From contig JAIVFI010000027.1 of NCBI GenBank assembly GCA_025558095.1, forward strand, positions 496,001-560,000: a stretch of DNA of 64,000 nt. Reading direction: 5' to 3'. Positions 1-64,000 of the stretch are shown here, piece by piece. The notes under the pieces are model-generated. The model worked only from the letters and a program-made list of their open reading frames with translations, was not told where the DNA came from and made no database searches. The stretch's first letter is position 1, and every line of letters begins with the position of its first letter. This DNA comes from Hyaloraphidium curvatum SAG 235-1 (Eukaryota > Fungi > Monoblepharomycota). Made by a program: the position numbers and the translations under genes.

Positions 1-21
1 TCCATTGCCCGAACGGAACGA

Positions 22-793
22 TTACACCTTTGCCTTGACATCTGCCCCGCGCTCGCTGATGAAGGCGCTGTCCATCCCCATGCCGACCTTTTCCTTGTCC
101 AGCGGGAAGATGTGCCCGCCCTGCACCGCCTTGCGGAGCTTGCGCGCGGCCCCGACCTTGGAGAGGTGGGCGTGCGACGCCATGACGTCCGAGACTGAGA
201 AGGTGATCCCCCAAAGGCGGGGAATGGGGGATTGGGGCTTGACCTTGGGATCCGAGCCGTCCGGGCCGACGACTGGAAGGAGCGTGGCGATCTTGAGAAG
301 CAGAAAAGATCCAAAAGAAGGCAGACAGCCCACCTTCGATGATGCAGCCGTCGTCCAGGCGGAAGAAGGCAAACTCCAGCCCCGGCCTGTTCCGAACTGC
401 GCCCCTCCGCCTCGGCTTCAACCCCAGCTCCTTCGAAAAGGCATCGACGACCGTGCCGACGTGGGGCGTCTGGACGACGGCGTGGTCCACCCCCGTGGCA
501 TAGTTGGGGTGCTTCTCCGGGGCACGCGTGGGCATGGTTCCGGTGACGCGGACGTCCAGTCCTGCCACGTCGTGCCGCGTCTCGCCCGGTGGCGCGCCCT
601 CGCGGTACATCAGCCAGCGCAGCACGGGGTACGACGCGTCCGGGGCGGCAGAACGGCCCGCAAGGACAAAGTCCGTGTCGCCCACGCGGCACACGCCGTC
701 GGGCGAAACGGAGAAGCCGGCCGCGCGCCATGCCGACGCGTCGTCGGCGACGGCGATCGCGAGGAGCCGCGATGCGGGCGCCGTGCGGGGCAT
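22..793 (-). CDS. VOC/glyoxalase-like protein, 236 aa, 2 exons (334-793, 22-272); not called correctly in the ORF track
   Basis: Spliced translation MPRTAPASRLLAIAVADDASAWRAAGFSV...EKHPNYATGVDHAVVQTPH...FAFFRLDDGCIIE/VVGP...RLWGITFSVSD...KAKV*, with a 61-nt GT-AG intron at 273-333. The HPN..DHxVV, EVVGP and LWGITF motifs match bacterial VOC proteins. Confidence 0.8.
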
Positions 794-874
794 TATGGTT
801 GGATCGATGCGAGCCAGGTGCCGACGCGCGGCGGCGACGCCCGTCCCCACCCTTTCAACCTCACTCTTGCTGCG

Positions 875-2098
875 ATGTCGGACAACATGACCGGGTCGCC
901 GGGTGCTGCAGGCGTTGGCGCTGCTGCCGAAGAAGCCGCGCCTTTGCCGCCGACCGTCGCTGCGGACGCGGAGGCTCCGCTCGAAGACTCTTCCCCCGAC
1001 GACCTGGTCGTGAACGTTCCCCCGCTCCCCAACGAGCTCATTTCTTCGGTTATGGAGATCCTCGGCCGCCGCAACTGGAAGCACAGCCTGCTGGAGTTCA
1101 TGCTGGCTAGCAAGCGGTGCTACGTCCTCGGGCTGCGGGAGCTCGCGGGCGACCTCGTCCTCGGCCCGCGCGAAGGTTTCGGACCGGAAAAGCTCGAGCT
1201 GCTGGCCCGCGGATACGAGTACGCCGGCGAGCCTGTGCCGCGCCTCGTCAAGAAGCTCAAGATCGCGCCTGGGATCACCTGGTCGGCCAAGAGGCTGAAG
1301 GTGCTGCGAAAGATCCTCGTCGGTGTGGAGCGTTTCGAGTACGAGTCGCACGGGGCCAAGATCATGAAGACGATTTGGAATCTGTTGGAGGGTGCCCGGG
1401 AGCTCACATGGGTGAAGCTGGCCCTCTACCAGGACGCCGCAGAAGGTTTCGACGGCACTTCGCGGTTCCCACCATCCGTTCGCGACCTCGTGCTTTCCCT
1501 TTCTGACTTTTGGAACAAGGCGGCCCGGCAAAGGCGCTATGCTGACACGTCTGCGCTGCGGAATATGATCATGGAGCGGGCGCCGAACCTCCAGAGGCTC
1601 CACTTTGCGGGGGTTGAGCTGCTCAAAGATTGCGACTGGATCTCGTGCCCTGGTATCCGCAACAAGCTGTTTACGATCAAGAGCGGCTTCGACGATGTCG
1701 TACCATTCGCAAACGTACCAGGTTTCCGCATTCCTCATCTCCGTCTGGATTCCTGGTCAAACGTGCTCTTCAACTGGGACCTCGTCTTTCGCCTGGGAGT
1801 CGAGCATCTGGAGACCGCATCCTTATGGCAGCACGATTTTCAGAGCCTCATCTTTGCGCCTGGAACACCTCGTGCCGTGAAACGCTTCGTGATACGGCGC
1901 AACGAGTCCAGCACCCCACTTGGACTCGACGACATCTTTGCGCGGATCAGGACCCGTCTGGCAGCGGCGGACATTGGAGAGCTCATCGTAGTCTTCCGCA
2001 ACGAGGGGTTTTCGTCGGAGCGCGCGCACTGGGATTCCCTGGGCGTCAAGTGGGCAAACGAACAGGAGCTGGAGAGCTCGAGCATTTGGACCATCTGA
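875..2098 (+). CDS. Lineage-specific F-box-like/LRR-like protein (407 aa), paralog of 15899-17065
   Basis: ATG at 875. F-box-like LPNELISSVMEILGRRNWKHSLLEFMLASK is followed by degenerate LRR-like segments. Intronless. Confidence 0.7.
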   Translation: MSDNMTGSPGAAGVGAAAEEAAPLPPTVAADAEAPLEDSSPDDLVVNVPPLPNELISSVMEILGRRNWKHSLLEFMLASKRCYVLGLRELAGDLVLGPREGFGPEKLELLARGYEYAGEPVPRLVKKLKIAPGITWSAKRLKVLRKILVGVERFEYESHGAKIMKTIWNLLEGARELTWVKLALYQDAAEGFDGTSRFPPSVRDLVLSLSDFWNKAARQRRYADTSALRNMIMERAPNLQRLHFAGVELLKDCDWISCPGIRNKLFTIKSGFDDVVPFANVPGFRIPHLRLDSWSNVLFNWDLVFRLGVEHLETASLWQHDFQSLIFAPGTPRAVKRFVIRRNESSTPLGLDDIFARIRTRLAAADIGELIVVFRNEGFSSERAHWDSLGVKWANEQELESSSIWTI

Positions 2099-2455
2099 GC
2101 ACCGGAGCGGTTTGCTGGGCAGAACGCGAAGCTGCTTTCGTGGCGAAACGGGCGCAACATCACGATCGAATGCTTCTCTTCTTCGTTGATTGATTGTAGC
2201 TTCTAGAACACGAATCATTCATTCGTCAACGACCGTCACTGTCTTGAAGCTCCCTATCCCCGTCGAGACAAGCTTTTCCGATTGAAATCGGGACGGCAGC
2301 ACGACCTCGACCTTCTCCATCCTCCCAAGCGCGGCCGACCTCCTGCGGAAGAGCTAGTCCACGGCGTGCCGCACGATTGAGGTCCGCTCGAAAGCCCTCC
2401 CTGTCCGCCGAGACGTTCACGCACCGGAGCCGCTTGCCGAAAACATTGAGCCGCT

Positions 2456-3144
2456 TCAGGAAACGAAAGAGCTGCATCCGCAGAGCACTTCGCTGTCTAT
2501 GTAGGAGAGTGATTCGAGGTGCGGGAGCCCAGCGACGGTACGTTCACTTGCTCCCCTTCCCCACCTCAACCTGTGTAGAAGTTGGTAATGTCCACCCCGC
2601 GCTCCTCCATGTGGATTTCGAGTCGCTCCAAAAGCGGGCAATCGGTTCGACATGCCCGGGTAGGTCGTCAGGCTCGGAGCCAGGAGGACGACACTGTTGA
2701 CGTAGGGCGGGCGAGAGACAAGTCCCGCAGCTCGGCAAAGGCAGTCGAATTTGCCGCCCGGACGTCGGCGTGCACCGCGTACGTGTTGTCCGGGTGGTAA
2801 ACGGCGCGAAGCAGGCGTGGAACCGCGGCGAGCGAGGTCTTGTCCACTATCATGGTGTATCCGATGCCCCGCCGCGGGCCAGAGGTCGAGAACGGCGCGT
2901 CCGGCGCGGCATTCCGCCCACGAGAGACAGGGAATCCCACCAGCGGACCGATGACGGCGCCTGCCACGAACAAAAGAACAGCCCTTAGCAGCGAGGAGAG
3001 GCCCTGTATCGGTCCTGGGCCCGTCCTCTTCGCCCTTTGTTTGCCGGCAGCGTCGTCGTCCTGCAGGTGCGTCGACGGTGCGGCCCCTTGCCATTCCGCG
3101 TCCGTCGGCCGCACTCCGCTCGTGCGATGCCAAGTCGAGGCCAT
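2456..3144 (-). pseudogene. Truncated/frameshifted core-2/I-branching (GT14-like) glycosyltransferase fragment
   Basis: Type II TM segment LLRAVLLFVAGAVIG, then GIGYTMIVDK...RLLRAVYHPDNTYAVHAD (GT14 N-terminal motif). The frame breaks near 2700, and similarity is lost after VVLLAPSLTTYPGMS. Confidence 0.55.
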
Positions 3145-3434
3145 GGCTAGGCCTGATCCCGCGGGGGCGCGTAACCGTGGGCGGTTTTCTTCGGGACGCA
3201 AGGGATCAAGGGGGACGCATCGGCACCTGCGGACTTGCCGGCGGAGACCCGGATTCGCCGTTGATCTAAGAAGAAGTGAATGTGAATCTATCTTAGGCAA
3301 CGGCATTCTCTATCGTCCTGGGGATTCGCCAGGACAGTGATTCGTATGGCAGAAGTTCGTCAAAAGGACGTTCTCGACGTGTCTCAACCAGAGTGAGTGA
3401 GTGCAGTCTCTCGCAAGCGCCAACAGTACCGGCG

Positions 3435-4325
3435 ATGTCGGTCCGGAATCCCGACGCTCACCGGGCCGGCACGGCCGTTCGGGCTCTCTACGAGCCCCAC
3501 TACGCGTTCCCCGCGTGGACGCTCGAGCCCGCCGTGTGGAACGACGCCGACTTTGCCGCGACGCGCGTGCTCCACCACGCGTCGGACGCCCTCCCCGACG
3601 TGGTGCGCGTGGCGACGGAGCGCGAGCCGTGCAACATCGGGATGGACCGACTTTACGACGAGGACGAGATGGCGGCGGCGTTCGGGTGGGCGCGCGGTGC
3701 GTACGGCGACTCGCTGCCGGGGAGGCCGATGCCCAACATCGCCGTGCTGTGCCGCGCGACGGTCCAGCTGAGGAGCAGGAGGGTGCGCGCCTGGGTTATC
3801 AGCCTCGTCGGGGTCGCGCACGATTCGCCAGAGCAACCCGACTCCCAGATCTTCACGACGCCGGAAGAGGTGGTGGCGGCCTACAAAAGAATGTGGAGCT
3901 TGTGCGCCGCTGCCGCCGTGATGCTGAAGAGGGAGCAAGGCGTTCAAACCCTGCAAGTGTACAACGTCGGCGGCGGTGCGTTCGCGGGCTCCCTGTTTGA
4001 TGACTTTGTCCGCGAATGCTTCGAGCCCGCGTTCCTGCCGCTCCTCCCCGAGCTGGAAAAAGCAGGGGTTACTGTCGCCGGTTACGATTTCCAGCAGCAC
4101 AGGTTCACCGGAGGGTGGATACCCAACGTGCTCGAGGCGCTCGACGACGTCACCCTGGAACGCACGCTGTGGGTCAATGCCTGGGATCCCTGGTCCCTGA
4201 TCGGCAATGGCAACGCCGGGGACGGCTCGCTGGATGGGTACTGGGGTCGATGCTCGAACCTCGCTATCTTGGGCTGGCCGTGCACCAATCCGCACGTGCG
4301 TTACGTGGCCGTTGACGACTCGTAA
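3435..4325 (+). CDS. Uncharacterised intronless protein (296 aa), possibly macrodomain-like
   Basis: Clean ORF with coding-like composition and motifs VYNVGGGAFAG and WVNAWDPWSLIGNGNAGDGSLDGYWGR. Function is inferred only. Confidence 0.75.
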   Translation: MSVRNPDAHRAGTAVRALYEPHYAFPAWTLEPAVWNDADFAATRVLHHASDALPDVVRVATEREPCNIGMDRLYDEDEMAAAFGWARGAYGDSLPGRPMPNIAVLCRATVQLRSRRVRAWVISLVGVAHDSPEQPDSQIFTTPEEVVAAYKRMWSLCAAAAVMLKREQGVQTLQVYNVGGGAFAGSLFDDFVRECFEPAFLPLLPELEKAGVTVAGYDFQQHRFTGGWIPNVLEALDDVTLERTLWVNAWDPWSLIGNGNAGDGSLDGYWGRCSNLAILGWPCTNPHVRYVAVDDS

Positions 4326-4676
4326 CCATGGTGCTGCGACCAGTATGATGTCACCGTGAGTCGTGGAATTGACTCACTTCCTTGAAGTGGGCGGGATGCG
4401 GCACCCTTTGAAGTGCGTGGTGACGGCGACGCCAGGCGGCGCGCGAGGCGAATGTCACCTAATGGCACGCCGACGTGCCGTGGGGCCCGATAAAATGCAT
4501 TCGATCCGATAAGTGATTAAACTTGCGTCCCTCGAATGATGACACAAAAGAGCACAAGGGGGGGGGGTTCCCCACGTCCCCAATCCCTGCGGTCCGGTTC
4601 GCTCCCCGATCCGAACCACCAGCCGTCTCCACTGCGGCAACCGATCGATTGGATGCCCCTGCCGCCTGCACAGCAT

Positions 4677-5722
4677 TCACATCTCGCCCGCAGCCATCTT
4701 GAGCACCGCTCTGGCCACGCTCAAGCTCCCGCTAGAGAACCATCCTGCAGCCTTCATCCGTGCTTCCAGGTCCTTCGCGTCCTTCTCGGTGAACTTATCT
4801 CCCAGCATGCGGACGCAGAAGGCGGTGCAGACCTCGGCGTATGGCGATCCACAGGGAATCTGCATCGGATAGGCACGATCAGATCTTTCGATCTCAACCA
4901 CGATCCCCTGGATGCCTACCTCGGGATGCCATTGCACCGTAAGACAGCGAATCTTATTATCAGGTCCGCGCAGACAGGCTGCCTGGTGCTCAGTGAGCGA
5001 GGAAGTCCCGAGCGGCTCGAAACCTGGAGCGAGTTCGAGAACAGCATCCTGTGAACACCAGTGCATCAATCACGGGTAAGATCGCTGCCAATCCAGACGT
5101 ACCCGATGGAATTGGATGGCGTCCAGGTGCTCCTGCGGCGCCCCGACCTGCGCAAAGATCGCCCGTCCTGCCGGCGTCGGATCCACCCTGATCAGGCCCA
5201 CTTCCCAGCCTTTCGGGTTCTCCTTGACCGCGCCACCGAGTGCATGGTGCACGAGCTGGCTGTAAGACACGGAATCCACCTCAGCTAACGACAGTGTCTA
5301 GTCGGCGTGCTTCAACCCACTGTCCGAAACAGACCGCGATCAGGGGGACGCCGCCCTCGCAATACGCCCCGTGCCACGCCTTGATGAGCTCCTCCTCCTT
5401 CTCCATCCACTCCTTGCCCTCGGCGAGCATCGATGTGCTGCCCGTTAGCAGCACAGCGTCGAACGACGCTAGCTCCGTTGGGCTGGGCAGCTCCCCCGCG
5501 AACCCGCAGTAGGTCACCACCTCGACGGCGCATCCCTCCTCCTCCGCCGCTTTCGAAAGGAGCCGGCCGAACACCTGGGTCGGCGTCAGCGCCGTCCGCA
5601 GGTCAGGAGATGGAGCCCACCTCGTCGAGCTCGAGCGCTTCGGTGCCGGCCCAGGTGGGCGATGAATGGTCCTCGTTCTCCACCACCGCTATCCGGCGGG
5701 GGCAGGCACCCGATACGGTCAT
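4677..5722 (-). CDS. Class I glutamine amidotransferase-like protein (multi-exon)
   Basis: Spliced motifs FDAVLLTGS, LIAVCFGH/QLVHHALGG, KGWEVG, FH/QDAV and VQWHPE give the Cys-His-Glu triad. There are 3-4 short GT-AG introns. Confidence 0.9.
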
Positions 5723-5923
5723 GTTCGCGGCTGGGAAGCAGGGCAGCGCGCGTGGAGCGGGGATTGGGACAGGCGGAGGAACGAGCGGTGGAGCGCGACA
5801 ATCGGCACAGCCCGAAGTTGTTGCGGACACTCCGGTGCCGTTGCGAGATGGACCAACAGATCGCGCAGGATTCCCTAGATGGTTACCATCGTGTTGGCCA
5901 GCGGCGATTTGCCGCGCGCCGGT

Positions 5924-6002
5924 ACGTTCCTCGGTCCGATATCAGCCTCCGTGCCCGCGGCAGCGCCGCTTTCCGGCCCGTGGCTTCATAGTCGCAGAAC
6001 GC
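5924..6002 (-). promoter_or_regulatory. SECIS element (eukaryotic type II) in the 3' UTR of the SelU-like gene
   Basis: Minus strand reads GCGTTCT-gcgact-ATGAA-GCCACGGGCC-ggAAA-GCGGC-gct-GCCGC-g-GGCACGGAGGC-TGAT-atcggaccga-GGAACGT. This gives helix I, an AUGA/GA core, an ~10-bp helix II, an unpaired AAA and a 5-bp apical ministem. Confidence 0.85.
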
Positions 6003-6052
6003 GCCTCGCAGCGCGACTCCTCATCCGCCCGCCTGCTCATACCAGTATGTCC

Positions 6053-6832
6053 TCATGAGGACGCCGCAATCCTCTGCAGCGTCGGCAGCACCTCGGCCTC
6101 GTAGGGCGCAAAGTCGCCGAAGATCTTCTCGAGGTACTGGTACTCGATCTTCTCGGGCTTGTTGCCGACGATGACTGTGCCGCCCATGACGTAGCCCTCG
6201 CCGATCATGTTGCCCTCGACGGCCTTAAAGGCCGCCTCGAGGTGGGCCTTGACGCCCTCGTCCTCGAGGTCCTCCTTGGTGCCCCGGTGGATCTCGCCGC
6301 CGCCGACGAAGCGATAGAAGATCTTGTCCTGGTCGAGGAAGAGCTCCAGGGGCCTTCGCGAGGACGGCAAGCGTCGATTAACACGCGAGTCCGTGTGGGG
6401 CAAGCCGCGGAGGGGGGACCCACCAGTACTTCTCCTTGAACTCCTCGGCACCGAGCTCCTCCTTAAGCACGGCGACGAGCCGGAAACCGAGTTTCTCGAT
6501 CTCCTCCTTATGGGAGGCCTGTCCGACGGAGTCAAGATAAGGCCCTGGACTGTCCCCCGGGCGGCCGCCCCGACACCCACGACCATTTTGGCCTCCTCCC
6601 GACAGAACCATCAGCCTGAATATCCGTGACGACGAAGAGCGGGCGAGAACCGGGATTGGCACGGCGCGCCGCGCCGCAGGTCCGGAAACCGCTCACCGGG
6701 TCGGCGAATCACGAGGACGTATGCCGGCTTGTCCTTCCAGAGCTCCTTCGCGGGGAACTCGACCTTGTCATCGCGGCCGAAGAAGTCAACCAGCGGCGAG
6801 GCGCCGAGCTCCTCGACCGTGATGGGCGCCAT
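6053..6832 (-). CDS. SELENOU: Selenoprotein U / peroxiredoxin-like 2 (FAM213, AhpC-TSA_2 family), 188 aa, Sec47 encoded by TGA at 6611-6613
   Basis: Exons 6697-6832, 6581-6615, 6424-6518 and 6053-6353 give MAPITVEELG...LWKDKPAYVLVIRRPG-U-WFCREEAKMV...LELFLDQDKIFY...GNMIGEGYVMGGTVIVG...EKIFGDFAP. Family similarity continues on both sides of the TGA, and a SECIS lies downstream. Confidence 0.9.
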
Positions 6833-7010
6833 GTTTGTGGCGGCCAGGGCAGCGGGCCGGTTCCCTTGCCGCGCGCTCCCTCAACTCCAAACGTCTCCCA
6901 GCCTCCACTTCGCGTATATAGCGGTCCTGGATCAAGGACTGCTCCTTTTTTGGTTCCTAGACTCTGGTTCTTGAGGAAAAGGACCCTCGTCCCATCTTTT
7001 CCTCCCCAAA

Positions 7011-8341
7011 ATGGCTCCAAACGACCTCGTCGTCCCCTACTCGACCCTCCTCCCCTTCGTCGGCTCCATCTTCCGCTCCGCCGGCTGCTCCGAAGCCGAG
7101 AGCGAGCGCATCTCGCGGTACCTCATCTCGGCCAACCTCACCGGCCACGACTCGCACGGCATCATCCGCGTGCCGCGCTACGTCTCGAGCCTCAAGATGG
7201 GCATGGTGCAGAAGGACCAGCAGCTCACGGTGATCAGCGAGGGCCCGTCGCACGCGATGGTCAGCGGGAACTACGGGTTCGGGCAGACGGTGGCGCCGCT
7301 GGCGGTGGAGATGGGGATCAAAAAGGCCAAGGAGACGGGGATGGCGATCGTCGGGCTCAGGGAGGCGGGGCACGTGGGAAGGGTGGGGGACTGGGGCGAG
7401 ATGGCGGCCGAGCAGGGGCTGGTCAGCATCCATTTTGTCAACGTCGGCAAGGCCGAGGTGGGTTGCTTCGGTGCGGGGCCCCAAAGCGAGCCTGATCACT
7501 TTCATTCTTGGCGGTTCGTCCACCACGCTGGTGATCACCCCATTCAGCTCGTCGCGCCATTTGGGGGCACCTCCAAGCGCTTCTCCACAAACCCCTTCTG
7601 CGTTTGCGTGCCGCAGCCCGACGGGCGTCCGCCGCTGCTGCTGGACTACGCGACGTCGACCGTGGCCGAGGGCAAGATCCTTGTGGCCAGCAACGGTGGC
7701 AAGCCGGTTCCTGCGACGTCCATGATCACCAAGGACGGCCAGTACTCTGGCGACCCCGAGGTGCTCTGTGGGTAATCCGGCTGCTGTGTGTTGGATGTTG
7801 CTGACAAACACTCCAGACGGACCCCTCACGCCGGGCGGCCCGCGCAACCCCATGAACGGCACGGGCAGCATGACCGCCTTTGGCGAGCACAAGGGCTCCG
7901 CGCTGGCCTTCATGTGCGACGTCCTCGCGGGGTGCTTCATCGGCTCGCCGACCTCGGGGCCCGTGCCGCCGCCGTCGACCTTTGGTGGGCTCTCCCGATT
8001 GCCGGCGCACGGCGATCCCTGACCCCCTTTCGGCGACAGACAAGGCCGCGCCGTACCGCAGCTCATACTGCAACGGCATGCTCTCGATCTACGTCGACCC
8101 CGCGCGGATCGGCGCGCCGGCCGAGTTCGCGGCCAAGGCGGCCGATTTCGCGGAATACGTGCGCGCCTCCGAGCCCGCGGCGCCGTCGGTCAACCCCTCG
8201 CAACGGGTGCTGTGCCCCGGGGATGCCGAAGCCGAGACGAGAGCAAAGAGGATGAAGGAGGGGGTGCCGGTGCCCAAGGAGGTTTGGGATGGGCTGGTGA
8301 GCGCGGCGAAAGAGGTGGGAGCGGAGGTGCCGAGCCTTTGA
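7011..8341 (+). CDS. Malate/L-lactate dehydrogenase (Ldh_2, YbiC/HcxB-like), 4 exons
   Basis: Motifs ANLTGHDSHGIIRVPRY, GNYGFGQ, GHVGRVG, APFGG..RFSTNPF, LDYATS, FGEHKGSAL and VLCPGD, with three GT-AG introns. Confidence 0.92.
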
Positions 8342-9083
8342 GGAAGGGATGGGAGGGGTATCGCCGTGGCTGCCGTAGCGGGTGTATGTGGTTCGACCGG
8401 GGAAGGATGGCAGATGGGCCACCACATGCGACGGATTTCAATCACAAGAGCCTACATAGCAGCCCGATTGTCCGCATCCGCACGCCGTGTGGCGGGGAGC
8501 GCAACGCCGGTGGCCGCCGGCCATCCGAGTCGGCCGACCGGCCCGCCGTCGGCCCTTCCAGAAAAGTCCCCCATCCGGCGCGGCAATTCCAGAAAACCCT
8601 CACTTGAGGCCCATGCTGCGGGGTAACGGGTCGGAACGGCTCTCACTGCCCGTCCTCGACCGTCTCCCACGGACCCTGGGTTGCGGAGGCCGATCCCCTT
8701 GCCACAGTTCGTTCGAAGGTCTCGGAACGCGGGCGAGAGGTCGGGGATATGGGGGAGGCGTGTGTGGGATTCGGCCGGCGCGAATTTTTGGCGGCAGGAT
8801 GTGTCGCGGACGGCCAGACGACTCTGGACGAGTTTTGGAGAGGGACGGAAGGGGTCGAAAGGCTCGAAGTACAACGGAGGGCGCAACATCCGCGACAGCG
8901 GCTTCGCTTGGATGAAGATCACTTACCGGGGATTACGAGTGCGGTACACGGATCGATGCAAGGATCGGTCGGTGCATGCGAGTGGTTTCCGCCACGGGCG
9001 GTTCGCCTCGCCGCCGCCGGTGGGGTCGGCCTTGCGCCAAAGTCCGGCACCGTCCTGCCCACGTCCCCCGCCGCTCCCCGCCG

Positions 9084-12000
9084 ATGACGCCGCTCGACGA
9101 GGCCGCCGACGCGCCGCCGGGCGTCGGCGACGACGGGGCGCCGGCGGTGTCGTGCGCGCCGTGCCGTGGGTGCCGTGTCCCCCGCGCCGCAACCCCCCTC
9201 ACCGCGCACCGTGCGGATTCGCAGGCCAGCGCAAGGCGCGCTGTCTCGGCAACGGCGCCGACCCGTGCCCGCCGTGCGTGCGCCGCGGCGCGCCCGGCGA
9301 GTGCTCGTACCCCAAGGCGGCGGCCAAGGCGCGCCGCAACTCGCAGGGCGCGGGAGACGCCGCGTTCGACCCGGCGACAAAGACGTACCGCTGCGAAGGC
9401 TGCAATGTGGGCTCATTTTTGGAGGCGCCGGCCGAGGCCCAACGTGGTGCGGAGGTGCTGATGTGGCCTCCTCCTCCGCTCCCCAATCCCTGGGCAACCC
9501 CATCCTGCCCGCCGTTCCGCCCCCAAAATAAATCGGTGCAACAGAAATCGTTCGGCAGGATCTACGAGCTCCGCAGGCGTGGGTATTTTGGCGATCGGCC
9601 GGTTCCGGCTTTCGGTCGACTAGTCGGCCCGAGCACCGCCGGCCGATGGATCGAGCACCGGACTCACTACCAACCCGCCGTGCAGACGAGAAATCGCACG
9701 ACAAGTCAAACCAGCATGCCTGTGAATTCTGCGGGAGCCTGTTCAGGTCGGACCGCCCGGCTGCCGTCCCGCGTCCGTGCTGATCCCCGCCTCGCCACCA
9801 AACAGCCGCTCCGATGCCCTCAAGCGCCACCAAAAGGGCGCCGGTCCCGACGGCGCGTGCCGCACCGCCCGCCCGCGGCGCCGCAGCTCGCAGTCGGCGT
9901 CGCCGACCGCCGACTCGGGTGTCTCCTTCTCGGCCGCCGGCAGTGCGGAATCCGCGCCCCTCTTTACGCCGCAGGAGGCGTTCATGCCCATCGATGCGCC
10001 CGCCGGGGGTTTCGTCGCTGCGGCCAACGGCCACGCGAACGGACACGCGAACGGCCATTCCAACGGCCATTCGAATGGGTACCCGGTTCCGGATGAGGCC
10101 GATGAGGACGAGGACGAGGACATGGGCTACGAGGAAGAGGACGAGGATGAGGACGAGGAGATGGACGGCGCCTTTGCCGGCTCCGCGCTCGCGTCCTACT
10201 TCACCGTCAAGCCCCTTGCCCCGCCCGGCCCCTCGGGCCCCGGGTCGCCGTTCGGCCAGCAGGCGCGCTGGGCGCACCCGACCCCCATGATTGCCCCCGC
10301 GGAGCCGAGCTACCCGATGCCGCTGCCAGCGCGTCGGCCCTCGAACGACGCTCGGGCGCCGATCGCCGAGCGTAGGGCATCGATGGCAGACATGCCGTAC
10401 CCCATGGACGACTACCCCGTGCCGGCCCCCCGCCGCATGTCGGCCCCCGACGCCGTGCGCCGCTCGCCCCCCACCGCAACCATCCCCATGGCTCCCTACC
10501 CCGCGGCGAACCAGCCCGTCCAGCCGGTGCGCCTGGACCGGCTGTACCCCTCGGTCCCGCCGCAGCTGCTCCCCGCCGTGCCCGTCGCGGACTCGCTGAT
10601 CGACCTGCACGGAACCTACTTCCACTCCAACATCCACATCGGCACGCACCTCCCCACCCTCAAGCATCGCATGCGCCGCGGCACCGCCGATCCAACCCTG
10701 CTCCTGGTCGTGATGTGGTCCGGACTGGTGATGGCCCGCGGCCCGCCGCCTATCGACGCCGCTATGCTCGAGGCCGAATGCCTCCGCCGGATGAAAGCCG
10801 ACGCCGCCGCGCTGCTCTCGTCGCGCGACTCGGACCCCCCGCGCGCGGTGCGCCTCCTCCAGGCCCTCCAGATCGCCCGCACCATCCTGATCGGCAAGGG
10901 CATCCCCGTCGACACCGAGGTACACTCGCTCGTGTACCGCCTCCAGCCGCTGGCCCGCTTCGGCGAGCTCCCCGAGGACCTCGGCCCGCGCGACCCTCGT
11001 GATCTCGCGGGCTGGCTGGAATCCGAGTCGCGCGCGCGGACCAACGTCACCATGCTCCTCTCGGACGCCGGCCTGTCGGACGTGCTCAAAAGCTACCCGC
11101 GCTTCCTCCCCGACCACCGCACGCTCCCCGCGCGGCTCCCCCCCAACGGGCCGCCGTTCTGCTCGCCGTACCCCAACCCCGGCGGCAGCGTGCGCACCTT
11201 CCCCTGGCTCGACATGGCCGCGCCCTGCCCCGACACCCTGTTCGACTCGCTCCCGCCCGCCCCCGAGACCCGCGCTGAGAGGGAGGCCTGGCTGGCGGGG
11301 GACTGCGAGTTGCTCGGGCAGGGCAACGAGCACACGATCCGCGACCTGTGCTCGTGGGTCGATCTGCCCGCCGGCCACCCGCGCCGCCTTGCTTTGGTGC
11401 GCCACGTGGCCGGCGGCATCCTCGAGAACGGGCTGGGCGTGCTGTTCGCCGTCAACTTCGACTTTTGGGCGCGCACGGTGCACTGCCAGGAGCTCTTTGC
11501 GGCCAGGGGCTACAGCGCATACGAGGAGCCGCTCGGCGACGGGGATGGGGAGAGGCTGTGCCGCGAGACGAGGAGGAGGCTGGTCGAGGGGCTGAGGGAG
11601 TTCTTCGAGAATTTGCCTGAGGAGGTGCGGGAGCTGGATGCCGCGGCGGACGGCAAGGGGCTCAAGGAGCTGGCTGGGAAGTGGTGGGGTTGGGAGCGGA
11701 GGCACAGGCTGTGAGTATCGCTGGGGGCCGGAACGTTTCGGTGTTGCGGGAACTCATCCGTGTCGTCGCATCCAGCACGCAGGTGCTCATCTTCCTTCAC
11801 TCGTTCGCGCTCATGCTGCACTCGCCGCGAGAGTTCCTCCCCCACGTCGAGGCCCCCGACTCGCCGTGGTTCGCCTCCCCCGCTTTCGTCCGCGCCGAGG
11901 GCGAGGCCATCGCCATCTCGCGCCTCGTGCGCTCGCTCATCTCGGCGCCCCCGGCCCCCGGCGCCGGTGTGGGCGCGGACGAGTACCGCCGCCGCGAGGC

Positions 12001-12334
12001 GCGCAGCCTGCCCCCCGCGTGGAGCATCGCCGTCCTGCGCTCCGCATGGACGCACTGCGCCACCATCCGCCGCCTGTGCAGCCTGCTGGACATGTCGGCG
12101 CCGTCGGCGGCCAACGCGGGCGCTCTGCAGACTGTCAGAGAGCTGGTCGAGGACGTGGAGGGGTGCCTGGACGGGCTCAAGGACTGCGGGGCGAGCTGGA
12201 AGCAGATGCACCAGGCGTACGACGTCATCACCCGCGTGGTGGGCAGGCTGCTTTCCGGGCCCGGGGGCTTGGGAGAGGGGTGGCTGCTTTCGGATGAGGA
12301 GCTGGGGGTGCTCAAGCAGGCGGGGTGCGTGTGA
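9084..12334 (+). CDS. Transcription factor with a Zn(II)2Cys6 cluster, two C2H2/C2HC fingers and a long C-terminal region
   Basis: Spliced SCAPCRQRKARCLGNGADPCPPCVRRGAPGECSY (CX2CX6CX7CX2CX8C), then YRCEGCNKSFGRIYELRRHEKSH and HACEFCGSLFSRSDALKRHQKGAGPDGAC. Confidence 0.85.
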
Positions 12335-12695
12335 CGGGCGGGGGCCGGCCCGTTGTACAGGTTGGATGTCGGCGCAGTGCCGTTTTTTGCGGGTGCGCGG
12401 GTGTTTCTTTTCCATTCTTCTTGGCCACGATGTAAGGAACTGTATCGGTAGTGGGTAGGCGCTGAGTTTCACGTTACGAACGCGACAAAAAGAGGGCTTG
12501 TTCCAAAAGGAGGAAGGAACGCGTCGAACTCAACATCCGTCGTGCGCTTTGGCCCCGAGCGCAGTGTCGGTTGGCCGGACAGGGTGGCAAAGGGGCGGAA
12601 GCGGGAGCAAGCCGCCCGGCCGCAGCACCCACCCCAGTCCCCCGTTGCTCACTCGCGCGAATCGCGATCCGGAGGTGCTATCCGGCCCTCCCACG

Positions 12696-13481
12696 ATGCG
12701 GCTCTTTGCCATCGTCGCGGCCCTTGCGCTCCTCGGCGTCGGCCCCGCGGCCGCGCGCGCGCCCTGCAACATGCCGACGACGGGCGTCACGGCGCAGAAC
12801 ATCGTGCCCGGAACCGCCAATGGAACCGTGGCTAGGCTCGAGGCCGCCGGAATTCGCCTCTTCAACTGCTCCAACGGCACCGCGCAGCCGCTCTCGGGCG
12901 GCCTCGTCACCGTCGAGGGTGGCGCGCTGAGCCCGTTGTACCCCGAGCTGCGGGCAAACTGGTCCGGGATCGGGATCTACCCCGGCGACGCGGCGGGCAA
13001 CGGCGTGTTCGTGCTGAATAGCACGGGGCCCGAGGGGGCGTTCAACCTGACGCTCAACTACTCGACCGTGGGATGCGCCGTTCCCTGCCACGGCCTCCTG
13101 GAGTTGACGTGCCTCGCATCCGCACCAGGTCGTCTTTGTCGACTCGCCTACGGGACAGCTCACCTGGGCTCGTTGGAATGTCTTCACGGTGCCCGCAGGT
13201 GTCGCCGACCGGTACGGGATGGATCTGGGCGTGCGCATCTCGACCGAGGGCGGCGCGGTGCCGTCAAACTGCAGCGGTGCCGTCAACGGTGGGCAGTCGA
13301 CGCGGATCAAGGGACCCAGCCGCTGTTCTAACCGCACACTGCGCTTGCAGGGGTCAAAGAGGTGCCCTACGAGGCCGTTTACGACTTCTACTCGTGCCCG
13401 AAAGGGTCGCCGGCCGGAAGGCTCGTCCCTGGGATGGTGGTCGCGGCGATGGCTCTGCTCGTGACCATCTCCCTCTTGTGA
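12696..13481 (+). CDS. Secreted, probably GPI-anchored DUF3455-like protein (3 exons)
   Basis: Signal peptide MRLFAIVAALALLGVGPAAA. Motifs GIRLFNC, RISTEGGAVPSNC and EVPYEAVYDFY. Hydrophobic C-terminal tail GMVVAAMALLVTISLL*. Confidence 0.7.
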
Positions 13482-13573
13482 GGCACAACAATTGAAGCTG
13501 TTGGCACAGAACTTCTTCGTCCATTCCGCCATCTGCAGTCCCACCCAGGCCGTCGAGCCCTTTCCATCCTTCG

Positions 13574-14332
13574 TCAGGCTGCCAAAGCAGCCTTCGGCAG
13601 CTCCCCCTCCCACCCCGACTTGACCACCACCGCCCCGCCCTCCCCGTCGCACGCAGCTGTGACCCATTTCCCCGGCACGAACTTGGCCAGCACCTCCTTC
13701 CCGAACGCCCCCTGCGAGCTGGCGACGAACGTAGCGCCCCCGGGAGGGAACACCTCCATGAGCATCGTCGACCAGGGGTTGCCCCCGTTGACGCTGATCC
13801 CCGTCGTCCGGAACGAGAGCACCCTGGCGGGGGCCTGCACCCCCGAAGCGCGGACCTGCTTGTTCCGGGCTTCGATGGTCCTCAGAGCGGCGGCGGCGGC
13901 CTCCTTGTCGTCCGCGAACATTTCGCGCGTCGCCTCGCCGCCGGCGAAGCCGCCAAAGTTCCCGCCGAGGGAGCCGCCCGGGGAGGTGAAGCTCCGCACG
14001 GCGACTTTGGTCCTGGTTTCGGGGTCGTACGCGACCTCGCACCCCGCCCCGGGCGTGACGTAGGCTACCTGGAGCCGGCTAACGACGCACTTGGTCACCG
14101 CCTCGAACGGCGGCGTCCCGTCCGCCGGCGAGACGCGGAGCAGCAGTCCGAGCATCGGGTCCTCGTTCACCGTCGTGCCCGTGTCCCAAACTCTGAGGAC
14201 GGCGGCGGTGCCGGGCAGCCCGCTGGCGAGCAGCTTCGCGTCGGAGCGGAGGAGCACGTGCGCGGCGTCGGCGAGCATGGAGGCGAGCCCGGGCTTCGAG
14301 GACTTCGAGGACTTGGAGATGCCGTTGCCCAT
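13574..14332 (-). CDS. Intronless protein with two tandem bacterial-type beta-rich repeats (DUF3592-like); MGNGIS N-myristoylation motif
   Basis: Repeat 1 is LLASGLPGTAAVLRVWDTGTTVNEDP...PGAGCEVAYDP and repeat 2 is VRASGVQAPARVLSFRTTGISVNGGNP...PGKWVTAACD. Confidence 0.75.
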   Translation of the reverse strand: MGNGISKSSKSSKPGLASMLADAAHVLLRSDAKLLASGLPGTAAVLRVWDTGTTVNEDPMLGLLLRVSPADGTPPFEAVTKCVVSRLQVAYVTPGAGCEVAYDPETRTKVAVRSFTSPGGSLGGNFGGFAGGEATREMFADDKEAAAAALRTIEARNKQVRASGVQAPARVLSFRTTGISVNGGNPWSTMLMEVFPPGGATFVASSQGAFGKEVLAKFVPGKWVTAACDGEGGAVVVKSGWEGELPKAALAA

Positions 14333-14808
14333 TTGTCGGCGTGGAAGTTCGTTTTCGACGGGGCAGGGAACGGGCCGCGAGAACAGCTTTGAAGCAGTGG
14401 GGCGGGAGATCCTCATGCGAGACCCGCTGCACAGCGCGGGCCGGCCCGACCGGGCGGCCCACATTCCGCTTCTGAATATCCGCCGCCCAGTCTTTCTTGG
14501 CATGGCATGACCGTTGGGGTTTGAGAAACAGGGAACCTCACGGCGCCATGTGGGACGCCGCGTCCTCGATGATCGAGTCAGCTTAGGGTCCGTGGGGGAG
14601 CGGGGGACCTCGCTGACTGCGACCTTTTGCCCTCTGCGGCTGGTTTGAAACCACGCGGTCTCTTCTCGCTAATCCACCATCCACCGCGTCCGCCTGCTCT
14701 CGATGCCCGCATCAGGTTTTCCCGGCGGGGATTCGGTCGTCTCCAAAAGGTCAGCTCACCAGCCGAGGTGGCGCTTCACTTTCCCCTTGAACGACTCAGG
14801 CGCCAACC

Positions 14809-15711
14809 ATGCCCCGCGCGCTCCCCATCGCGGCGCTCTGCGCGCTGCTGATCGTGCTCGTGGCAATGCTCTCTGCGGCCGACGCGGCGGCGGTCCGCGC
14901 GCTCGTCCCGCGCGACCCCGACCCCGCCTCGACCACGGGCGCCGCCGCGGCCCCCACGACGACAAAGAGGCGGCTGACGACGCGGCGGAAGACCACGTCG
15001 AAGCGCAGGACGACTTCGAAGCGCAAGACGACGACCAAGAAGGGCGTCGCGTTCCCCACGCGCCCCGCGACCGCGGAAAAGAGGGCAATCGCCGTCGCCG
15101 TCGTCAACGAACGGAAGTGGGACTCCGCGCCTTTTCGGCACCCTGATGGTCGCTAAACACTCCGCTTCCGCCCCAGCTACTGCATGATGTTCCCGGACGA
15201 CCCCTCGAAAGGCATCGGCGAGCAGGAGATGACCTCACACACCATGTGCACCTCCGCCCTGGCCCTGTACTTCGGGCGCCCCATCATCCCCGCCGGCTTC
15301 ATCATCTCGCTGCACTTTGCCCAGGGCCCCGGGTACATCCAGCTGACGGGCCTGTTCAACCTCAACACGAGGATCAACGGCAAGATCCTCAACACCGAGG
15401 ACGGGGGCGGGCAGTACGACAGCCACGGGGTGCCGGACGAGAAGTACCCGAACAGCCTGGGCAGCCCGCACGGCAGCTTCTGCGCGGGGTGGCAGCAGTA
15501 CGTGCACCTCTGGGAGGCGGACAGGAACCCCAGGCCCGGGGTGGGGCGGATCTGCATCAGGTGGGCCGCACAGCAGGGGCGGGGGCCGCGGGAGCTGATC
15601 TTTCCCGTGCCCTGCAGGTGCTGCAGCGGCGCGAACGCCGCCGCGCTTTGCAACTGGCACCTGTCTGGGAACGGGTGCCTGGCCGTCATCCCGGGCGACT
15701 ACTCCGGGTGA
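14809..15711 (+). CDS. Secreted Cys-rich fungal protein (macrophage-activating glycoprotein/MP88-like domain) with a basic Thr/Arg/Lys linker, 3 exons
   Basis: Signal peptide, then motifs YCMMFP...GIGEQE, PAGFIISLHF..GYIQLTG, DGGGQYD, ICIR/CC and GCLAVIPGDY. Confidence 0.75.
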
Positions 15712-15898
15712 AGACCAGTCGGTGAACGCAGAGGCGCGGGTCGAGATCATCGAGTAATCTTTGGCTCTACATGTACTCTTCGTCTTCATGTGGGCCCCGG
15801 CCGTGCTTCGTGCCAGTCCGTTCGAGCATCCGCGTGTCGTCGACACGGTAAGAGCCTCTCAAACGACTCCGACGCGCTTTCTCCACGATCTGCCGCCG

Positions 15899-17065
15899 AT
15901 GGCTGCTTCAAACGACCACCCGACCGATGATACCGAACCTTTGGCCTGCGCGGACCCTGCGGACGACGCTCCTGCGCTCCCAAACGAGCTGTTGTCGATG
16001 GTCACCGAGGTCCTTGGCCGACGCGGGTGGAAGGCCACGCTGCTGGAGTTCATGCTGGCCTGCAAGACCATGTTCGTCATCGGACTCCCTGCGCTCGTTC
16101 GGAACCTCGTGCTGGGACCGGGCAACGAACGCGGCCCCGAGAAGCTTGCGCTCCTGGCACGCTTTTGTGACCTTGGCCGGGGGGCAGCTCCCTGCTTCGT
16201 GAGGAGACTCAAGCTCCTGCCAGGCATCACGTTGTCAACGGAGAGGCTCGAGATCCTGGAGAAGGTGCTCGCCGGGGTGGAAGTGCTGGACTGGAAATGC
16301 CGCACTTCGATCTTGACCGCGCGGATCTGGAAGCTCCTCCGAAATGCCCCAAACCTGAGGTGGCTCCGGCTCTCCTTGTTGGCAGATGCTGCGCGTGGGC
16401 TCGACGACGCTCCAGACTTCCCGCCGTCCGTGCGCGATTTTACCCTCTCCTTGAACATCCCGGACTTCGAGTTTCGGCGGCTGCGCGACATGGGCCCTCT
16501 CAGAGAAATGCTCGCAGAGAATGCCGTGAACCTCGAGAGGTTCCACTGTGAAAGCATTTGGCTCCTCAGTTCCAGACCTACCTGGATCGGGGACGCGGGC
16601 ATCCGGAAGAAGCTCTTCAGCGTGGCCACCGATCAGATGAGCCAAGTCAAGCCGCTCCTTGGTCTCGACGTGCCAGGGCTGCGTATTCCAAGACTTGTAC
16701 TGCACCGCGCGGACGCGCCCCTCGATTGGGAGACCCTGCTTCACCTGGGAGTACAGCGCCTGGAGGTCAACGAGAGCGACATTTCCATGGCCACGGCCAT
16801 CCTTCGATCTTGGGTGGGCGCCTCCGCGCTGAAGCATTTCGTACTCCGCGGATACCGCTTTCCGACGAGCTGGGGCGCCCCGACGGGCTGGCAGGAGGAA
16901 GTCATCCGGACCAAGCTTCGAGAGATCGCGCTCGAGCGTCTGGTGATCCTTCCGGAGCAACCCGGGGACTTGGACGTCAACGTTTCGGAGGTCGCATTCT
17001 GGAGATCCGTGGGGGCCATCTGGTTGATCGGCGAGGACCTGGATGTTTGCACGACGGAGGTCTAG
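15899..17065 (+). CDS. Lineage-specific F-box-like/LRR-like protein (388 aa), paralog of 875-2098
   Basis: LPNELLSMVTEVLGRRGWKATLLEFMLACK...GPEKLALLAR...FPPSVRD aligns along its whole length with the 875 gene. Confidence 0.72.
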   Translation: MAASNDHPTDDTEPLACADPADDAPALPNELLSMVTEVLGRRGWKATLLEFMLACKTMFVIGLPALVRNLVLGPGNERGPEKLALLARFCDLGRGAAPCFVRRLKLLPGITLSTERLEILEKVLAGVEVLDWKCRTSILTARIWKLLRNAPNLRWLRLSLLADAARGLDDAPDFPPSVRDFTLSLNIPDFEFRRLRDMGPLREMLAENAVNLERFHCESIWLLSSRPTWIGDAGIRKKLFSVATDQMSQVKPLLGLDVPGLRIPRLVLHRADAPLDWETLLHLGVQRLEVNESDISMATAILRSWVGASALKHFVLRGYRFPTSWGAPTGWQEEVIRTKLREIALERLVILPEQPGDLDVNVSEVAFWRSVGAIWLIGEDLDVCTTEV

Positions 17066-17135
17066 TAGGTCGGTTTGGCTCACGATGGATCTTAGCAGTG
17101 ACATGAATGCATGTGAATGTTGGCTGTCGGTTCGC

Positions 17136-18067
17136 CTATCCCTGCTCCGTCGGCGGTGCCGCCGGCTTCTGGCCCGGCCTCGGCTGGCAGACCGGCTTGT
17201 GCGCGGTCCAGTGCTTCACCTGGCACTCTCTGGAGCAGTAGCTCACGGTTTTGCACCGCGAACACCTTTGCAGCGCACGATCCGTGCCGAGGACCAGCTT
17301 GCCGCACGCCTCGCAGCCGCGTCCGGGGAAGTGCGCGCCGTCGGCGGACCACTGCCTCGCCGACCGGTTCAGCGGCTTCAGCCGCGCCGTCACGAGGGAG
17401 CGGCAGGCCCGGCAGTGCGGGAACAGGTCGCCTTCCATGGTGTAAGGCTTGCCCCGGACTTCGAGCCGCCGGGTGCCGCTGTACCCGTCCGCGTCGAGGC
17501 CGCAGCCCAGGCAGCTCCGCGGCCGGGACGCGATGCAGTCCTGCTCGGCCGAGTCCAGCATTAGGGTCAGCACGTTGACGAGGCGCTCCGTGCGTTCGTC
17601 ATAGTAGGCCTCGGCAGAGACCTCGAAGTCCGGCACGGCGTACGCCTCGAAGTCGTCCGGCTCGCGCCCGTCGGGGCCTGGCATGGCGCCAAACACGCGG
17701 AACCGGCCGCGCACCGGGCACACGTCCTCGGGCGCCGGCTTGCTGAGCTCCCGCAGCGCGGCCTTGATGACCTCCCTGCACACATCGCGGCCGCACGTCG
17801 CCGCGGTCCACACGCGCGCGGCGCCCGATGTCAGCAGCGTCGGCGTCCTCAGGCGGTTCCGCTCGGTGGCCCGGCGGCACGAGTGGCACTTGCGGCGGGC
17901 CCGCGCCACATCGAGTCCTCGAGGAGGGCGATGGCCGCCTCGATGGGCTCCGCGCTCGCGGGCAGGAAGGCGGCGCCGGCGGGCACCGGGGCGGCGCGCT
18001 GGACCGCGATCGGGTCCGGGGAGGCGCCGTCGAGGATAGTGAGGACGATCTGTACGGGCTGCTCCAT
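17136..18067 (-). CDS. MYND zinc-finger protein (apparent 1-nt frameshift near 17915)
   Basis: C-terminal CEACGK...[29 protein letters not shown]. The N-terminal MEQPVQIVL segment is in a different frame. Confidence 0.75.
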
Positions 18068-18316
18068 GCTGAAGGCCTCCCAATATGCGGCCGCTGAGGA
18101 AGAGCTGGCCGAGTTGTAGAATTGTTTATTTTCGCTGCTGACCGGTTTCCGCTCAAGGGCTGCATCATGAGCTAGCGATGAGCAGAGAAGGATTTGAGAA
18201 CGATCTGTACAGTACAAGACATGAATTCATACGACAACCGAACATGCACTCGCGCAGGCCGATGCGCGGTCTATCACTCGACGACGACTCAACTCGTCCC
18301 ACTTCCGTCCCCCCTC

Positions 18317-19191
18317 TCAGAGCTTCGGGTTCTCCAGCACCCTCGGCAGCTCGTCCTCGTAAAACACAAACAGCCTCAGCTCGATGCTCTCCCTCGGCTT
18401 GTACCCACCCCCCTCCTTCCTCTTCTCGTCCGTGAACGCTGAATGCGGCGCGTACCGCAGCCTCCCCTCGTCAGAGTCGTACTGCTTGAACACGCACACC
18501 TCCTCGGGGGTCTGGTCGCGGAGGTAGTACCACCTGTGCTGCGGGTTCGGGCGGATGATGTAGTTGCCGCCCACGCGATCGGGGTAAACGATGTCGTAGG
18601 CGAGGAGGTCGGTGGCGGGGCAGGTGGTGGCGTCGATGACGCCGAGGGGGACGTCGACGACCTTGGGAACGTTGATCGGGCGCTGGAAATGGGGAGGTCA
18701 GGCGTCGAAGACACGGGAAGCGGCCCGGGCGTGCCCACCCAAACGTTGGCGATACCCCAGCGGCCCACGTGGTCGGCGTTGTTCCCAAAGAAGTCCTTGA
18801 GCCGCTTGGGAGCGCTAGAGTTCGTATAATCGAGATGGACGAACGCCACGGGATCCCTCGCGAAGGCACCGTCCCTCGCCGACGACCGCCGCAGCGTGTG
18901 GTCAAACACGACCGCCGCCTTGGCCCCCGTGGCGCGCAGCGCGACCTCGACGGCCTCGGGGTAGCACACCTTCCTGATCTCCTCCTCCGAGTCCCAGTCC
19001 TTCACCCTGCTGGCGTGGCGCAGGTACGTGAAGCCGTGCGACTCGAGGGACAGCGAGGCCAGGGCGGGGCGGGCGTCGTGCACGACCACGGGCTCGGCGA
19101 CGTACTCGAGGTTGGTCTTGCCGGTGGCCACGTCGTAGTAGATGCGGCCGTCGAGTTCCTTGCCGTAGTTGATGACGGCGTCGACCGACAT
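18317..19191 (-). CDS. CmcJ/AsaB/NvfI-family oxidoreductase (2 exons)
   Basis: Motifs VHDAR..LSLESHGF, YPE, VFDHTLR, VHLDYT, NVW/RPI..PLGVID, HRWYY..QTPEEV.VFKQYDS, APHSAF and RESIELR. Confidence 0.88.
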
Positions 19192-19740
19192 TTCGGGGTC
19201 AGGAGGGTGGTGCTGAGCGAGTGCTGCCAAAAGATGCGGTACCCGGGAGGCACCGAAGCCGACGAGTTCGAGGAACGGCGGCCCGGAGCGGGAGAGCGGG
19301 AGGGGCGCTGGCTTTTCCGCACGGAGCGGTAGTTGCCCGGTGGCGCGGCAGGGGGGCGGGCACTCGGCGAGCGCGGGGCCGGATGGTGCAGCGCTGTCCT
19401 CTGCCTCTGTAGCAGTTACGGCACCGGAAGGCGAATGCGGAAACCGGCCCTTTTCTTGTCGGTGGTGGCGGCGGCGGTTGCAGGCGGCGACCACGCACCG
19501 GGCGGAAATCGGTTCCCGCCGCTTCGATCGAATCGCCTGGGCCCTGTCTCCCACCCACCACGAGAAGCATCGCGGAAGCCCGTACTCCGAGCGCCCTCGC
19601 CTCGAAGGACACTCAATCGGCCCGCCGATCCCCCGTGCCGCCCGACTGCGAGGCCGCAGCCCCTGCCGCCCGCCCGGTGAACAAACCCCGGACCCTGGAC
19701 ACTCTCCCGCCCGGCGCCTTCCTCCACCCGCCCCCACGAA

Positions 19741-20385
19741 ATGCAGCTCCACGCGGACCCCATTACCATCAACTGCCGCAAGGCCATCGCCGGCCTGAAG
19801 CTCATCGGCGCGCCGTTCGAGGTGGTCTTCGTCAGCTACTTCAACGGCGAGCAGAAGAAGGAGCCATACATCAGCGTCAACCCGATGGCGCAGCTGCCCT
19901 CCCTCGTGGACGGCGACCTCGTGCTCTCCGAGTCCAACGCGATCCTGCAGTACGCCGCCGAAAAGGTCGGCAACAAGGCCGCCTACCCCACCGACCTCAA
20001 GACCCGCGCCGACGTCAACCGCTGGCTCCTGTGGGAGGCCTCGGCGTGGTTCCCGTCGTGCTACGTCTACCTCGTCGAGAACTGCGTCAAGCCCCTCCTG
20101 GGCGGCCAGACCGACCCCGCCGCGCTCGAGAAGGAGCGGCCCAACTTCGACAAGCTCGCCGGGATCCTGGACGCCCGCCTGGCCAAGAGCAAGTGGATCG
20201 CGGGCGATGCGGAGCCCACCATCGCCGACATCGCGGTGGCGGCGCCGATGCACCTGCACGCGTGGTCCAAGCTGCCCCTGGAGAGCTACCCCAACATCGT
20301 GAGGTGGATCACCGAGGTGGAGAAGCTGCCGTGCTGGCTCGAGACGCACGTGGAGGAGGGGTTCGTGGCCAAACCCAAGAAGTAG
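19741..20385 (+). CDS. Glutathione S-transferase (intronless)
   Basis: Motifs VNPMAQLPSLVDGDLVLSESNAILQY, RWLLWE and PTIADIA. Confidence 0.93.
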   Translation: MQLHADPITINCRKAIAGLKLIGAPFEVVFVSYFNGEQKKEPYISVNPMAQLPSLVDGDLVLSESNAILQYAAEKVGNKAAYPTDLKTRADVNRWLLWEASAWFPSCYVYLVENCVKPLLGGQTDPAALEKERPNFDKLAGILDARLAKSKWIAGDAEPTIADIAVAAPMHLHAWSKLPLESYPNIVRWITEVEKLPCWLETHVEEGFVAKPKK

Positions 20386-21359
20386 GCCTAGATGGTGGGG
20401 GTGGGTTTTCCAGGCGCACCGCTGGCAGAGTGCTGATCCCGTCGCCTGCTAGCAGGGAAAAAGCTTCCAGGGTCTCGGATCGTGGATGCGGGGATCGCTT
20501 GTCGGAAGATGCTGGGAATCAGGTTCCTTTGGGTTGTATTTATTGGGGATGCTGGAAGCCCTATCTTCAAGATCGCCCGCACGAATACGAGGTCGTTGCT
20601 ACACCGTCCCGGCGTCCGGGAGCGACCATCGAAAGGTGTTCGTTCGGAAGCCGGGGGGCGTTGTCCGCGGGATCGGGTTGAGCCAAAAGGTCGGCGTTGC
20701 GCGGCAGAGCGTGATTCGGAGCGGGCATTGTTGTCGTTCGCCGAGGGCGAGAGCTTTCGGGTCGTGTTCGGATGGCCGCGTCATCGATCTGCTTAACAAC
20801 TTGCGAACCCAGAAGCAGTACTGATTGAAACTCAAAAGGATGGCAAAGGCGGGCGCAGCAAGTCACTCTCGCACGGCTAGACGGCTCCAGACGCCCGGCG
20901 CTGTCGCTAGTTCCCCTCCTTTTTGGAAACTGCAGAAGGGGCCGTTTCCTGCCTCCAGCTCCACTAGCCATCGGCTGTTGTGTTGGGGTCGGGAGGAAAG
21001 CCTGGATGGACGATGATGTCGGCCGTTGCCGCACGATGACGTCGCCGACCCGTCCGCGCCGCACCCAGCCAGTGCAGCCCACGAACGGCGGAGACGGCGG
21101 CTTGCCGCCCCCTGCCATTGAAGGCTGCACATGAGAACGCATTTCGCTCATCCGATTCGACCCTCGACAGCGGGAACCGTCCGTTCTGCGGCAGGTGGTT
21201 CTCGCTATTCGAGGGCCGGGGTCTGCCCAGGGCTGTGCCGCTCCCATGGGTGTCCCCAAATTGGCGGCGGGGCGGGCCGTCGGGCGATGACAAACCGCTA
21301 ATCGAATCCATTCTCTGAAGGCGCTCCCTCCATTGTGCCTGTTGCTGAACCCTGACTCG

Positions 21360-23101
21360 ATGGCCAGGCGGCGCTCTCTCAACCCGCTTGCCCGCCTCGC
21401 CGCCGCGCTGCTCGCCGCCGCTGTGCTCGCGACTCTCTTCGCGACCTCCGCCGCGACCCCGATGAAGCCGCGGACGTCGACGCGCACGCGCACGCCCTCC
21501 CGCACTCCGACGACCCGCACTTCGACGGCAACGGCGACGCGGAGCCCCACGACAAGCTCGCGCCCCGCCACCGCCACGACCCCCGCGATGACCACAGCGT
21601 GAGTGAATCGCAATTCGCGTCTCCCTATCTCGAATTCTCATGTTCTTCGTTCAGCACCGCCGCCCCGACGCCCTCGCAGACGCGCACAGCAGGCACCGGC
21701 CTGCCCGGCGGGTGGTCCATCGCGCATTCGGCCTCGGTCAACGGCGCCCTCTTCGTGCACGCAAGAAACACCGACAAGGACGGCGCCATTGTCGCCGCCC
21801 GCGTCGCCTCGGCCCTTGGCGGCCTCGGAATCGCCGCCACCAGCGACGCGCGCGAGGCGCTCCTGAACCCCACCAAAATGGCCGATTCCAACTACGTCGA
21901 CAACGCCACGGCCTTCATCGTCGACGAGCTGTACGGCGCCCTGGCGAGGGCCGGGGACCCGGCCCAGCCGCTGATGTCGCCCAAGACCGTAGTCTTCTCG
22001 AGCGTGCACCGGCTTGGCCTCTATACCGCCGAGGTTCTGCACGGGCTGTACCTCCCTTTGCAAATCATGTCGTTCGCCGACTCTTGGACTCAGGTCGAAG
22101 CCGCCGCGCAGGCCGCGGCGCTGATCGTCGGCCACGATTTTGACTACGGCGGACTCTGGCTTTGGAACAAGATCGCTGCCGGCGCGCCCGGCACTCGCGC
22201 GGGCAGCCTGCCCCCGGCGTACGCTCGTGCCCTGGCCGCGGCCGACCAGGTCGTTGTCGTTCAGCCGAACGACAACTGGGTCTACTGTACACCTTCGTAC
22301 TGCTGGGACGCGATCAACCAGACCTACACGGGCGCCTCCAACGTCTTCCTGCACACCTCCCTCACCCGCAGCACCTTCGCCAACACGGCGACCCAGCTCT
22401 ATAACCAGGCCGTCGTCGCCGGCAAGATCGGGCTCGCGGCGAGCACCGACGTGGCCAACCTCAAGCAGTGGGAATGGGGCGTCCCGGACTCGGCGATTTC
22501 CAACATCCGATCGGCCTGGGCCGCACTGGGCAAGCCCGCATCCGCGCTCAAGGTGGTCCCGATAGGCGTCGTCGACGGTTTTGCGGCCGTGCCCAAGCTG
22601 TGGCAGGCGTACCTCTCCAAGAACGGCCTCGCCCCGCGTGGGATCCACGTCGAATCGTACTGGGCAGCCTTCCCCGCCCTCGAGCGTGCGGGCGCGGTGC
22701 TCCCCTTCCCTTCCTACACTTGGTACACGCCCGACTGGCACCCCCTGGACGACAACGCGCGGGCGATCCTCGCCTCCGTCTGCGGGGTTGGCCCCTGCAC
22801 CCCGGCGTTCGCAAACAACTCGCGCGCCTTCGCCAACGGGATCGGCTCCTCCGGCGACGACCAGGGGATCCGGCAGCTCATGGCCGACTTCGCCCTGGAC
22901 CCCGCGCACGGCGGCTTCTTCGGGTGGGGTATCAACGCCGCCAGCGCCGGGGGGTGGACGGGGTGGGGCGGCGAGGCGGTGCCCGCGGCGTGGGAGGTGG
23001 CGGCGGCGGATCTGCGGGACGGGGCGAAGAGCCCGTACGTCGGGAGGGCGTGGGTGCCGATGGACGTGGCGGGGCTGTGCGGCGTGGTGCCGTGCGTGTA
23101 G
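21360..23101 (+). CDS. Secreted protein with a Thr-rich stalk and an unrecognised ~470-aa globular domain (2 exons, intron 21599-21654)
   Basis: Hydrophobic signal LAAALLAAAVLATLFATSAA, a T/R/P-rich linker and a long clean ORF. No family recognised. Confidence 0.75.
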
Positions 23102-23167
23102 GGAAATCGAGGGGCGGCACTTTCTTCGAAACCATTTGCAGGCAACGATAACGCTAACCCCCTTTGG

Positions 23168-24928
23168 CTACCGCTTGGCATACGCGGTGTTGGGGACGAT
23201 CTTTTTCTTCCTCTCGACCTTGGGCTTCTCCTCCTGCTCCTCCTCATCGTCGTCGTCGTCGTCGTCGCCTTGGTTGTGGGAAACCGAATCCTCCCTCTCC
23301 AAGCGCAGGCACGCCTTCTCCTCGCTCTCGGTCGGCACGCCGCTCTGGTTGCAGTCCACATGCTCGTACTCGACCGCCGAGCCGTCGGCCTTGACCTTGC
23401 GCGGGTCCGCGGGCGGCTTGCCGTTCGCGGCCCAGGCGATCGCGTCGTTGTGCGAGCGGACGCTCTTGTACGCGTTTTCGAGGAACTTTTTGAAGCTGAG
23501 GCCGCTCAGGAACGGGTGCGACAGGACCGCGCGCCAGCCTGCAAGCGCACGGTGAGGGCGGACCACGGAGGAATCGTGCACCGCCCACCTTGGACCTTTG
23601 TCTTGTCCCGGCTGTACCGCCCGAGCCTCGCGTTCGGATCCGGATGCAGGAGGGCCTTGATGAAACTGGCGGCCTCGCGTGGCATCAGCTTGAACGCGGC
23701 CGGGTTCAGCAGCTCGTCGGCCTCGAGCTTGCGGCCGTCCTGGGCCGCCTTCTTGAGGTGCTTGGTCAGGACGTCCATGTTTCGGAACTCCTTCTTGTAG
23801 AACGAGCCCAGGTTGAACTTGTTGACGTTGCTGACAAACCCCTGCTCCCCTGCGAAAAGCCTGTAGGCGACCACGCCCAGCGCCCACCAGTCGACGCCGC
23901 GGCCATAGGGAGCCGTGTTCGGGCGGGCCTTTGCCGTCCCATCCCTTGTCCACCTTGGAAAGGGGGGGACGGTCAGAAGCGGCCAACCAGCCGCATCGCG
24001 AGCATGCAGTCACCATTCGGGCGCGGCCACGGTGATGTCGCCGCCCACGGGCTGCTGTTTCCAATTGGCAGTGATCTCGGCGGACTTGATCACGTTGCCA
24101 AAGTCGGCCAGCATGAGGTGGCCGTCGGCGTCGATGAGCACGTTCCCGGGCTTGATGTCCCTGTGGACGTATCCCTGCGGCAATGCAGATCGTGAGACAC
24201 CGCGCAGGAGGCGAGGTTGTGCCGAGGCACGCTGCCACCTTCTCGTGGAGGTACCCGATGGCGAGGGCCAGCTCCGCAATCCAGTGCTTCGCATGGTGCT
24301 CGTCGACCCCCATGTACTTGGAGTTTCGCTGGGAGGCTTTCTCGTCCCTGTACTGGTATGGGGAGGCGGAGCTGAAGAGCTGCGACGCCTTGTGGTTCTG
24401 CGCGATCTCCCTCTCGAGGTCCGAGGTCGCGAGCGTCATCGCAATGCCGTACATCTGCTTCATGGGGTCCTTCTTGTCCGTCTTGTGCGGCTCCCAGCTG
24501 CCCCAGAAGTGCGGGAAGAAGGGGCCCATGCTCAGGTCGGAGAGGGCGGCTGCCTCGGTCTGCCAGCCGTTGGCGCCGTTCTGCAGCTTGATGGCGAAGC
24601 TCCGTGGCGGGTCGCCGGTCCCCTTGAGTGCCGCGGAGAACACCTGGCCGTAGTTGCCGGAGCCCGTCTTGGCCTTTGCGTCGTAGGCGAAGTAGTCCAG
24701 CGGCGAGAGCGGCGGGGTCCGCGCGTCTCGCAGGACGCGCTTGTTGAGCAACAGGGGTTTGAGGGGGCCGTTCGGGTCGGCGATGACGGCGTCGACGGGA
24801 ATATTGCGCCGCGACATGTTGTGCGGCGCGGCGGCAGCCGCGGCGACGAGGAGGAGAAGCGCGCCCGCGACGGCGAGCAGCGGCGCCGGGCCGCGGCGTG
24901 GCGCCCCGGCCGCCATGTCGCCGGGCAT
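23168..24928 (-). CDS. Ser/Thr protein kinase (AGC-like) with a predicted N-terminal signal peptide, 4 exons
   Basis: Motifs [53 protein letters not shown] and HPF. N-terminal [19 protein letters not shown]. Confidence 0.87.
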
Positions 24929-25976
24929 AGTTGATCCCTCCGCGCTCGGCAGCAGAGGTTCCCGACAGCCCGCGCGTTCGCTGGGGAGCTGGGGACGACC
25001 CGGAGTGCGACGGGTCTTTCGCGGGTCCACCGCAACCAATTTCCGCCAAAACAAAACGTGGGACAGTCGGACATAGAGATTCAGTCCGAACCCGCCATGG
25101 ATGCTTCTGGCCGTGGCCTGAAGGCCCTGTGCCTTGCTGAGCTCGCCTCGTAGAGGCGATTGGGGGCGCGTTCTGGGCACGGAACGTATAGTCGGCCCCG
25201 CCGGATCTGCAGTTCGACCAGCGCCCCTCCCTACGCGGCCTCAATGTTTGGTTCCAAGTGAGCCAGAAAGCTTGTATGGGAGCTTTTAAGGTCTCGAGTC
25301 GAGGCGGGGAACGAGGGGCCGTGTATCGCGCAGGTTTGGGGACCTCGGTACCAGCCCCGAAGCTCGGCCCTCGAGTTCAAGGTGCAGGCTACAAAGTGAA
25401 TCTATTGGCAAGACTCCTTCTACACGCTCGAAAATCTGTCCTAGTCCCTCTCCTGCACCTCCTGTCCTTCCGGGCACGCTCGTCTGAGCTACTCGTAGCT
25501 CGTCAATCCGCGGCCCGCGTTCACTCGACGTATCCGTCTTCCGCCAACGCGCAGCATTTCTCGTTACTTGGCAGCGCAAAATACGCGTTATAGCCACCGG
25601 GTGGCGGCGCGGTCGGCTGATATCGGCGACCGCCGGGCACATGGCCGGCTGCCGGCCCCGAAGGCAGCGCTTCCTTGCCTTCTCCCGGGCCCAGGAGTTT
25701 CCTCAACGCAGCGCGGCAACCGACAATCATGGCGGCACCCAACCTAGTGGGATCCGCCGGGACGCGCGAGTGTCTGAGTGCCCGAGTGTCCGCGCGGAAA
25801 CTGGTTTTCGTAGTCCAGCGCTCCGGTTCGAACCGCATCGTCATCACCCCCAACCGATGCTAAAGAATTGAGGGGTTAAAGACGTCAGACACCATTGATC
25901 CGACCTCCGCGTCCAACCACGACCGCGCGTCCGCTGGGCTCCTCGCTTGTTCGCAAGTCAACGGTACCGCTCTCGT

Positions 25977-26310
25977 TGGAAGGAGGTAGTGGAAGGAGGG
26001 GCAAGCCCCACGTCTTGCTCCGCTAGTCGTCCCACTGGACTGAAGTCCAGCGGGGCTACTCTGCTTTGTGCTTCGATCTTGTCCACTGGCCTCACCTGCT
26101 CCTGCTTTGTGACTTCTCCCGCTACTTGCTTGCTAAGCACTTTGCTTAGCAAGTAGGTGAGGGGACCGGCAAAGCAGGGGTAGGCAAGGCAGTCAGACAA
26201 AGTGGAAGCACAAAGCTCGTGAGCGAGGCCGATACGGAGCGGAGCGGAGCGGAGTGGGCCTCCATGGACGTAAAGACAGCAGGGCTTGCCCCCTTCCACT
26301 ACCCCTTCCA
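25977..26310 (+). ncRNA. Candidate structured ncRNA / long imperfect foldback of unknown class
   Basis: Nested arms TGGAAGGAGGTAGTGGAA/TTCCACTACCCCTTCCA, GGGGCAAGCCC/GGGCTTGCCCC, GCTTTGTGCTTC/GAAGCACAAAGC, CCTGCTCCTGCTTTGT/GCAAAGCAGGGGTAGG and TTGCTAAGCA-ctt-TGCTTAGCAA. Many mismatches are G-U wobbles on the + strand. Confidence 0.5.
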
Positions 26311-26484
26311 CTCGTGACCAACCGGGCGATGCGGGCAGGTTCGTCACGATCTGCATCGTGCTCACCGCCGCCAAAATGGGGGCCAAAAGTCCCGCCTTGC
26401 GCGAGATCCGGGAGCGGTTGTGTAGCGTCAAGCCCTTTGCTGCGCGTGTGCCGTTTCTCGCGTTCCGCCGAGGAGGCTGCCGCG

Positions 26485-28296
26485 ATGTCGCTGAAGCTGT
26501 ACATCGGCAACATCGCCGAGGCGGTCAGCGACGACGCGATGGCGCGCGTGTTGGCCTCGTGCGGCCCGCTGGCGTCGTTCAAGCGGCTGCAGGACGCCGC
26601 GACAAACCGCCCAAAGACGTTCGGCTTCGCGGAGTTTCACACGATCGACGCCGTCGCCCGCGTGCTGCGCGTTGTCGGCGGCGGCGACGGGACCGGCGAG
26701 GCCGGCGAGTCGGTGGAGGGCGTGGAGCTCGCGGGGAAGCGACTCATCGTGGGTGTCCTGCCTGGAAAACGCCCTCCCACTCTTCTGATCTTGTAAAATC
26801 ACCCTGCTCTGACTGTTGGCGTCACTGGCGTTGCCCTCCCGCCCGTGCAGGTCAAGGCGGATTCCAAGCTGCGCGCCCAGCTCGCCGCCAACCCCCTCCG
26901 CCCCGACCCAGCCGCGGACGACCATGCGCGCTACGCCATCGCGCAGATCGCCGCGTCCCTCGGCCTCTCCCTCGCCGGGCAGCAGCAGAAGTCAGCGCTG
27001 AGCGCCGAGACCGCCGCCGCGCTCGCAGTGTTCCCCGGGCTGGACGTGCGCGAGCTGGACGACCTGCCAGAGGACTTTCCCGCCGAGTCGAGGGAGGTCG
27101 TGACGACCGAGATCGCGAAATTCAGGGAGTCGCAGGCGATGAACGAAAAGCGCAAGCGGGAGGCCAAGGAGGCCGAGGAGCGCAGGCGGGAGGAGGAGGA
27201 GCGGAGGAGGAGGGGCGAGTGGGAGCCGCCGGCCGGCCCCGCACCTGGAGGATACGGCAGGGGACCGCCGCAGAGGTTCGACGGGCCGCCGGCACGGCCG
27301 GGCTTCCGCAGGGGAGGGTCGGCGCCGCGGGACGACGAGGACTCGGACGGGGAGGAGGAGAAAAGGAGGGAGGAGCGTAGGAAGCACGAGGCCGAGCTTG
27401 CCTTCCGGGAGCGGGAGCGGCGCTGGGAGGCCAAGGAGTACGACCGGGCGCGGCGGGTGGAGCACGAGGCGAGGCGGGAAAAGGAGGAGGAGAGGAGGGA
27501 GGCGGAGGACAGGGAGAGGCTGCTGCGGAGGCTGGCTGAGTTTGACGACGACTACGAGGCGGACAGGGGGACGGAGGAGTACTTCCGCGATAGGTGGGTT
27601 ACGTGCTGGCCCCCCCGTCGAGGCACGAGTTGACAGTGCCACCGATGGGTTTCCAGGGACCGGTACTGGGCCCGGCGCTTCGCCTACCGCGCCCGCGAGC
27701 GCGAGTTCGACGAGCGCGACCGCCGCGAGGAGGCCGCCGAGGCCGCCGCGGAAGCCGCCGCCGAGGCCGCGGCCCTCCGCGAGGCCGAGCGCGCCGGGAT
27801 CCTGCCCGAGCCCGCGGCCGCGCCGGCGCCGGTGCCCGTGCGGATCGAGGGGCTGCCGGCGGTGCGGAGGGACGAGAATGTGGGGAGGATCATGACGGCG
27901 GAGGAGAGGAAGAAGGCGCAGAGGGAGCTGGCGGAGTCGCTCCCGTCGGACCAACAGGCGCTGGCGGCTTGGAAGATCAAGTGGGAGGCGGTCGACGAGG
28001 TGAGCCTGGAACGGGCGGCCGTCGGTTTACGACGCGGCTGACCGTCGCACGCCTTGCAGAACATGCTCTCGTCCAAGATCCGCCCCTTTGCCGCCCGGAA
28101 GATCTCCGAGTACGTCGGCGAGGACGCGCTGGACATGGTGGAGTTTGCCGTGGGCGTGGTGCGCGACCGCGGCCGCATGGGCGACATCATCGACGAGCTC
28201 AAGGGGGTCCTCGAGGACGACGCGGACGCGTTCGCGATGGTGCTGTGGCGCATGCTCATTTTCGAGAGCGAGTGCATGGCCAGGGGGTTGGCGTGA
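26485..28296 (+). CDS. RBM25: RBM25/Snu71 U1-snRNP splicing factor (RRM, RE-rich region, PWI), 4 exons
   Basis: KLYIGNI...PKTFGFAEF RRM, an R/E-rich coil with FDDD, then LPSD..L..WKIKW and KIRPF..RKISEYVGED...LWRMLIFESE (PWI). Confidence 0.92.
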
Positions 28297-28545
28297 AGGT
28301 TGTGCGTGTCACGCCGAAATAGTAGCCTCTTGCTCTTGCCGTGCATGGGGCGCCATCCCGGAGAGCTTTGCCACCCGTCCAACCGTCAACGGCGCTGCCC
28401 CCTGCCAACCTCCGGCGCGCCTTCACCGCTGCCAAACTCCCGCTCCACTCTAAAACCGTCGACCTCCGCCGATCTCCGTGGCGATTCTCCCGTCGGAGCA
28501 CGCGGGAACCGGCAGACGCGCGTGCCTCCGGTCAAACGCGGAGCG

Positions 28546-30094
28546 ATGGACGCCATACTACGCGGCGTCAGGGTCATCGAAATCGCCGGCATCGGGGTGG
28601 GTCGTCCTCCCTGTTGGAAGGTCCCGGAGCGCTGACTTGCTGCTGTGCCAGCCCGGCCCGTTCTGCGGCATGGTGCTCGCGGACTGTCGGTCCGCTGCCC
28701 GCCTCCCTTCCGTACCTGCCTGACGACCTCCCCCACCTTCGCAGACGGCGCCGACGTCGTCCGCGTCGAGCGCCTCGTCGGCTACGACGCCCGGCCCAAC
28801 ATGCAGCGCGGCAAGCGGTCCGTCCAGGTGGACCTCAAGTCGCCGCGGGGGGTCGAGCTGGTCCTCCGGATGTGCGAGAGGGCGGACGTGATACTGGAGC
28901 CGTATAGGCCGGGAGTGATGGAGAAGCTCGGGCTGGGGCCGGAGGTGGTGATGAAGCGGAACCCCAAGATCATCTACGCGAGGATGACGGGCTTCGGGCA
29001 GGAGGCGAGTCCCCGTTTCCCGTTGCCGAGCCGTCCCCTCACCCACGCGACGAACAGGGCAAGTACGCCAACATGGCCGGCCACGACATGAACTACGTCG
29101 CCACCTCGGGCCTCCTCTCGGTCCTCGGCCACCCCTCGGGGCCGCCGTCGACCTCGCTCAACCTCATCGGCGATTTCGCGGGCGGCGGGCTGATGATGGC
29201 CTTCGGGATCACCATGGCGCTGTTCGAGCGGGACAACAGGAAGACGGGGAGCGGGAAGGGCCAGGTCATTGATTGTGCCATGTGCGACGGTGCGGCGGTG
29301 GGTAACTCTCGGACCCGGCGGGCACGGTGTGAAGCTCACCGCGCGTTTCGAGCAGTACGTCGCCACGGTCGTGTACCAGATGCGGTACAACGGGCAGTGG
29401 GGCCCGCGGGGGACAAACTTCCTGGACTTCGGCCCGCCGTGGAAGTGAGCCCCTGCCCCGTCCCAGCAACGCGCGCTGATGCATTGCCCCCCGCTCCACG
29501 CCAGTCAAACGTACGAAACCGCCGACGGCAAATGGATGTCCGTCCAGGCCCTCGAGCCGCAGTTCTACGCCGAGCTGCTCCGCCTGCTCGGCCTCCCCGA
29601 CTCGATGCGCGCCACGCAGAACCACCGCCCCTCCTGGCCCGAGACCAAGCGGCGTATCACCGGTGCTTTCTTGTTGAAAACGCGGGACGAGTGGGAGAGG
29701 GTGTTCCTGGGGAAGGACGCGTGCTGCGTGCCCGTGTTTGGGCTGGAGGAGGTGCTGCCCATCAGGGGGGCCAACGGCCGGGACACGGAAATGGCGACGC
29801 ATGCGGCGGAGAGGGGGTTGCTGGGGAAGAGGGAGGGGACGGACGGGAGCCAGCCTGGGCACGTGGGTCGCCGTCGTTTGCGGGCTGCCGATCGGGAGGC
29901 TGACGGTGCCGTCCCTTCCCTTGCAGTGGGAACCCCGTGCGGCGCCGAGGTTCTCCCGGTCGCAGCACATGCCCATCCGGAGCGCGCCGCCGACGGGGGC
30001 GCACACGCGGGAGGTGCTCGGGGAATGGCTCGGGATGGGCGAGGGCGAGGTCGGGGAGCTGCTGGGGAGCAAGGTGGTGGCGGCGCGGTTGTAA
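28546..30094 (+). CDS. AMACR: Alpha-methylacyl-CoA racemase (CaiB/BaiF family), copy 1; ends in PTS1-like ARL
   Basis: Motifs LRGVRVIEIAGIG/PGPFCGMVLADY, RGKRSV.VDLK, ADVILEPYRPGVMEKLGLGP, AGHDMNY, GDFAGGG, GKGQVID, ALEPQFY and PRAAPRFSR. About 6 introns. Confidence 0.93.
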
Positions 30095-30252
30095 ACTTTC
30101 GGAGTGGGACCGCTTCTGTGCTCTCGAGGACTGTGTTGCAGGTTGAGGAGGTCCCAGGACGCGTCCCCGTCGCAGATCGCAGGGTCGCCCTCCGAGGTGA
30201 TCCGTTCCGCACGGCTGCTACCGCGTCCACCACACTCCATCCCTTCGCAACC

Positions 30253-30625
30253 ATGGGCGGCGGCCACGGCCACGGCATCAAAACGCCCTTGCTGGACCCG
30301 CAATACCCGTCGTACAACGTGCACCACCCCTCGTGGATCCCGCGCCCGCCGCGGTGGCAGGTGGCCGTCGGCAAAGGGCTGGGCGCCTTCTGCTTCTCGT
30401 GGATGATGATATTCATCTACCGCGAGTTCGACCATATGCGGGTACGTTGTACGGTGCCGGCCGACGCCGGAGGAGGGCGACTGACGGTGTTTTCCGCGCG
30501 CAGGGCATCCACCCATGGGACCGGTGCGCGCCGCCGCGCCGCCCGCGGCATCCCGTCCTAACCGCGCCCGTAGGCATCCCGAGCACTACGAGCACCTCTA
30601 CCCGTACAAGCTCAAGAAGCACTGA
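30253..30625 (+). CDS. NDUFB2: NADH:ubiquinone oxidoreductase subunit NDUFB2 (AGGG)-like, 3 exons
   Basis: MGGGHGHG...PPRWQVAVGKGLGAFCFSWMMIFIYREFDHMR/GIHPWDR/HPEHYEHLYPYKLKKH*. The single TM and HPW motif are typical of the family. Confidence 0.75.
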
Positions 30626-31220
30626 GCGCGGGGCGCGGCGGGGGCTGCTGCGGGCTGGGCGGGTTGAGGGCGGGCGGTGGGGGCGCATGGCGGCGGCGGG
30701 GTGATGGGATGGCGGCGGCACGGGGGAGGGGGTGTACGCGGCAGAGGAGGGGTAATGGAGGGTGTGGGCGGGAGATGCACGCGGGGCGACAGGTGCGGGC
30801 GGTCCGAGGGGGGGTGGGGTCGTCGGAGGGGAGGGCGCGTCGGGGGCGTGCTCCGGGCACCCTCGGTGCCGCTTCTTCGTCTGCTTCCGGGTCTTTGGCA
30901 TTCGGTTTCGGGATTCGCGGGGTTTCGTGGTCACTTCGGAGCGGTCCGAGGGGTCGGGATGTGCTTTTCCGTCGCACGGGCTTCCTTCGCACTTTCTCCG
31001 CCACAGAGGCCGCCCTATGCCGCTTCGTCACCATCTGTGGACTGCTTGTGGACGGCTCGCGGCCGAGGAACCCTCCGATCCTGTGCCCAACCTATCCGAA
31101 GCTTTCCTGTCCTGCAATCTGCATTCCGCGGAACCGAGTCCATCCTCATGGGCGCTACTGAAAAACAGCATCCCATTAACACCTGCCCACTGCGCGACGT
31201 CCGTGCATAAGCTCTCGACT

Positions 31221-31268
31221 GCTGCATGGTGGGCTGCATGGTGGGCTGCATGGTGGGCTGCATGGTGG
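31221..31268. repeat. Perfect 12-bp tandem repeat (GCTGCATGGTGG)x4
   Basis: Directly visible, upstream of the acyltransferase gene. Confidence 0.95.
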
Positions 31269-31488
31269 GGACACCGAAGCACCTTCCGCCTGGATCCTAG
31301 CATGTTTTGGATCTGCACGGACGCGCCAGACACCGCCTGGTCGAGCCCGAGCCAATGAAGTGAGCGACAAAGCAGATCGTAGGCGGAGGAACAGCGGCCT
31401 CCATCCCTGGAACGCTGATAAGAGCTGGAGAGGTCGAACGGGGACTTGGGTCCCGGGCATCCGGACGCTTCCTCGCCACCCCGCGAGG

Positions 31489-32838
31489 ATGGCGGACCCC
31501 GCGCCTTTCCGCGCGGTTGCGCACGCGCGCGTGTTCCTGACGTCGCTCGTCCCGCTGCACCACTCCAACGTCTCGCACGGCGCCGCGGGGTTCTGGCCGT
31601 TCCGCGACCCGTCGCTGCCGGCGGCCTTCGCGTCCCCCGGGCTGTCGGCCATCGCGGGCGTCAACCAATCCTTCTTCATGGGCGAGTTCTTCCTGCTCGC
31701 GGGGCTGTTTGCCCGCCGCGGCGCCGAGAAGCGCGGGAACGGCGGGTACCTGAAAGACCGCGCGCGCCGCCTCGCCCCGCCGGCAATCATCTACTTCGTC
31801 CTGGTGCGGCCCGCTGCATTAATTATTGCCGATGCCGAGCGCGCGGTGCTCGCCGCGCCGTCGCCGGGGCTGGTGCGCTTCGACCCGCTGCGCGAATGGC
31901 TGCCGGGATTCGCCGTTGCGCTGCCTGCGGCCGCCCGGCGCGTCTGGGACAAAGACCGCGCGACGGCGGGGCCCATGTGGTTCTCGTTCGCGCTGATGGC
32001 CTTTTCGGCCGGCTTCGTCGGCATCCGCGCGCTTTTCGACCGCGAGGACGCACCCGAGGCGAAAGCGCCTTCCCCGAGCCCGACACGTACCTCGCTCGTC
32101 CGCACCGGAGCCCTCGCATACCTCCTCATCGTGCCCCCCGCCACCCTCCTCACCCGCCTCGTGTTCCCGCTCGGCCTACCCCCGGCGCCCTGGGTCGCCG
32201 CCTGGCTCGCCAACGCGCGCTCCCGCCTGGAGTGGCAGCTCGGCTACTTCCCCGGCTTCATCACCGCGTACGCCCTTGGATGTATCGGCGGGCGGCACCT
32301 CGACGTCCTCTTCCCCGCTGGGCCGGACGCCGACCCCACAACATCGGCCCTCGCATCCCGCCTGCTCCTCCTCTCCCTCGCCGCCTTCCCCATGCTCCCC
32401 CTGCTCGGCCTCCTCGGCTACGCAGGCGACCTCCCCCGCTTCACCCGCCTCTCCTTCGGCGGGCTCAACCCCGCCGCCGCCGCCTACGCCGCATGGGAAC
32501 CCTTCCTCGGCGTGGGCATCGTCACCTGGTCGCTCTTCGGACGATGGCCCACCCCGCTCGCGCGGGCATGGGAAGCGCTCCCCACGAGCATCCGCACCGG
32601 CATATCCCGTCTCCTATCCGCCATGGACCGCTCCTCGATGGCCACGTACGCGCTGCACGCCGTCCCGACGGTGCTGGCATCGGTGGTGCTCCCCCACGCC
32701 GTCGCGAGCGCGGGGTGGGATTGGAAGGGCTTGTCGACGGGGATGAGGGCGGGAATGGCGGGCGTAACCAGCATTCTGGGCAGCTGGGCGGTGGGGATTG
32801 CTGCGGGGGCGGTCCCGGGGGCCGGAAACGTGTTCTGA
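31489..32838 (+). CDS. Acyltransferase family 3 (OpgC/NolL-like) multi-TM protein, intronless
   Basis: Motifs RVFLTSLVPLHH, NQSFFMGEFFLLAGLF, YLKDRARRL..P, GPMWF and SMATYALH, with many TM helices. Confidence 0.85.
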   Translation: MADPAPFRAVAHARVFLTSLVPLHHSNVSHGAAGFWPFRDPSLPAAFASPGLSAIAGVNQSFFMGEFFLLAGLFARRGAEKRGNGGYLKDRARRLAPPAIIYFVLVRPAALIIADAERAVLAAPSPGLVRFDPLREWLPGFAVALPAAARRVWDKDRATAGPMWFSFALMAFSAGFVGIRALFDREDAPEAKAPSPSPTRTSLVRTGALAYLLIVPPATLLTRLVFPLGLPPAPWVAAWLANARSRLEWQLGYFPGFITAYALGCIGGRHLDVLFPAGPDADPTTSALASRLLLLSLAAFPMLPLLGLLGYAGDLPRFTRLSFGGLNPAAAAYAAWEPFLGVGIVTWSLFGRWPTPLARAWEALPTSIRTGISRLLSAMDRSSMATYALHAVPTVLASVVLPHAVASAGWDWKGLSTGMRAGMAGVTSILGSWAVGIAAGAVPGAGNVF

Positions 32839-32862
32839 CGGCCGGGCACGTTTCCGGTGACA

Positions 32863-34416
32863 CTACAACCTCGCCGCGAGCACCTTGCTCCCCAGCAGCT
32901 CCCCGACCTCGCCCTCGCCCATCCCCAGCCACTCCCGCAGCACCTCGCGCGTGTGCGCCCCCGTCGGCGGCGCGCTGCGGATGGGCATGTGCTGCGACCG
33001 CGAGAACCTCGGCGCCGCACGGGGCTCCCACTGCGCGAACGGCGCGGCGACGGTCAGCCCTCAATAGATCGGCCGGCATGCAGCGGTGTACCCACGTGGC
33101 TGGGCTGGCTCCCGTCGGTGCCCTCCCTCTTGCCGAGCATCTGCCTCTCCGCCGCGTGCGTGGCCAGGTCCATGTCCCGCCCGTTCTTGCCCCTGACGGG
33201 GAGCACCTCCTCCAGCGAAAAGATCGGCACCGTGCACGCGTCCTTCCCCAGGAAAATCCGCTCCCACTCGTCCCGGGTCTTGCCGAGGAACGCGCCGGCG
33301 ATCCTGCGCCTGGTCTCGGGCCAGCTCGCGCGGTCGTTCTGCGCCGCCCGCATGGATTCGGGGAGGCCGAGCAGGCGGAGCAGCTCGGCGTAGAACTGCG
33401 GCTCGATGGCCTGCACGGACATGTACCGGCCGTCGGCGGTCTCGTACGATTGGCTGGGAGAAGGTGTCGGGATCGGATCGATGCAGGGCGGGCCGCCGCG
33501 GGCCTACCTGTAGGGCGCGCCGTAGTCGAGCACGTTGGTCCCCCGCTCCCCCCAGAGGCCGTTGTAGCGGGACTGGTAGAGGAAGGTGGCCACGTACTGT
33601 CCGGAAGGAGGCGTCAATCCGCGGCCTGGAAGGTATGGGCGGTCGGAAACCCACCGCGGCACCGTCGCACATGGCGCAGTCGATCACCTGCCCCTTCCCG
33701 CTCCCGTTCTTCCGGTTATCCCGCTCGAACAGCGCCATGGCGATGCCGAAGGCCAGCATGAGGCCGCCGCCGGCAAAGTCGCCGACCAGGTTGAGCGAGG
33801 TCGCCGGGGGGCCGGCGGGGTGGCCCAGGGCCGAGAGGAGGCCCGAGGTGGCGACGTAGTTCATGTCGTGGCCGGCCATGTTGGCGTACTTGCCCTGTGC
33901 GAAGCCCAGGATCAGCAGCGACAAGGGGGGGGGCTCGAGGACCGACCTCCTGCCCGAAGCCCGTCATCCTCGCGTAGATGATCTTGGGATTCCGCTTCAT
34001 CACCACCTCGGGCCCCAACCCGAGCTTCTCCATGACCCCCGGCCTGTACGGCTCCATGATCACGTCCGCCTTCTCGCACATCTGCAGGACCAGCTCGACC
34101 CCCCGTAACGACTTGAGGTCCACCTGGACGGACCGCTTGCCCCGCTGCAGGTTGGGCCGGGCGTCGAACCCGGTCAGGCGCTCGACGCGCACGACGTCGG
34201 CGCCGTCTGGAAGGGGCGATGGGGGGTCAGCTTGATCCGACGGGGATCGCGGGAGGACGACCAACAGTCGGCGAGCACCATCCCGCAGAACGGCCCGGGC
34301 TACCCAGAAGAAACAGACGATGAGCAAGATCATTCCTTCGAGATGACGGGGAGGAGCCGGCCCACCCCGATGCCCGCGATTTCAATGACCCTGACACCTC
34401 GCAGGATCGCGTCCAT
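32863..34416 (-). CDS. AMACR: Alpha-methylacyl-CoA racemase, copy 2 (inverted paralog); ends in ARL
   Basis: Near-identical exons (MDAILRGVRVIEIAGIG...SKVLAARL*) and the same intron positions as 28546-30094. Confidence 0.93.
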
Positions 34417-34667
34417 TTCTCCGAGTTTCGGGGGGTCCAGGCACCTTCGGAGGAGGGAATCGCGGGTGCGTTCGACCAGAAGCGATCGACGGTTAGCGCA
34501 GCCGAAGTCGCGCGGTGGCAGGGACGCGGTCCGAGGGGTTTGGCGCGCGCACTTCGGGGGAATGTCCGGCCCGCACGGGACCGAGTGGCAAGTGCACTCC
34601 TTGGACACCCCCGGCAGATCATGAGCTCGTGCCAAGGCGACGCCAACAACTGGTTCAGAAAGGTCGT

Positions 34668-35819
34668 TCAGCGGGCTCCCTGCAAGTCCAACGGGCGGGG
34701 CTCGGGCGGTTCCTCATCGTCGTCGTCGTAGAACCGCACGAACTCCCAATCTTCCCTCTCCAACCTCTTCCCCCATGCGATGTCGTGACCCCCGGACACG
34801 CGGCAGAGCAGCGACTCTAGCGCGGGGCGCGAATCAAGGAGCCCCCCCGCGAGCCAGCCCAGCCTGTCCTCCCAGATCCTGCCGCCGTCGTATCCCAACC
34901 TGAGGACGCGCAGGTTCGGGCACGTCCCCGGATCCCGCGCCAGCCGGCGGATCAGGCCCTGCCGCTCCGCGGTCCGCACGTCCAGGCCGAGCACCTCGAG
35001 CGCGGGCAGGGAGCGCGCGAGGTGGACCATGTGCAGGTCGCCGTAGACGATGCAGAATCCGGAGAGGGAGAGCATGCGCAGGGAGGGCATGGCCAGCCGG
35101 GGGAGGTGTTCGAGGGAGGAGGCGAAGCCGTCGCTCCCGGGCTCGGGTTGGAGCTTGAGCTTGGTGAGGCGGCGGTGCCGCAGGACCATCTGGTGCTCTT
35201 TCGGATCCGGGAGCGCCGAGTCGAACTGGAAGGTCACGCTGTCCAAGTTGGGAGCGCTCCCCAGGAGACGGTGCACCGCGACCCAGCCCATGCCGGCCTG
35301 CCACATGTTCATCCCAGGACTATTGGCATAGTGGTGCTGCAGGTCCCCGTCCTCCTCTTCGTCGTAGTCATCATCCTCCGGTATGTTGAACAGGACGTTG
35401 ACGACCCCGACTCTGGCCCGTTTCAGTGCTGGAAAACCAACCGTTCCGAGAAAGGCCGCAAAGGACACGTCGAGGTTCCACATTTTGAGCTCCTCGACTG
35501 AAGTTCGGTTCTTTCGGATGAGCTCGAAACACGCGTCACCCGCGTCCTCGAGGGCCGCGCGCCGCACGGCACTCCTCGGTAGCCGCAGGGCCAGCTCGCG
35601 CGCAGCGGCGCGCGCATCCAAGTAGTCGGGTCGCTCCAGACCCCAATCTGTCGGCCAAAGAGCGAGGGAGGTCCACGCGCCGGGTATCCGCGCGAGGGTT
35701 TCGAAGGCCTCGCGCCAGAGCCGGGAACACTGCCGCGCCGCGAAACGCGTGCGCGCGTCCGAGTGCAAAAGGATGTGGACGATAATGTCCAGTGGCCGCG
35801 TGGCCTCGAGAGGATCCAT
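34668..35819 (-). CDS. F-box/LRR-like protein (383 aa), paralog of 39306-40519
   Basis: MDPLEATRPLDIIVHILLHSDARTRFAARQCSRLWREA (F-box-like), followed by LRR-like FPALKR, MPSLRML and CPNLRVLRL. Confidence 0.75.
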   Translation of the reverse strand: MDPLEATRPLDIIVHILLHSDARTRFAARQCSRLWREAFETLARIPGAWTSLALWPTDWGLERPDYLDARAAARELALRLPRSAVRRAALEDAGDACFELIRKNRTSVEELKMWNLDVSFAAFLGTVGFPALKRARVGVVNVLFNIPEDDDYDEEEDGDLQHHYANSPGMNMWQAGMGWVAVHRLLGSAPNLDSVTFQFDSALPDPKEHQMVLRHRRLTKLKLQPEPGSDGFASSLEHLPRLAMPSLRMLSLSGFCIVYGDLHMVHLARSLPALEVLGLDVRTAERQGLIRRLARDPGTCPNLRVLRLGYDGGRIWEDRLGWLAGGLLDSRPALESLLCRVSGGHDIAWGKRLEREDWEFVRFYDDDDEEPPEPRPLDLQGAR

Positions 35820-36318
35820 CTTGGCGGCGAACGCGTTCAGCCGTCGGGATCTGCTTCGCGCGAACGGGCATCGCGCGCGGCGCTCGAATCCGTCCTCTGC
35901 CGGGTGCCTTGCCCGAACCGCGAGGACACCATCGAACTCGATGCACAGTATTACGGCCGCGACCTTGCTTGGGGCAAGAAGCTGACGATTGCGGATTGGA
36001 AGTTTGTGCAGTTCTACAGCGATTTCGACGAGGATGTCCCAGAGCCCGGCCCTGTATAGCATTCTCACGCAGGCGAGGGCGGAGGAGGGCATGTACAAGA
36101 CCAGCTTCGTCGAAAGCAAAGATCGACGTCGGTGTTCCGTGGCAAGCAGCAGGATCCTTGAAGACTTGAAACATCCATAGAATATCGTTACCTGCCTGCG
36201 GGATGCGACTTTTCTCGCCATCAGGCCACATGCATATTGTTCGACCTTTGCAAGGCGATCCGGTCCCGCGCGGCCCCCCGCGGCTACGCGTACGGGTTGG
36301 TCGACGTGAACATGAAGC

Positions 36319-36908
36319 TCAACCCCCCCCGTGCACGCCAGCTTCCCCTCCCAGAACCTCAGCTGGTTGCAGTTGTTCGTGAACAGCTGCGCCGACGTCG
36401 GCATGTCCTTGTAGAAGCACTTGCCCAGCGTCTGGCCCGGCAAAGGAAGCCACTCGAACGGTTCCGTCGCGCACGCAGCGTCCGAGTGGTAGTTGAGCCA
36501 CCAATTCCCCGCGGTGCCGTTCACGGAGAGGCAGCGCAGGTTGTCCAGGCCGCCGGAACCCGTGCCGGTCCAATGCCTCTGGTCCAGGTCGCTCCGCTGC
36601 GTGCATTCGGTGGTGGGGTCGTAGGCGTAACGGCGGTAGAGCTCCCGCCGGGAGGAATAGCGGGAGCAGCTCACGGAGCCGGAAGAGGAGAGGGGTCGAG
36701 CTCGCTGCACGGGGGCGGGGAAAGCCGTCAGCGGGGGTTTCGGGAGCAAAGGAGGGCAGACGGACCAGAATGACTCTTCTGGGCATTCCGCGCAGGAGCG
36801 GGCCAGCAGGCGGCCGGTCGGGGTGGCGTCTCCACCGGGCAATAGTGCACAGGATAGAAGGGAGGCGAGCAGCAGCAGGGCGACGAAGGTCCGCGAGCGC
36901 CGCCGCAT
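36319..36908 (-). CDS. Small secreted Cys-rich protein, apparently frameshifted; N-terminal module shared with 52808-53497
   Basis: Signal peptide FVALLLLASLLSCALLPGGDA, then RSCAECPEESFC/E...VSCSRYSSRRELYRRYA and a Cys-rich domain to KLACTGG. The 3' end is uncertain because of a poly-G run. Confidence 0.55.
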
Positions 36909-37183
36909 AGCGTTCTCGTACGCAGGTGGCGCAGGTCTGTCACTCCCGCCGGCACTCCGCCTGGGGAGTAACAGGGCGGGAGAGGTGGTCCACAGTATCG
37001 ACAGCGTGATAAGAAGGCGGTGCCGCGAGCGCGGCGGACGGCGATGACTCCGGGGACGCGGCGGATTGAGGTATCTCGGAGGGACGGCCGCGGCGGACGA
37101 CTTGGCGCTCCCACCCAACACCGCTTACGAAAGTCGCGAACCCGGAGCGGGAACGCGTCTCCCTTCCCTATTGGTAATCGGCG

Positions 37184-38092
37184 ATGCGTGCGCCGGCCGT
37201 CTTTGTCTCGCACGCCACGGCGCTGCATTCGATGGACACCCAAAGCGCCATGTTCCGCGCGCTGTCGAAAGCGCTGGCGGACGTCCCCCGGCCGCGCGGG
37301 ATCGTCGTCGTTTCCGCGCACTGGGTCCACCGGCCGTCTTCTTTGCAGGATCTCACCGCCACCGTCGCGACGGGGCCGGAAGCAGGCTCCTGGGGGACCA
37401 CGCACGACCACCCGGCTTCGGGCCTGTACGGCTTCACCTACGACGCGCCCACCTCCTCGGACCTTGCAGAAGAAACCAGAAACGCACTCACAAAGGCGGG
37501 CATCGCGACGCGCGACGCGAGTGGCCGGACGGGGCTCGACCACGGCGCGTGGATCGCGCTGCATTCCCTGTTCCCCGACAGGAGCCCCGCACCCGTGGTG
37601 CAGGCCTCCCTCCTCCGGCTTCCCTCTCTCGCTGATTCGGTGGAGGCCAACCTCGCCCTGGGACGCGCCCTCGGATCCCTGCGCGGCAGAGGGATCGCGG
37701 TCGTCTCGAGCGGCGGCGCCACGCACAACCAGGAAGAGTTCAGGCGGTCCTACCTGGCGAGCGGGCTGTCCCTTGCCGAGGCCGCGGACTGGAGCGAGGC
37801 CGCCCGGGAGCGGAGGAGGACGGCGGCGGGGCGGGCGGTGCCGTTCCGCGAGAGCGCCGAGTTCGACGACTTCCTCGCGGGCTGCATGGAGAAAGGCGAC
37901 ATGGACGCGATCGTGCGGTTCGACGGCCAGCCTTCCGCCCTCAAAGCGCATCCGGATCCGCTGGACGGCCACCTGCTCGCGCTCTTCGTCGCCCTCGGGG
38001 CCGCACAGGGGGATCCCGCCATAAGAATCCATAGTGGATTCCAGCACGGGCTGTCCGAGGCCGCGTACGCGTGGGGGCTCCCTCTTGATTGA
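37184..38092 (+). CDS. LigB-family extradiol dioxygenase (DODA/YgiD-like), intronless
   Basis: Motifs PAVFVSH, IVVVSAHW, LYGFTYDAP, GLDHGAW, PVVQASL, LGRALGSLR, SSGGATHN, AHP...HLL and HGLS. Confidence 0.9.
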   Translation: MRAPAVFVSHATALHSMDTQSAMFRALSKALADVPRPRGIVVVSAHWVHRPSSLQDLTATVATGPEAGSWGTTHDHPASGLYGFTYDAPTSSDLAEETRNALTKAGIATRDASGRTGLDHGAWIALHSLFPDRSPAPVVQASLLRLPSLADSVEANLALGRALGSLRGRGIAVVSSGGATHNQEEFRRSYLASGLSLAEAADWSEAARERRRTAAGRAVPFRESAEFDDFLAGCMEKGDMDAIVRFDGQPSALKAHPDPLDGHLLALFVALGAAQGDPAIRIHSGFQHGLSEAAYAWGLPLD

Positions 38093-38244
38093 TAAGATGG
38101 ATGGATGGACGGATACAAGCTAGACTGGCCCTGCAGTGTTTCTGCCTTAACTTCGCCGCGTCCCCGCGAACCCCCGACCGAATCCCCGGCCGACGCGTCA
38201 GCCCGCGGCACGAGGCAATCCTCCTCTCCGCCCGCCGACCCGCG

Positions 38245-39237
38245 ATGGGCATCCCGTCGGCCGACATCGAGGCCGCGGTCGCCGCCGCCCACGCGGCCGC
38301 CCGGACCGCCACCGGCGGCGCCAACGCGTCGTACATCCCGTTCCTCGCCAAGGTCCCCGCGGACCTGCTCGCCGTGTGCGCCGTGACCCCCGACGGCCGC
38401 GTCTTCTCCGCCGGCGACGCCGATTTTGCCTTCGCCGTCGAGTCGGTCAGCAAGGTGTTCACGTGCGCCCTCGCGATGGAGCAGCGCGGGCCCGACGCCG
38501 TCCGCGACAAGATCGGCACGCGGCCGACGGGGATGCCGTTCAACTCGGTCGTCGCGCTCGAGATGCACGGGGACAGGCCGATGTCGCCTTTAGTGAACGC
38601 CGGGGCCATCGCCACGGCGAGCTTCGTCGAGGCGTCGTCGCCCAAGGAGAGGTTCGACCTCATAAGGGGCAACATGTCGGCGTTTGCCGGGCGCGAGCTG
38701 GCCGTCAGCGAGGAGATATACTCCTCCGAGTCGGCCACCAACCTGCGCAACCGCGCCATCGCCTACCTCCTGGCATCGGCGGGGACCTGCTACTCGGAGC
38801 CCATGGAGGCGCTGGACGTCTACACCCGCGCGTGCTCCGTCCTGATCACCTGCACGGACCTGGCCACCATGGCCGCCACGCTGGCCAACGGCGGGACCAA
38901 CCCCGCCACGGGCAAGCGGTGCGTCGGCAGGGACGTGGTGCCCCCCGTGCTCGCCGAGATGGTGATGGAGGGCATGTACGACAGCTCGGGGGACTGGGCA
39001 TTCAGGGTCGGGCTGCCGGGCAAGAGCGGGGTCGGGGGCGGGGTGATGGCCGTCGCGCCGGGGAAGCTCGGGATCGCGGCGTTCTCGCCGCCCCTGGACG
39101 AGGTGGGGAACAGCGTCAGGGCGCAGGTGGCGGTGGCAGAGGTGGCGAAGCGGCTGGGGCTGAACCTGTTTGCGGTACCCGAGGAGAGCGCGCCTGCGGG
39201 CGAGCAGCCGGCCGTGACCCTTCAACCGGACTCGTGA
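38245..39237 (+). CDS. glsA: Bacterial-type glutaminase A (YbaS/GlsA-like), intronless, 330 aa
   Basis: Motifs ASYIPFLA, ESVSK (catalytic SxxK), PTGMPFNS, PLVNAGAI, GMYDSSGDWAFRVGLPGKSGVGGG and FSPPLDEVGNSVR. Confidence 0.95.
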   Translation: MGIPSADIEAAVAAAHAAARTATGGANASYIPFLAKVPADLLAVCAVTPDGRVFSAGDADFAFAVESVSKVFTCALAMEQRGPDAVRDKIGTRPTGMPFNSVVALEMHGDRPMSPLVNAGAIATASFVEASSPKERFDLIRGNMSAFAGRELAVSEEIYSSESATNLRNRAIAYLLASAGTCYSEPMEALDVYTRACSVLITCTDLATMAATLANGGTNPATGKRCVGRDVVPPVLAEMVMEGMYDSSGDWAFRVGLPGKSGVGGGVMAVAPGKLGIAAFSPPLDEVGNSVRAQVAVAEVAKRLGLNLFAVPEESAPAGEQPAVTLQPDS

Positions 39238-39305
39238 TCGCCGGGATGCGCATATACAAACTCTTACGGTATCAATGATCTAGCTGGTACGTACTACCGA
39301 TGAAT

Positions 39306-40519
39306 CTATGTTTGGGTCGTCCCTCCGCCCGCTCCCGAGTGCGGCGCCGGCCCGGGCTCGGGCGCCTCCTTGTCGGAATCGTAGCAGAGGCGCACGAACC
39401 GCCACTCCGAAGGCGCCAGCTTCCTGCCCCACGCCACATCGTGCGCGCCCTCCTGGGGATCTGCCCAAAGGTCCGCACCGCGCGGATGCTGCACCCGGCA
39501 CAGGACGGACTTGAGCGCGGGTCGCGAACCGAGGAGCGTTTCCGCGAGGTTGTCCAGCTTGTCGTCCCCGGATGTGCCGCCGTCGAAGCCCAGACGGAGG
39601 ATCCGCAGGTTGGGGCAGACGCCCGGCTGGGCTGCGAGCCGCTGGAGCAGTGCAGGGCGCCGCCCGGTGCGGACGTCCAGGCTGGCGACCTCCAGCGATG
39701 CCAAGGCGCGGAGAAATGCGAGGATCTCAAGCTCGTCGTTCGCGAGGCAGAAGCCCGTCAGGGAGATCATGCGCAGGCACGGCATGGCCAGGCGCGGAAG
39801 GTTGGCCAGCGGGGATTCGAAGCATTGTAACGCGAGATCGGGTCCGAGCTTAAGCTTGACCAGACGACCGTGCCTGAGAACCATGAGGTGGTCATCGGGC
39901 ATCGGCAGCTCCGTATCGAACTTGAATTCGAGGCGTTCAAGGTTTCGGGCGCTGCGCAGGAACCGGTGCAGCGCGACCCATCCCGTGCCGGCCTGCCACA
40001 TGTCCATCCCGGGCTCGTGCACGTCACGGTCTTCCAGGTCGGCGTCTTCGGCTTCGTCGAAATCGCTGTCGCTGTCGCCCGTCACGTCGAACCAGAGGTT
40101 GCTAATCCCGAGGCTGGCCTCCTTGAGCGCCGGGAATCGCCACTTGCCGAGCAGCGCGCAGGACGACACGTCGACTTCGTAGATAACGAGTTCGTCGAGG
40201 ACGGCGGCGTTGGGTTTGAGGAGGCCGAAGCAGCCCTCCGCCGAATTGGAGAGGTCCGCGAGGCGCACGCACCCCCGGGGCATCCGCAGTGCCAGCTCGC
40301 GCGCGGCCGCGTACGGGTCGCGGTACGCCGGGTGCACGATGCCCGGGTACCGCGGCCAGATGACCAGGGTCGCCCACGCGCCGGGCATCCGCGCGACGAG
40401 CTCGAAGGCCTCGCGCCACAGGCGGCTGCATTCCCGGGCCAGGAACCGCGTGCGCGCGCCCGAATGGAAGAGGATGTGCACGATGATGTCGAGGGGCCGG
40501 GATGCGGGGCGTGCTCCAT
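39306..40519 (-). pseudogene. F-box/LRR-like paralog of 34668-35819 whose ATG is 1 nt out of frame
   Basis: The body aligns with the paralog (RPLDIIVHILFHS..., PGMDMWQAGTGWVALHR, HDVAWGRKL). The ATG at 40519 is 20 nt, not 21 nt, before RPLD. This is either a real lesion or an assembly indel. Confidence 0.6.
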
Positions 40520-40648
40520 ATCGTTGCCGGGGAAACGTGTCTTCGATTCTAGGTGACCGGGGGTTGGGGACGAAGGTCCCGAATCGTCGTCGGTGCTTCA
40601 GCTAAATCACAACGAATCCCCTTCAAACATCCATGCAATAGATCCCCG

Positions 40649-43365
40649 TCATCCCGGCAGGAACGCCTCCGCCGGAACCCCCGCCCTCGCCGCCCCGAAC
40701 ATCTCCATCGCCCTCCCCGCGTCCCACGCCGACTCCGCGAGCAGCTGCACCGCGAACGGGTAGTTGAGCCGCGTGGCGAGCTGGATCTGGATGACGATCG
40801 CGTGCTGCGCGTCCGTCTGGCAAACAGGTTAGACGAAATGGTGGTGGCGGGGGAGAGGCGCGGACCCACCAGGTTGTTGGCGGCCTTCATCTGCAGCGCT
40901 TGCTCAGCCGTCTGCCCCGGCACCTGCGGTTCCTGGGGCTGCTGCACCGCCGGCAGCGGGACCGCCGCCGGCGGCGCGACCACAGGCACGGTGCTGCTCG
41001 CCACGGGCGCGGGCACCTCGGCGGCCTTTGCCACCGCGTCCCGCCACGCGCGATTGGTGCTCCAGAACCGCACGTGGAGCTCGTCGTTGAGGATGGTGTA
41101 GCCCCAGCCGGCCTGCGCCGCGGCGGAGCCGGGGGCCGCGGGGGCGATGAGGAAGGTGCGGGAGAAAGATTTGCGGAGGTTGAGGGAGACTGTGGGTGGG
41201 AAGGCGGTTCAAACCAGGACCTTGGTGCGCACGAACGCCCCGACACCCACGTTCGATGAACTCCCCATGGATGGTAAGGAACACGGCCTGGATCGGCTCC
41301 TGCCCCTCGGGCCCCGGCAGCGTCACCATCCACGCGTCCACGACCGAGCTGTCCAGCGACCCCGGCGCCGGATGCCGCGTCGCCGGCAGGTGCCTCAGCG
41401 CGTCGACGATGGCCCCGGGCCCGCGGTGCAGCTGCGCGGCCTTCTTGGCCGCGCCACCGGCCTTGAGCGACCGCGCGCGCGGGTTCCACGCGCTCATGTC
41501 GTCCCCGCGCGTGCGGCCGGACATCCTGTAGCCGGGGACGGGGTTGATGCTGGTGGTGAGGGAGAAGCAGGCCTCGGGGTGGTAGAGGGGGGCGAGGGCG
41601 TTGCGGTTGACGTCGAAGAGGGGGAAGAACCTCCGCGAGGGTGAGCAACGGGGGAGCAGGAGGTCGCAGAGCAACCCACTTGGCGACGAAATCGTCCGCC
41701 ACGGCCTTGGTCTCCTCCATGTCCACGAACCCCGGTCTGACCTCGAGCGGCAGCCCCGACGCCTTTGCCGGCCCGGCCGTCGCCTCCTCCTCCATCTCCT
41801 CTTCCGCGTCCTCGACGGGGGCGTCGTCCAGGATCCGCAGGGTCGGGAAGATCTTGCGCACGTCGTTGCGCCATTTCGCGCTCTCGGTGCGGTTCTTCTG
41901 CACCTCCCGCTCCCGCACCGGGTTGCCCACGAGGATGAGCTCGTTCAGGGGCGCGTTGCGGAGGGCGACGAGGGCGTCGAGGTTCTGCAGGCGGTTGTGG
42001 GCGACGCTGAGGTTGACGACCTTGGGGCAGCGCTGGAGGAGGGTGGCGAGGGGCTGGAGGGTTGACATGCCGAGCTTGTCGGCGCGAAGCGAGACCAGCT
42101 GTGGGCGGAGAGAAAGCTTGACGTCAGCAGCCTGGAAGAGACCGCGACGGAGCCGCTAGACACCCACGTCCGGGCACTCCTCCCCCAACAGCGCGCAGAT
42201 CGCCTCCCCCGTCCTCCTCCCGTCCTCGATGTTCCGCACCCCCGTCCTCCTGACCTCCGGATCCTCCCCCATCGACGAAATGTCGCACATCCCGATGGAC
42301 GGGTTCCAACCCTTGCGGACGAAGCTCCGCAAGGCGGCCAGGACCGACTGCAGCCCGGCGCCGCCTCCGCCGCCGCCTTCGCGGGCCTGCGGTTGGAGGG
42401 AGATGACGAGCTTCTGGCCGCGGAATTTGAGGCCGGAGATCTTGCGCAGGGCGAAGGCTTCCTTGGCGGGGAGGCGGGAGAGGAGCAGGGGGCCGGAATA
42501 GGAGATCTGTGGGTTTCGAAGATCGCCAATATTCGGTCAGCAACACAACAGTCGACCGGTCTCGTCCGACACCCACGTTCCGCAGCCTTACGACCGGGTT
42601 CGTCTTGGACTGCACGAAGCTGATGAGATCGGCCTCGGAGCCCTTGTCCCAGCCCGTGATCTCGGCGACAATCTCGCCCGCGCTCGCCGACGGGCCAGAG
42701 GGGCCGGCCACGGTGGGGTTCTCGACGAACTGCACGCGTTGCTTGCCGCGCGAGGGGCGCGCGGCATACGGGGTGCTGAGCATTGAGGGAATCGTGGGCA
42801 AAAGAGAGGCAGTGCCGAGAGGCGGGGGGAAGAAGGGGATCCGGGAAGGCCTGGTGAGCAACGGTCCGAGAACAAGGAGGAGGGGCCGCAAGAGACCCTA
42901 GATCAAGAGATCCAGTGCCCCGTATGCCCATAAACATTCCCAATGCGTGTCCCAGACGGCGCAAGTCCAGCAAGAGGACGGCCAAGGTTCCGCAAGGTCC
43001 CCCTCTGGCCCCTTCCCCTCCTCCCAAAAGACCAGAAGGGGCCCGTCGGAGCTGCTCCGCCGTCCCAGCAATTCAACTCACAATCGCTTCTTGTGCGAGT
43101 CCTCCTGCTGCTCGCCGCCCATGCCCACGTCGCCGTCCTTGTCGTCGAACACGACCTCGCCGGGCTCCGGCTGGCGGGCGCCGCCGCGCCCGCGGCCCCG
43201 ACCCCGCCCGCGCCCGCGGTTCTGCTGCCCGCCGCCGCGCGTCCACCGCCCGTCGGGCGCGCCGCCGCCGCCGCCGCCGCCCGCGGCGCCCTGCACCTGC
43301 CGGCCGAGCCGCGACTGCAGGAAGTTCGCGAAGCCCGTCGGCCGCCGCTCCGCGTCCGAATACAT
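40649..43365 (-). CDS. MEX67: mRNA export factor Mex67/NXF1 (RGG, RRM-like, LRR, NTF2-like, TAP-C), ~7 exons
   Basis: RF/TPY NLS, SGLKFRGQKL, NLSVAHNRL..ELILVGNP..FPTLRILD, FFPLFDVNRNAL..LY...FSL, LPATRH, IHGEFIE, RTFLIAP, ILNDELHVR, and a C-terminal VPAEAF. Confidence 0.9.
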
Positions 43366-43560
43366 GGCGGCGCGCTGCTGGCCACTAAACGGACGCGGTT
43401 CGAGGCCTCCTCTCCGCCGCAAGCCCCGAAGGCGGTTCGAGGTGTGTGTGATTTTTCTGGTACTGGGCCTCTAATGTCTGGCCGTCTTCAAGGTCGATCT
43501 CTAAGCAGCCAACCCCGAAACCAATCCGTCCATTCGACGTGTCTCCAGGCGGCTACTGCC

Positions 43561-45171
43561 ATGGGTCCGCGACGCAGAGCAGTCCATGGTGGATCTGCGC
43601 ACTTCGCCGGGGCGAATGAGCCGTGCCTGCTGGAGCAGCTGCCGCCGGAACTGCTGGACCTCGTCCTGCGATGGGTCCTCCGGCCGTGCCTCACCGACAA
43701 CGCGGAGTTTGCCGATGCGCTGCTCGATATGGACGGCGATTTCGCGTACTCGTGCGAGTTCCGCCGGGTGGCGACTGTTGCCGCTCATGACGGCTTCGCG
43801 GGCGCTGTTTGCCGCTGTCGCCCCGCGATTCTGGCGTCACATCATGCTCTGGGACACGCGGGGCACCGGCGACGTCCGTGGGATTCTCGCAGCGCTCGAG
43901 TCACCTCGGGGCGCGTTCTACTCGTCCCTGGTCCGCAGCCTTTTCTTCTTGTGGCCCGGCTCGGGCTCGGAGGAAGGCGGCCCGGATCCGGCTTTCCCGC
44001 AGCGGCTGGCGACCGTGCTGCCGAAAATGACGGGGCTGTCGTCGATCAACCTGGACTTTGGACTCGGCAGCCGCAGCCACGAGCTAGAGGCTCTGCTGCT
44101 GGCCACACGCCGCTGCCCGATGCGCGCCGTCGGCAGCGCCCCTGCCCCGGCGGTCGCCGTGCTCGCCAAGTGCGTTCGGACCTGGCCGCAGCGGGAGTGG
44201 CTCGAAGTGGGGAGGATGAGACTTCAGCAGGAGACGCCCGCCCTCGGTTTTGGGAGGGACCTCGCCAAGGCCCTGCCGCAGGGGCTCAAAGGCCTGGCTT
44301 TCGATGGCCGCATGCCAGTGCAGGAGCTGGCCCGCATCCTCGGCCGGGCATCCGGACTGGAGCACCTCAAGCTCGCCGTCGCCGACACCGTCTCGGCCAA
44401 GGAGTGCGCGGTGATCGCCCAGTCTGTGCAGCGGCTCCACGTTGCTGAGCTACACCTGCTCCCCGAGGTGCGCTTCGCACCCCGGGTGGTGTCCCAGGCA
44501 AGGCTTCTCGACTCGGTTGGCGGAGAGCTGCTTTCCGAGCTCCACCTCGTCGGCTTCCCTCTGACCGTGGAGTCCGCTTCCGCGCTCAGCTGGTCCTTTG
44601 CCCGCTCCCCGGGCCTGGTCACGCTGTTCCTGGACATCGATGCCGACGTGAGTGCGCGGGGCGCATGCAACTCTTCCCCACTCTCCTCCTTGCCTTACCC
44701 CCGACCGCAAACAGGAACCGTCCCTCGCCGCCCTCCGCTTCCGTCCGGAGCTCCTCAACCTCCACCCCACCGGTCGCATCCCGGACCGCTCCCTCGCCCC
44801 GATCCTCTCGCAGCTCCCCCTCCTCGCCGAGCTCCACCTCGACCGGCTCACGGTGCGCACGGCCGACCTCGCCGCCGCCGCCGCGCACCCCGCCCTCTCG
44901 GTCCTGGGCGTTGCGAGGGGCATGTGGCCCGCGGCAGGTGCGCGCGATGTTGCGCGCCACCCCACGGATCCGCGACGTCGAGGTCGGGGGGGGATCGGAG
45001 GAGTGGGAGGCGTTCGAGAAGGAGAGGGGGGGGAGGACGCACATGCTCTGGGAGGACGACGACGCGCCGGCGGAGTCGCCGCCGTACGACGGCCTGTCGT
45101 CGGAAGAGGACCCAGACGAGTGGGAGTTTTCGGGCCGGGAGGGGGGCGGGAGCGAGGAGGGCGGAAGCTAG
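43561..45171 (+). pseudogene. F-box/RNI-like LRR gene with two frameshifts (~43775, ~44920); paralog of 56052-57938
   Basis: LEQLPPELLDLVL / LLPLMTASRALFAAVAPRFW...ALESPRGAFYSSLVR.../VRAMLRATPRI lie in different frames relative to the intact paralog. Confidence 0.65.
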
Positions 45172-45199
45172 GAGGGCGAAAGCTAGGAGGGCGAAAGCG
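45155..45199. repeat. 15-bp tandem repeat (AGGAGGGCGAAAGCT)x3 spanning the stop codon of the F-box gene
   Basis: Directly visible, with one mismatch in each flanking copy. Confidence 0.85.
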
Positions 45200-45358
45200 A
45201 GGGGGACGGGGTCGAGGAGGGCGGGAGCGGAGAGGAGGGAAGCGGGCTCGGGGTTCCGGCGGCGGGGTATGACAAGTAAACCTAGTGCGCCGAACGTTTC
45301 AAGGTCGTTGAACATGATTTCCACGAGATCTACATGTTCCGTGTCACCAACGCCGTCC

Positions 45359-47864
45359 TCAAAGCCTCGCCTTGCCAACGGGTTCCGCGAGCCCTTCGGT
45401 CTTCGTCCCGTCCTTGTGGAGGATCTCCAAGCCCTGCATCTTCCCGTCCTTGCGCCAATCCTCCAAGCACTGGATGAAGGCGTTGATGCCTGTCCCGCCA
45501 CGGCCCGTCAGCAAAACTCAACGACCGACGCGGAGGGCCGGACTCACCCTTCCCGTACGCCGAGTATGCCCGCCCCTTCTCGCTGATGCCGGCCCCCTCG
45601 CCGTTGAACCGGCTGGGCGTGCACTCCTCGAGCCACTTGGTCCTCATCTGGCTGAGCTTGGTGATGGTGTCCACCCACTCCGCCTCGCCCTTCTCGCTCG
45701 GCTCCACAGCCTTCCACCCGTTGTCCCTCGCCGCGGCGATGATCCACGCCGCGTGCCCGACCTGGGCATCGGTGGTGTAGAGGAAGTTGATGCTCGCCCC
45801 GCTCTGCGCGTTCTGCACGAAGAAGAGGTTGGGAAGCTCCCGCGTCGCCAGGCCGTGCAGCGTGCGCATGCCGCGCTTCCAGCGCTGCTCGATGGTCACA
45901 CCGTTGCGGCCGTGGATCTTGCACTGGATGCGGCGCTCGTAGCCCGTGGTGGCCTCGAAGCCGGAGGCGTAGACGATCAGGTCGACCTGCGAGCAGGAAT
46001 CCGAAATCAGAACCGCAGGTTGGCCTCGCTCCGGGACGGAGCAGACGGACCTCGTAAAGCTTGCCGTCCACGACGACCCCCTTCTCCTCGATCCGCTCGA
46101 CGCCCTTGCCGTCGGTGTCCACCAGGTGGACGTTCGGACGCTGCCGGCGGACCCCTGAGCACCCCGACAAAAAGGCGGCGACCCGTGGGACCCACGTTGA
46201 AGGTCGGAAGGTACTCGTCGTGGAAGCACGCGCGCTTGCAGCCCTGGTTGTACCACGGCTTGAGCAGCTCCGCCGTCCGCTTGTCCTTGACGATGCTGTC
46301 AACCCGCGCGCGGATCTGCTCCATCTTCTGGAAGTCCGCCAGCTGCCCAAGCGCGACGGATCAGCCGTGAAAGGGCGCGTCGGGCCCGGCATATCCCACC
46401 TGCGCGATCTCCTCGGCGCTGAGGTTGGTGTCCCCCTTTGCCACCGCCAGCCGGATGGACCTCGCGATGTCGGTCCACCCGTCCTGCACAAGATCGCCCT
46501 CTGGTGCGAGCAGTCCCGCCGCGCTGGCCTCGAAGTTGCCCATCCGGTGCCGGTGCCAGCCCGGCTTGAGCGACTTGACCCATTCGGGATCCGTCGGCTT
46601 GTCGTTCCGCACGTCCACCGAGCTCGGCGTCCGCTGGAAGACATACAGCTCCTTGGCGTCCCGACCCAGGTGCGGCACGATCTGCACAGATGTGGCGCCC
46701 GTGCCGATGATGGCCACGCGCTTGTCCTTGAGCTTGTGCAGGTTGCCGTCCGAGTCGCCGCCGGTGTAGGAGTAGTCCCACCGGGACGAATGGAAGGCCT
46801 TGCCCTTGAAGGTCTCGATGCCGGGGATGCCCGGGAGGTGCGGACGGTGGAGGGGGCCGCCGGCGGAGATGACGAAGGTGGCGGTGAAGTTGTCGCCGCG
46901 GTCCGTCTTGACGTGCCACAAGCACGCGCCCTCATCCCACCGGAGCTCCTTGACCTGAATGGCGGGGTAGGGAGGGGGCGAGGTTAGGAGTGCCGTGTGG
47001 AACGGCCGGAGGAAGCCCACCTCAGTCTGGAAGTACGAGTTGCCCCAAAGGTTCCACATGTCGGCGATCCGCTTCGTGTGGTCCAGCATCTCCTTGGCGT
47101 CCGAATACTTCTTACGCGGCATGTAGCCGGTTTCCTCGAGCAGGGGAAGGTCTGGCGCAGCAGGCGGTGAGCGCGGATCAGAGCGCAGGCAAGAGGGACC
47201 AACAGATGTCTGGGGAGGCTGGGGGTCAGCGGGAGCGGACAGGGCGGAGCGCAGCTACTCACAGCTCTCCGTGTCACATGCTGCTCCTGGGTACTGATTG
47301 TACCACCAAGTCCTTCCAGAGGTTAGTTGGCGGTCCCAGGATGTTTGGGTGATGGTTGGGAGGCGTGCCGGGGACACGTCCGCGGCCATCGGCGCAGCAG
47401 GAGTGGAAGACAGGGCCAAACCCGCAGACGCAGAGATGCCAAGACTTGTCAGCATCGCTCCGAGGCGAGGAGATAAGAATCTCACCCTCCGTAGCCCCCT
47501 GCCTTCTCCAAGATCCGCGTCTGCTCAGGCGCGAACCCGAGCTGGCGGAGCCTCACGGCGGCCAGCATCCCACCGAAACCCCCGCCGAGGATGCAGACAT
47601 AGACGTGGTCGGTCAGGGGAGCGCGGGCAGGGGGCGGCCCGGCGACGTGGGAGTCGTGCATGAGGGCGGCGTGCTTCCCGGCAATCTCGACATACTGCGG
47701 GCGCCGGTCAGGCGGGCCCCATTGCGGCAAAGGCGACGACCTGCCTGGCGGGCGCCCTCCTTGCGGATCCGCTTGTCGCGCTCGATTTTGTAGCGGGCCC
47801 GCAGGGCCTCGGGGTCAAAGGGCAGGTTCGCGGGGTCGATGACCGCGACCCCGCGGGACGCCAT
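45359..47864 (-). CDS. Baeyer-Villiger monooxygenase (cyclohexanone monooxygenase-like), multi-exon; ends in PTS1-like ARL
   Basis: Motifs [21 protein letters not shown], the BVMO fingerprint [27 protein letters not shown] and YASGF. The last exon ends PVGKARL*. Confidence 0.93.
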
Positions 47865-48113
47865 TGCGGCACAGGGACGGTCGGGGGAAGGCGGTCTGCG
47901 CGCAGGGGGCCGTGGAAAGCGGCGCTGGCGGTCGCAGCCTCGGGGCGAAGGCGGAACCGGGCCTTTGTGTGGGTGTCCCCCGCGCACGGATCGTGTGTGG
48001 CGAGCCCCGGCTGAACTCGGTTTAACTGCGTGTGGCGAATGATGGCGCCGCCAATCAGGAGCAAAGTCAACGCGGAACTGATGGTGGATGCCGGCGGGGG
48101 CCACCCACTAGGT

Positions 48114-49060
48114 TCAGAACGATGAAGGGGATCTCCAGGAGGCCGAGTCTGAGGATGTCCCGCTTGCCGCTTTCCAGCGCAGCCACCCGCGCCCTCCAGC
48201 TCTCCAGGAGCTGGTCTTGGAGGCGCACCAGAAGCTCCAGCTTTGCTTGATACGAGTCCGGGGAGTCGAGGGAAGCGAGGACGTCCGAGACCGCCAGAGC
48301 CAGGCGCGGCGTTGCAGCCGCAGGCTGATCTCGACGGCTTGCGGTACCGAGAAGGGTTGCGCTAGTATCGTGGCGAGCGGGTAGAAGAGCACGACCATGG
48401 CGGCGTCCTCGGCGATGCCGACCACATCGCGGGGATCAGCATTCCCATTGTGCCCGGCAGCGCAGCGGTCGCTCGAAGGGGAGATCCCCAGCATGTCTTC
48501 GCAGCGCCCGAGGAAGGACGACAGCGCGATTTGCATGGCATGATGCTGCAACCGCACTGCAAGATTAATGGATGCGACGTTGACTTCGATCCCACACCAG
48601 AAAAAAGGTGCGAAATTGGCCGTCGTGAGGCAGGGCGATCAGGAAGATCCCCCACGGCGCGGCGGCGAGCTGCGGGCCGAAGTACACGAGCGGCGTCCAT
48701 ACGATCAGCACCTGCACCAGAGTGGTGACGACGGCGAGGGTGCCGCGGTACAAGACCTGGATCCAGGCGGCCCTGTCGGGGAGGTTGCCGGCGCACGAAG
48801 GCAGGGGGCAAGGGCAGAGCGGGTCGTCGGGATCGTGCACAGTCAGAGGAGAGGGGGCGGACCCGCGTTCGCCGTCCTCCTCTGAATGAGATGGAAGCAG
48901 CTGAGCCCAGCGCGCGAACCCTGACCAGGGGTGGAGATCAAGATTCGAAGAGTGCTCCTCGACCTCTTTGGGGCCTCCCGCAGCCCCTATAATCAAAAGG
49001 GACGCAACGGCCCCAACAAGATAGCCGAACGCCACGGCCGTCGTCGCTTTCGGGACACCG
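48114..49060 (-). pseudogene. Degenerate member of the lineage-specific multi-TM (CPCxxxSC) family
   Basis: WSGFARWAQLL...DPLCPCPLPSCAGNLP...WTPLVYFGP. Internal stops and frameshifts are present, and there is no in-frame ATG. Confidence 0.6.
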
Positions 49061-49579
49061 AATCAGACGTTGCTTTGCTCTTGCGGGTACGGACTACGCA
49101 CCGCCAAGCATCTGCCGCAGCCCGAACGCGGCCGCCCAGTCAAAGGCCCACATGCTGCCGAACAGGGCAAAGACGGCGGCTGTGTGAGCCGTCCCGCGCA
49201 GAAGGCCCTTTCGCGCCCACGGGTCTGTCAGCCGCTCGATGCGGAACACGGCGAGGGGGAGCGGGTGCCGCGCCAGGACGACGGCGAGCGCCGTTGCCGT
49301 CAACGGATCAGCTTCGCGGGCGGCGGCTGCGGGATCGGCTACGCGGCGCGCCGAGGGTGCCAGCGGGCGCGCCGTCTTTGCTTGGAAGGGGAGGATCGCG
49401 AGCCATTCCCGCGGGGCAAAGTCGCGGACCGGGGGGGCGATCGGCGCGAGTTCCGCGCCGAGGAGAGCGCCGTCCGCCATCGGAGTCACGCCGCGGCAAG
49501 GAGCGGCGCCTGCTGGCGCGAGGAGATCGCCGAGTGTCTCCCGGCCGAAACCAGCCCTTCTGAGAACGGTTCCTCCGCC

Positions 49580-50734
49580 GATTGCCCGCTGATACGGCGC
49601 CACCCGACTTTCAACGACCTCCGCGCCGCCGAGCCGCTGGACAAACGCCGGTTCCTCCGCGCTCTGGCGCCGTGGCCGTCGTTGAGGCGCCTGGTGGCCG
49701 TGCGTATCGCCGCGTTCCCCGCCGTGCGCGGGTCGTTGTCGGCGAGCTGCGTGCTAATCTGCACCGCGAACGCGGCCTGCGGGGCGTCCCTCTTCTACCT
49801 CAACGACGGCCGCTTCTCCACCGGCCGTGTGATCGGCGTCCTCGTTGCCCAGTGGACCTTCCTGCTGCTGACGATGGTGAGCGTCGTCCAGAGGGTGGAC
49901 TCAGTCTACGACGGCTTCGCGCCGCTGGTCCTCGCCGGCGACGACAACACCTTCGCGGGCTTTGCGCGATGGAGCGAGCTGCTAGCTGCGGCCGACCGCA
50001 GCAAGGAGGGGGGCGCCCTGGTGGAACACGTGGCTGCGGATGGGCAATGCCCGTGCGCGCTACCCTCTTGCGCGGGGAACCTGCCCGGCAAAGCGACGAG
50101 GTTCGCCGTCGTCTCGCAAGGAATCATTTCCTTTGCCGGCGGGATGAATTGGGTTTTCTTGTGCTACACGGCGATCGTTACTTTCGGGCCGTCCCTGTGG
50201 ACTTCCGCCTGGGCCGTCGCTGGCGCAGCCTACTGCGCAATGGTCGTGCTCTTCTACCCCCTATTCACGATGCAGGCACAGCCTGTGCTCCTCGCCCTCG
50301 AGCGCGGGCCGGCAAAGGGCATCCCGCTTGGCCTCGCGGTGGGCTTCAAGTCGCTCTTCACCAAGCCGTTCGCGGGCGCGCTGGACTGCGTGTACCAGCT
50401 CGCCAAGGGGTGCAAGCACGACATGCGGTACCTCTTTGCGCCGGCGTCGGAAAGGAGGAGGCGCGCGGCGGCGAAGGTGCCCGGGGGCGTCGGGGACGCG
50501 GCGGGCGAGGACGGCGCGGGGCTGACGCCCGAGGAGGAGGAAACCGTCGTGAGACGGTTTCTGGAGTTCAGGGACTCGGATACGTGGACGGTGGGCGAGG
50601 TCATCCGCGCCGAGGCGCAGGAGGAGGCGGAGGAGACGGCGGGATTCGAGGCCGGGAGGGAGGCCGGCAGAGCCGCGAGGAGCCTGGTCTGGGATGCCAA
50701 ACTGGCGCAGAAGCAGTTCAAGAATGCAGCATAG
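49580..50734 (+). pseudogene. Multi-TM (CPCxxxSC) family N-terminal half fused to an unrelated C-terminal segment; start unclear
   Basis: FAGFARWSELL...QCPCALPSCAGNLP...YTAIVTFGPSLW, then an abrupt switch at ~50305 to KGIPLGLAVGFKSLFTKPFAGALDCV. Confidence 0.5.
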
Positions 50735-51000
50735 CTAATTGTATCGTCCAGGGTCGATCACGCATCGCGAGATCCGCCAATCGAGGCCAACCTCTTAGGT
50801 GGCAAGACCGTGCAGTTGCCGCTCGTCTGCGTACGCTGGAACAGCGCACCCTAAAGCGAACGAGACCGCGCCATTAAGCAGGCGCAGGCCCCGGGCAACG
50901 CGCCCGATAGGAGATCCGCAAACTCCCACGTACCGTCGTCGCGTCGGCAGACCCGCGACCCGACAAGCAAACATCGGTTCGAGGGTTTCGTGCCAACTCG

Positions 51001-52131
51001 ATGGCATCCCAGCCCCTCCCCACGTCTGAGGCACCCCATTCCACCCCCCGAGAGGTCCTCTTCATCGGCACCGGCGGCACCCTTGCCTCCTTCGCCCCCT
51101 CTCCCCTCCAGCTCCACGACTACGAATCCTCCCTGCTCCCTTCGTCTGCGCTCGTCGCGCGCTTCACCTCGCTGTCCCTGCTCCCGGGCGTCGCGGTAGT
51201 GCCGATCGACGTGCCACCGCTGATTTCGGACGCGATTGGCCCGCGGGAATGGAGTTCCTTGTGCCGCAAACTGTCCGACGCGCGCGCGGGGCACCCCGAC
51301 GCGGCGGGTATGGTCGTGGGGCACGGGACGGCGACGATGGAGGAAACCGCGTACCTCTTGGATCTCTTGGTGGACAATGCCGGCTGGGGCACGGTGGTGC
51401 TGACGGGCGCGATGCTGCCGGCTTCGGCGGCGGGGGGCGACGCGGAGGGGAACATCCTTGCAGCGTGCACGGTGGCTGCCGACCCGCGATCCGAGGGCAG
51501 GGGGGTGTTGGTGGTCATGTACGGGGAGGTGCATGCCGCGCGGGACGTTTCGAAGACGTCGGCCGAGGGGAGGGGGGCGTTCAAGTCGCCCGGCAAGGGG
51601 CCTCTCGGCCTGGTCGACGCCAGGGGCGTCGATTACTTCCGACGAGCCGAGCCCAGGCCTTCCTTCGGATTCCTACCAGCTCTGCTGGACAGCTGGCCGC
51701 GGGTCGACGTGAGCTACGCGTACGCGGGCTGCGACGGCACCGCCGTGCGCGCGTTCGTCGCCGCCGGGGCCAGGGGCATAGTGTCCGCGGGTTTCGCGCC
51801 GGGCGGCACGTCCCCCGCCGAGGAAGAAGCCCTGGACGAGGCTGCAAATGCGGGTGTTATCGTGGTGCAGTCCACACGGACAGGCGGCGGACGGGTCGTC
51901 CCGACGAGGCGGATGGCAGAGCGAGGGTGGATCCCGGCGGGCGACCAGCCGCCATGCAAGGCGAGAGTGTTGTTGGCGATGGCGTTGGTGGCAGCAAAGT
52001 CGCACGACGAGGTATCGGGGATGTTCGCCACGGCAGGACGGGGACCGCGGATCGCGCGTGGCGACAATCCGGGCAGACCGGCGGAGCAATGGGACGACGG
52101 CTTCCCCCGGAGCTCGGATGTCCCGCGATAG
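51001..52131 (+). CDS. Bacterial-type L-asparaginase/glutaminase, intronless
   Basis: Motifs FIGTGGTLAS, VVGHGTATMEETAY, VVLTGAM, AARDVSKT, GIVSAGFAPG, VVQSTRTGGG and KARVLL. Confidence 0.92.
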   Translation: MASQPLPTSEAPHSTPREVLFIGTGGTLASFAPSPLQLHDYESSLLPSSALVARFTSLSLLPGVAVVPIDVPPLISDAIGPREWSSLCRKLSDARAGHPDAAGMVVGHGTATMEETAYLLDLLVDNAGWGTVVLTGAMLPASAAGGDAEGNILAACTVAADPRSEGRGVLVVMYGEVHAARDVSKTSAEGRGAFKSPGKGPLGLVDARGVDYFRRAEPRPSFGFLPALLDSWPRVDVSYAYAGCDGTAVRAFVAAGARGIVSAGFAPGGTSPAEEEALDEAANAGVIVVQSTRTGGGRVVPTRRMAERGWIPAGDQPPCKARVLLAMALVAAKSHDEVSGMFATAGRGPRIARGDNPGRPAEQWDDGFPRSSDVPR

Positions 52132-52807
52132 ACGACAGCAGAGCGCTCTCGTGCGCCCGCTCGAGACCAAATGAATTTCATGCACGGCCGGTGCGCACTT
52201 GCGGCCGGGGAAGGCGGCGGGTGAGGGCGAACCGCGCGCTGGGTGCCAAGGTTTGGGTCTGGAATTCGATACGTGCGGGCGTGATGTCCGCCCGCGCGGA
52301 AGCCTTCGATTCGCCCCGCAAGGCCCGAAGTTGCACCGTCACCAGCCACGAACCTCTTGCTGCCGATCCTGCCGTCTCGTCCGCACGGGGCAGAGGTGAT
52401 CCGGCCATTCGGTTGGTGAACAGACCGTGCGAGCTCGCCGGGACATTCGGCCGATGGCCGGCGGAGAGACCGCGGAGGCGTGGGCGGTTTTTCGCACGGG
52501 TGGAAACAATGGCGGCTGGGAAGGGACCACTTTGCCGCCGCGCCGACAAAATCGCATCCAGCGTCATGTGCGGTGCCTCCAGAGCGGCGACGAAGCTTGC
52601 GAGTCGAGGGTGCATGTGACTTGAGTGGCGGCGTACCACAGGTCAAGCAACTTCGCTGGCCGGATACGCATGGCAATCGGGCCGCCGAGGCGGCATGCGG
52701 TGCGGCTCGTCAACCGCAAGGCCCTGAACCAATTGCGCCGCCATCAGCTTTCCGGGCCTCAACCGCCCCCGTCGCCCTCCCACGCCCGCCGAGCCAACAC
52801 CGAGACA

Positions 52808-53497
52808 ATGAAGCCCGTCGCCTGCCTGATCGCATTCGTCCTGGCGGCGCTCGCCACGGCGTCGCCGGCCCTCGCGTGGGGACTGCGCCGCCGACGACCC
52901 TGCCCGCCGCGGCACTAATCCCTGTACCATCGCAGCGCCCCCGCCGCCGTGTCGTCCCCCGCGGGCAGTGACGTCGCCGTGGTGTTCAAGCGGAGCTGCG
53001 GGGAGTGCGCGGAGGACCTCTACTGGTATGTGGATCCTCCACGCCGCTCTCCCTCGTCCCCTCGTTGATGGACGACCCTCCGACGGCAGCGAGTTCGCCT
53101 ACCCCGGCGCCCCCGTCGAGCACGTCGCCTGCGTCTCCCACACGTCGCGCAAGGGGCTGTACCGCAGGGTGCGTTCACCCTATGTTCACGCTGATCCGCA
53201 GCCCCACTCACGCCCGGGGACCCGCAGTACGCCGCCACCCTGTGCGACAACGACCTGAGCGCCACCAGGTGCGACGGCCAGGTACTCAGCTATGGTGTCC
53301 CCTCGTCGTACGACTTCTTCGGGAGCCAGTACGCCAGCCTCGACGCTTGTGAGGCGGCGTGCGTGGGAGCGGGCAAGACGAGCGACTCCTACATAGTGGG
53401 CCTGCCGTACTACTGCAAGTGCTTCACAGGGACGTGCACGCCGACGACGCAGTTCGCGTCCAACTATTTCGTCAGGCAGAAGGTCGATTGCAACTGA
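52808..53497 (+). CDS. Small secreted Cys-rich protein (WSC/PAN-like Cys pattern), 4 exons; largely missed by the ORF track
   Basis: MKPVACLIAFVLAALATASPALA/...KRSCGECAEDLYC/EF...VACVSHTSRKGLYRR/YAATLCD...SLDACEAACVG...YYCKCFTG...VDCN*. Confidence 0.72.
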
Positions 53498-53803
53498 TCC
53501 TGGGCGGGTTCCGAGGTGCCGTGGGTACGGGTCCTAGCGACGGGTCGTTGCATGGCGATCTCAAGCGTACGTGCCGACAAGTCCCGCAGGCGCGACGGAT
53601 GGGGGCTATAGATGTGTTTTGGTCTCCGAGCGGCTATCACCAAGAGCGAATGCGCTCCAGGTCGCGCGCCGTTTTCCGCAAAGATCTTGATCCTGTTTGC
53701 TCGTGAGGATCGCCCACAACCTCCGTGGTCGGCATCCTGAGCATCGAACGTGCGGGCGGGCAGACGTAAACATGACCACAAACACCGGCCCGTGGTGAAC
53801 CCC

Positions 53804-55384
53804 ATGCGCCGCCTGAGGGGGCTGCTCGCGGCGATACTGGCAGGTGCCCCAATTATTGGAGCCGCAACGATCGTGCTGGGGCGGATGCGGGCGCCGGACG
53901 TCCCCCCGGGGGAGCCCGGCGGGGGGTCCGCCGGCCTGCCGATGCTGCGCGCGTGGGCGCCCCACCCGCCGTGCGTGCGGCCTATCGCGCTGGCGAACGT
54001 GTGCATAGGCGCGGCCGGCTCGGCATCGCGGCCGCGGACGGTGTTTCCGGCGGCCGGGTCGCCGCCGGCGTGGGCGGCCCCGGACGTACGCGCCGCGCTG
54101 GGCGGCCTGCGGAACCCGTCGTTCGCGCAGTTCTGCAGCGACCTGGGCGAGCACAACCCACTCGGCCTTTTCTTCGAGTTCGGCAGCCCGCCGCCGCCCG
54201 GCTCCTCCCCTCCGCCCGGGATCCTGCCGGCACTCGCCGTCGCCCAGGCCTCGGCGCTGCAGAACACGTTCCATGCGGTGCACGCCGCGATCGCACTGCA
54301 CCGCACCGTGCGCAGCCATTTCCCCGAGGTGCGACTCCCCGCAGACCCCGCCGACCTGCGCGTGCATCTGCTGAACCGCGCAGACCATTCCCTGCGGAAC
54401 ACCTGGTTCCGCCACATGAGCTTCCTATTTTCGGCCGTGGCCCGCGACCCCGGCAGGAACATCCTCGTCGACGAGGCTTCGCCGTTCAACAGGTCTGCGG
54501 GCATCGACCGGTACGTCCCGCCCGACGTGCCAGACGCCCCGGCCTGTTTCGCCCACTCCGTGTGGGGACTCTACCCGACCATGCGGCATCATAACCAATA
54601 CTTTCCCTCCGACTTTGTCGCGTACCGCAACGCGATGCTGGTGGAGCACTACCGCGGGCTGGTCTTTGGCGAGGGACCGTTCCCCGCGGAGCCATTCCCC
54701 GACGGCCGAGCCGTTCTGCACCCTTCCCTGCGCAGGCCCTTCCGCCCTCTCCCTGGACCCCCGCCCTCCCTCCCGTCAGGGACCGTTTTCGAACCGCCCC
54801 CCGGGTCCCCACTCTCCCCGCCCTTCCGATACCCGTGCCACCCGAGTCTGATACCCCTCACCCTCCTCCTCCGCAACCCCCTCAACCCCGACCGCAACCT
54901 CACCAACCCGCACGACGCTCTGCGCTGGATCTCGGAGCTCAACCCGGCCCTTGAGCAGCGATACGGCGCCCGCGTCGTGCCCGCTCTTGCCTCGTTCGAC
55001 CCCCCCTTCCCCCCGGACCGGCAGCTCCTCACCGCCTTCCGCTCGCGCATCTTCGCCGGTGTCCACGGCGCCGGCCTCTCCTGGGGCCTCTTCCTCCCGC
55101 CGGGCTCGGTGCTCCTCGAGATCACCGTGCCGTGGATGATGCGGCACCAGCTCCCCGGGTGGGAATTCGGCAAGCCGGTGGAGGGGTTCAGCGGCAACGG
55201 GAGCGAGGGGATGTGGTTCGCCCAGTTTGCCGCTGCGGTGGGGGCGGCGCATTACAGGACGAGGATGTACGCGGGGGCGGGCGGGAGCGTGACGCTGGAG
55301 AGGGCGGATTGGGAGGAGGCGGTGGACAAGGCGGTGGAGTACGTGGTGAGGGAGAGCAAGGGCACGTGTTCTCTGGACCGTTGA
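53804..55384 (+). CDS. Glycosyltransferase family 61 (DUF563/EOGT-like), type II membrane protein, intronless
   Basis: N-terminal TM, then NTFHA, RNLTN and QL...RIFAGVHGAGLSWGLFLPPGSVLLEI. Confidence 0.85.
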   Translation: MRRLRGLLAAILAGAPIIGAATIVLGRMRAPDVPPGEPGGGSAGLPMLRAWAPHPPCVRPIALANVCIGAAGSASRPRTVFPAAGSPPAWAAPDVRAALGGLRNPSFAQFCSDLGEHNPLGLFFEFGSPPPPGSSPPPGILPALAVAQASALQNTFHAVHAAIALHRTVRSHFPEVRLPADPADLRVHLLNRADHSLRNTWFRHMSFLFSAVARDPGRNILVDEASPFNRSAGIDRYVPPDVPDAPACFAHSVWGLYPTMRHHNQYFPSDFVAYRNAMLVEHYRGLVFGEGPFPAEPFPDGRAVLHPSLRRPFRPLPGPPPSLPSGTVFEPPPGSPLSPPFRYPCHPSLIPLTLLLRNPLNPDRNLTNPHDALRWISELNPALEQRYGARVVPALASFDPPFPPDRQLLTAFRSRIFAGVHGAGLSWGLFLPPGSVLLEITVPWMMRHQLPGWEFGKPVEGFSGNGSEGMWFAQFAAAVGAAHYRTRMYAGAGGSVTLERADWEEAVDKAVEYVVRESKGTCSLDR

Positions 55385-55518
55385 ACGTCACGGACTACAT
55401 GCTCTTGGGGAGGGCTTTGTCGGCACAGCCTCCTCCCGGGACCGATGAGTGGGCGGTCGAACGACAATTCGAGCGCGAGCTGGAATCGGCCTGCGTCGTA
55501 CCCGGGCACTCTTGGCTG
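55312..55518. repeat. ~200-bp segment (GT61 3' end plus UTR) duplicated in inverted orientation at 62481-62669
   Basis: GAGGCGGTGGACAAG.CGGTGGAGTACGTGGTGAGGGAGAGCAAGGGCACGTGTTCTCTGGACCGT... is present on opposite strands at both sites. Confidence 0.9.
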
Positions 55519-56051
55519 TTGGTCAGACATGTGCCGGAGTGTGCTTGCCCCGGAGAGGTGCGATGCCCCGCCATCACGCGACAACGCTGTTTGGCCTCCC
55601 TCCCCCCCCCCCGGATCACCGGCCCGCCGCACGCCCGCGCGCCCTCCCGCCCTCCGTTCCGCTCTCACTAGTTCATTCTCCCCGCCCCGCGCGCGCGCGC
55701 CCGCCGCCCCGCCGCCTGTCGCCCTCCGTCGCCGCACCGGACTAAGCGCCCGTTGACTTCCGCACTCCGCGCGAACCCACGGCGGGGACTGCGGGGCACG
55801 AGGAACCACACTCCAACCCGCTCCCTGCGTCCGCCACGCTCTCCCGGCCCGGACCCGCGGTCGGCGTGACGGATGCGCGAGCGGGACACCCGCGGGTTCT
55901 AGGTGGAGGCGCAACGAGTTGTGCGGGGTGGGAGCCGTGGGTGGGATACTGGCGAGGGACGGGGGTAGGACTGAATCGAGTCAATATAGTCAACACCGTT
56001 CTGACTCCAACCGCCCCTCGATCCGCGTCCGCTCCGCTCTACGGAAACTTC

Positions 56052-57938
56052 TCATTCGTCCTGCTCCGTCTCGTCTCCCCCCAGCATCCCCTCCGCCGCT
56101 TCCGCCGCCTGCACCGCCGCGGGCAGCCCCAGCGGTGCCTGCGCGGCCTGCGCGGCCGCCTGCAGCCCGTGCAGCGCCTCCTGCAGCCCCTCCCCCCCTC
56201 CCAAATGCGGAAGCTCCAGCAGCTGCGCCACCAGCCCCACCAGTGCCTGCGTCGCGTTGCCGAGGGCCTGCACCGCCCCGCCGAGCGCGAGCACGCCCTC
56301 GGCGAGGCCGCCGTCGGACAGGTGCCATTCCTCGGGGAGATCGCCGGGCGGCGGGTCGGCGAGCGGCGGCCAGGGCTCGTCGTGGTCGTGGCGGACCGGG
56401 AGCCGGAGGACCTCGGCGGCCCCGCGGCGTTCCCGGCGGAAGGCGTCCCAGCGGTGGTCCCATGCGGCGAGCGCGACGCGGGTGATGCGGGGGGTGGCGC
56501 GGAGCATGGCGCGGAGGTCGCGGCCGCGGAAGCGGGTGCCGGCGTGGAGGCCGAGGGAGGAGATGGTGGGGTGGGCGGAGAGGGCGACGAGGTCCGGGGC
56601 GAACAGCGTGGAGCCGGCGAGGTCTAGGCAGGCGAGGTCCGGGAGCTGGGCCAGGATGGGGGGCAGGAGGCCATCGGGGAGGGGGAGGCCGAGATAGAGA
56701 GAGGTGAGGGTGGGGGGCAGCGGCGGCACGTGGAACGGGACGAGCTGGCGGGGGGGCGCTGGGGGTCAGCACACCTGATCCGGACCGGGACGGAATAGAC
56801 TACCCACCAACGGCTTGGTCCGGTGCAGACGGAGCTCAGTGAGCCTCGGGCACCGCACCAGCGCACGCCCTAGCGCGTTCGCGAGCTCTTCGTCCAGCGG
56901 AAAGTGCGTCACCGTCAGGCTCTCGAGCCGCGGCCCGCAGAGCGCCTCGAGGATCTCCTCGCGCGGCATCTCGGGCGCGTAGTCGTGTTGCACGATCATC
57001 ACCAGCGAAAGGCTGCGCAGGCGGGCGGCGGCCTTGGCGACGGCGGCGCATGAGGCGGGCGTGACCCAGTCAGGCACGCCGAGGGAGAGGTGGTCCAGCA
57101 GGGGGAGGCGGTCGATCAGCTTGGCGAGGTCCGACCCCGGGATCCGGCCGTCCAGTCGCAGGGACCGCAGCGAAGGGGGGGCGGCTGCCGCGAGCGCCTT
57201 GCCGAACCCCTGCTCGGGTACCAGCTGTGCCGGCACGCTGCCGTCGGGCAGGTGCAGCGCCTCGAGCTCGGGCCACGACCGCAGGCCGCGGGCAAACACG
57301 GCGGCGGGCGGCAGCGCGGGGATTCGCACGCCCCTGAGGCCGGGCAGCGAGCGTGCGGCGACCCAGATTCGCTCCAGGTCCGGGTTGGCGCCCCACAGCG
57401 TGGCGGTCGACCTGACGGCCAGGAAGACGAGGAGGTGGGAGAGGTGCTGCATGTGCGGCAGGGCGACGGCCAGGCGGCGGGCGAGGATCGAGGCGCCCTC
57501 GGGCAGCTTGAGTGAGAGGCGACGCACCAAGCCGCCGTACGTGGCCCCCCTAGGCGACTCCAGAGCCCGCAGCACCATCTCCCCGCGTTCCACCGTCCTC
57601 GCGTCTTCTTCAGAAATTGGCTCCGACAGGTTTTCCGCACTGTTCAGGGCGAGGTCCTCCAGCGCGAGATGGCCCCACAGGCGTGCCGCGACGTGGCCAA
57701 ACAGTGCGCTCGACGTCCGGAGCAGAGGCAGCAGCGCCGCACGACCGCCGCCGCACGAGCAGCCGCGCTCAGGGAACCCGTCTGCTAAGGGGGCGCGGCC
57801 CGCGGCGCACGGCGGGGACAGGAAGTCGAGCACTCGCGAGAGGACTTCGGGAGGGAGGTCCGCCAGCCCGGGGCCAGCATCGGTCGGGGAGGCGCCCGAT
57901 GCCCGCGAGCGGCGTTGGGCACGTTGTCCTCTGGCCAT
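56052..57938 (-). CDS. F-box/RNI-like LRR protein (2 exons)
   Basis: LADLPPEVLSRVLDFL, ALESPRGATYGGLVRRL, multiple LxxLxL repeats and LRAMLRATPRI. Intron at ~56740-56805. Confidence 0.78.
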
Positions 57939-58149
57939 TTATGATACGGGAAAAGCGGGCGACGGCGGGAAATGGGGGTTGAGACGGAAGCAATGTGTGT
58001 TGTTTGCCGGGGCGAGCCCGCTGGCGGCGCGGCCGCCTACACCAAGCTCGGACCACCGGATTGACCTTCGTCCGAAAGGTCTTTGTCAATTAATCAAAGG
58101 TACGCCGAGGATACATGACGACGGATTCCATTAGGGCACCCCTACCCAT

Positions 58150-58720
58150 CGTCAGCACAGCACCCCGGCCCCATTCGAGAAGCCTCCCAACGTCAAGCGG
58201 GAGGCGGACACACGCTTTGCAGGGTGAACACCACGCCTACTCCCCCGAGCACCCTCCACAGCGCCACCCCAAGAATGACCAGCGTGACGACCAGCGAGAC
58301 CACCAGCGTGACGACCAGCGTGACGACCAGCGTGACGACCAGCGTGACGACCAGCGTCTTGGCCAGTCACCACGTTATCTGAACCCCCACGAAGGTCGCC
58401 CGCCACCCGCCGGCGCCAGAGAAGGTGGCCAGAAACGCGGCGTGCGCGTGGAGCTCGTCCTCGATCGCGTGGCGGGCGGGGATGCTGGTGGGGGCTCCTC
58501 GCAGCGTTAGAGCTTCGATCTGCGAATTGACCGAGGGCAGCACGGCGAGTCCACAACGAAAGCATCCACACACACGTAGAGCAGCACGGTCCCACATGCA
58601 GACGCAGCCGGTGGTGGCCAGGTTGGCGGCCAGGCCGACCAGACCGATGGCGGGAACGGGGAGGACGACAAGAGCGATCCAGGTGTTGGCTGAGAATACA
58701 CCGGCGCCTGTAAGATAGGT
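58150..58720 (-). pseudogene. C-terminal fragment of the multi-TM family (copy of 62725-63200) with frameshifts, a deletion and a repeat expansion
   Basis: GLVGLAANLATTGCVCMW...VNSQIEAL...EDELHAHAAFLATFSGAGGWRATFVGVQITW*LAKT(LVVT)n. Confidence 0.7.
58278..58357. repeat. 12-bp tandem repeat (ACCAGCGTGACG) x ~6.7
   Basis: Directly visible. It encodes (TLVV)n on the minus strand. Confidence 0.95.
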
Positions 58721-59357
58721 GGAGGGTGACGTAGAGCTCGGGGGCAGGGACGGGTTCCGCGACGGTGTCGGGCCCGCCGGGTCGGTGCGAGAGCCCTCGG
58801 TCGGGGCGGTTGCGGGCGCGGCGACTTTCCCGCGCTGCAGACGTCCGAATGAAGGGAATCCGATGGAGAAATTCTCCGGCAGCCCTACTTTTGCTAGCCC
58901 CATTCGGTCGGGCCGCGCTTTAGTCCCGCCCGAAAAAGCCGTCAGCACAGCCATCCGTTCGGAGCCGATCCCCCGCACCGCGGAGGCCGAAATGAGGAGC
59001 GGATTGGGGTTAGCCGCGTGGAATCCGAAGCACGGACGCCCCTTGGAGGTCCAGTCGGCCGGCGCCTCCCGGAGGTTCGGATGGGGACGGCGATGGGGCC
59101 GACCCCAGATGACCCGCTTCCGCCGCTTTGCCGAAGGTCGGCTCTAATTGGAGTTGGAAGCTGCGGTTCCGGCGCAAGTGCCCATCGCACTGCAGGAAGC
59201 ACCGTCTTCCGATCGTAAGCCGGACAGCCCGGCGCCGCTCCATGCACGCCAGTGCGTCCGATCCGTCGGGAAGTTTGCCGCACCCTTGGTTGAAGTCTTT
59301 CCGCCCCCGTCGATTCCCGCCTCCGGGTGGCGAATCGCCCCAACCCGCGACACAGCA

Positions 59358-60499
59358 ATGTGCCTCCGTGAAGGAAACCGGGGCCCCGCAGACATGCACG
59401 GCGCTTCGGAGGGGTCCTGCTGCTGCGGGGACTGCGGCGCGTGCCGCTCGCTGGTGGTCGCCGAGGGCCGCGCTCGCCGGAAGGAGTTCACGCTGGTGCG
59501 CGCGCTGGGCGCCGGCGCGTCCGGCACCGTGCACGCCGCCGTGTGCAGGCGCACGGGCGCGGCCGTCGCCGTCAAGTCGTGCCGCAAAGCCGCGCCGGGG
59601 GTGTCGGCGGCCGGCTGCGACCGGGCGGCCCTCCGGCGCCGGCTGGCCGCCGTCGCCGCGCTCCGCCACCCCAACCTGCTCCGCGTGTACGATTTCTTCG
59701 AGACCAGCGGGACGTGCTACGCCGTCATGGAGCTCGCCGAGGGCGGCGACCTGGACGCGTACCTCTCGTCGGTGGGCAGGCTGCCGGAACGCGACATCCG
59801 CTCCGTGCTGCACGGACCGTGCTGCACGGAATCCTCTCGGGCCTGGCGCACCTCCACTCCCGCGGCATCGCCCACAGGGACGTGAAACCGGCCAACGTCC
59901 TGCTCCGAAGGAAGGACGATCCCTCGTCGGTGGTGCTGGCGGACTTTGACGGCTGCTTCGTTTCCAACCCCGGGGAGGACGCTCCCGGCATGAAGACCCT
60001 CGTCGGCACCCCGTACTTCCTGGCCCCCGAGCTGGTTTCCGGGAAGGGGTACGGCCCCGAGGTCGACGTCTACGCCGCAGGGTGCATCGCCTTCCTCCTG
60101 GCGTGCGGCCGCACCCCATTCGGAGACTCTTCCTCCTTTGGCGAGCTCTACTCCCGCATATCCAGCGGGGGCTGGCTGTTCCCCAGCAGCGCGCGCATCT
60201 CCCGCTCGCTCGAGGACCTCATATGCAGCATGCTCCGGACGGATCCCGCGGGGCGCCCTTCGGCCTCCGCGGCCCTCGCGCACCCCTTCGTCGCCCCCTG
60301 CGCCCGGCGCAGGTCGGCCAGCGGGGTCCGCGTGCGGTTCGACGAGATGACGGGGGAGCTGGTTCCCGAGGAGGGCGGGAGGCGCGGCACGGGGTGGGGG
60401 GAATCGGGGGCCGAGGCGGTGGAGCTGGCGTTGGGGGCAAGGGCGGCGATGCTCCGGGCGGGACGGGGGATCCACGTGGGGGAGGCGTCGTCAGTCTAG
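59358..60499 (+). pseudogene. CAMK-like Ser/Thr kinase disrupted by a 14-bp tandem duplication (59803-59830)
   Basis: LGAGASGTV, VAVK, HPNL and VMELAEGGDL are in one frame. HRDVKPAN, LADFD, GTPYFLAPE and HPF are in another. CCGTGCTGCACGGA x2 sits at the junction. Confidence 0.8.
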
Positions 60500-60584
60500 T
60501 TCTGCACGGCAGCTGCCGTGCGATGCAATGCCAAATCGTACCCTGCAAAACTTTCGCCGGTCTCTTCATCCCGAGGGGATGGGC

Positions 60585-61677
60585 TCACATCCTGGCGGCC
60601 TGGACCGGAACCCTGCCCACCGCCGCCCTCGTCTGCCTCTCCACCAGCACGAGCGTCCCGTCCGGCGCCCACACCTCTGCCTCCATCCCGCCCACCGCGC
60701 CGCCTCGCGTGGCCCACGCGTGCTCCCTAAACCGCAGGTAGAGGTGCCGGCAGCCGGCGGGCACGGCGCCGTGGAAATGCAGGGAGACGGAGGTGGTGGC
60801 GGTGAATAGGGCCGAGGCGGCGAGGAGGCGGCCCGAGTAGGAGGCCGGGCCGCGGTCGGATAGGTACGCTGCGTCCTGCGGGAGGGGGCGGGGATTGAAG
60901 GGTCAGGGGATGCGAGGTGGGGAGCAGGCGGGAGCGCACGATGGCGTCGAGGCCGCGGGAGGCGGAGATGGGCGGTTCTGTAGCCATGCGGGGTTCAGAC
61001 CGATGCGCGGCGCAACGGTCGCTTTCGGTACCTGCGATCCACGGCGCCTCGTTCACCTCCTCCCACCTCTCCGCGCCGCACTCCCCCTTGACGATCTTTT
61101 CGGCCAGCCCGAGCGCCTCATCCGACATGGCCACGAAACCGTTGTAGTGCATCACCCCCGCCGCTACCCGCGGGATCCCCTTGGCGTCCGCCAGGCGGTC
61201 GAGCCAGCCGCGCACGCCGGACCCGGGCCCCTTGGTGAGCGAAGGTGCGAGCTTCAGCGCGCTCTCGAGCGACAGGTCGCGGTCCAGCGCGAGGCCGCCG
61301 CGTGCCGGGGGCTCGCTCTGGCACAGGCCCTGGAACAGCGCCAACACCTTGCCCGTCCGCACCGACGCCATCGTCGCGCGCACGACGCACTGCTTTTTCG
61401 ACCGGAACGCGACCTCCGCGGCGATCTCGCCCTCGTCGCCCGCCAGCGCCGCGCCCACGAGGTCCGCCTGCACCGCCACCGGATGCGCGAAGGCCGGCCC
61501 GGCGGCCGCCAGGATCGCGCGCAGACCCCACGCGACCGTCAGGCCGCCGTAGACCGGCTCGCCCGCGCGGCCGGTGCTCGCGAGCGCGGCGGGGAAGCGC
61601 GCGCGGAGGGCGGGACGGGCGCCGCCGGGGGAGGGCTCGAGCGCAAGGAGCGCGTCGAGCGTGGGTGCAAAGGCCAT
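60585..61677 (-). CDS. Double hot-dog thioesterase-like protein (TesB/4HBT_3-like), 3 exons; ends in PTS1-like ARM
   Basis: PVYGG, HPVAVQADLV, AAYLSD, TSVSLHFH and MEAEVWAPDGTLV...RQ. Confidence 0.75.
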
Positions 61678-62480
61678 ACGTTTGTCGCAGGAGGGTCGTA
61701 AAGCGCGACAATGGAACGCGATGCGGTCGGGGGACACTGGAACCTTCTTCGTGGATCGAACCTTCGCCGGAAGTCTCGGCGAACAAAAGCCGCCCGCAGC
61801 GACAGGATGGGTGCCGGCGATCCCCGACAAAGTCCACCGCCAGGACAGGTTCCAATCATCTCTCAGTCTCAACGAGTCCTGTCCTCCCTCCGCTCCGCAT
61901 CAGTACCCGTCCTCCCATATCGGCGCGCCGAACACACATCACCGCCCCATCCCCGCCCTCCTCTCCCTCTCCTCCTCCTCCCTCTCCCTCCTCGCCCCGT
62001 CCCTCGCCCGCATCCGCACCCAGCGTTTCCACCTCGCGTCGTTCCTCCGGAACGCCGGGCCGCGGCGGTGCAGCTTGGCGATCGTCTTCTTCAGCGGGCC
62101 GAGGATCGGCGAGCGGAGGGGGCGCGGGGCGTGCGGAAGACGAGGGGGGGTGCGGGGGCGGGAGGGGATGGGGCTGCTGGAAGGGTTGTCGGTGGTGGGG
62201 GATGCGACGAGGGGGTTGGCGGGCGTGGGAAGGTTGGTCAGAGGGCTTGGCGTGGTAGGCGGGATTGGCCGGGAGCTGCACGCCGCCGGCCCGGCCCAGG
62301 CGTCGTGCGAAACCGCCGCGGGACCCACTCCGTGCGCGCGCACACCGCGTTCTCCTTCCCAGCCCCCTCCACCTCATTGTGCTTCCCGAAGTGACCGTAC
62401 TGCTCGAGCAGGTCGCCGGTGGTGGGTTCCGCCCCCTGGGGGGTCCGCTCGCTGGCCGCCTTGGTCGCACCCAGCTTCCA

Positions 62481-62669
62481 CCAGCTCGAGTGCCCGGGCA
62501 CGAAGCTGGCCGATTTCAGCTCCAGTTCGACCGCCCAGTCATCGGTCCGAGAGCAGGCTGTGCCGCAAAGCCCTCCCCAAGAGCAGGCCGTGACGCTCGA
62601 CGGTCCAGAGAACACGTGCCCTTGCTCTCCCTCACCACGTACTCCACCGACTTGTCCACCGCCTCCTCC
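62481..62669. repeat. Inverted copy of the GT61 3' segment (55312-55518)
   Basis: The minus strand translates EEAVDKSVEYVVRESKGTCSLDR, and the UTR similarity continues with small indels. Confidence 0.9.
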
Positions 62670-62724
62670 ATTCCGCCCTCTCCGGCCTCCGCCCAAGCAC
62701 TGTCCGGCTCCCAAACCCGGCAGA

Positions 62725-64000
62725 TCATCCCGGGCACACGCTCTCGATCGTGAACACAACCCCAACACCCCTCAGTACGCTCCACAGCGCCACACCGAGG
62801 GTTATCAGCGTAACTCCCAGCGTCTTTGCCAGCCCCCACGTGATCGGCACCCCGACAAAGGTCGCCCGCAGCCCGCCGGCGTCCGAAAACGTAGCAAGCA
62901 GCGCCGCGTGCGCGCGAAGCTCATCCTCGGCCGCCAGACGGGCCGGAATGCGGGGGAGGGCAGCAGATTCGGCGAGCATCGCGCGCAGGGCGTACCGCGC
63001 CTCGGCATACAGCAGGGTGAGCGCGTCGATCTGGGTATTGACCGCCGGGAACACCACGAAGTCCGCGACGATGGCGTAGATGACCATCACGAACAGCATT
63101 ACGGTCCACAGGCACACGCAGCCGCCGGTGGCGAGGTTGGCCAAGAGGCCTACCAGGCCGGCGGCGGGCATGGCCAGGCGGCGAGCGAGATGAAGGGGTT
63201 GGAGCCGAAAGCGAAGCGACGGTGGAGGATCCAACGGCGCTTGTAGGACAGGTGGAGGATGGCATACAGCTCGGGTGCGCCCACAGCAGGGCCAGAAGGG
63301 TCCGAGCTGGCGGGGATGGTGCCCGCGAGGAGGCGCCTCTGTGACCGCTGCAGAAAGTCGCGGAGGGCGCGCGAGCTGGCACGCAAGTAGATCCGTGTCG
63401 ACAGAGAAGTCTCCGCTGGGCTGGGCCCCGCGCAGCGATAGAGCACCGAGCTCAGATTGTAGAGAACGCCGGCGACCATCGCGACGGTGCCCACGAGGAT
63501 GCCCCACCACGCTCCCCAGAACACGGGACCAAAGTGCACCACGGTGGTCCAAGTCATGGTGACGAAGAAGAAGGTGCCCAACATGTGCAAGGGCACAATG
63601 CGGAGAATGCGCTCCCAGAACATCCACGAAACAACACCGGAGCAGCACGAACGGCAAGGGCAGGCGGGGTCTCCGTCCACATGATCCAGCAAGGCCGAGC
63701 CGGCCTTGATTGCACGCGCCCAGTTGCGCGCGCCCGCCAGGTTTGCGGCCATCCCGTCGCCAGCGGTTCTTCTCCACTTAGGAGGGGCGAAGGCGAGCAA
63801 GATTGCGATCTGAATAACCACTGTCACGACCCAGAAGACAGAGACGCCGCTGACCGAAGCCGCAATGTTGCGCTCGGGGAACGTTCCGTCATTGACCTTG
63901 AAGGCGAGCGCGGCAGCAGCGGTAATGGAAATGGAGGTCGCTAGGCTGAACATGGCGGCTGCCCGGAGGTCCGCGAGGTTCAAACGACCCGCTGTCCACG
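62725..64000 (-). CDS. Multi-TM (CPCxxC) family protein, possibly 7TM gustatory-receptor-like; 5' end outside the window; 1-nt frameshift near 63177
   Basis: About 7 hydrophobic helices, DPACPCRSC, WTTVVHFGP, VNTQID and a C-terminal RATFVGVPITWGLAKTLGVTLITLGVALWSVLR. Confidence 0.65.

Follow-up and report, generated by a model that had tools for sequence, protein, structure and literature searches.

A transcribed SELENOU/PRXL2-family gene of Hyaloraphidium curvatum whose in-frame UGA very probably encodes selenocysteine

Selenoprotein U in early-branching fungi

SelenoU was listed in 2018 among the selenoproteins of early-branching fungi by Mariotti et al., who found it missing from Gonapodya prolifera, the only monoblepharid of their survey, could identify a SECIS for no more than 5 of 16 fungal genes and reported no Sec-to-Cys orthologs in fungi (bioRxiv 10.1101/314781). 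Amses et al. 2022 describe selenocysteine (Sec) in 11 early-diverging fungal genomes, in a genome set that includes Hyaloraphidium (PMC9457484). As for the wider family, PRXL2A, PRXL2C and PRXL2B correspond to SELENOU1, 2 and 3, respectively, and the Sec forms of vertebrates all belong to the SELENOU1 branch (bioRxiv 10.1101/2025.05.29.656587). In the human PGF synthase (PGFS), the peroxide is placed by two arginines that precede the CxxC motif and is attacked by the first Cys, while the flexible loop 108-124 passes close to the site (PMC12938796).

We analysed a window of 64,000 nucleotides of the H. curvatum genome (contig JAIVFI010000027.1, positions 496,001 to 560,000). We conclude, with a probability of about 0.94, that it contains a transcribed four-exon selenoprotein gene of the SELENOU/PRXL2 family in which a UGA is read as Sec, as had been predicted from the sequence alone; the TGA is carried by an RNA contig and conserved in relatives, and tRNA-Sec and the Sec machinery are encoded in the genome. 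The accompanying statement that Sec use has been reported in only a few early-branching fungi gave Gonapodya prolifera as its example, to which one correction applies: SelenoU was missing there in the 2018 survey. The novelty of the gene is modest, as Sec-SelenoU of other early fungi has been known since 2018. In the literature searched, whose coverage was incomplete, we found no paper on H. curvatum selenoproteins, nor any direct experimental proof of Sec insertion in a fungus. We also noted PRXL2A proteins of the Cys form in Diversispora, Tieghemiomyces, Basidiobolus and Dissophora, which may or may not be orthologs in a tree that is poorly resolved.

Gene structure, transcript and public annotation

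The gene lies on the minus strand and its four exons total 567 nt, i.e. 188 codons and a stop (Table 1). The sole internal stop of the spliced frame is the TGA at 6613-6611, within RRPG-TGA-WFC-REEA. The length of intron 1 is a multiple of three, and its retention also leads to a frame that ends at this TGA (73-aa ORF); the alternative AG acceptors near intron 1, used with the same donor, all shift the frame. The position of this intron is common to two environmental relatives (L041 and L043) and to the paralog on C23. A Logan contig from run X1 (2175 nt), aligned to 5875-7100, skips exactly 70, 62 and 81 nt, with 0 base differences and no other gaps, so that the mature transcript includes both the TGA and the complete 3' hairpin. 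Run X1 had been taken as RNA by guess, and it is the spliced joints of the contig that show RNA; this transcript basis is one assembled contig from one run rather than raw reads, and contigs drop rare forms. The DNA run X2 has no coverage of the TGA. The predicted architecture, three introns and a 188-aa frame interrupted by the TGA only, was thus recovered with GT-AG sites throughout, the list of open reading frames does split the gene into three pieces as claimed, and the contig carries TGA rather than TGC or TGT at the critical codon, which is not spliced out.

Table 1. Features of the SELENOU/PRXL2-family gene, in window coordinates
Feature	Position	Strand	Remarks
Exon 1, coding part	6697..6832	-	ATG at 6832; 45 codons + 1 nt; ends ...VIRRP-G; Cys homologues align by tblastn up to RRPG; RNA contig
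Intron 1	6616..6696	-	81 nt, GT-AG, phase 1; skipped by RNA contig (81)
Exon 2	6581..6615	-	35 nt; codes G-U-W-F-C-R-E-E-A-K-M-V, the UxxC active site; RNA contig
In-frame TGA, putative Sec (residue 47)	6611..6613	-	first Cys of the family CxxC; seen in RNA contig
Intron 2	6519..6580	-	62 nt, GT-AG; skipped by RNA contig (62)
Exon 3	6424..6518	-	95 nt; PF13911 positions 4-32, E 0.012; RNA contig
Intron 3	6354..6423	-	70 nt, GT-AG; skipped by RNA contig (70)
Exon 4, coding part	6053..6353	-	clade-specific acidic loop and GNxxGEG...GG motif; PF13911 E 6.8e-6; RNA contig
Terminal TGA, presumed true stop	6053..6055	-	TAG or TAA at the matching place in related genes
3' UTR, at least 178 nt	5875..6052	-	RNA contig reaches 5875, a contig end and no mapped poly(A) site
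SECIS core, type-II-like	5941..5989	-	AUGA / helix II / AAA / apical mini-stem / UGAU; homologous hairpin in L032, L033, L043
SECIS with outer helix I, limits approximate	5924..6002	-	helix I pairs kept with compensatory changes in 4 sequences

The prediction that standard annotation would mis-splice the gene proved real. The public H. curvatum hypothetical protein KAI9012422.1 (176 aa) is 100% identical to exon 4 over residues 78-176, reads KPAYVL-EAKMV and is devoid of the 12 active-site residues VIRRPG-U-WFCRE, having presumably been spliced from a GT at 6712 to an AG at 6596, which takes the UGA site away. Were this deposited model right, the product would be a protein without redox site, and the longer intron does have GT-AG at both ends and does stay in frame. 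However, the RNA contig is joined across 6616-6696 and has no alternative joint, a minor isoform being possible since contigs drop rare forms, and the 12 deleted residues are the most conserved motif of the family; we consider it highly improbable that the public model is the correct one. The structure given here thus corrects a public gene model that is without its catalytic site.

Contamination was ruled out by the 608-kb contig, its uniform GC, the spliceosomal introns and the presence of an NCBI H. curvatum protein on the same contig. Around the gene, an Ldh_2-family dehydrogenase (PF02615; window 7011-8341, plus strand) is divergent, its start being 178 bp from that of the SelU gene, and the X1 contig extends about 1160 nt beyond 7100 into it, through either overlapping 5' ends or an assembly merge. 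In the environmental record L032, an Ldh_2 gene is found 2.3 kb from the SelU relative, in an arrangement different from that of the window. The next gene on the same strand (4677-5574, minus) is glutamine-amidotransferase-like by eye (CFG and QWHPE motifs), with no Pfam match on the exon pieces tried, and an intronless 310-aa ORF (3393-4325, plus) has no Pfam match.

Conservation of the UGA, the 3' hairpin and the selenocysteine machinery

Four environmental relatives, L032 (SRR26194948), L033/L034 (one organism in two metagenome records), L041 and L043 (SRR23967301), all read G-TGA-W followed by FCREEA. TGA-TGG is thus retained at roughly 43-68% identity to the window gene. The intron precedes the TGA in L041 and L043, as in the window, and follows TGA-TG in L032 and L033; conservation of the TGA despite different intron positions argues that it is no chance mutation. 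The window gene groups with these relatives (SH-aLRT 94) in a tree that was made quickly and left unfinished, some of its rows being partial and none a vertebrate reference. Other observations came from the same material. The metagenome scan with exon 4 returned one false positive, a DnaJ/Sec63-like gene. In both L033 (1-140) and L034 (1-70), the start of a bacterial-type semialdehyde dehydrogenase (argC-like) is fused in frame to a SelU exon, which is probably a misassembly. Finally, L045:1-541 (ERR1712023) is a distant SelU with RRPG-TGA-PL-C, on an unspliced or cDNA contig.

The hairpin, 64 nt 3' of the stop, comprises an AUGA at 5989, 13 nt, AAA, a 5-bp apical stem and a UGAU ending at 5941. 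A scan with a SECISearch-like pattern, written after the candidate hairpin had been seen and requiring an apical AA, gave one match in 128 kb (both strands of the window), namely this hairpin, for 0.73 matches per shuffled window; the chance of a match in a 500-nt 3' stretch on the right strand is about 0.003. The pattern also recovers 7 of the 10 other SECIS candidates of the genome. Rfam SECIS_1 (RF00031, threshold 35 bits) gave no match to the hairpin up to E 10, either in a scan of the 3' UTR or in a genome-wide search, and this model misses or under-scores most of the other SECIS candidates of the genome as well. The folding z-score of the hairpin, whose helix II is imperfect and bulged, is about 0, i.e. 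no better than shuffles, free-energy z-scores being uninformative for it and for most other SECIS of the genome. A MAFFT alignment of the unrelated SECIS of the genome was poor.

The comparison with relatives was more informative. A homologous 3' hairpin with AUGA and NGAN is found in L032 (3668-3725), L033 (922-980) and L043 (948-1003), with 95.5% of cells paired and 4 pairs changed on both sides; only 3-7 of 500 shuffles paired as highly, and slid controls reached 30-50%. This covariation in 3-4 sequences, from which the structure itself was derived, is supportive of a conserved element without amounting to proof. The three relatives carry a GGAN quartet and, where the apical AAA would be, UAGA or UACA, and the AA-requiring pattern missed the hairpins of L032 and L033. 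The AhpC SECIS of Gonapodya is likewise reported to be without apical adenines (bioRxiv 10.1101/314781). For fungal SECIS elements, distances of 40-420 nt from the stop have been reported, a range that includes the one found here. The predicted 3' UTR SECIS thus held up as the sole pattern match in the window, inside the transcript and as a conserved hairpin, in spite of its being missed by Rfam.

Three further SelU paralogs with a TGA at the same position are present in the genome, which brings the Sec-SelU paralogs to four: C20 (L038, U-LL-C), C23 (L036, U-LM-C) and C43 (L040, U-FL-C). Each is followed by an AUGA...AAA hairpin, that of C23 having a long apical insert, and the public model of C43 (KAI9002172.1, 113 aa) starts downstream of the TGA. 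All this bears on the possibility of a transcribed pseudogene or a sequencing error, in which the TGA would be a mutated Cys codon and the hairpin a product of chance. Such a change from TGC or TGT is a single one and the hairpin escapes Rfam, but the TGA is found in the RNA contig, in four divergent relatives and in three paralogs, the remainder of the reading frame is undamaged and the genome encodes the Sec machinery. Conservation largely refutes a pseudogene or an error, and we give this explanation very little credence.

The original prediction called for a complete Sec machinery in the genome. We found a tRNA-Sec with a UCA anticodon (G000:C14:445030; 78.2 bits, for a cut-off of 47), SepSecS on C8 (E 7e-58), SPS on C2 (over cut-off, with its own in-frame TGA in GLKG-U-GCK), eEFSec on C1 (fourth domain over cut-off) and SBP2 on C31 (an L7Ae exon, best PDB match human SBP2, E 1.4e-5). 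PSTK was the one weak match: the candidate, on C2, has a P-loop and falls below the cut-off of TIGR03575 (E 6e-4), with a PDB match at E 0.76 and a weak Pfam match. It contains DDNMYYSSMR, which we take to be the PSTK motif, and the gene is probably PSTK. By the general eukaryotic pathway, tRNA-Sec would be charged via PSTK, SPS and SepSecS; SBP2 would bind the 3' UTR SECIS, and eEFSec would deliver Sec-tRNA to UGA codon 47. Termination would still occur at the final UGA, which is separated from the SECIS core by only 64 nt. Read-through of this terminal UGA was judged unlikely: the resulting tail of 36 unrelated residues would run across the SECIS, and the relatives have TAG or TAA at this point. 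The next in-frame UGA past the terminal stop is the 3' quartet of the SECIS itself.

UGA can be read through without Sec, as in the insect SPS1-UGA, and a shortage of selenium can lead to Cys in the place of Sec. One might thus suppose that the internal UGA is read as a standard residue (Cys, Trp or Arg), through near-cognate decoding independent of the SECIS or in competition with Sec under low selenium, and the three relatives whose SECIS is without apical AA would fit such decoding. Against it speak the genes of the Sec machinery (PSTK among them as a probable one), the AUGA/GA quartet of the SECIS and the position of the UGA at the catalytic Cys, and we hold this to be unlikely, if somewhat less so than a pseudogene or a wrong splice model. 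As UGA is also the ordinary stop of the window gene, there is no general UGA reassignment. Insertion of Sec thus remains by far the preferred reading.

A fifth SelU/PRXL2 paralog (L005:2495-1500, minus strand; G000:C30:528662 downward) has C-CL-C at the active site, together with the best Rfam SECIS of the genome (36.2 bits), about 45 nt after its TAG stop. Its only in-frame start is ATG-GTC-TGA, with the UGA at codon 3, about 55 codons before the motif and near the start distance of the paralogs; the window itself contains 4 cases of ATG-NNN-TGA with 50 open codons behind it, so that the pattern alone is weak. The metagenome scan found no relative of this paralog. Judging from its sequence, it may have an N-terminal Sec, be a pseudogene with a leftover SECIS or be a gene with an undetected upstream exon. 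L046:1526 (plus strand; G000:C27:206025), with an ATG-CTC-TGA start, is a second M-x-UGA gene in the genome. Six other loci (L006, L007, L008, L009, L011 and L027) are selenoprotein candidates with an in-frame TGA and a SECIS, presumably, from their motifs, deiodinase-like, SelK, SelW-like, SelH, SPS and AhpC/PRXL2C-like, the last of which carries UxxC. The other Rfam SECIS matches of the genome lie behind the deiodinase-like, SelK, SelW-like and SelH candidates. The genome holds at least 10 selenoprotein candidates. One may speculate, very tentatively, that SelU has expanded and diversified in this lineage, with four UxxC paralogs, an acidic-loop clade acting on a new substrate and SECIS elements without apical AA, and also with an N-terminal, non-catalytic UGA-Sec (C30 and C27) serving for example as a selenium-dependent translation gate. 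The C30 CxxC paralog with its UGA codon 3 and SECIS is the better lead.

Predicted enzyme and comparison with known systems

Profile and homology searches were run exon by exon, or with the proteins that these searches returned. Exon 3 matches one part of PF13911 (AhpC-TSA_2) and exon 4 the part next to it, with 16.4 and 26.9 bits respectively, each alone under the 27-bit cut-off, and PF13911 figures in the precomputed annotation of the public 176-aa protein. There is homology on both sides of the UGA, exons 1, 3 and 4 aligning to the same homologues. Exon 4 alone gave no match in a homologous-protein search. The gene has the RRxG-(U/C)xxC-RxEA and GNxxGxG...GG motifs of the SELENOU/PRXL2 family, and its named neighbours, from Diversispora, Tieghemiomyces, Basidiobolus, Synchytrium and Micromonas, are automatically labelled Peroxiredoxin-like 2A. 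The alignment search gave mainly plant PRXL2A, with no vertebrate references among the matches listed. The best PDB match is the human prostamide/PGF synthase PRXL2B (9USA / 9US9, E 4e-7). At the position of the TGA, 25 of 25 homologues with an intact motif have Cys, in line with the prediction of a PRXL2/FAM213-type protein recoded at the Sec site of SelU; many other homologues begin just after the active-site motif, as expected for models cut at the UGA or at an intron. Membership in the SELENOU/PRXL2 family is secure, and the subfamily is likely SELENOU1, going by the automatic names of the neighbours; the quick tree, of sequences other than vertebrate ones, is poorly resolved. Selenoprotein L has two Sec in UxxU. 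It was rejected as an assignment, since the second position is TGT, for Cys, and the public protein has no NCBIfam match; homologues score about 50 bits against NF040769, the cut-off of which is 120 bits.

The 188-aa product would be a thioredoxin-fold enzyme with RRPG-UxxC. This arrangement keeps the PGFS layout, which designates Sec47 as the candidate nucleophile and Cys50 as the candidate resolving residue. By analogy with PGFS/PRXL2B, the two arginines would position a peroxide or disulfide for attack by the Sec47 selenolate, Cys50 would then resolve Sec47 to a selenenylsulfide and the thioredoxin/NADPH system would re-reduce it. The same analogy makes an organic or lipid peroxide the most likely substrate, albeit by a limited preference; a protein disulfide would be the alternative.

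The gene represents an RNA-supported Sec-SelU with a canonical-looking SECIS in a lineage where the 2018 survey found no SelenoU. H. curvatum is cultured and possesses the Sec machinery, which makes it a practical organism in which to demonstrate Sec insertion directly for the first time in any fungus. It further offers Sec machinery of fungal origin for the engineering of yeast, as suggested in the 2018 survey, which called missing the kind of comparative SECIS data now available from the environmental relatives (bioRxiv 10.1101/314781).

Compared with the eukaryotic type II SECIS (RF00031), the element has the same AUGA, 13 nt, AAA, apical mini-stem, NGAN and outer helix, but its helix II is bulged, and three relatives have UACA or UAGA for the apical AAA. 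With vertebrate SELENOU1 / PRXL2A (FAM213A), the protein shares the UxxC or CxxC after RRPG. With human PRXL2B (SELENOU3), it shares the Arg-Arg before CxxC and would share the thioredoxin fold and peroxide reduction (PMC12938796), whereas the human enzyme has Cys instead of Sec and a narrow prostaglandin substrate. The flexible 108-124 loop of PRXL2B, near the active site, aligns with the acidic segment of the window gene: in the clade of this gene the loop before GNxxGEG has a net charge between -2 and -4, the range in four Cys homologues being 0 to +7, which hints, as a matter of sequence, at a substrate or partner different from that of ordinary PRXL2A. The fungal SelenoU of the 2018 survey has in common with the present gene the family, the position of the Sec-UGA, the eukaryotic machinery and mis-annotation by standard pipelines; H. 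curvatum differs in that its Sec-SelU paralogs number four, all of them with an AUGA...AAA hairpin downstream.

Follow-up and report, generated by a model that had tools for sequence, protein, structure and literature searches.

The 64,000-nt stretch of Hyaloraphidium curvatum DNA analysed here, referred to as the window, contains on its minus strand a selenoprotein U (SelU) gene, a hairpin with the features of a eukaryotic SECIS element downstream of its stop codon, and the putative start of a further gene on the same strand. On the plus strand a divergent gene of the Ldh_2 family begins upstream of SelU.

The selenoprotein U gene and its transcript

The SelU gene is composed of four exons that add up to 567 nt and read in frame as 188 codons plus a stop. 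Exon 1 (6697-6832, minus strand, as are all features of this gene) opens with the ATG at 6832-6830, is delimited by a splice joint in an RNA contig and encodes exactly the N-terminus that the annotated protein of the locus (P0001) has. Exon 2 (6581-6615), which is 35 nt long and bounded by two such joints, bears an in-frame TGA. Exon 3 (6424-6518), also delimited by RNA joints, matches positions 4-32 of the Pfam family PF13911 (AhpC-TSA_2, the PRXL2/SelenoU domain), and the coding part of exon 4 (6053-6353), which begins at an RNA joint and closes with the stop TGA at 6055-6053, matches positions 37-112, collinearly with exon 3. The exons were searched one by one and unjoined, P0001 being the sole full-length query, and this piecewise search left exon 4 at 26.9 bits, marginally short of the 27-bit cut-off. 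The in-frame TGA (6611-6613) is codon 47, reads G-U-W-F-C-R-E-E-A in translation and is the expected target of a SECIS. Assignment to the SelU family is based on a U/C-x-x-C motif just ahead of an AhpC-TSA_2 domain, and both are found here, the motif as G-U-W-F-C. The selenocysteine (Sec) codon and the stop codon of this gene are both UGA.

Transcription was assessed with one public RNA run containing the locus, whose assembled contigs were compared with positions 5400-7100. A single contig of 2175 nt crosses the SelU locus with 100% identity. It omits exactly 6354-6423, 6519-6580 and 6616-6696, that is, the predicted GT..AG introns of 70, 62 and 81 nt on the minus strand, so spliced RNA is the source of the run. 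The contig retains the TGA, passes the stop codon and the entire hairpin and has its last base at 5875, 49 nt beyond the hairpin and 152 nt short of the putative ATG of the next gene. The 3' UTR covered by RNA thus extends over 178 nt (5875-6052), a minimum extent, as no poly(A) tail is visible. One and the same spliced contig carries the in-frame UGA and, in its 3' UTR, the candidate SECIS. Polyadenylation upstream of 6002, the outcome that the original prediction had set against itself, does not hold for the assembled form, since the contig reaches 5875.

The public protein at this locus, 'hypothetical protein DFJ74DRAFT_734466 [Hyaloraphidium curvatum]' (P0001, 176 residues, 100% identity), agrees with the present reading except for 12 codons, V-I-R-R-P-G-U-W-F-C-R-E, that are spliced out. 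The underlying model places an intron of 117 nt (6596-6712, minus strand) where the RNA contig has one of 81 nt (6616-6696), and so drops the Sec codon together with the whole redox motif. Even in this form, P0001 matches prostamide/PGF synthase (PRXL2B; PDB 9usa) with an E-value of 4e-7. If the shorter model were right, or if the gene were decaying, the TGA would not be decoded and the hairpin would have no recoding role. The 117-nt intron itself speaks for such a reading, as does the tendency of assembled contigs to drop rare isoforms, by which a minor TGA-free form could exist. The assembled transcript, however, has the 81-nt intron and keeps the TGA; the excised codons are the redox motif itself (VIRRPG-U-WFCRE), the TGA occupies the same site in all three SelU paralogues of the genome, and the exons downstream of it are in frame and match PF13911. 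An undecoded TGA is accordingly very improbable, and the present reading puts right a public gene model in which the catalytic selenocysteine is lost to splicing.

The flanks of the gene are compact. Between the SelU ATG and the ATG of the divergent Ldh_2-family gene (PF02615; ATG 7011, plus strand) there are only 178 nt (6833-7010). The RNA contig extends upstream into that gene, which is no proof of a single transcript and suggests that the two genes overlap at their 5' ends or share a bidirectional promoter. On the other side, 330 nt lie between the SelU stop codon (6055-6053) and the next same-strand ATG (5722-5720), a putative start read from the DNA sequence, and the 3' end of the hairpin is 201 nt from it; both spacings agree with those originally given (330 nt and about 200 nt). 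This ATG would open a multi-exon gene (4680-5722, minus strand), which has no coverage in the RNA run. It had been called a GATase, and motifs AVCFG and QWHPE were noted in it by eye only; exon-by-exon searches of Pfam and PDB gave no support for that identity. The overlap of its promoter with the SelU 3' UTR, originally regarded as probable, gains no support from the RNA run, whose contig stops 152 nt before the putative ATG.

Architecture of the hairpin

The candidate SECIS occupies 6002 to 5924 of the minus strand (5924-6002), from helix I to helix I, and its sequence is single-copy in the 31.9-Mb assembly. Every element listed in the original prediction (helix I, core, helix II, AAA and ministem) was found at its coordinates, both in the minus-strand sequence and in the folds. 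RNAfold recovers the architecture without constraints, and a fold in which the quartet and the AAA are forced to be unpaired reaches -29.8 kcal/mol for the whole element and -18.8 kcal/mol for its upper stem-loop. Helix I pairs GCGUUCU (5996-6002) with GGAACGU (5924-5930) over 7 bp in both the minimum free energy and the constrained folds; it is prolonged by a 2-bp extension, and above it opens an asymmetric internal loop, so that helix I and an internal loop lie under the quartet as in type II elements. The AUGA (5986-5989) would form the 5' half of the G.A/A.G quartet, or kink-turn core, and the UGAU (5941-5944) the 3' half. AUGA-A (5989-5985) stands opposite UGAU (5944-5941) at the base of helix II, which is the placement expected of the quartet.

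Helix II is built from a 5' strand (5975-5985) that reads A and then GCC-A-CG-G-GCC and a 3' strand (5945-5955) that reads GGC-A-CG-GA-GGC. In the folds these strands pair as blocks of 3, 2 and 3 bp separated by two interruptions, A/GA and G/A, which gives nine pairs when the closing A-U is counted. Type II elements were taken to have roughly 9-12 pairs in this helix and conserved As 11-14 nt past the AUGA; here the unpaired AAA (5970-5972) follows at 13 nt, and the corresponding spacing is 12-13 nt in eight other SECIS elements of the same genome, an uncertain one (SelU-c) included. The AAA is part of an internal bulge, GGAAA, after which comes the ministem that defines type II (5957-5969), with the 5-bp stem GCGGC/GCCGC and the loop GCU.

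At 489 nt in the mRNA, the distance between the Sec TGA and the element, calculated from the coordinates, is ample, and the stop codon precedes the SECIS start by about 50-51 nt and the AUGA core by about 63-64 nt. Were the stop read through, 36 sense codons would follow before an in-frame UGA inside the 3' core of the element itself (5944-5942; window 5942-6055, minus strand).

A stem-loop between closely spaced genes might also act at the 3' end in some other way, for instance by affecting how stable the transcript is or how its 3' end is processed, or by insulating it from the gene 330 nt downstream. The tight intergenic space and the end of the RNA contig so soon after the hairpin are in keeping with this reading. 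It leaves the exact arrangement of AUGA, AAA and UGAU unexplained, and a Sec-decoding genome with an in-frame TGA in this gene demands a SECIS in this UTR in any case; a 3'-end role in place of a SECIS is therefore exceedingly improbable.

Selenocysteine machinery, covariance models and chance expectation

The genome was searched for the machinery of Sec decoding, and the three components looked for are present. A tRNA-Sec is recognised by Rfam RF01852 at 78.2 bits and is called tRNA-SeC, anticodon TCA, by ARAGORN; the Sec synthase SepSecS is represented by three collinear exon matches; and a gene for selenophosphate synthetase (SPS) has an AIRS_C match and a clear SECIS of its own downstream. 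Five elements were detected genome-wide with Rfam SECIS_1 (RF00031), of which only one exceeds the gathering score of 35 bits. This top element scores 36.2 bits (L001, G000:C30:527673-527724, minus strand), and three-frame translation upstream of it gave no gene identity. Another follows a deiodinase-like gene in which the PF00837 match starts directly past an in-frame TGA in GSHS-U-PPF, and three more follow genes that by eye resemble SelK (GGGGS-U-GR-stop), SelW and SelH; pieces of these last three genes had no Pfam matches. The SPS element (L019, G000:C2:990569-990623, minus strand) goes undetected with Rfam SECIS_1 at E<=10.

In two further SelU paralogues the corresponding codon is TGA as well, within RRPG-TGA-LLCREEA and RRPG-TGA-FLCREEA. 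Each is followed by an ATGA...AAA...TGAT hairpin with the ATGA 50 or 65 nt past the stop, compared with 64 nt in the gene described here. One of them (L023, G000:C20:265305-265760, minus strand) has an open-loop, type I-like SECIS, and a 30-residue piece from behind its TGA retrieved nothing in a PDB search; the other (L024, G000:C43:323160-323930, plus strand) has a longer and possibly branched hairpin. One fungal genome thus holds three Sec-SelU genes with three SECIS shapes.

The Rfam SECIS families gave no match to the candidate, whether in the window at the gathering threshold or in segments of 501 nt and 96 nt at E<=10. The only matches returned, to miRNA and pseudoknot families, were judged spurious. 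Home-made covariance models were considered alongside, built from other SECIS elements of this genome with the candidate always excluded: one from two gap-free elements, one from the five Rfam-found elements and one from seven elements, which adds those of SPS and SelU-b. An alignment of the elements by MAFFT was discarded, its 3' side being structurally wrong. The candidate scored 9.8 bits with the two-element model, 11.3 bits with the five-element model (E 1.4, rank 4 in the window) and 13.2 bits with the seven-element model (E 0.56, rank 1 in the window); in the latter two its AUGA, AAA and the GA of its UGAU were aligned to the corresponding conserved positions. The E-values, from 0.56 to 3.3 per window, are background level when taken out of context. 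Held-out elements scored 26.1 bits (SPS), 16.8 bits (SelU-b) and 7.8 bits (SelU-c) under the five-element model, and since true elements reach just 7.8-26 bits when held out, the covariance test is low in sensitivity here. Other matches of these models were rejected, one of the two-element model (L002 2155-2216, minus strand) for want of the AA motif and two of the five-element model (L020 and L021) for want of the ATGA. Covariance scoring, proposed at the outset as a check, thus yields no significant stand-alone match. The expectation that the hairpin would serve as a template for finding other selenoprotein genes failed as well, in that a genome search with the seven-element model recovered only its own training set. 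The element is a concrete plausible case of a SECIS that is called neither by Rfam nor by covariance models trained on its own lineage. Its description as a canonical type II SECIS is consequently borne out for the set of motifs and has to be qualified on two counts, the double interruption of helix II and the lack of a significant stand-alone match with Rfam SECIS_1 or the genome-trained models.

How often such a hairpin arises by chance was estimated in several ways. It is no more stable than its shuffled versions (z=0.01), a score that is uninformative because the DNA is GC-rich (65-70% GC). A SECISearch-like descriptor was then applied, which asks for ATGA, 10-13 nt, AA, a helix II of at least 8 pairs that is interrupted no more than twice, GA and a helix I of at least 5 bp, with thresholds chosen when the element was already known. 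On both strands of the window (128 kb) it has one match, the candidate. First-order Markov simulations give 1.06e-5 matches per nt, or 1.4 per 128 kb, and with 1.4 expected against one observed the bare motif is not significant window-wide; across the genome the loose descriptor would produce, by extrapolation, several hundred false matches.

On these grounds the ATGA...AAA...TGAT arrangement could have arisen by chance in DNA so rich in GC, and the real signal, if any, would lie elsewhere or be of a non-standard fungal type. Besides the descriptor frequency, the covariance E-values of about 1 per window and the blank result of Rfam are compatible with chance, as is the survey of Mariotti et al. 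(10.1101/314781), which located a SECIS in no more than 5 of the 16 fungal selenoprotein genes and suggested undetected variants. Against this, the hairpin lies on the right strand and inside the 178-nt 3' UTR, where about 0.002 descriptor matches are expected on one strand and to which the E-value of the seven-element model scales as about 8e-4. In the transcribed UTR there is no alternative candidate, none of the other ATGAs having AA at the right spacing. The AAA of the hairpin comes together with a helix I of 7 bp and a ministem of 5 bp, and the complete type II set (AAA, helix I of at least 7 bp, ministem of at least 4 bp) occurred once in 38.4 Mb of simulated sequence, a figure that is indicative only, as the set was picked post hoc. 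Finally, the other selenoprotein genes of the genome bear recognisable canonical SECIS elements at similar distances. A chance match is quite improbable on balance.

The significance of the hairpin rests on its context, where the in-frame TGA leads one to expect a SECIS within 178 nt of UTR, or on the full set of type II features. It had been put forward as independent support for the Sec call; it does lend support within the setting of gene and UTR, whereas over the whole genome the loose motif is no more frequent than chance predicts. A word search for orthologues returned only the genome's own protein. A metagenome scan for relatives gave a single locus (L030, Ga0222713_10099438), which proved to be an unrelated, AT-rich gene resembling Sec63/DnaJ, with the peptide TKEDLEDEG in common.

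Proposed selenocysteine insertion and comparison with known systems

In all likelihood the hairpin works as a eukaryotic SECIS of type II (form 2), carried in the 3' UTR of a SelU (PRXL2/AhpC-TSA_2) mRNA and serving to recode UGA-47. Its anatomy and position, its presence in a spliced, TGA-containing transcript and the occurrence of tRNA-Sec, SepSecS and SPS in the genome are directly established; binding by SBP2 and the actual insertion of Sec at UGA-47 are inferred from what is known of eukaryotes in general. In eukaryotic Sec insertion the kink-turn of the SECIS quartet is bound by SBP2, which recruits eEFSec with Sec-tRNA(Sec). In H. curvatum the tandem G.A/A.G pairs of AUGA and UGAU would form the kink-turn for SBP2, and SBP2 would bring eEFSec carrying Sec-tRNA(Sec) to a ribosome paused at UGA-47. 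Decoding of this codon as selenocysteine would yield a protein of 188 residues that has a thioredoxin fold and whose redox site reads U-x-x-C. The terminal UGA, by contrast, is probably too near the SECIS for recoding. It precedes helix I by only 50 nt, which according to spacing studies of deiodinase SECIS elements is reportedly at or under the minimal UGA-SECIS distance, and it should therefore terminate translation.

The element is an ordinary example of a known signal and not a surprising one; it leaves the known mechanism of Sec insertion unchanged and is useful for re-annotation. Sec use is known in early-branching fungi, among them Gonapodya prolifera, which belongs to the same class as H. 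curvatum (10.1101/314781). In that survey SelenoU was found in other fungal lineages and reported missing in G. prolifera; H. curvatum was, as far as its accessible part goes, absent from the species covered. Sec use was later mapped over 137 early-diverging fungi, Hyaloraphidium included, and the accessible part of that study does not describe its genes (PMC9457484). The few fungal selenoproteins on record are joined here by a SelenoU whose SECIS can be identified, and the present gene places SelenoU in the Monoblepharidomycetes, where the one species surveyed was reported to lack it.

The finding also bears on the puzzle that most fungal selenoprotein genes have no detectable SECIS. Interrupted-helix elements that are invisible to Rfam and to models built from neighbouring elements might be common in early-branching fungi and might explain some of the cases, 11 among 16 fungal selenoprotein genes, in which no SECIS had been found. 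We regard this generalisation as unlikely, if conceivable; were it true, SECIS-first searches would under-count fungal selenoproteomes.

Compared with known systems, the element resembles the eukaryotic type II SECIS (RF00031, SECIS_1) in the AUGA/GA quartet, helix II, bulged As, ministem and helix I with internal loop, and also in its placement in a 3' UTR, hundreds of nucleotides past the Sec UGA. It departs from RF00031 in that helix II is interrupted twice, the spacing between AUGA and AAA is 13 nt and the score lies below anything that Rfam reports. It shares the eukaryotic consensus with the fungal SECIS elements of Mariotti et al. (10.1101/314781; Nat Microbiol 2019), which start about 40-420 nt past the stop, against 51 nt here; the apical As, present in this element, are absent there from two G. 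prolifera AhpC SECIS elements. The closest comparison within the genome is the SECIS of SPS, where the AUGA-A core and UGAU recur together with a helix II rich in GC, a bulged AAA and a ministem, in that case of 4 bp. In both elements the 3' strand of helix II bulges out by 2 nt near the quartet. They differ in that the SPS element has 12-nt spacing and one interruption, and scores 26 bits under the five-element model against 11 bits for the element described here.

As to the protein, the gene product is like other members of the SelU/PRXL2 (FAM213) family in its thioredoxin-like AhpC-TSA_2 domain, its match to PRXL2B and its redox motif RRPG-U-x-x-C-REEA. The predicted Sec of H. curvatum SelU stands at the position where mammals have Cys. 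The protein is distinctive as a fungal member of 188 residues and as one of three Sec-containing paralogues encoded in one genome.
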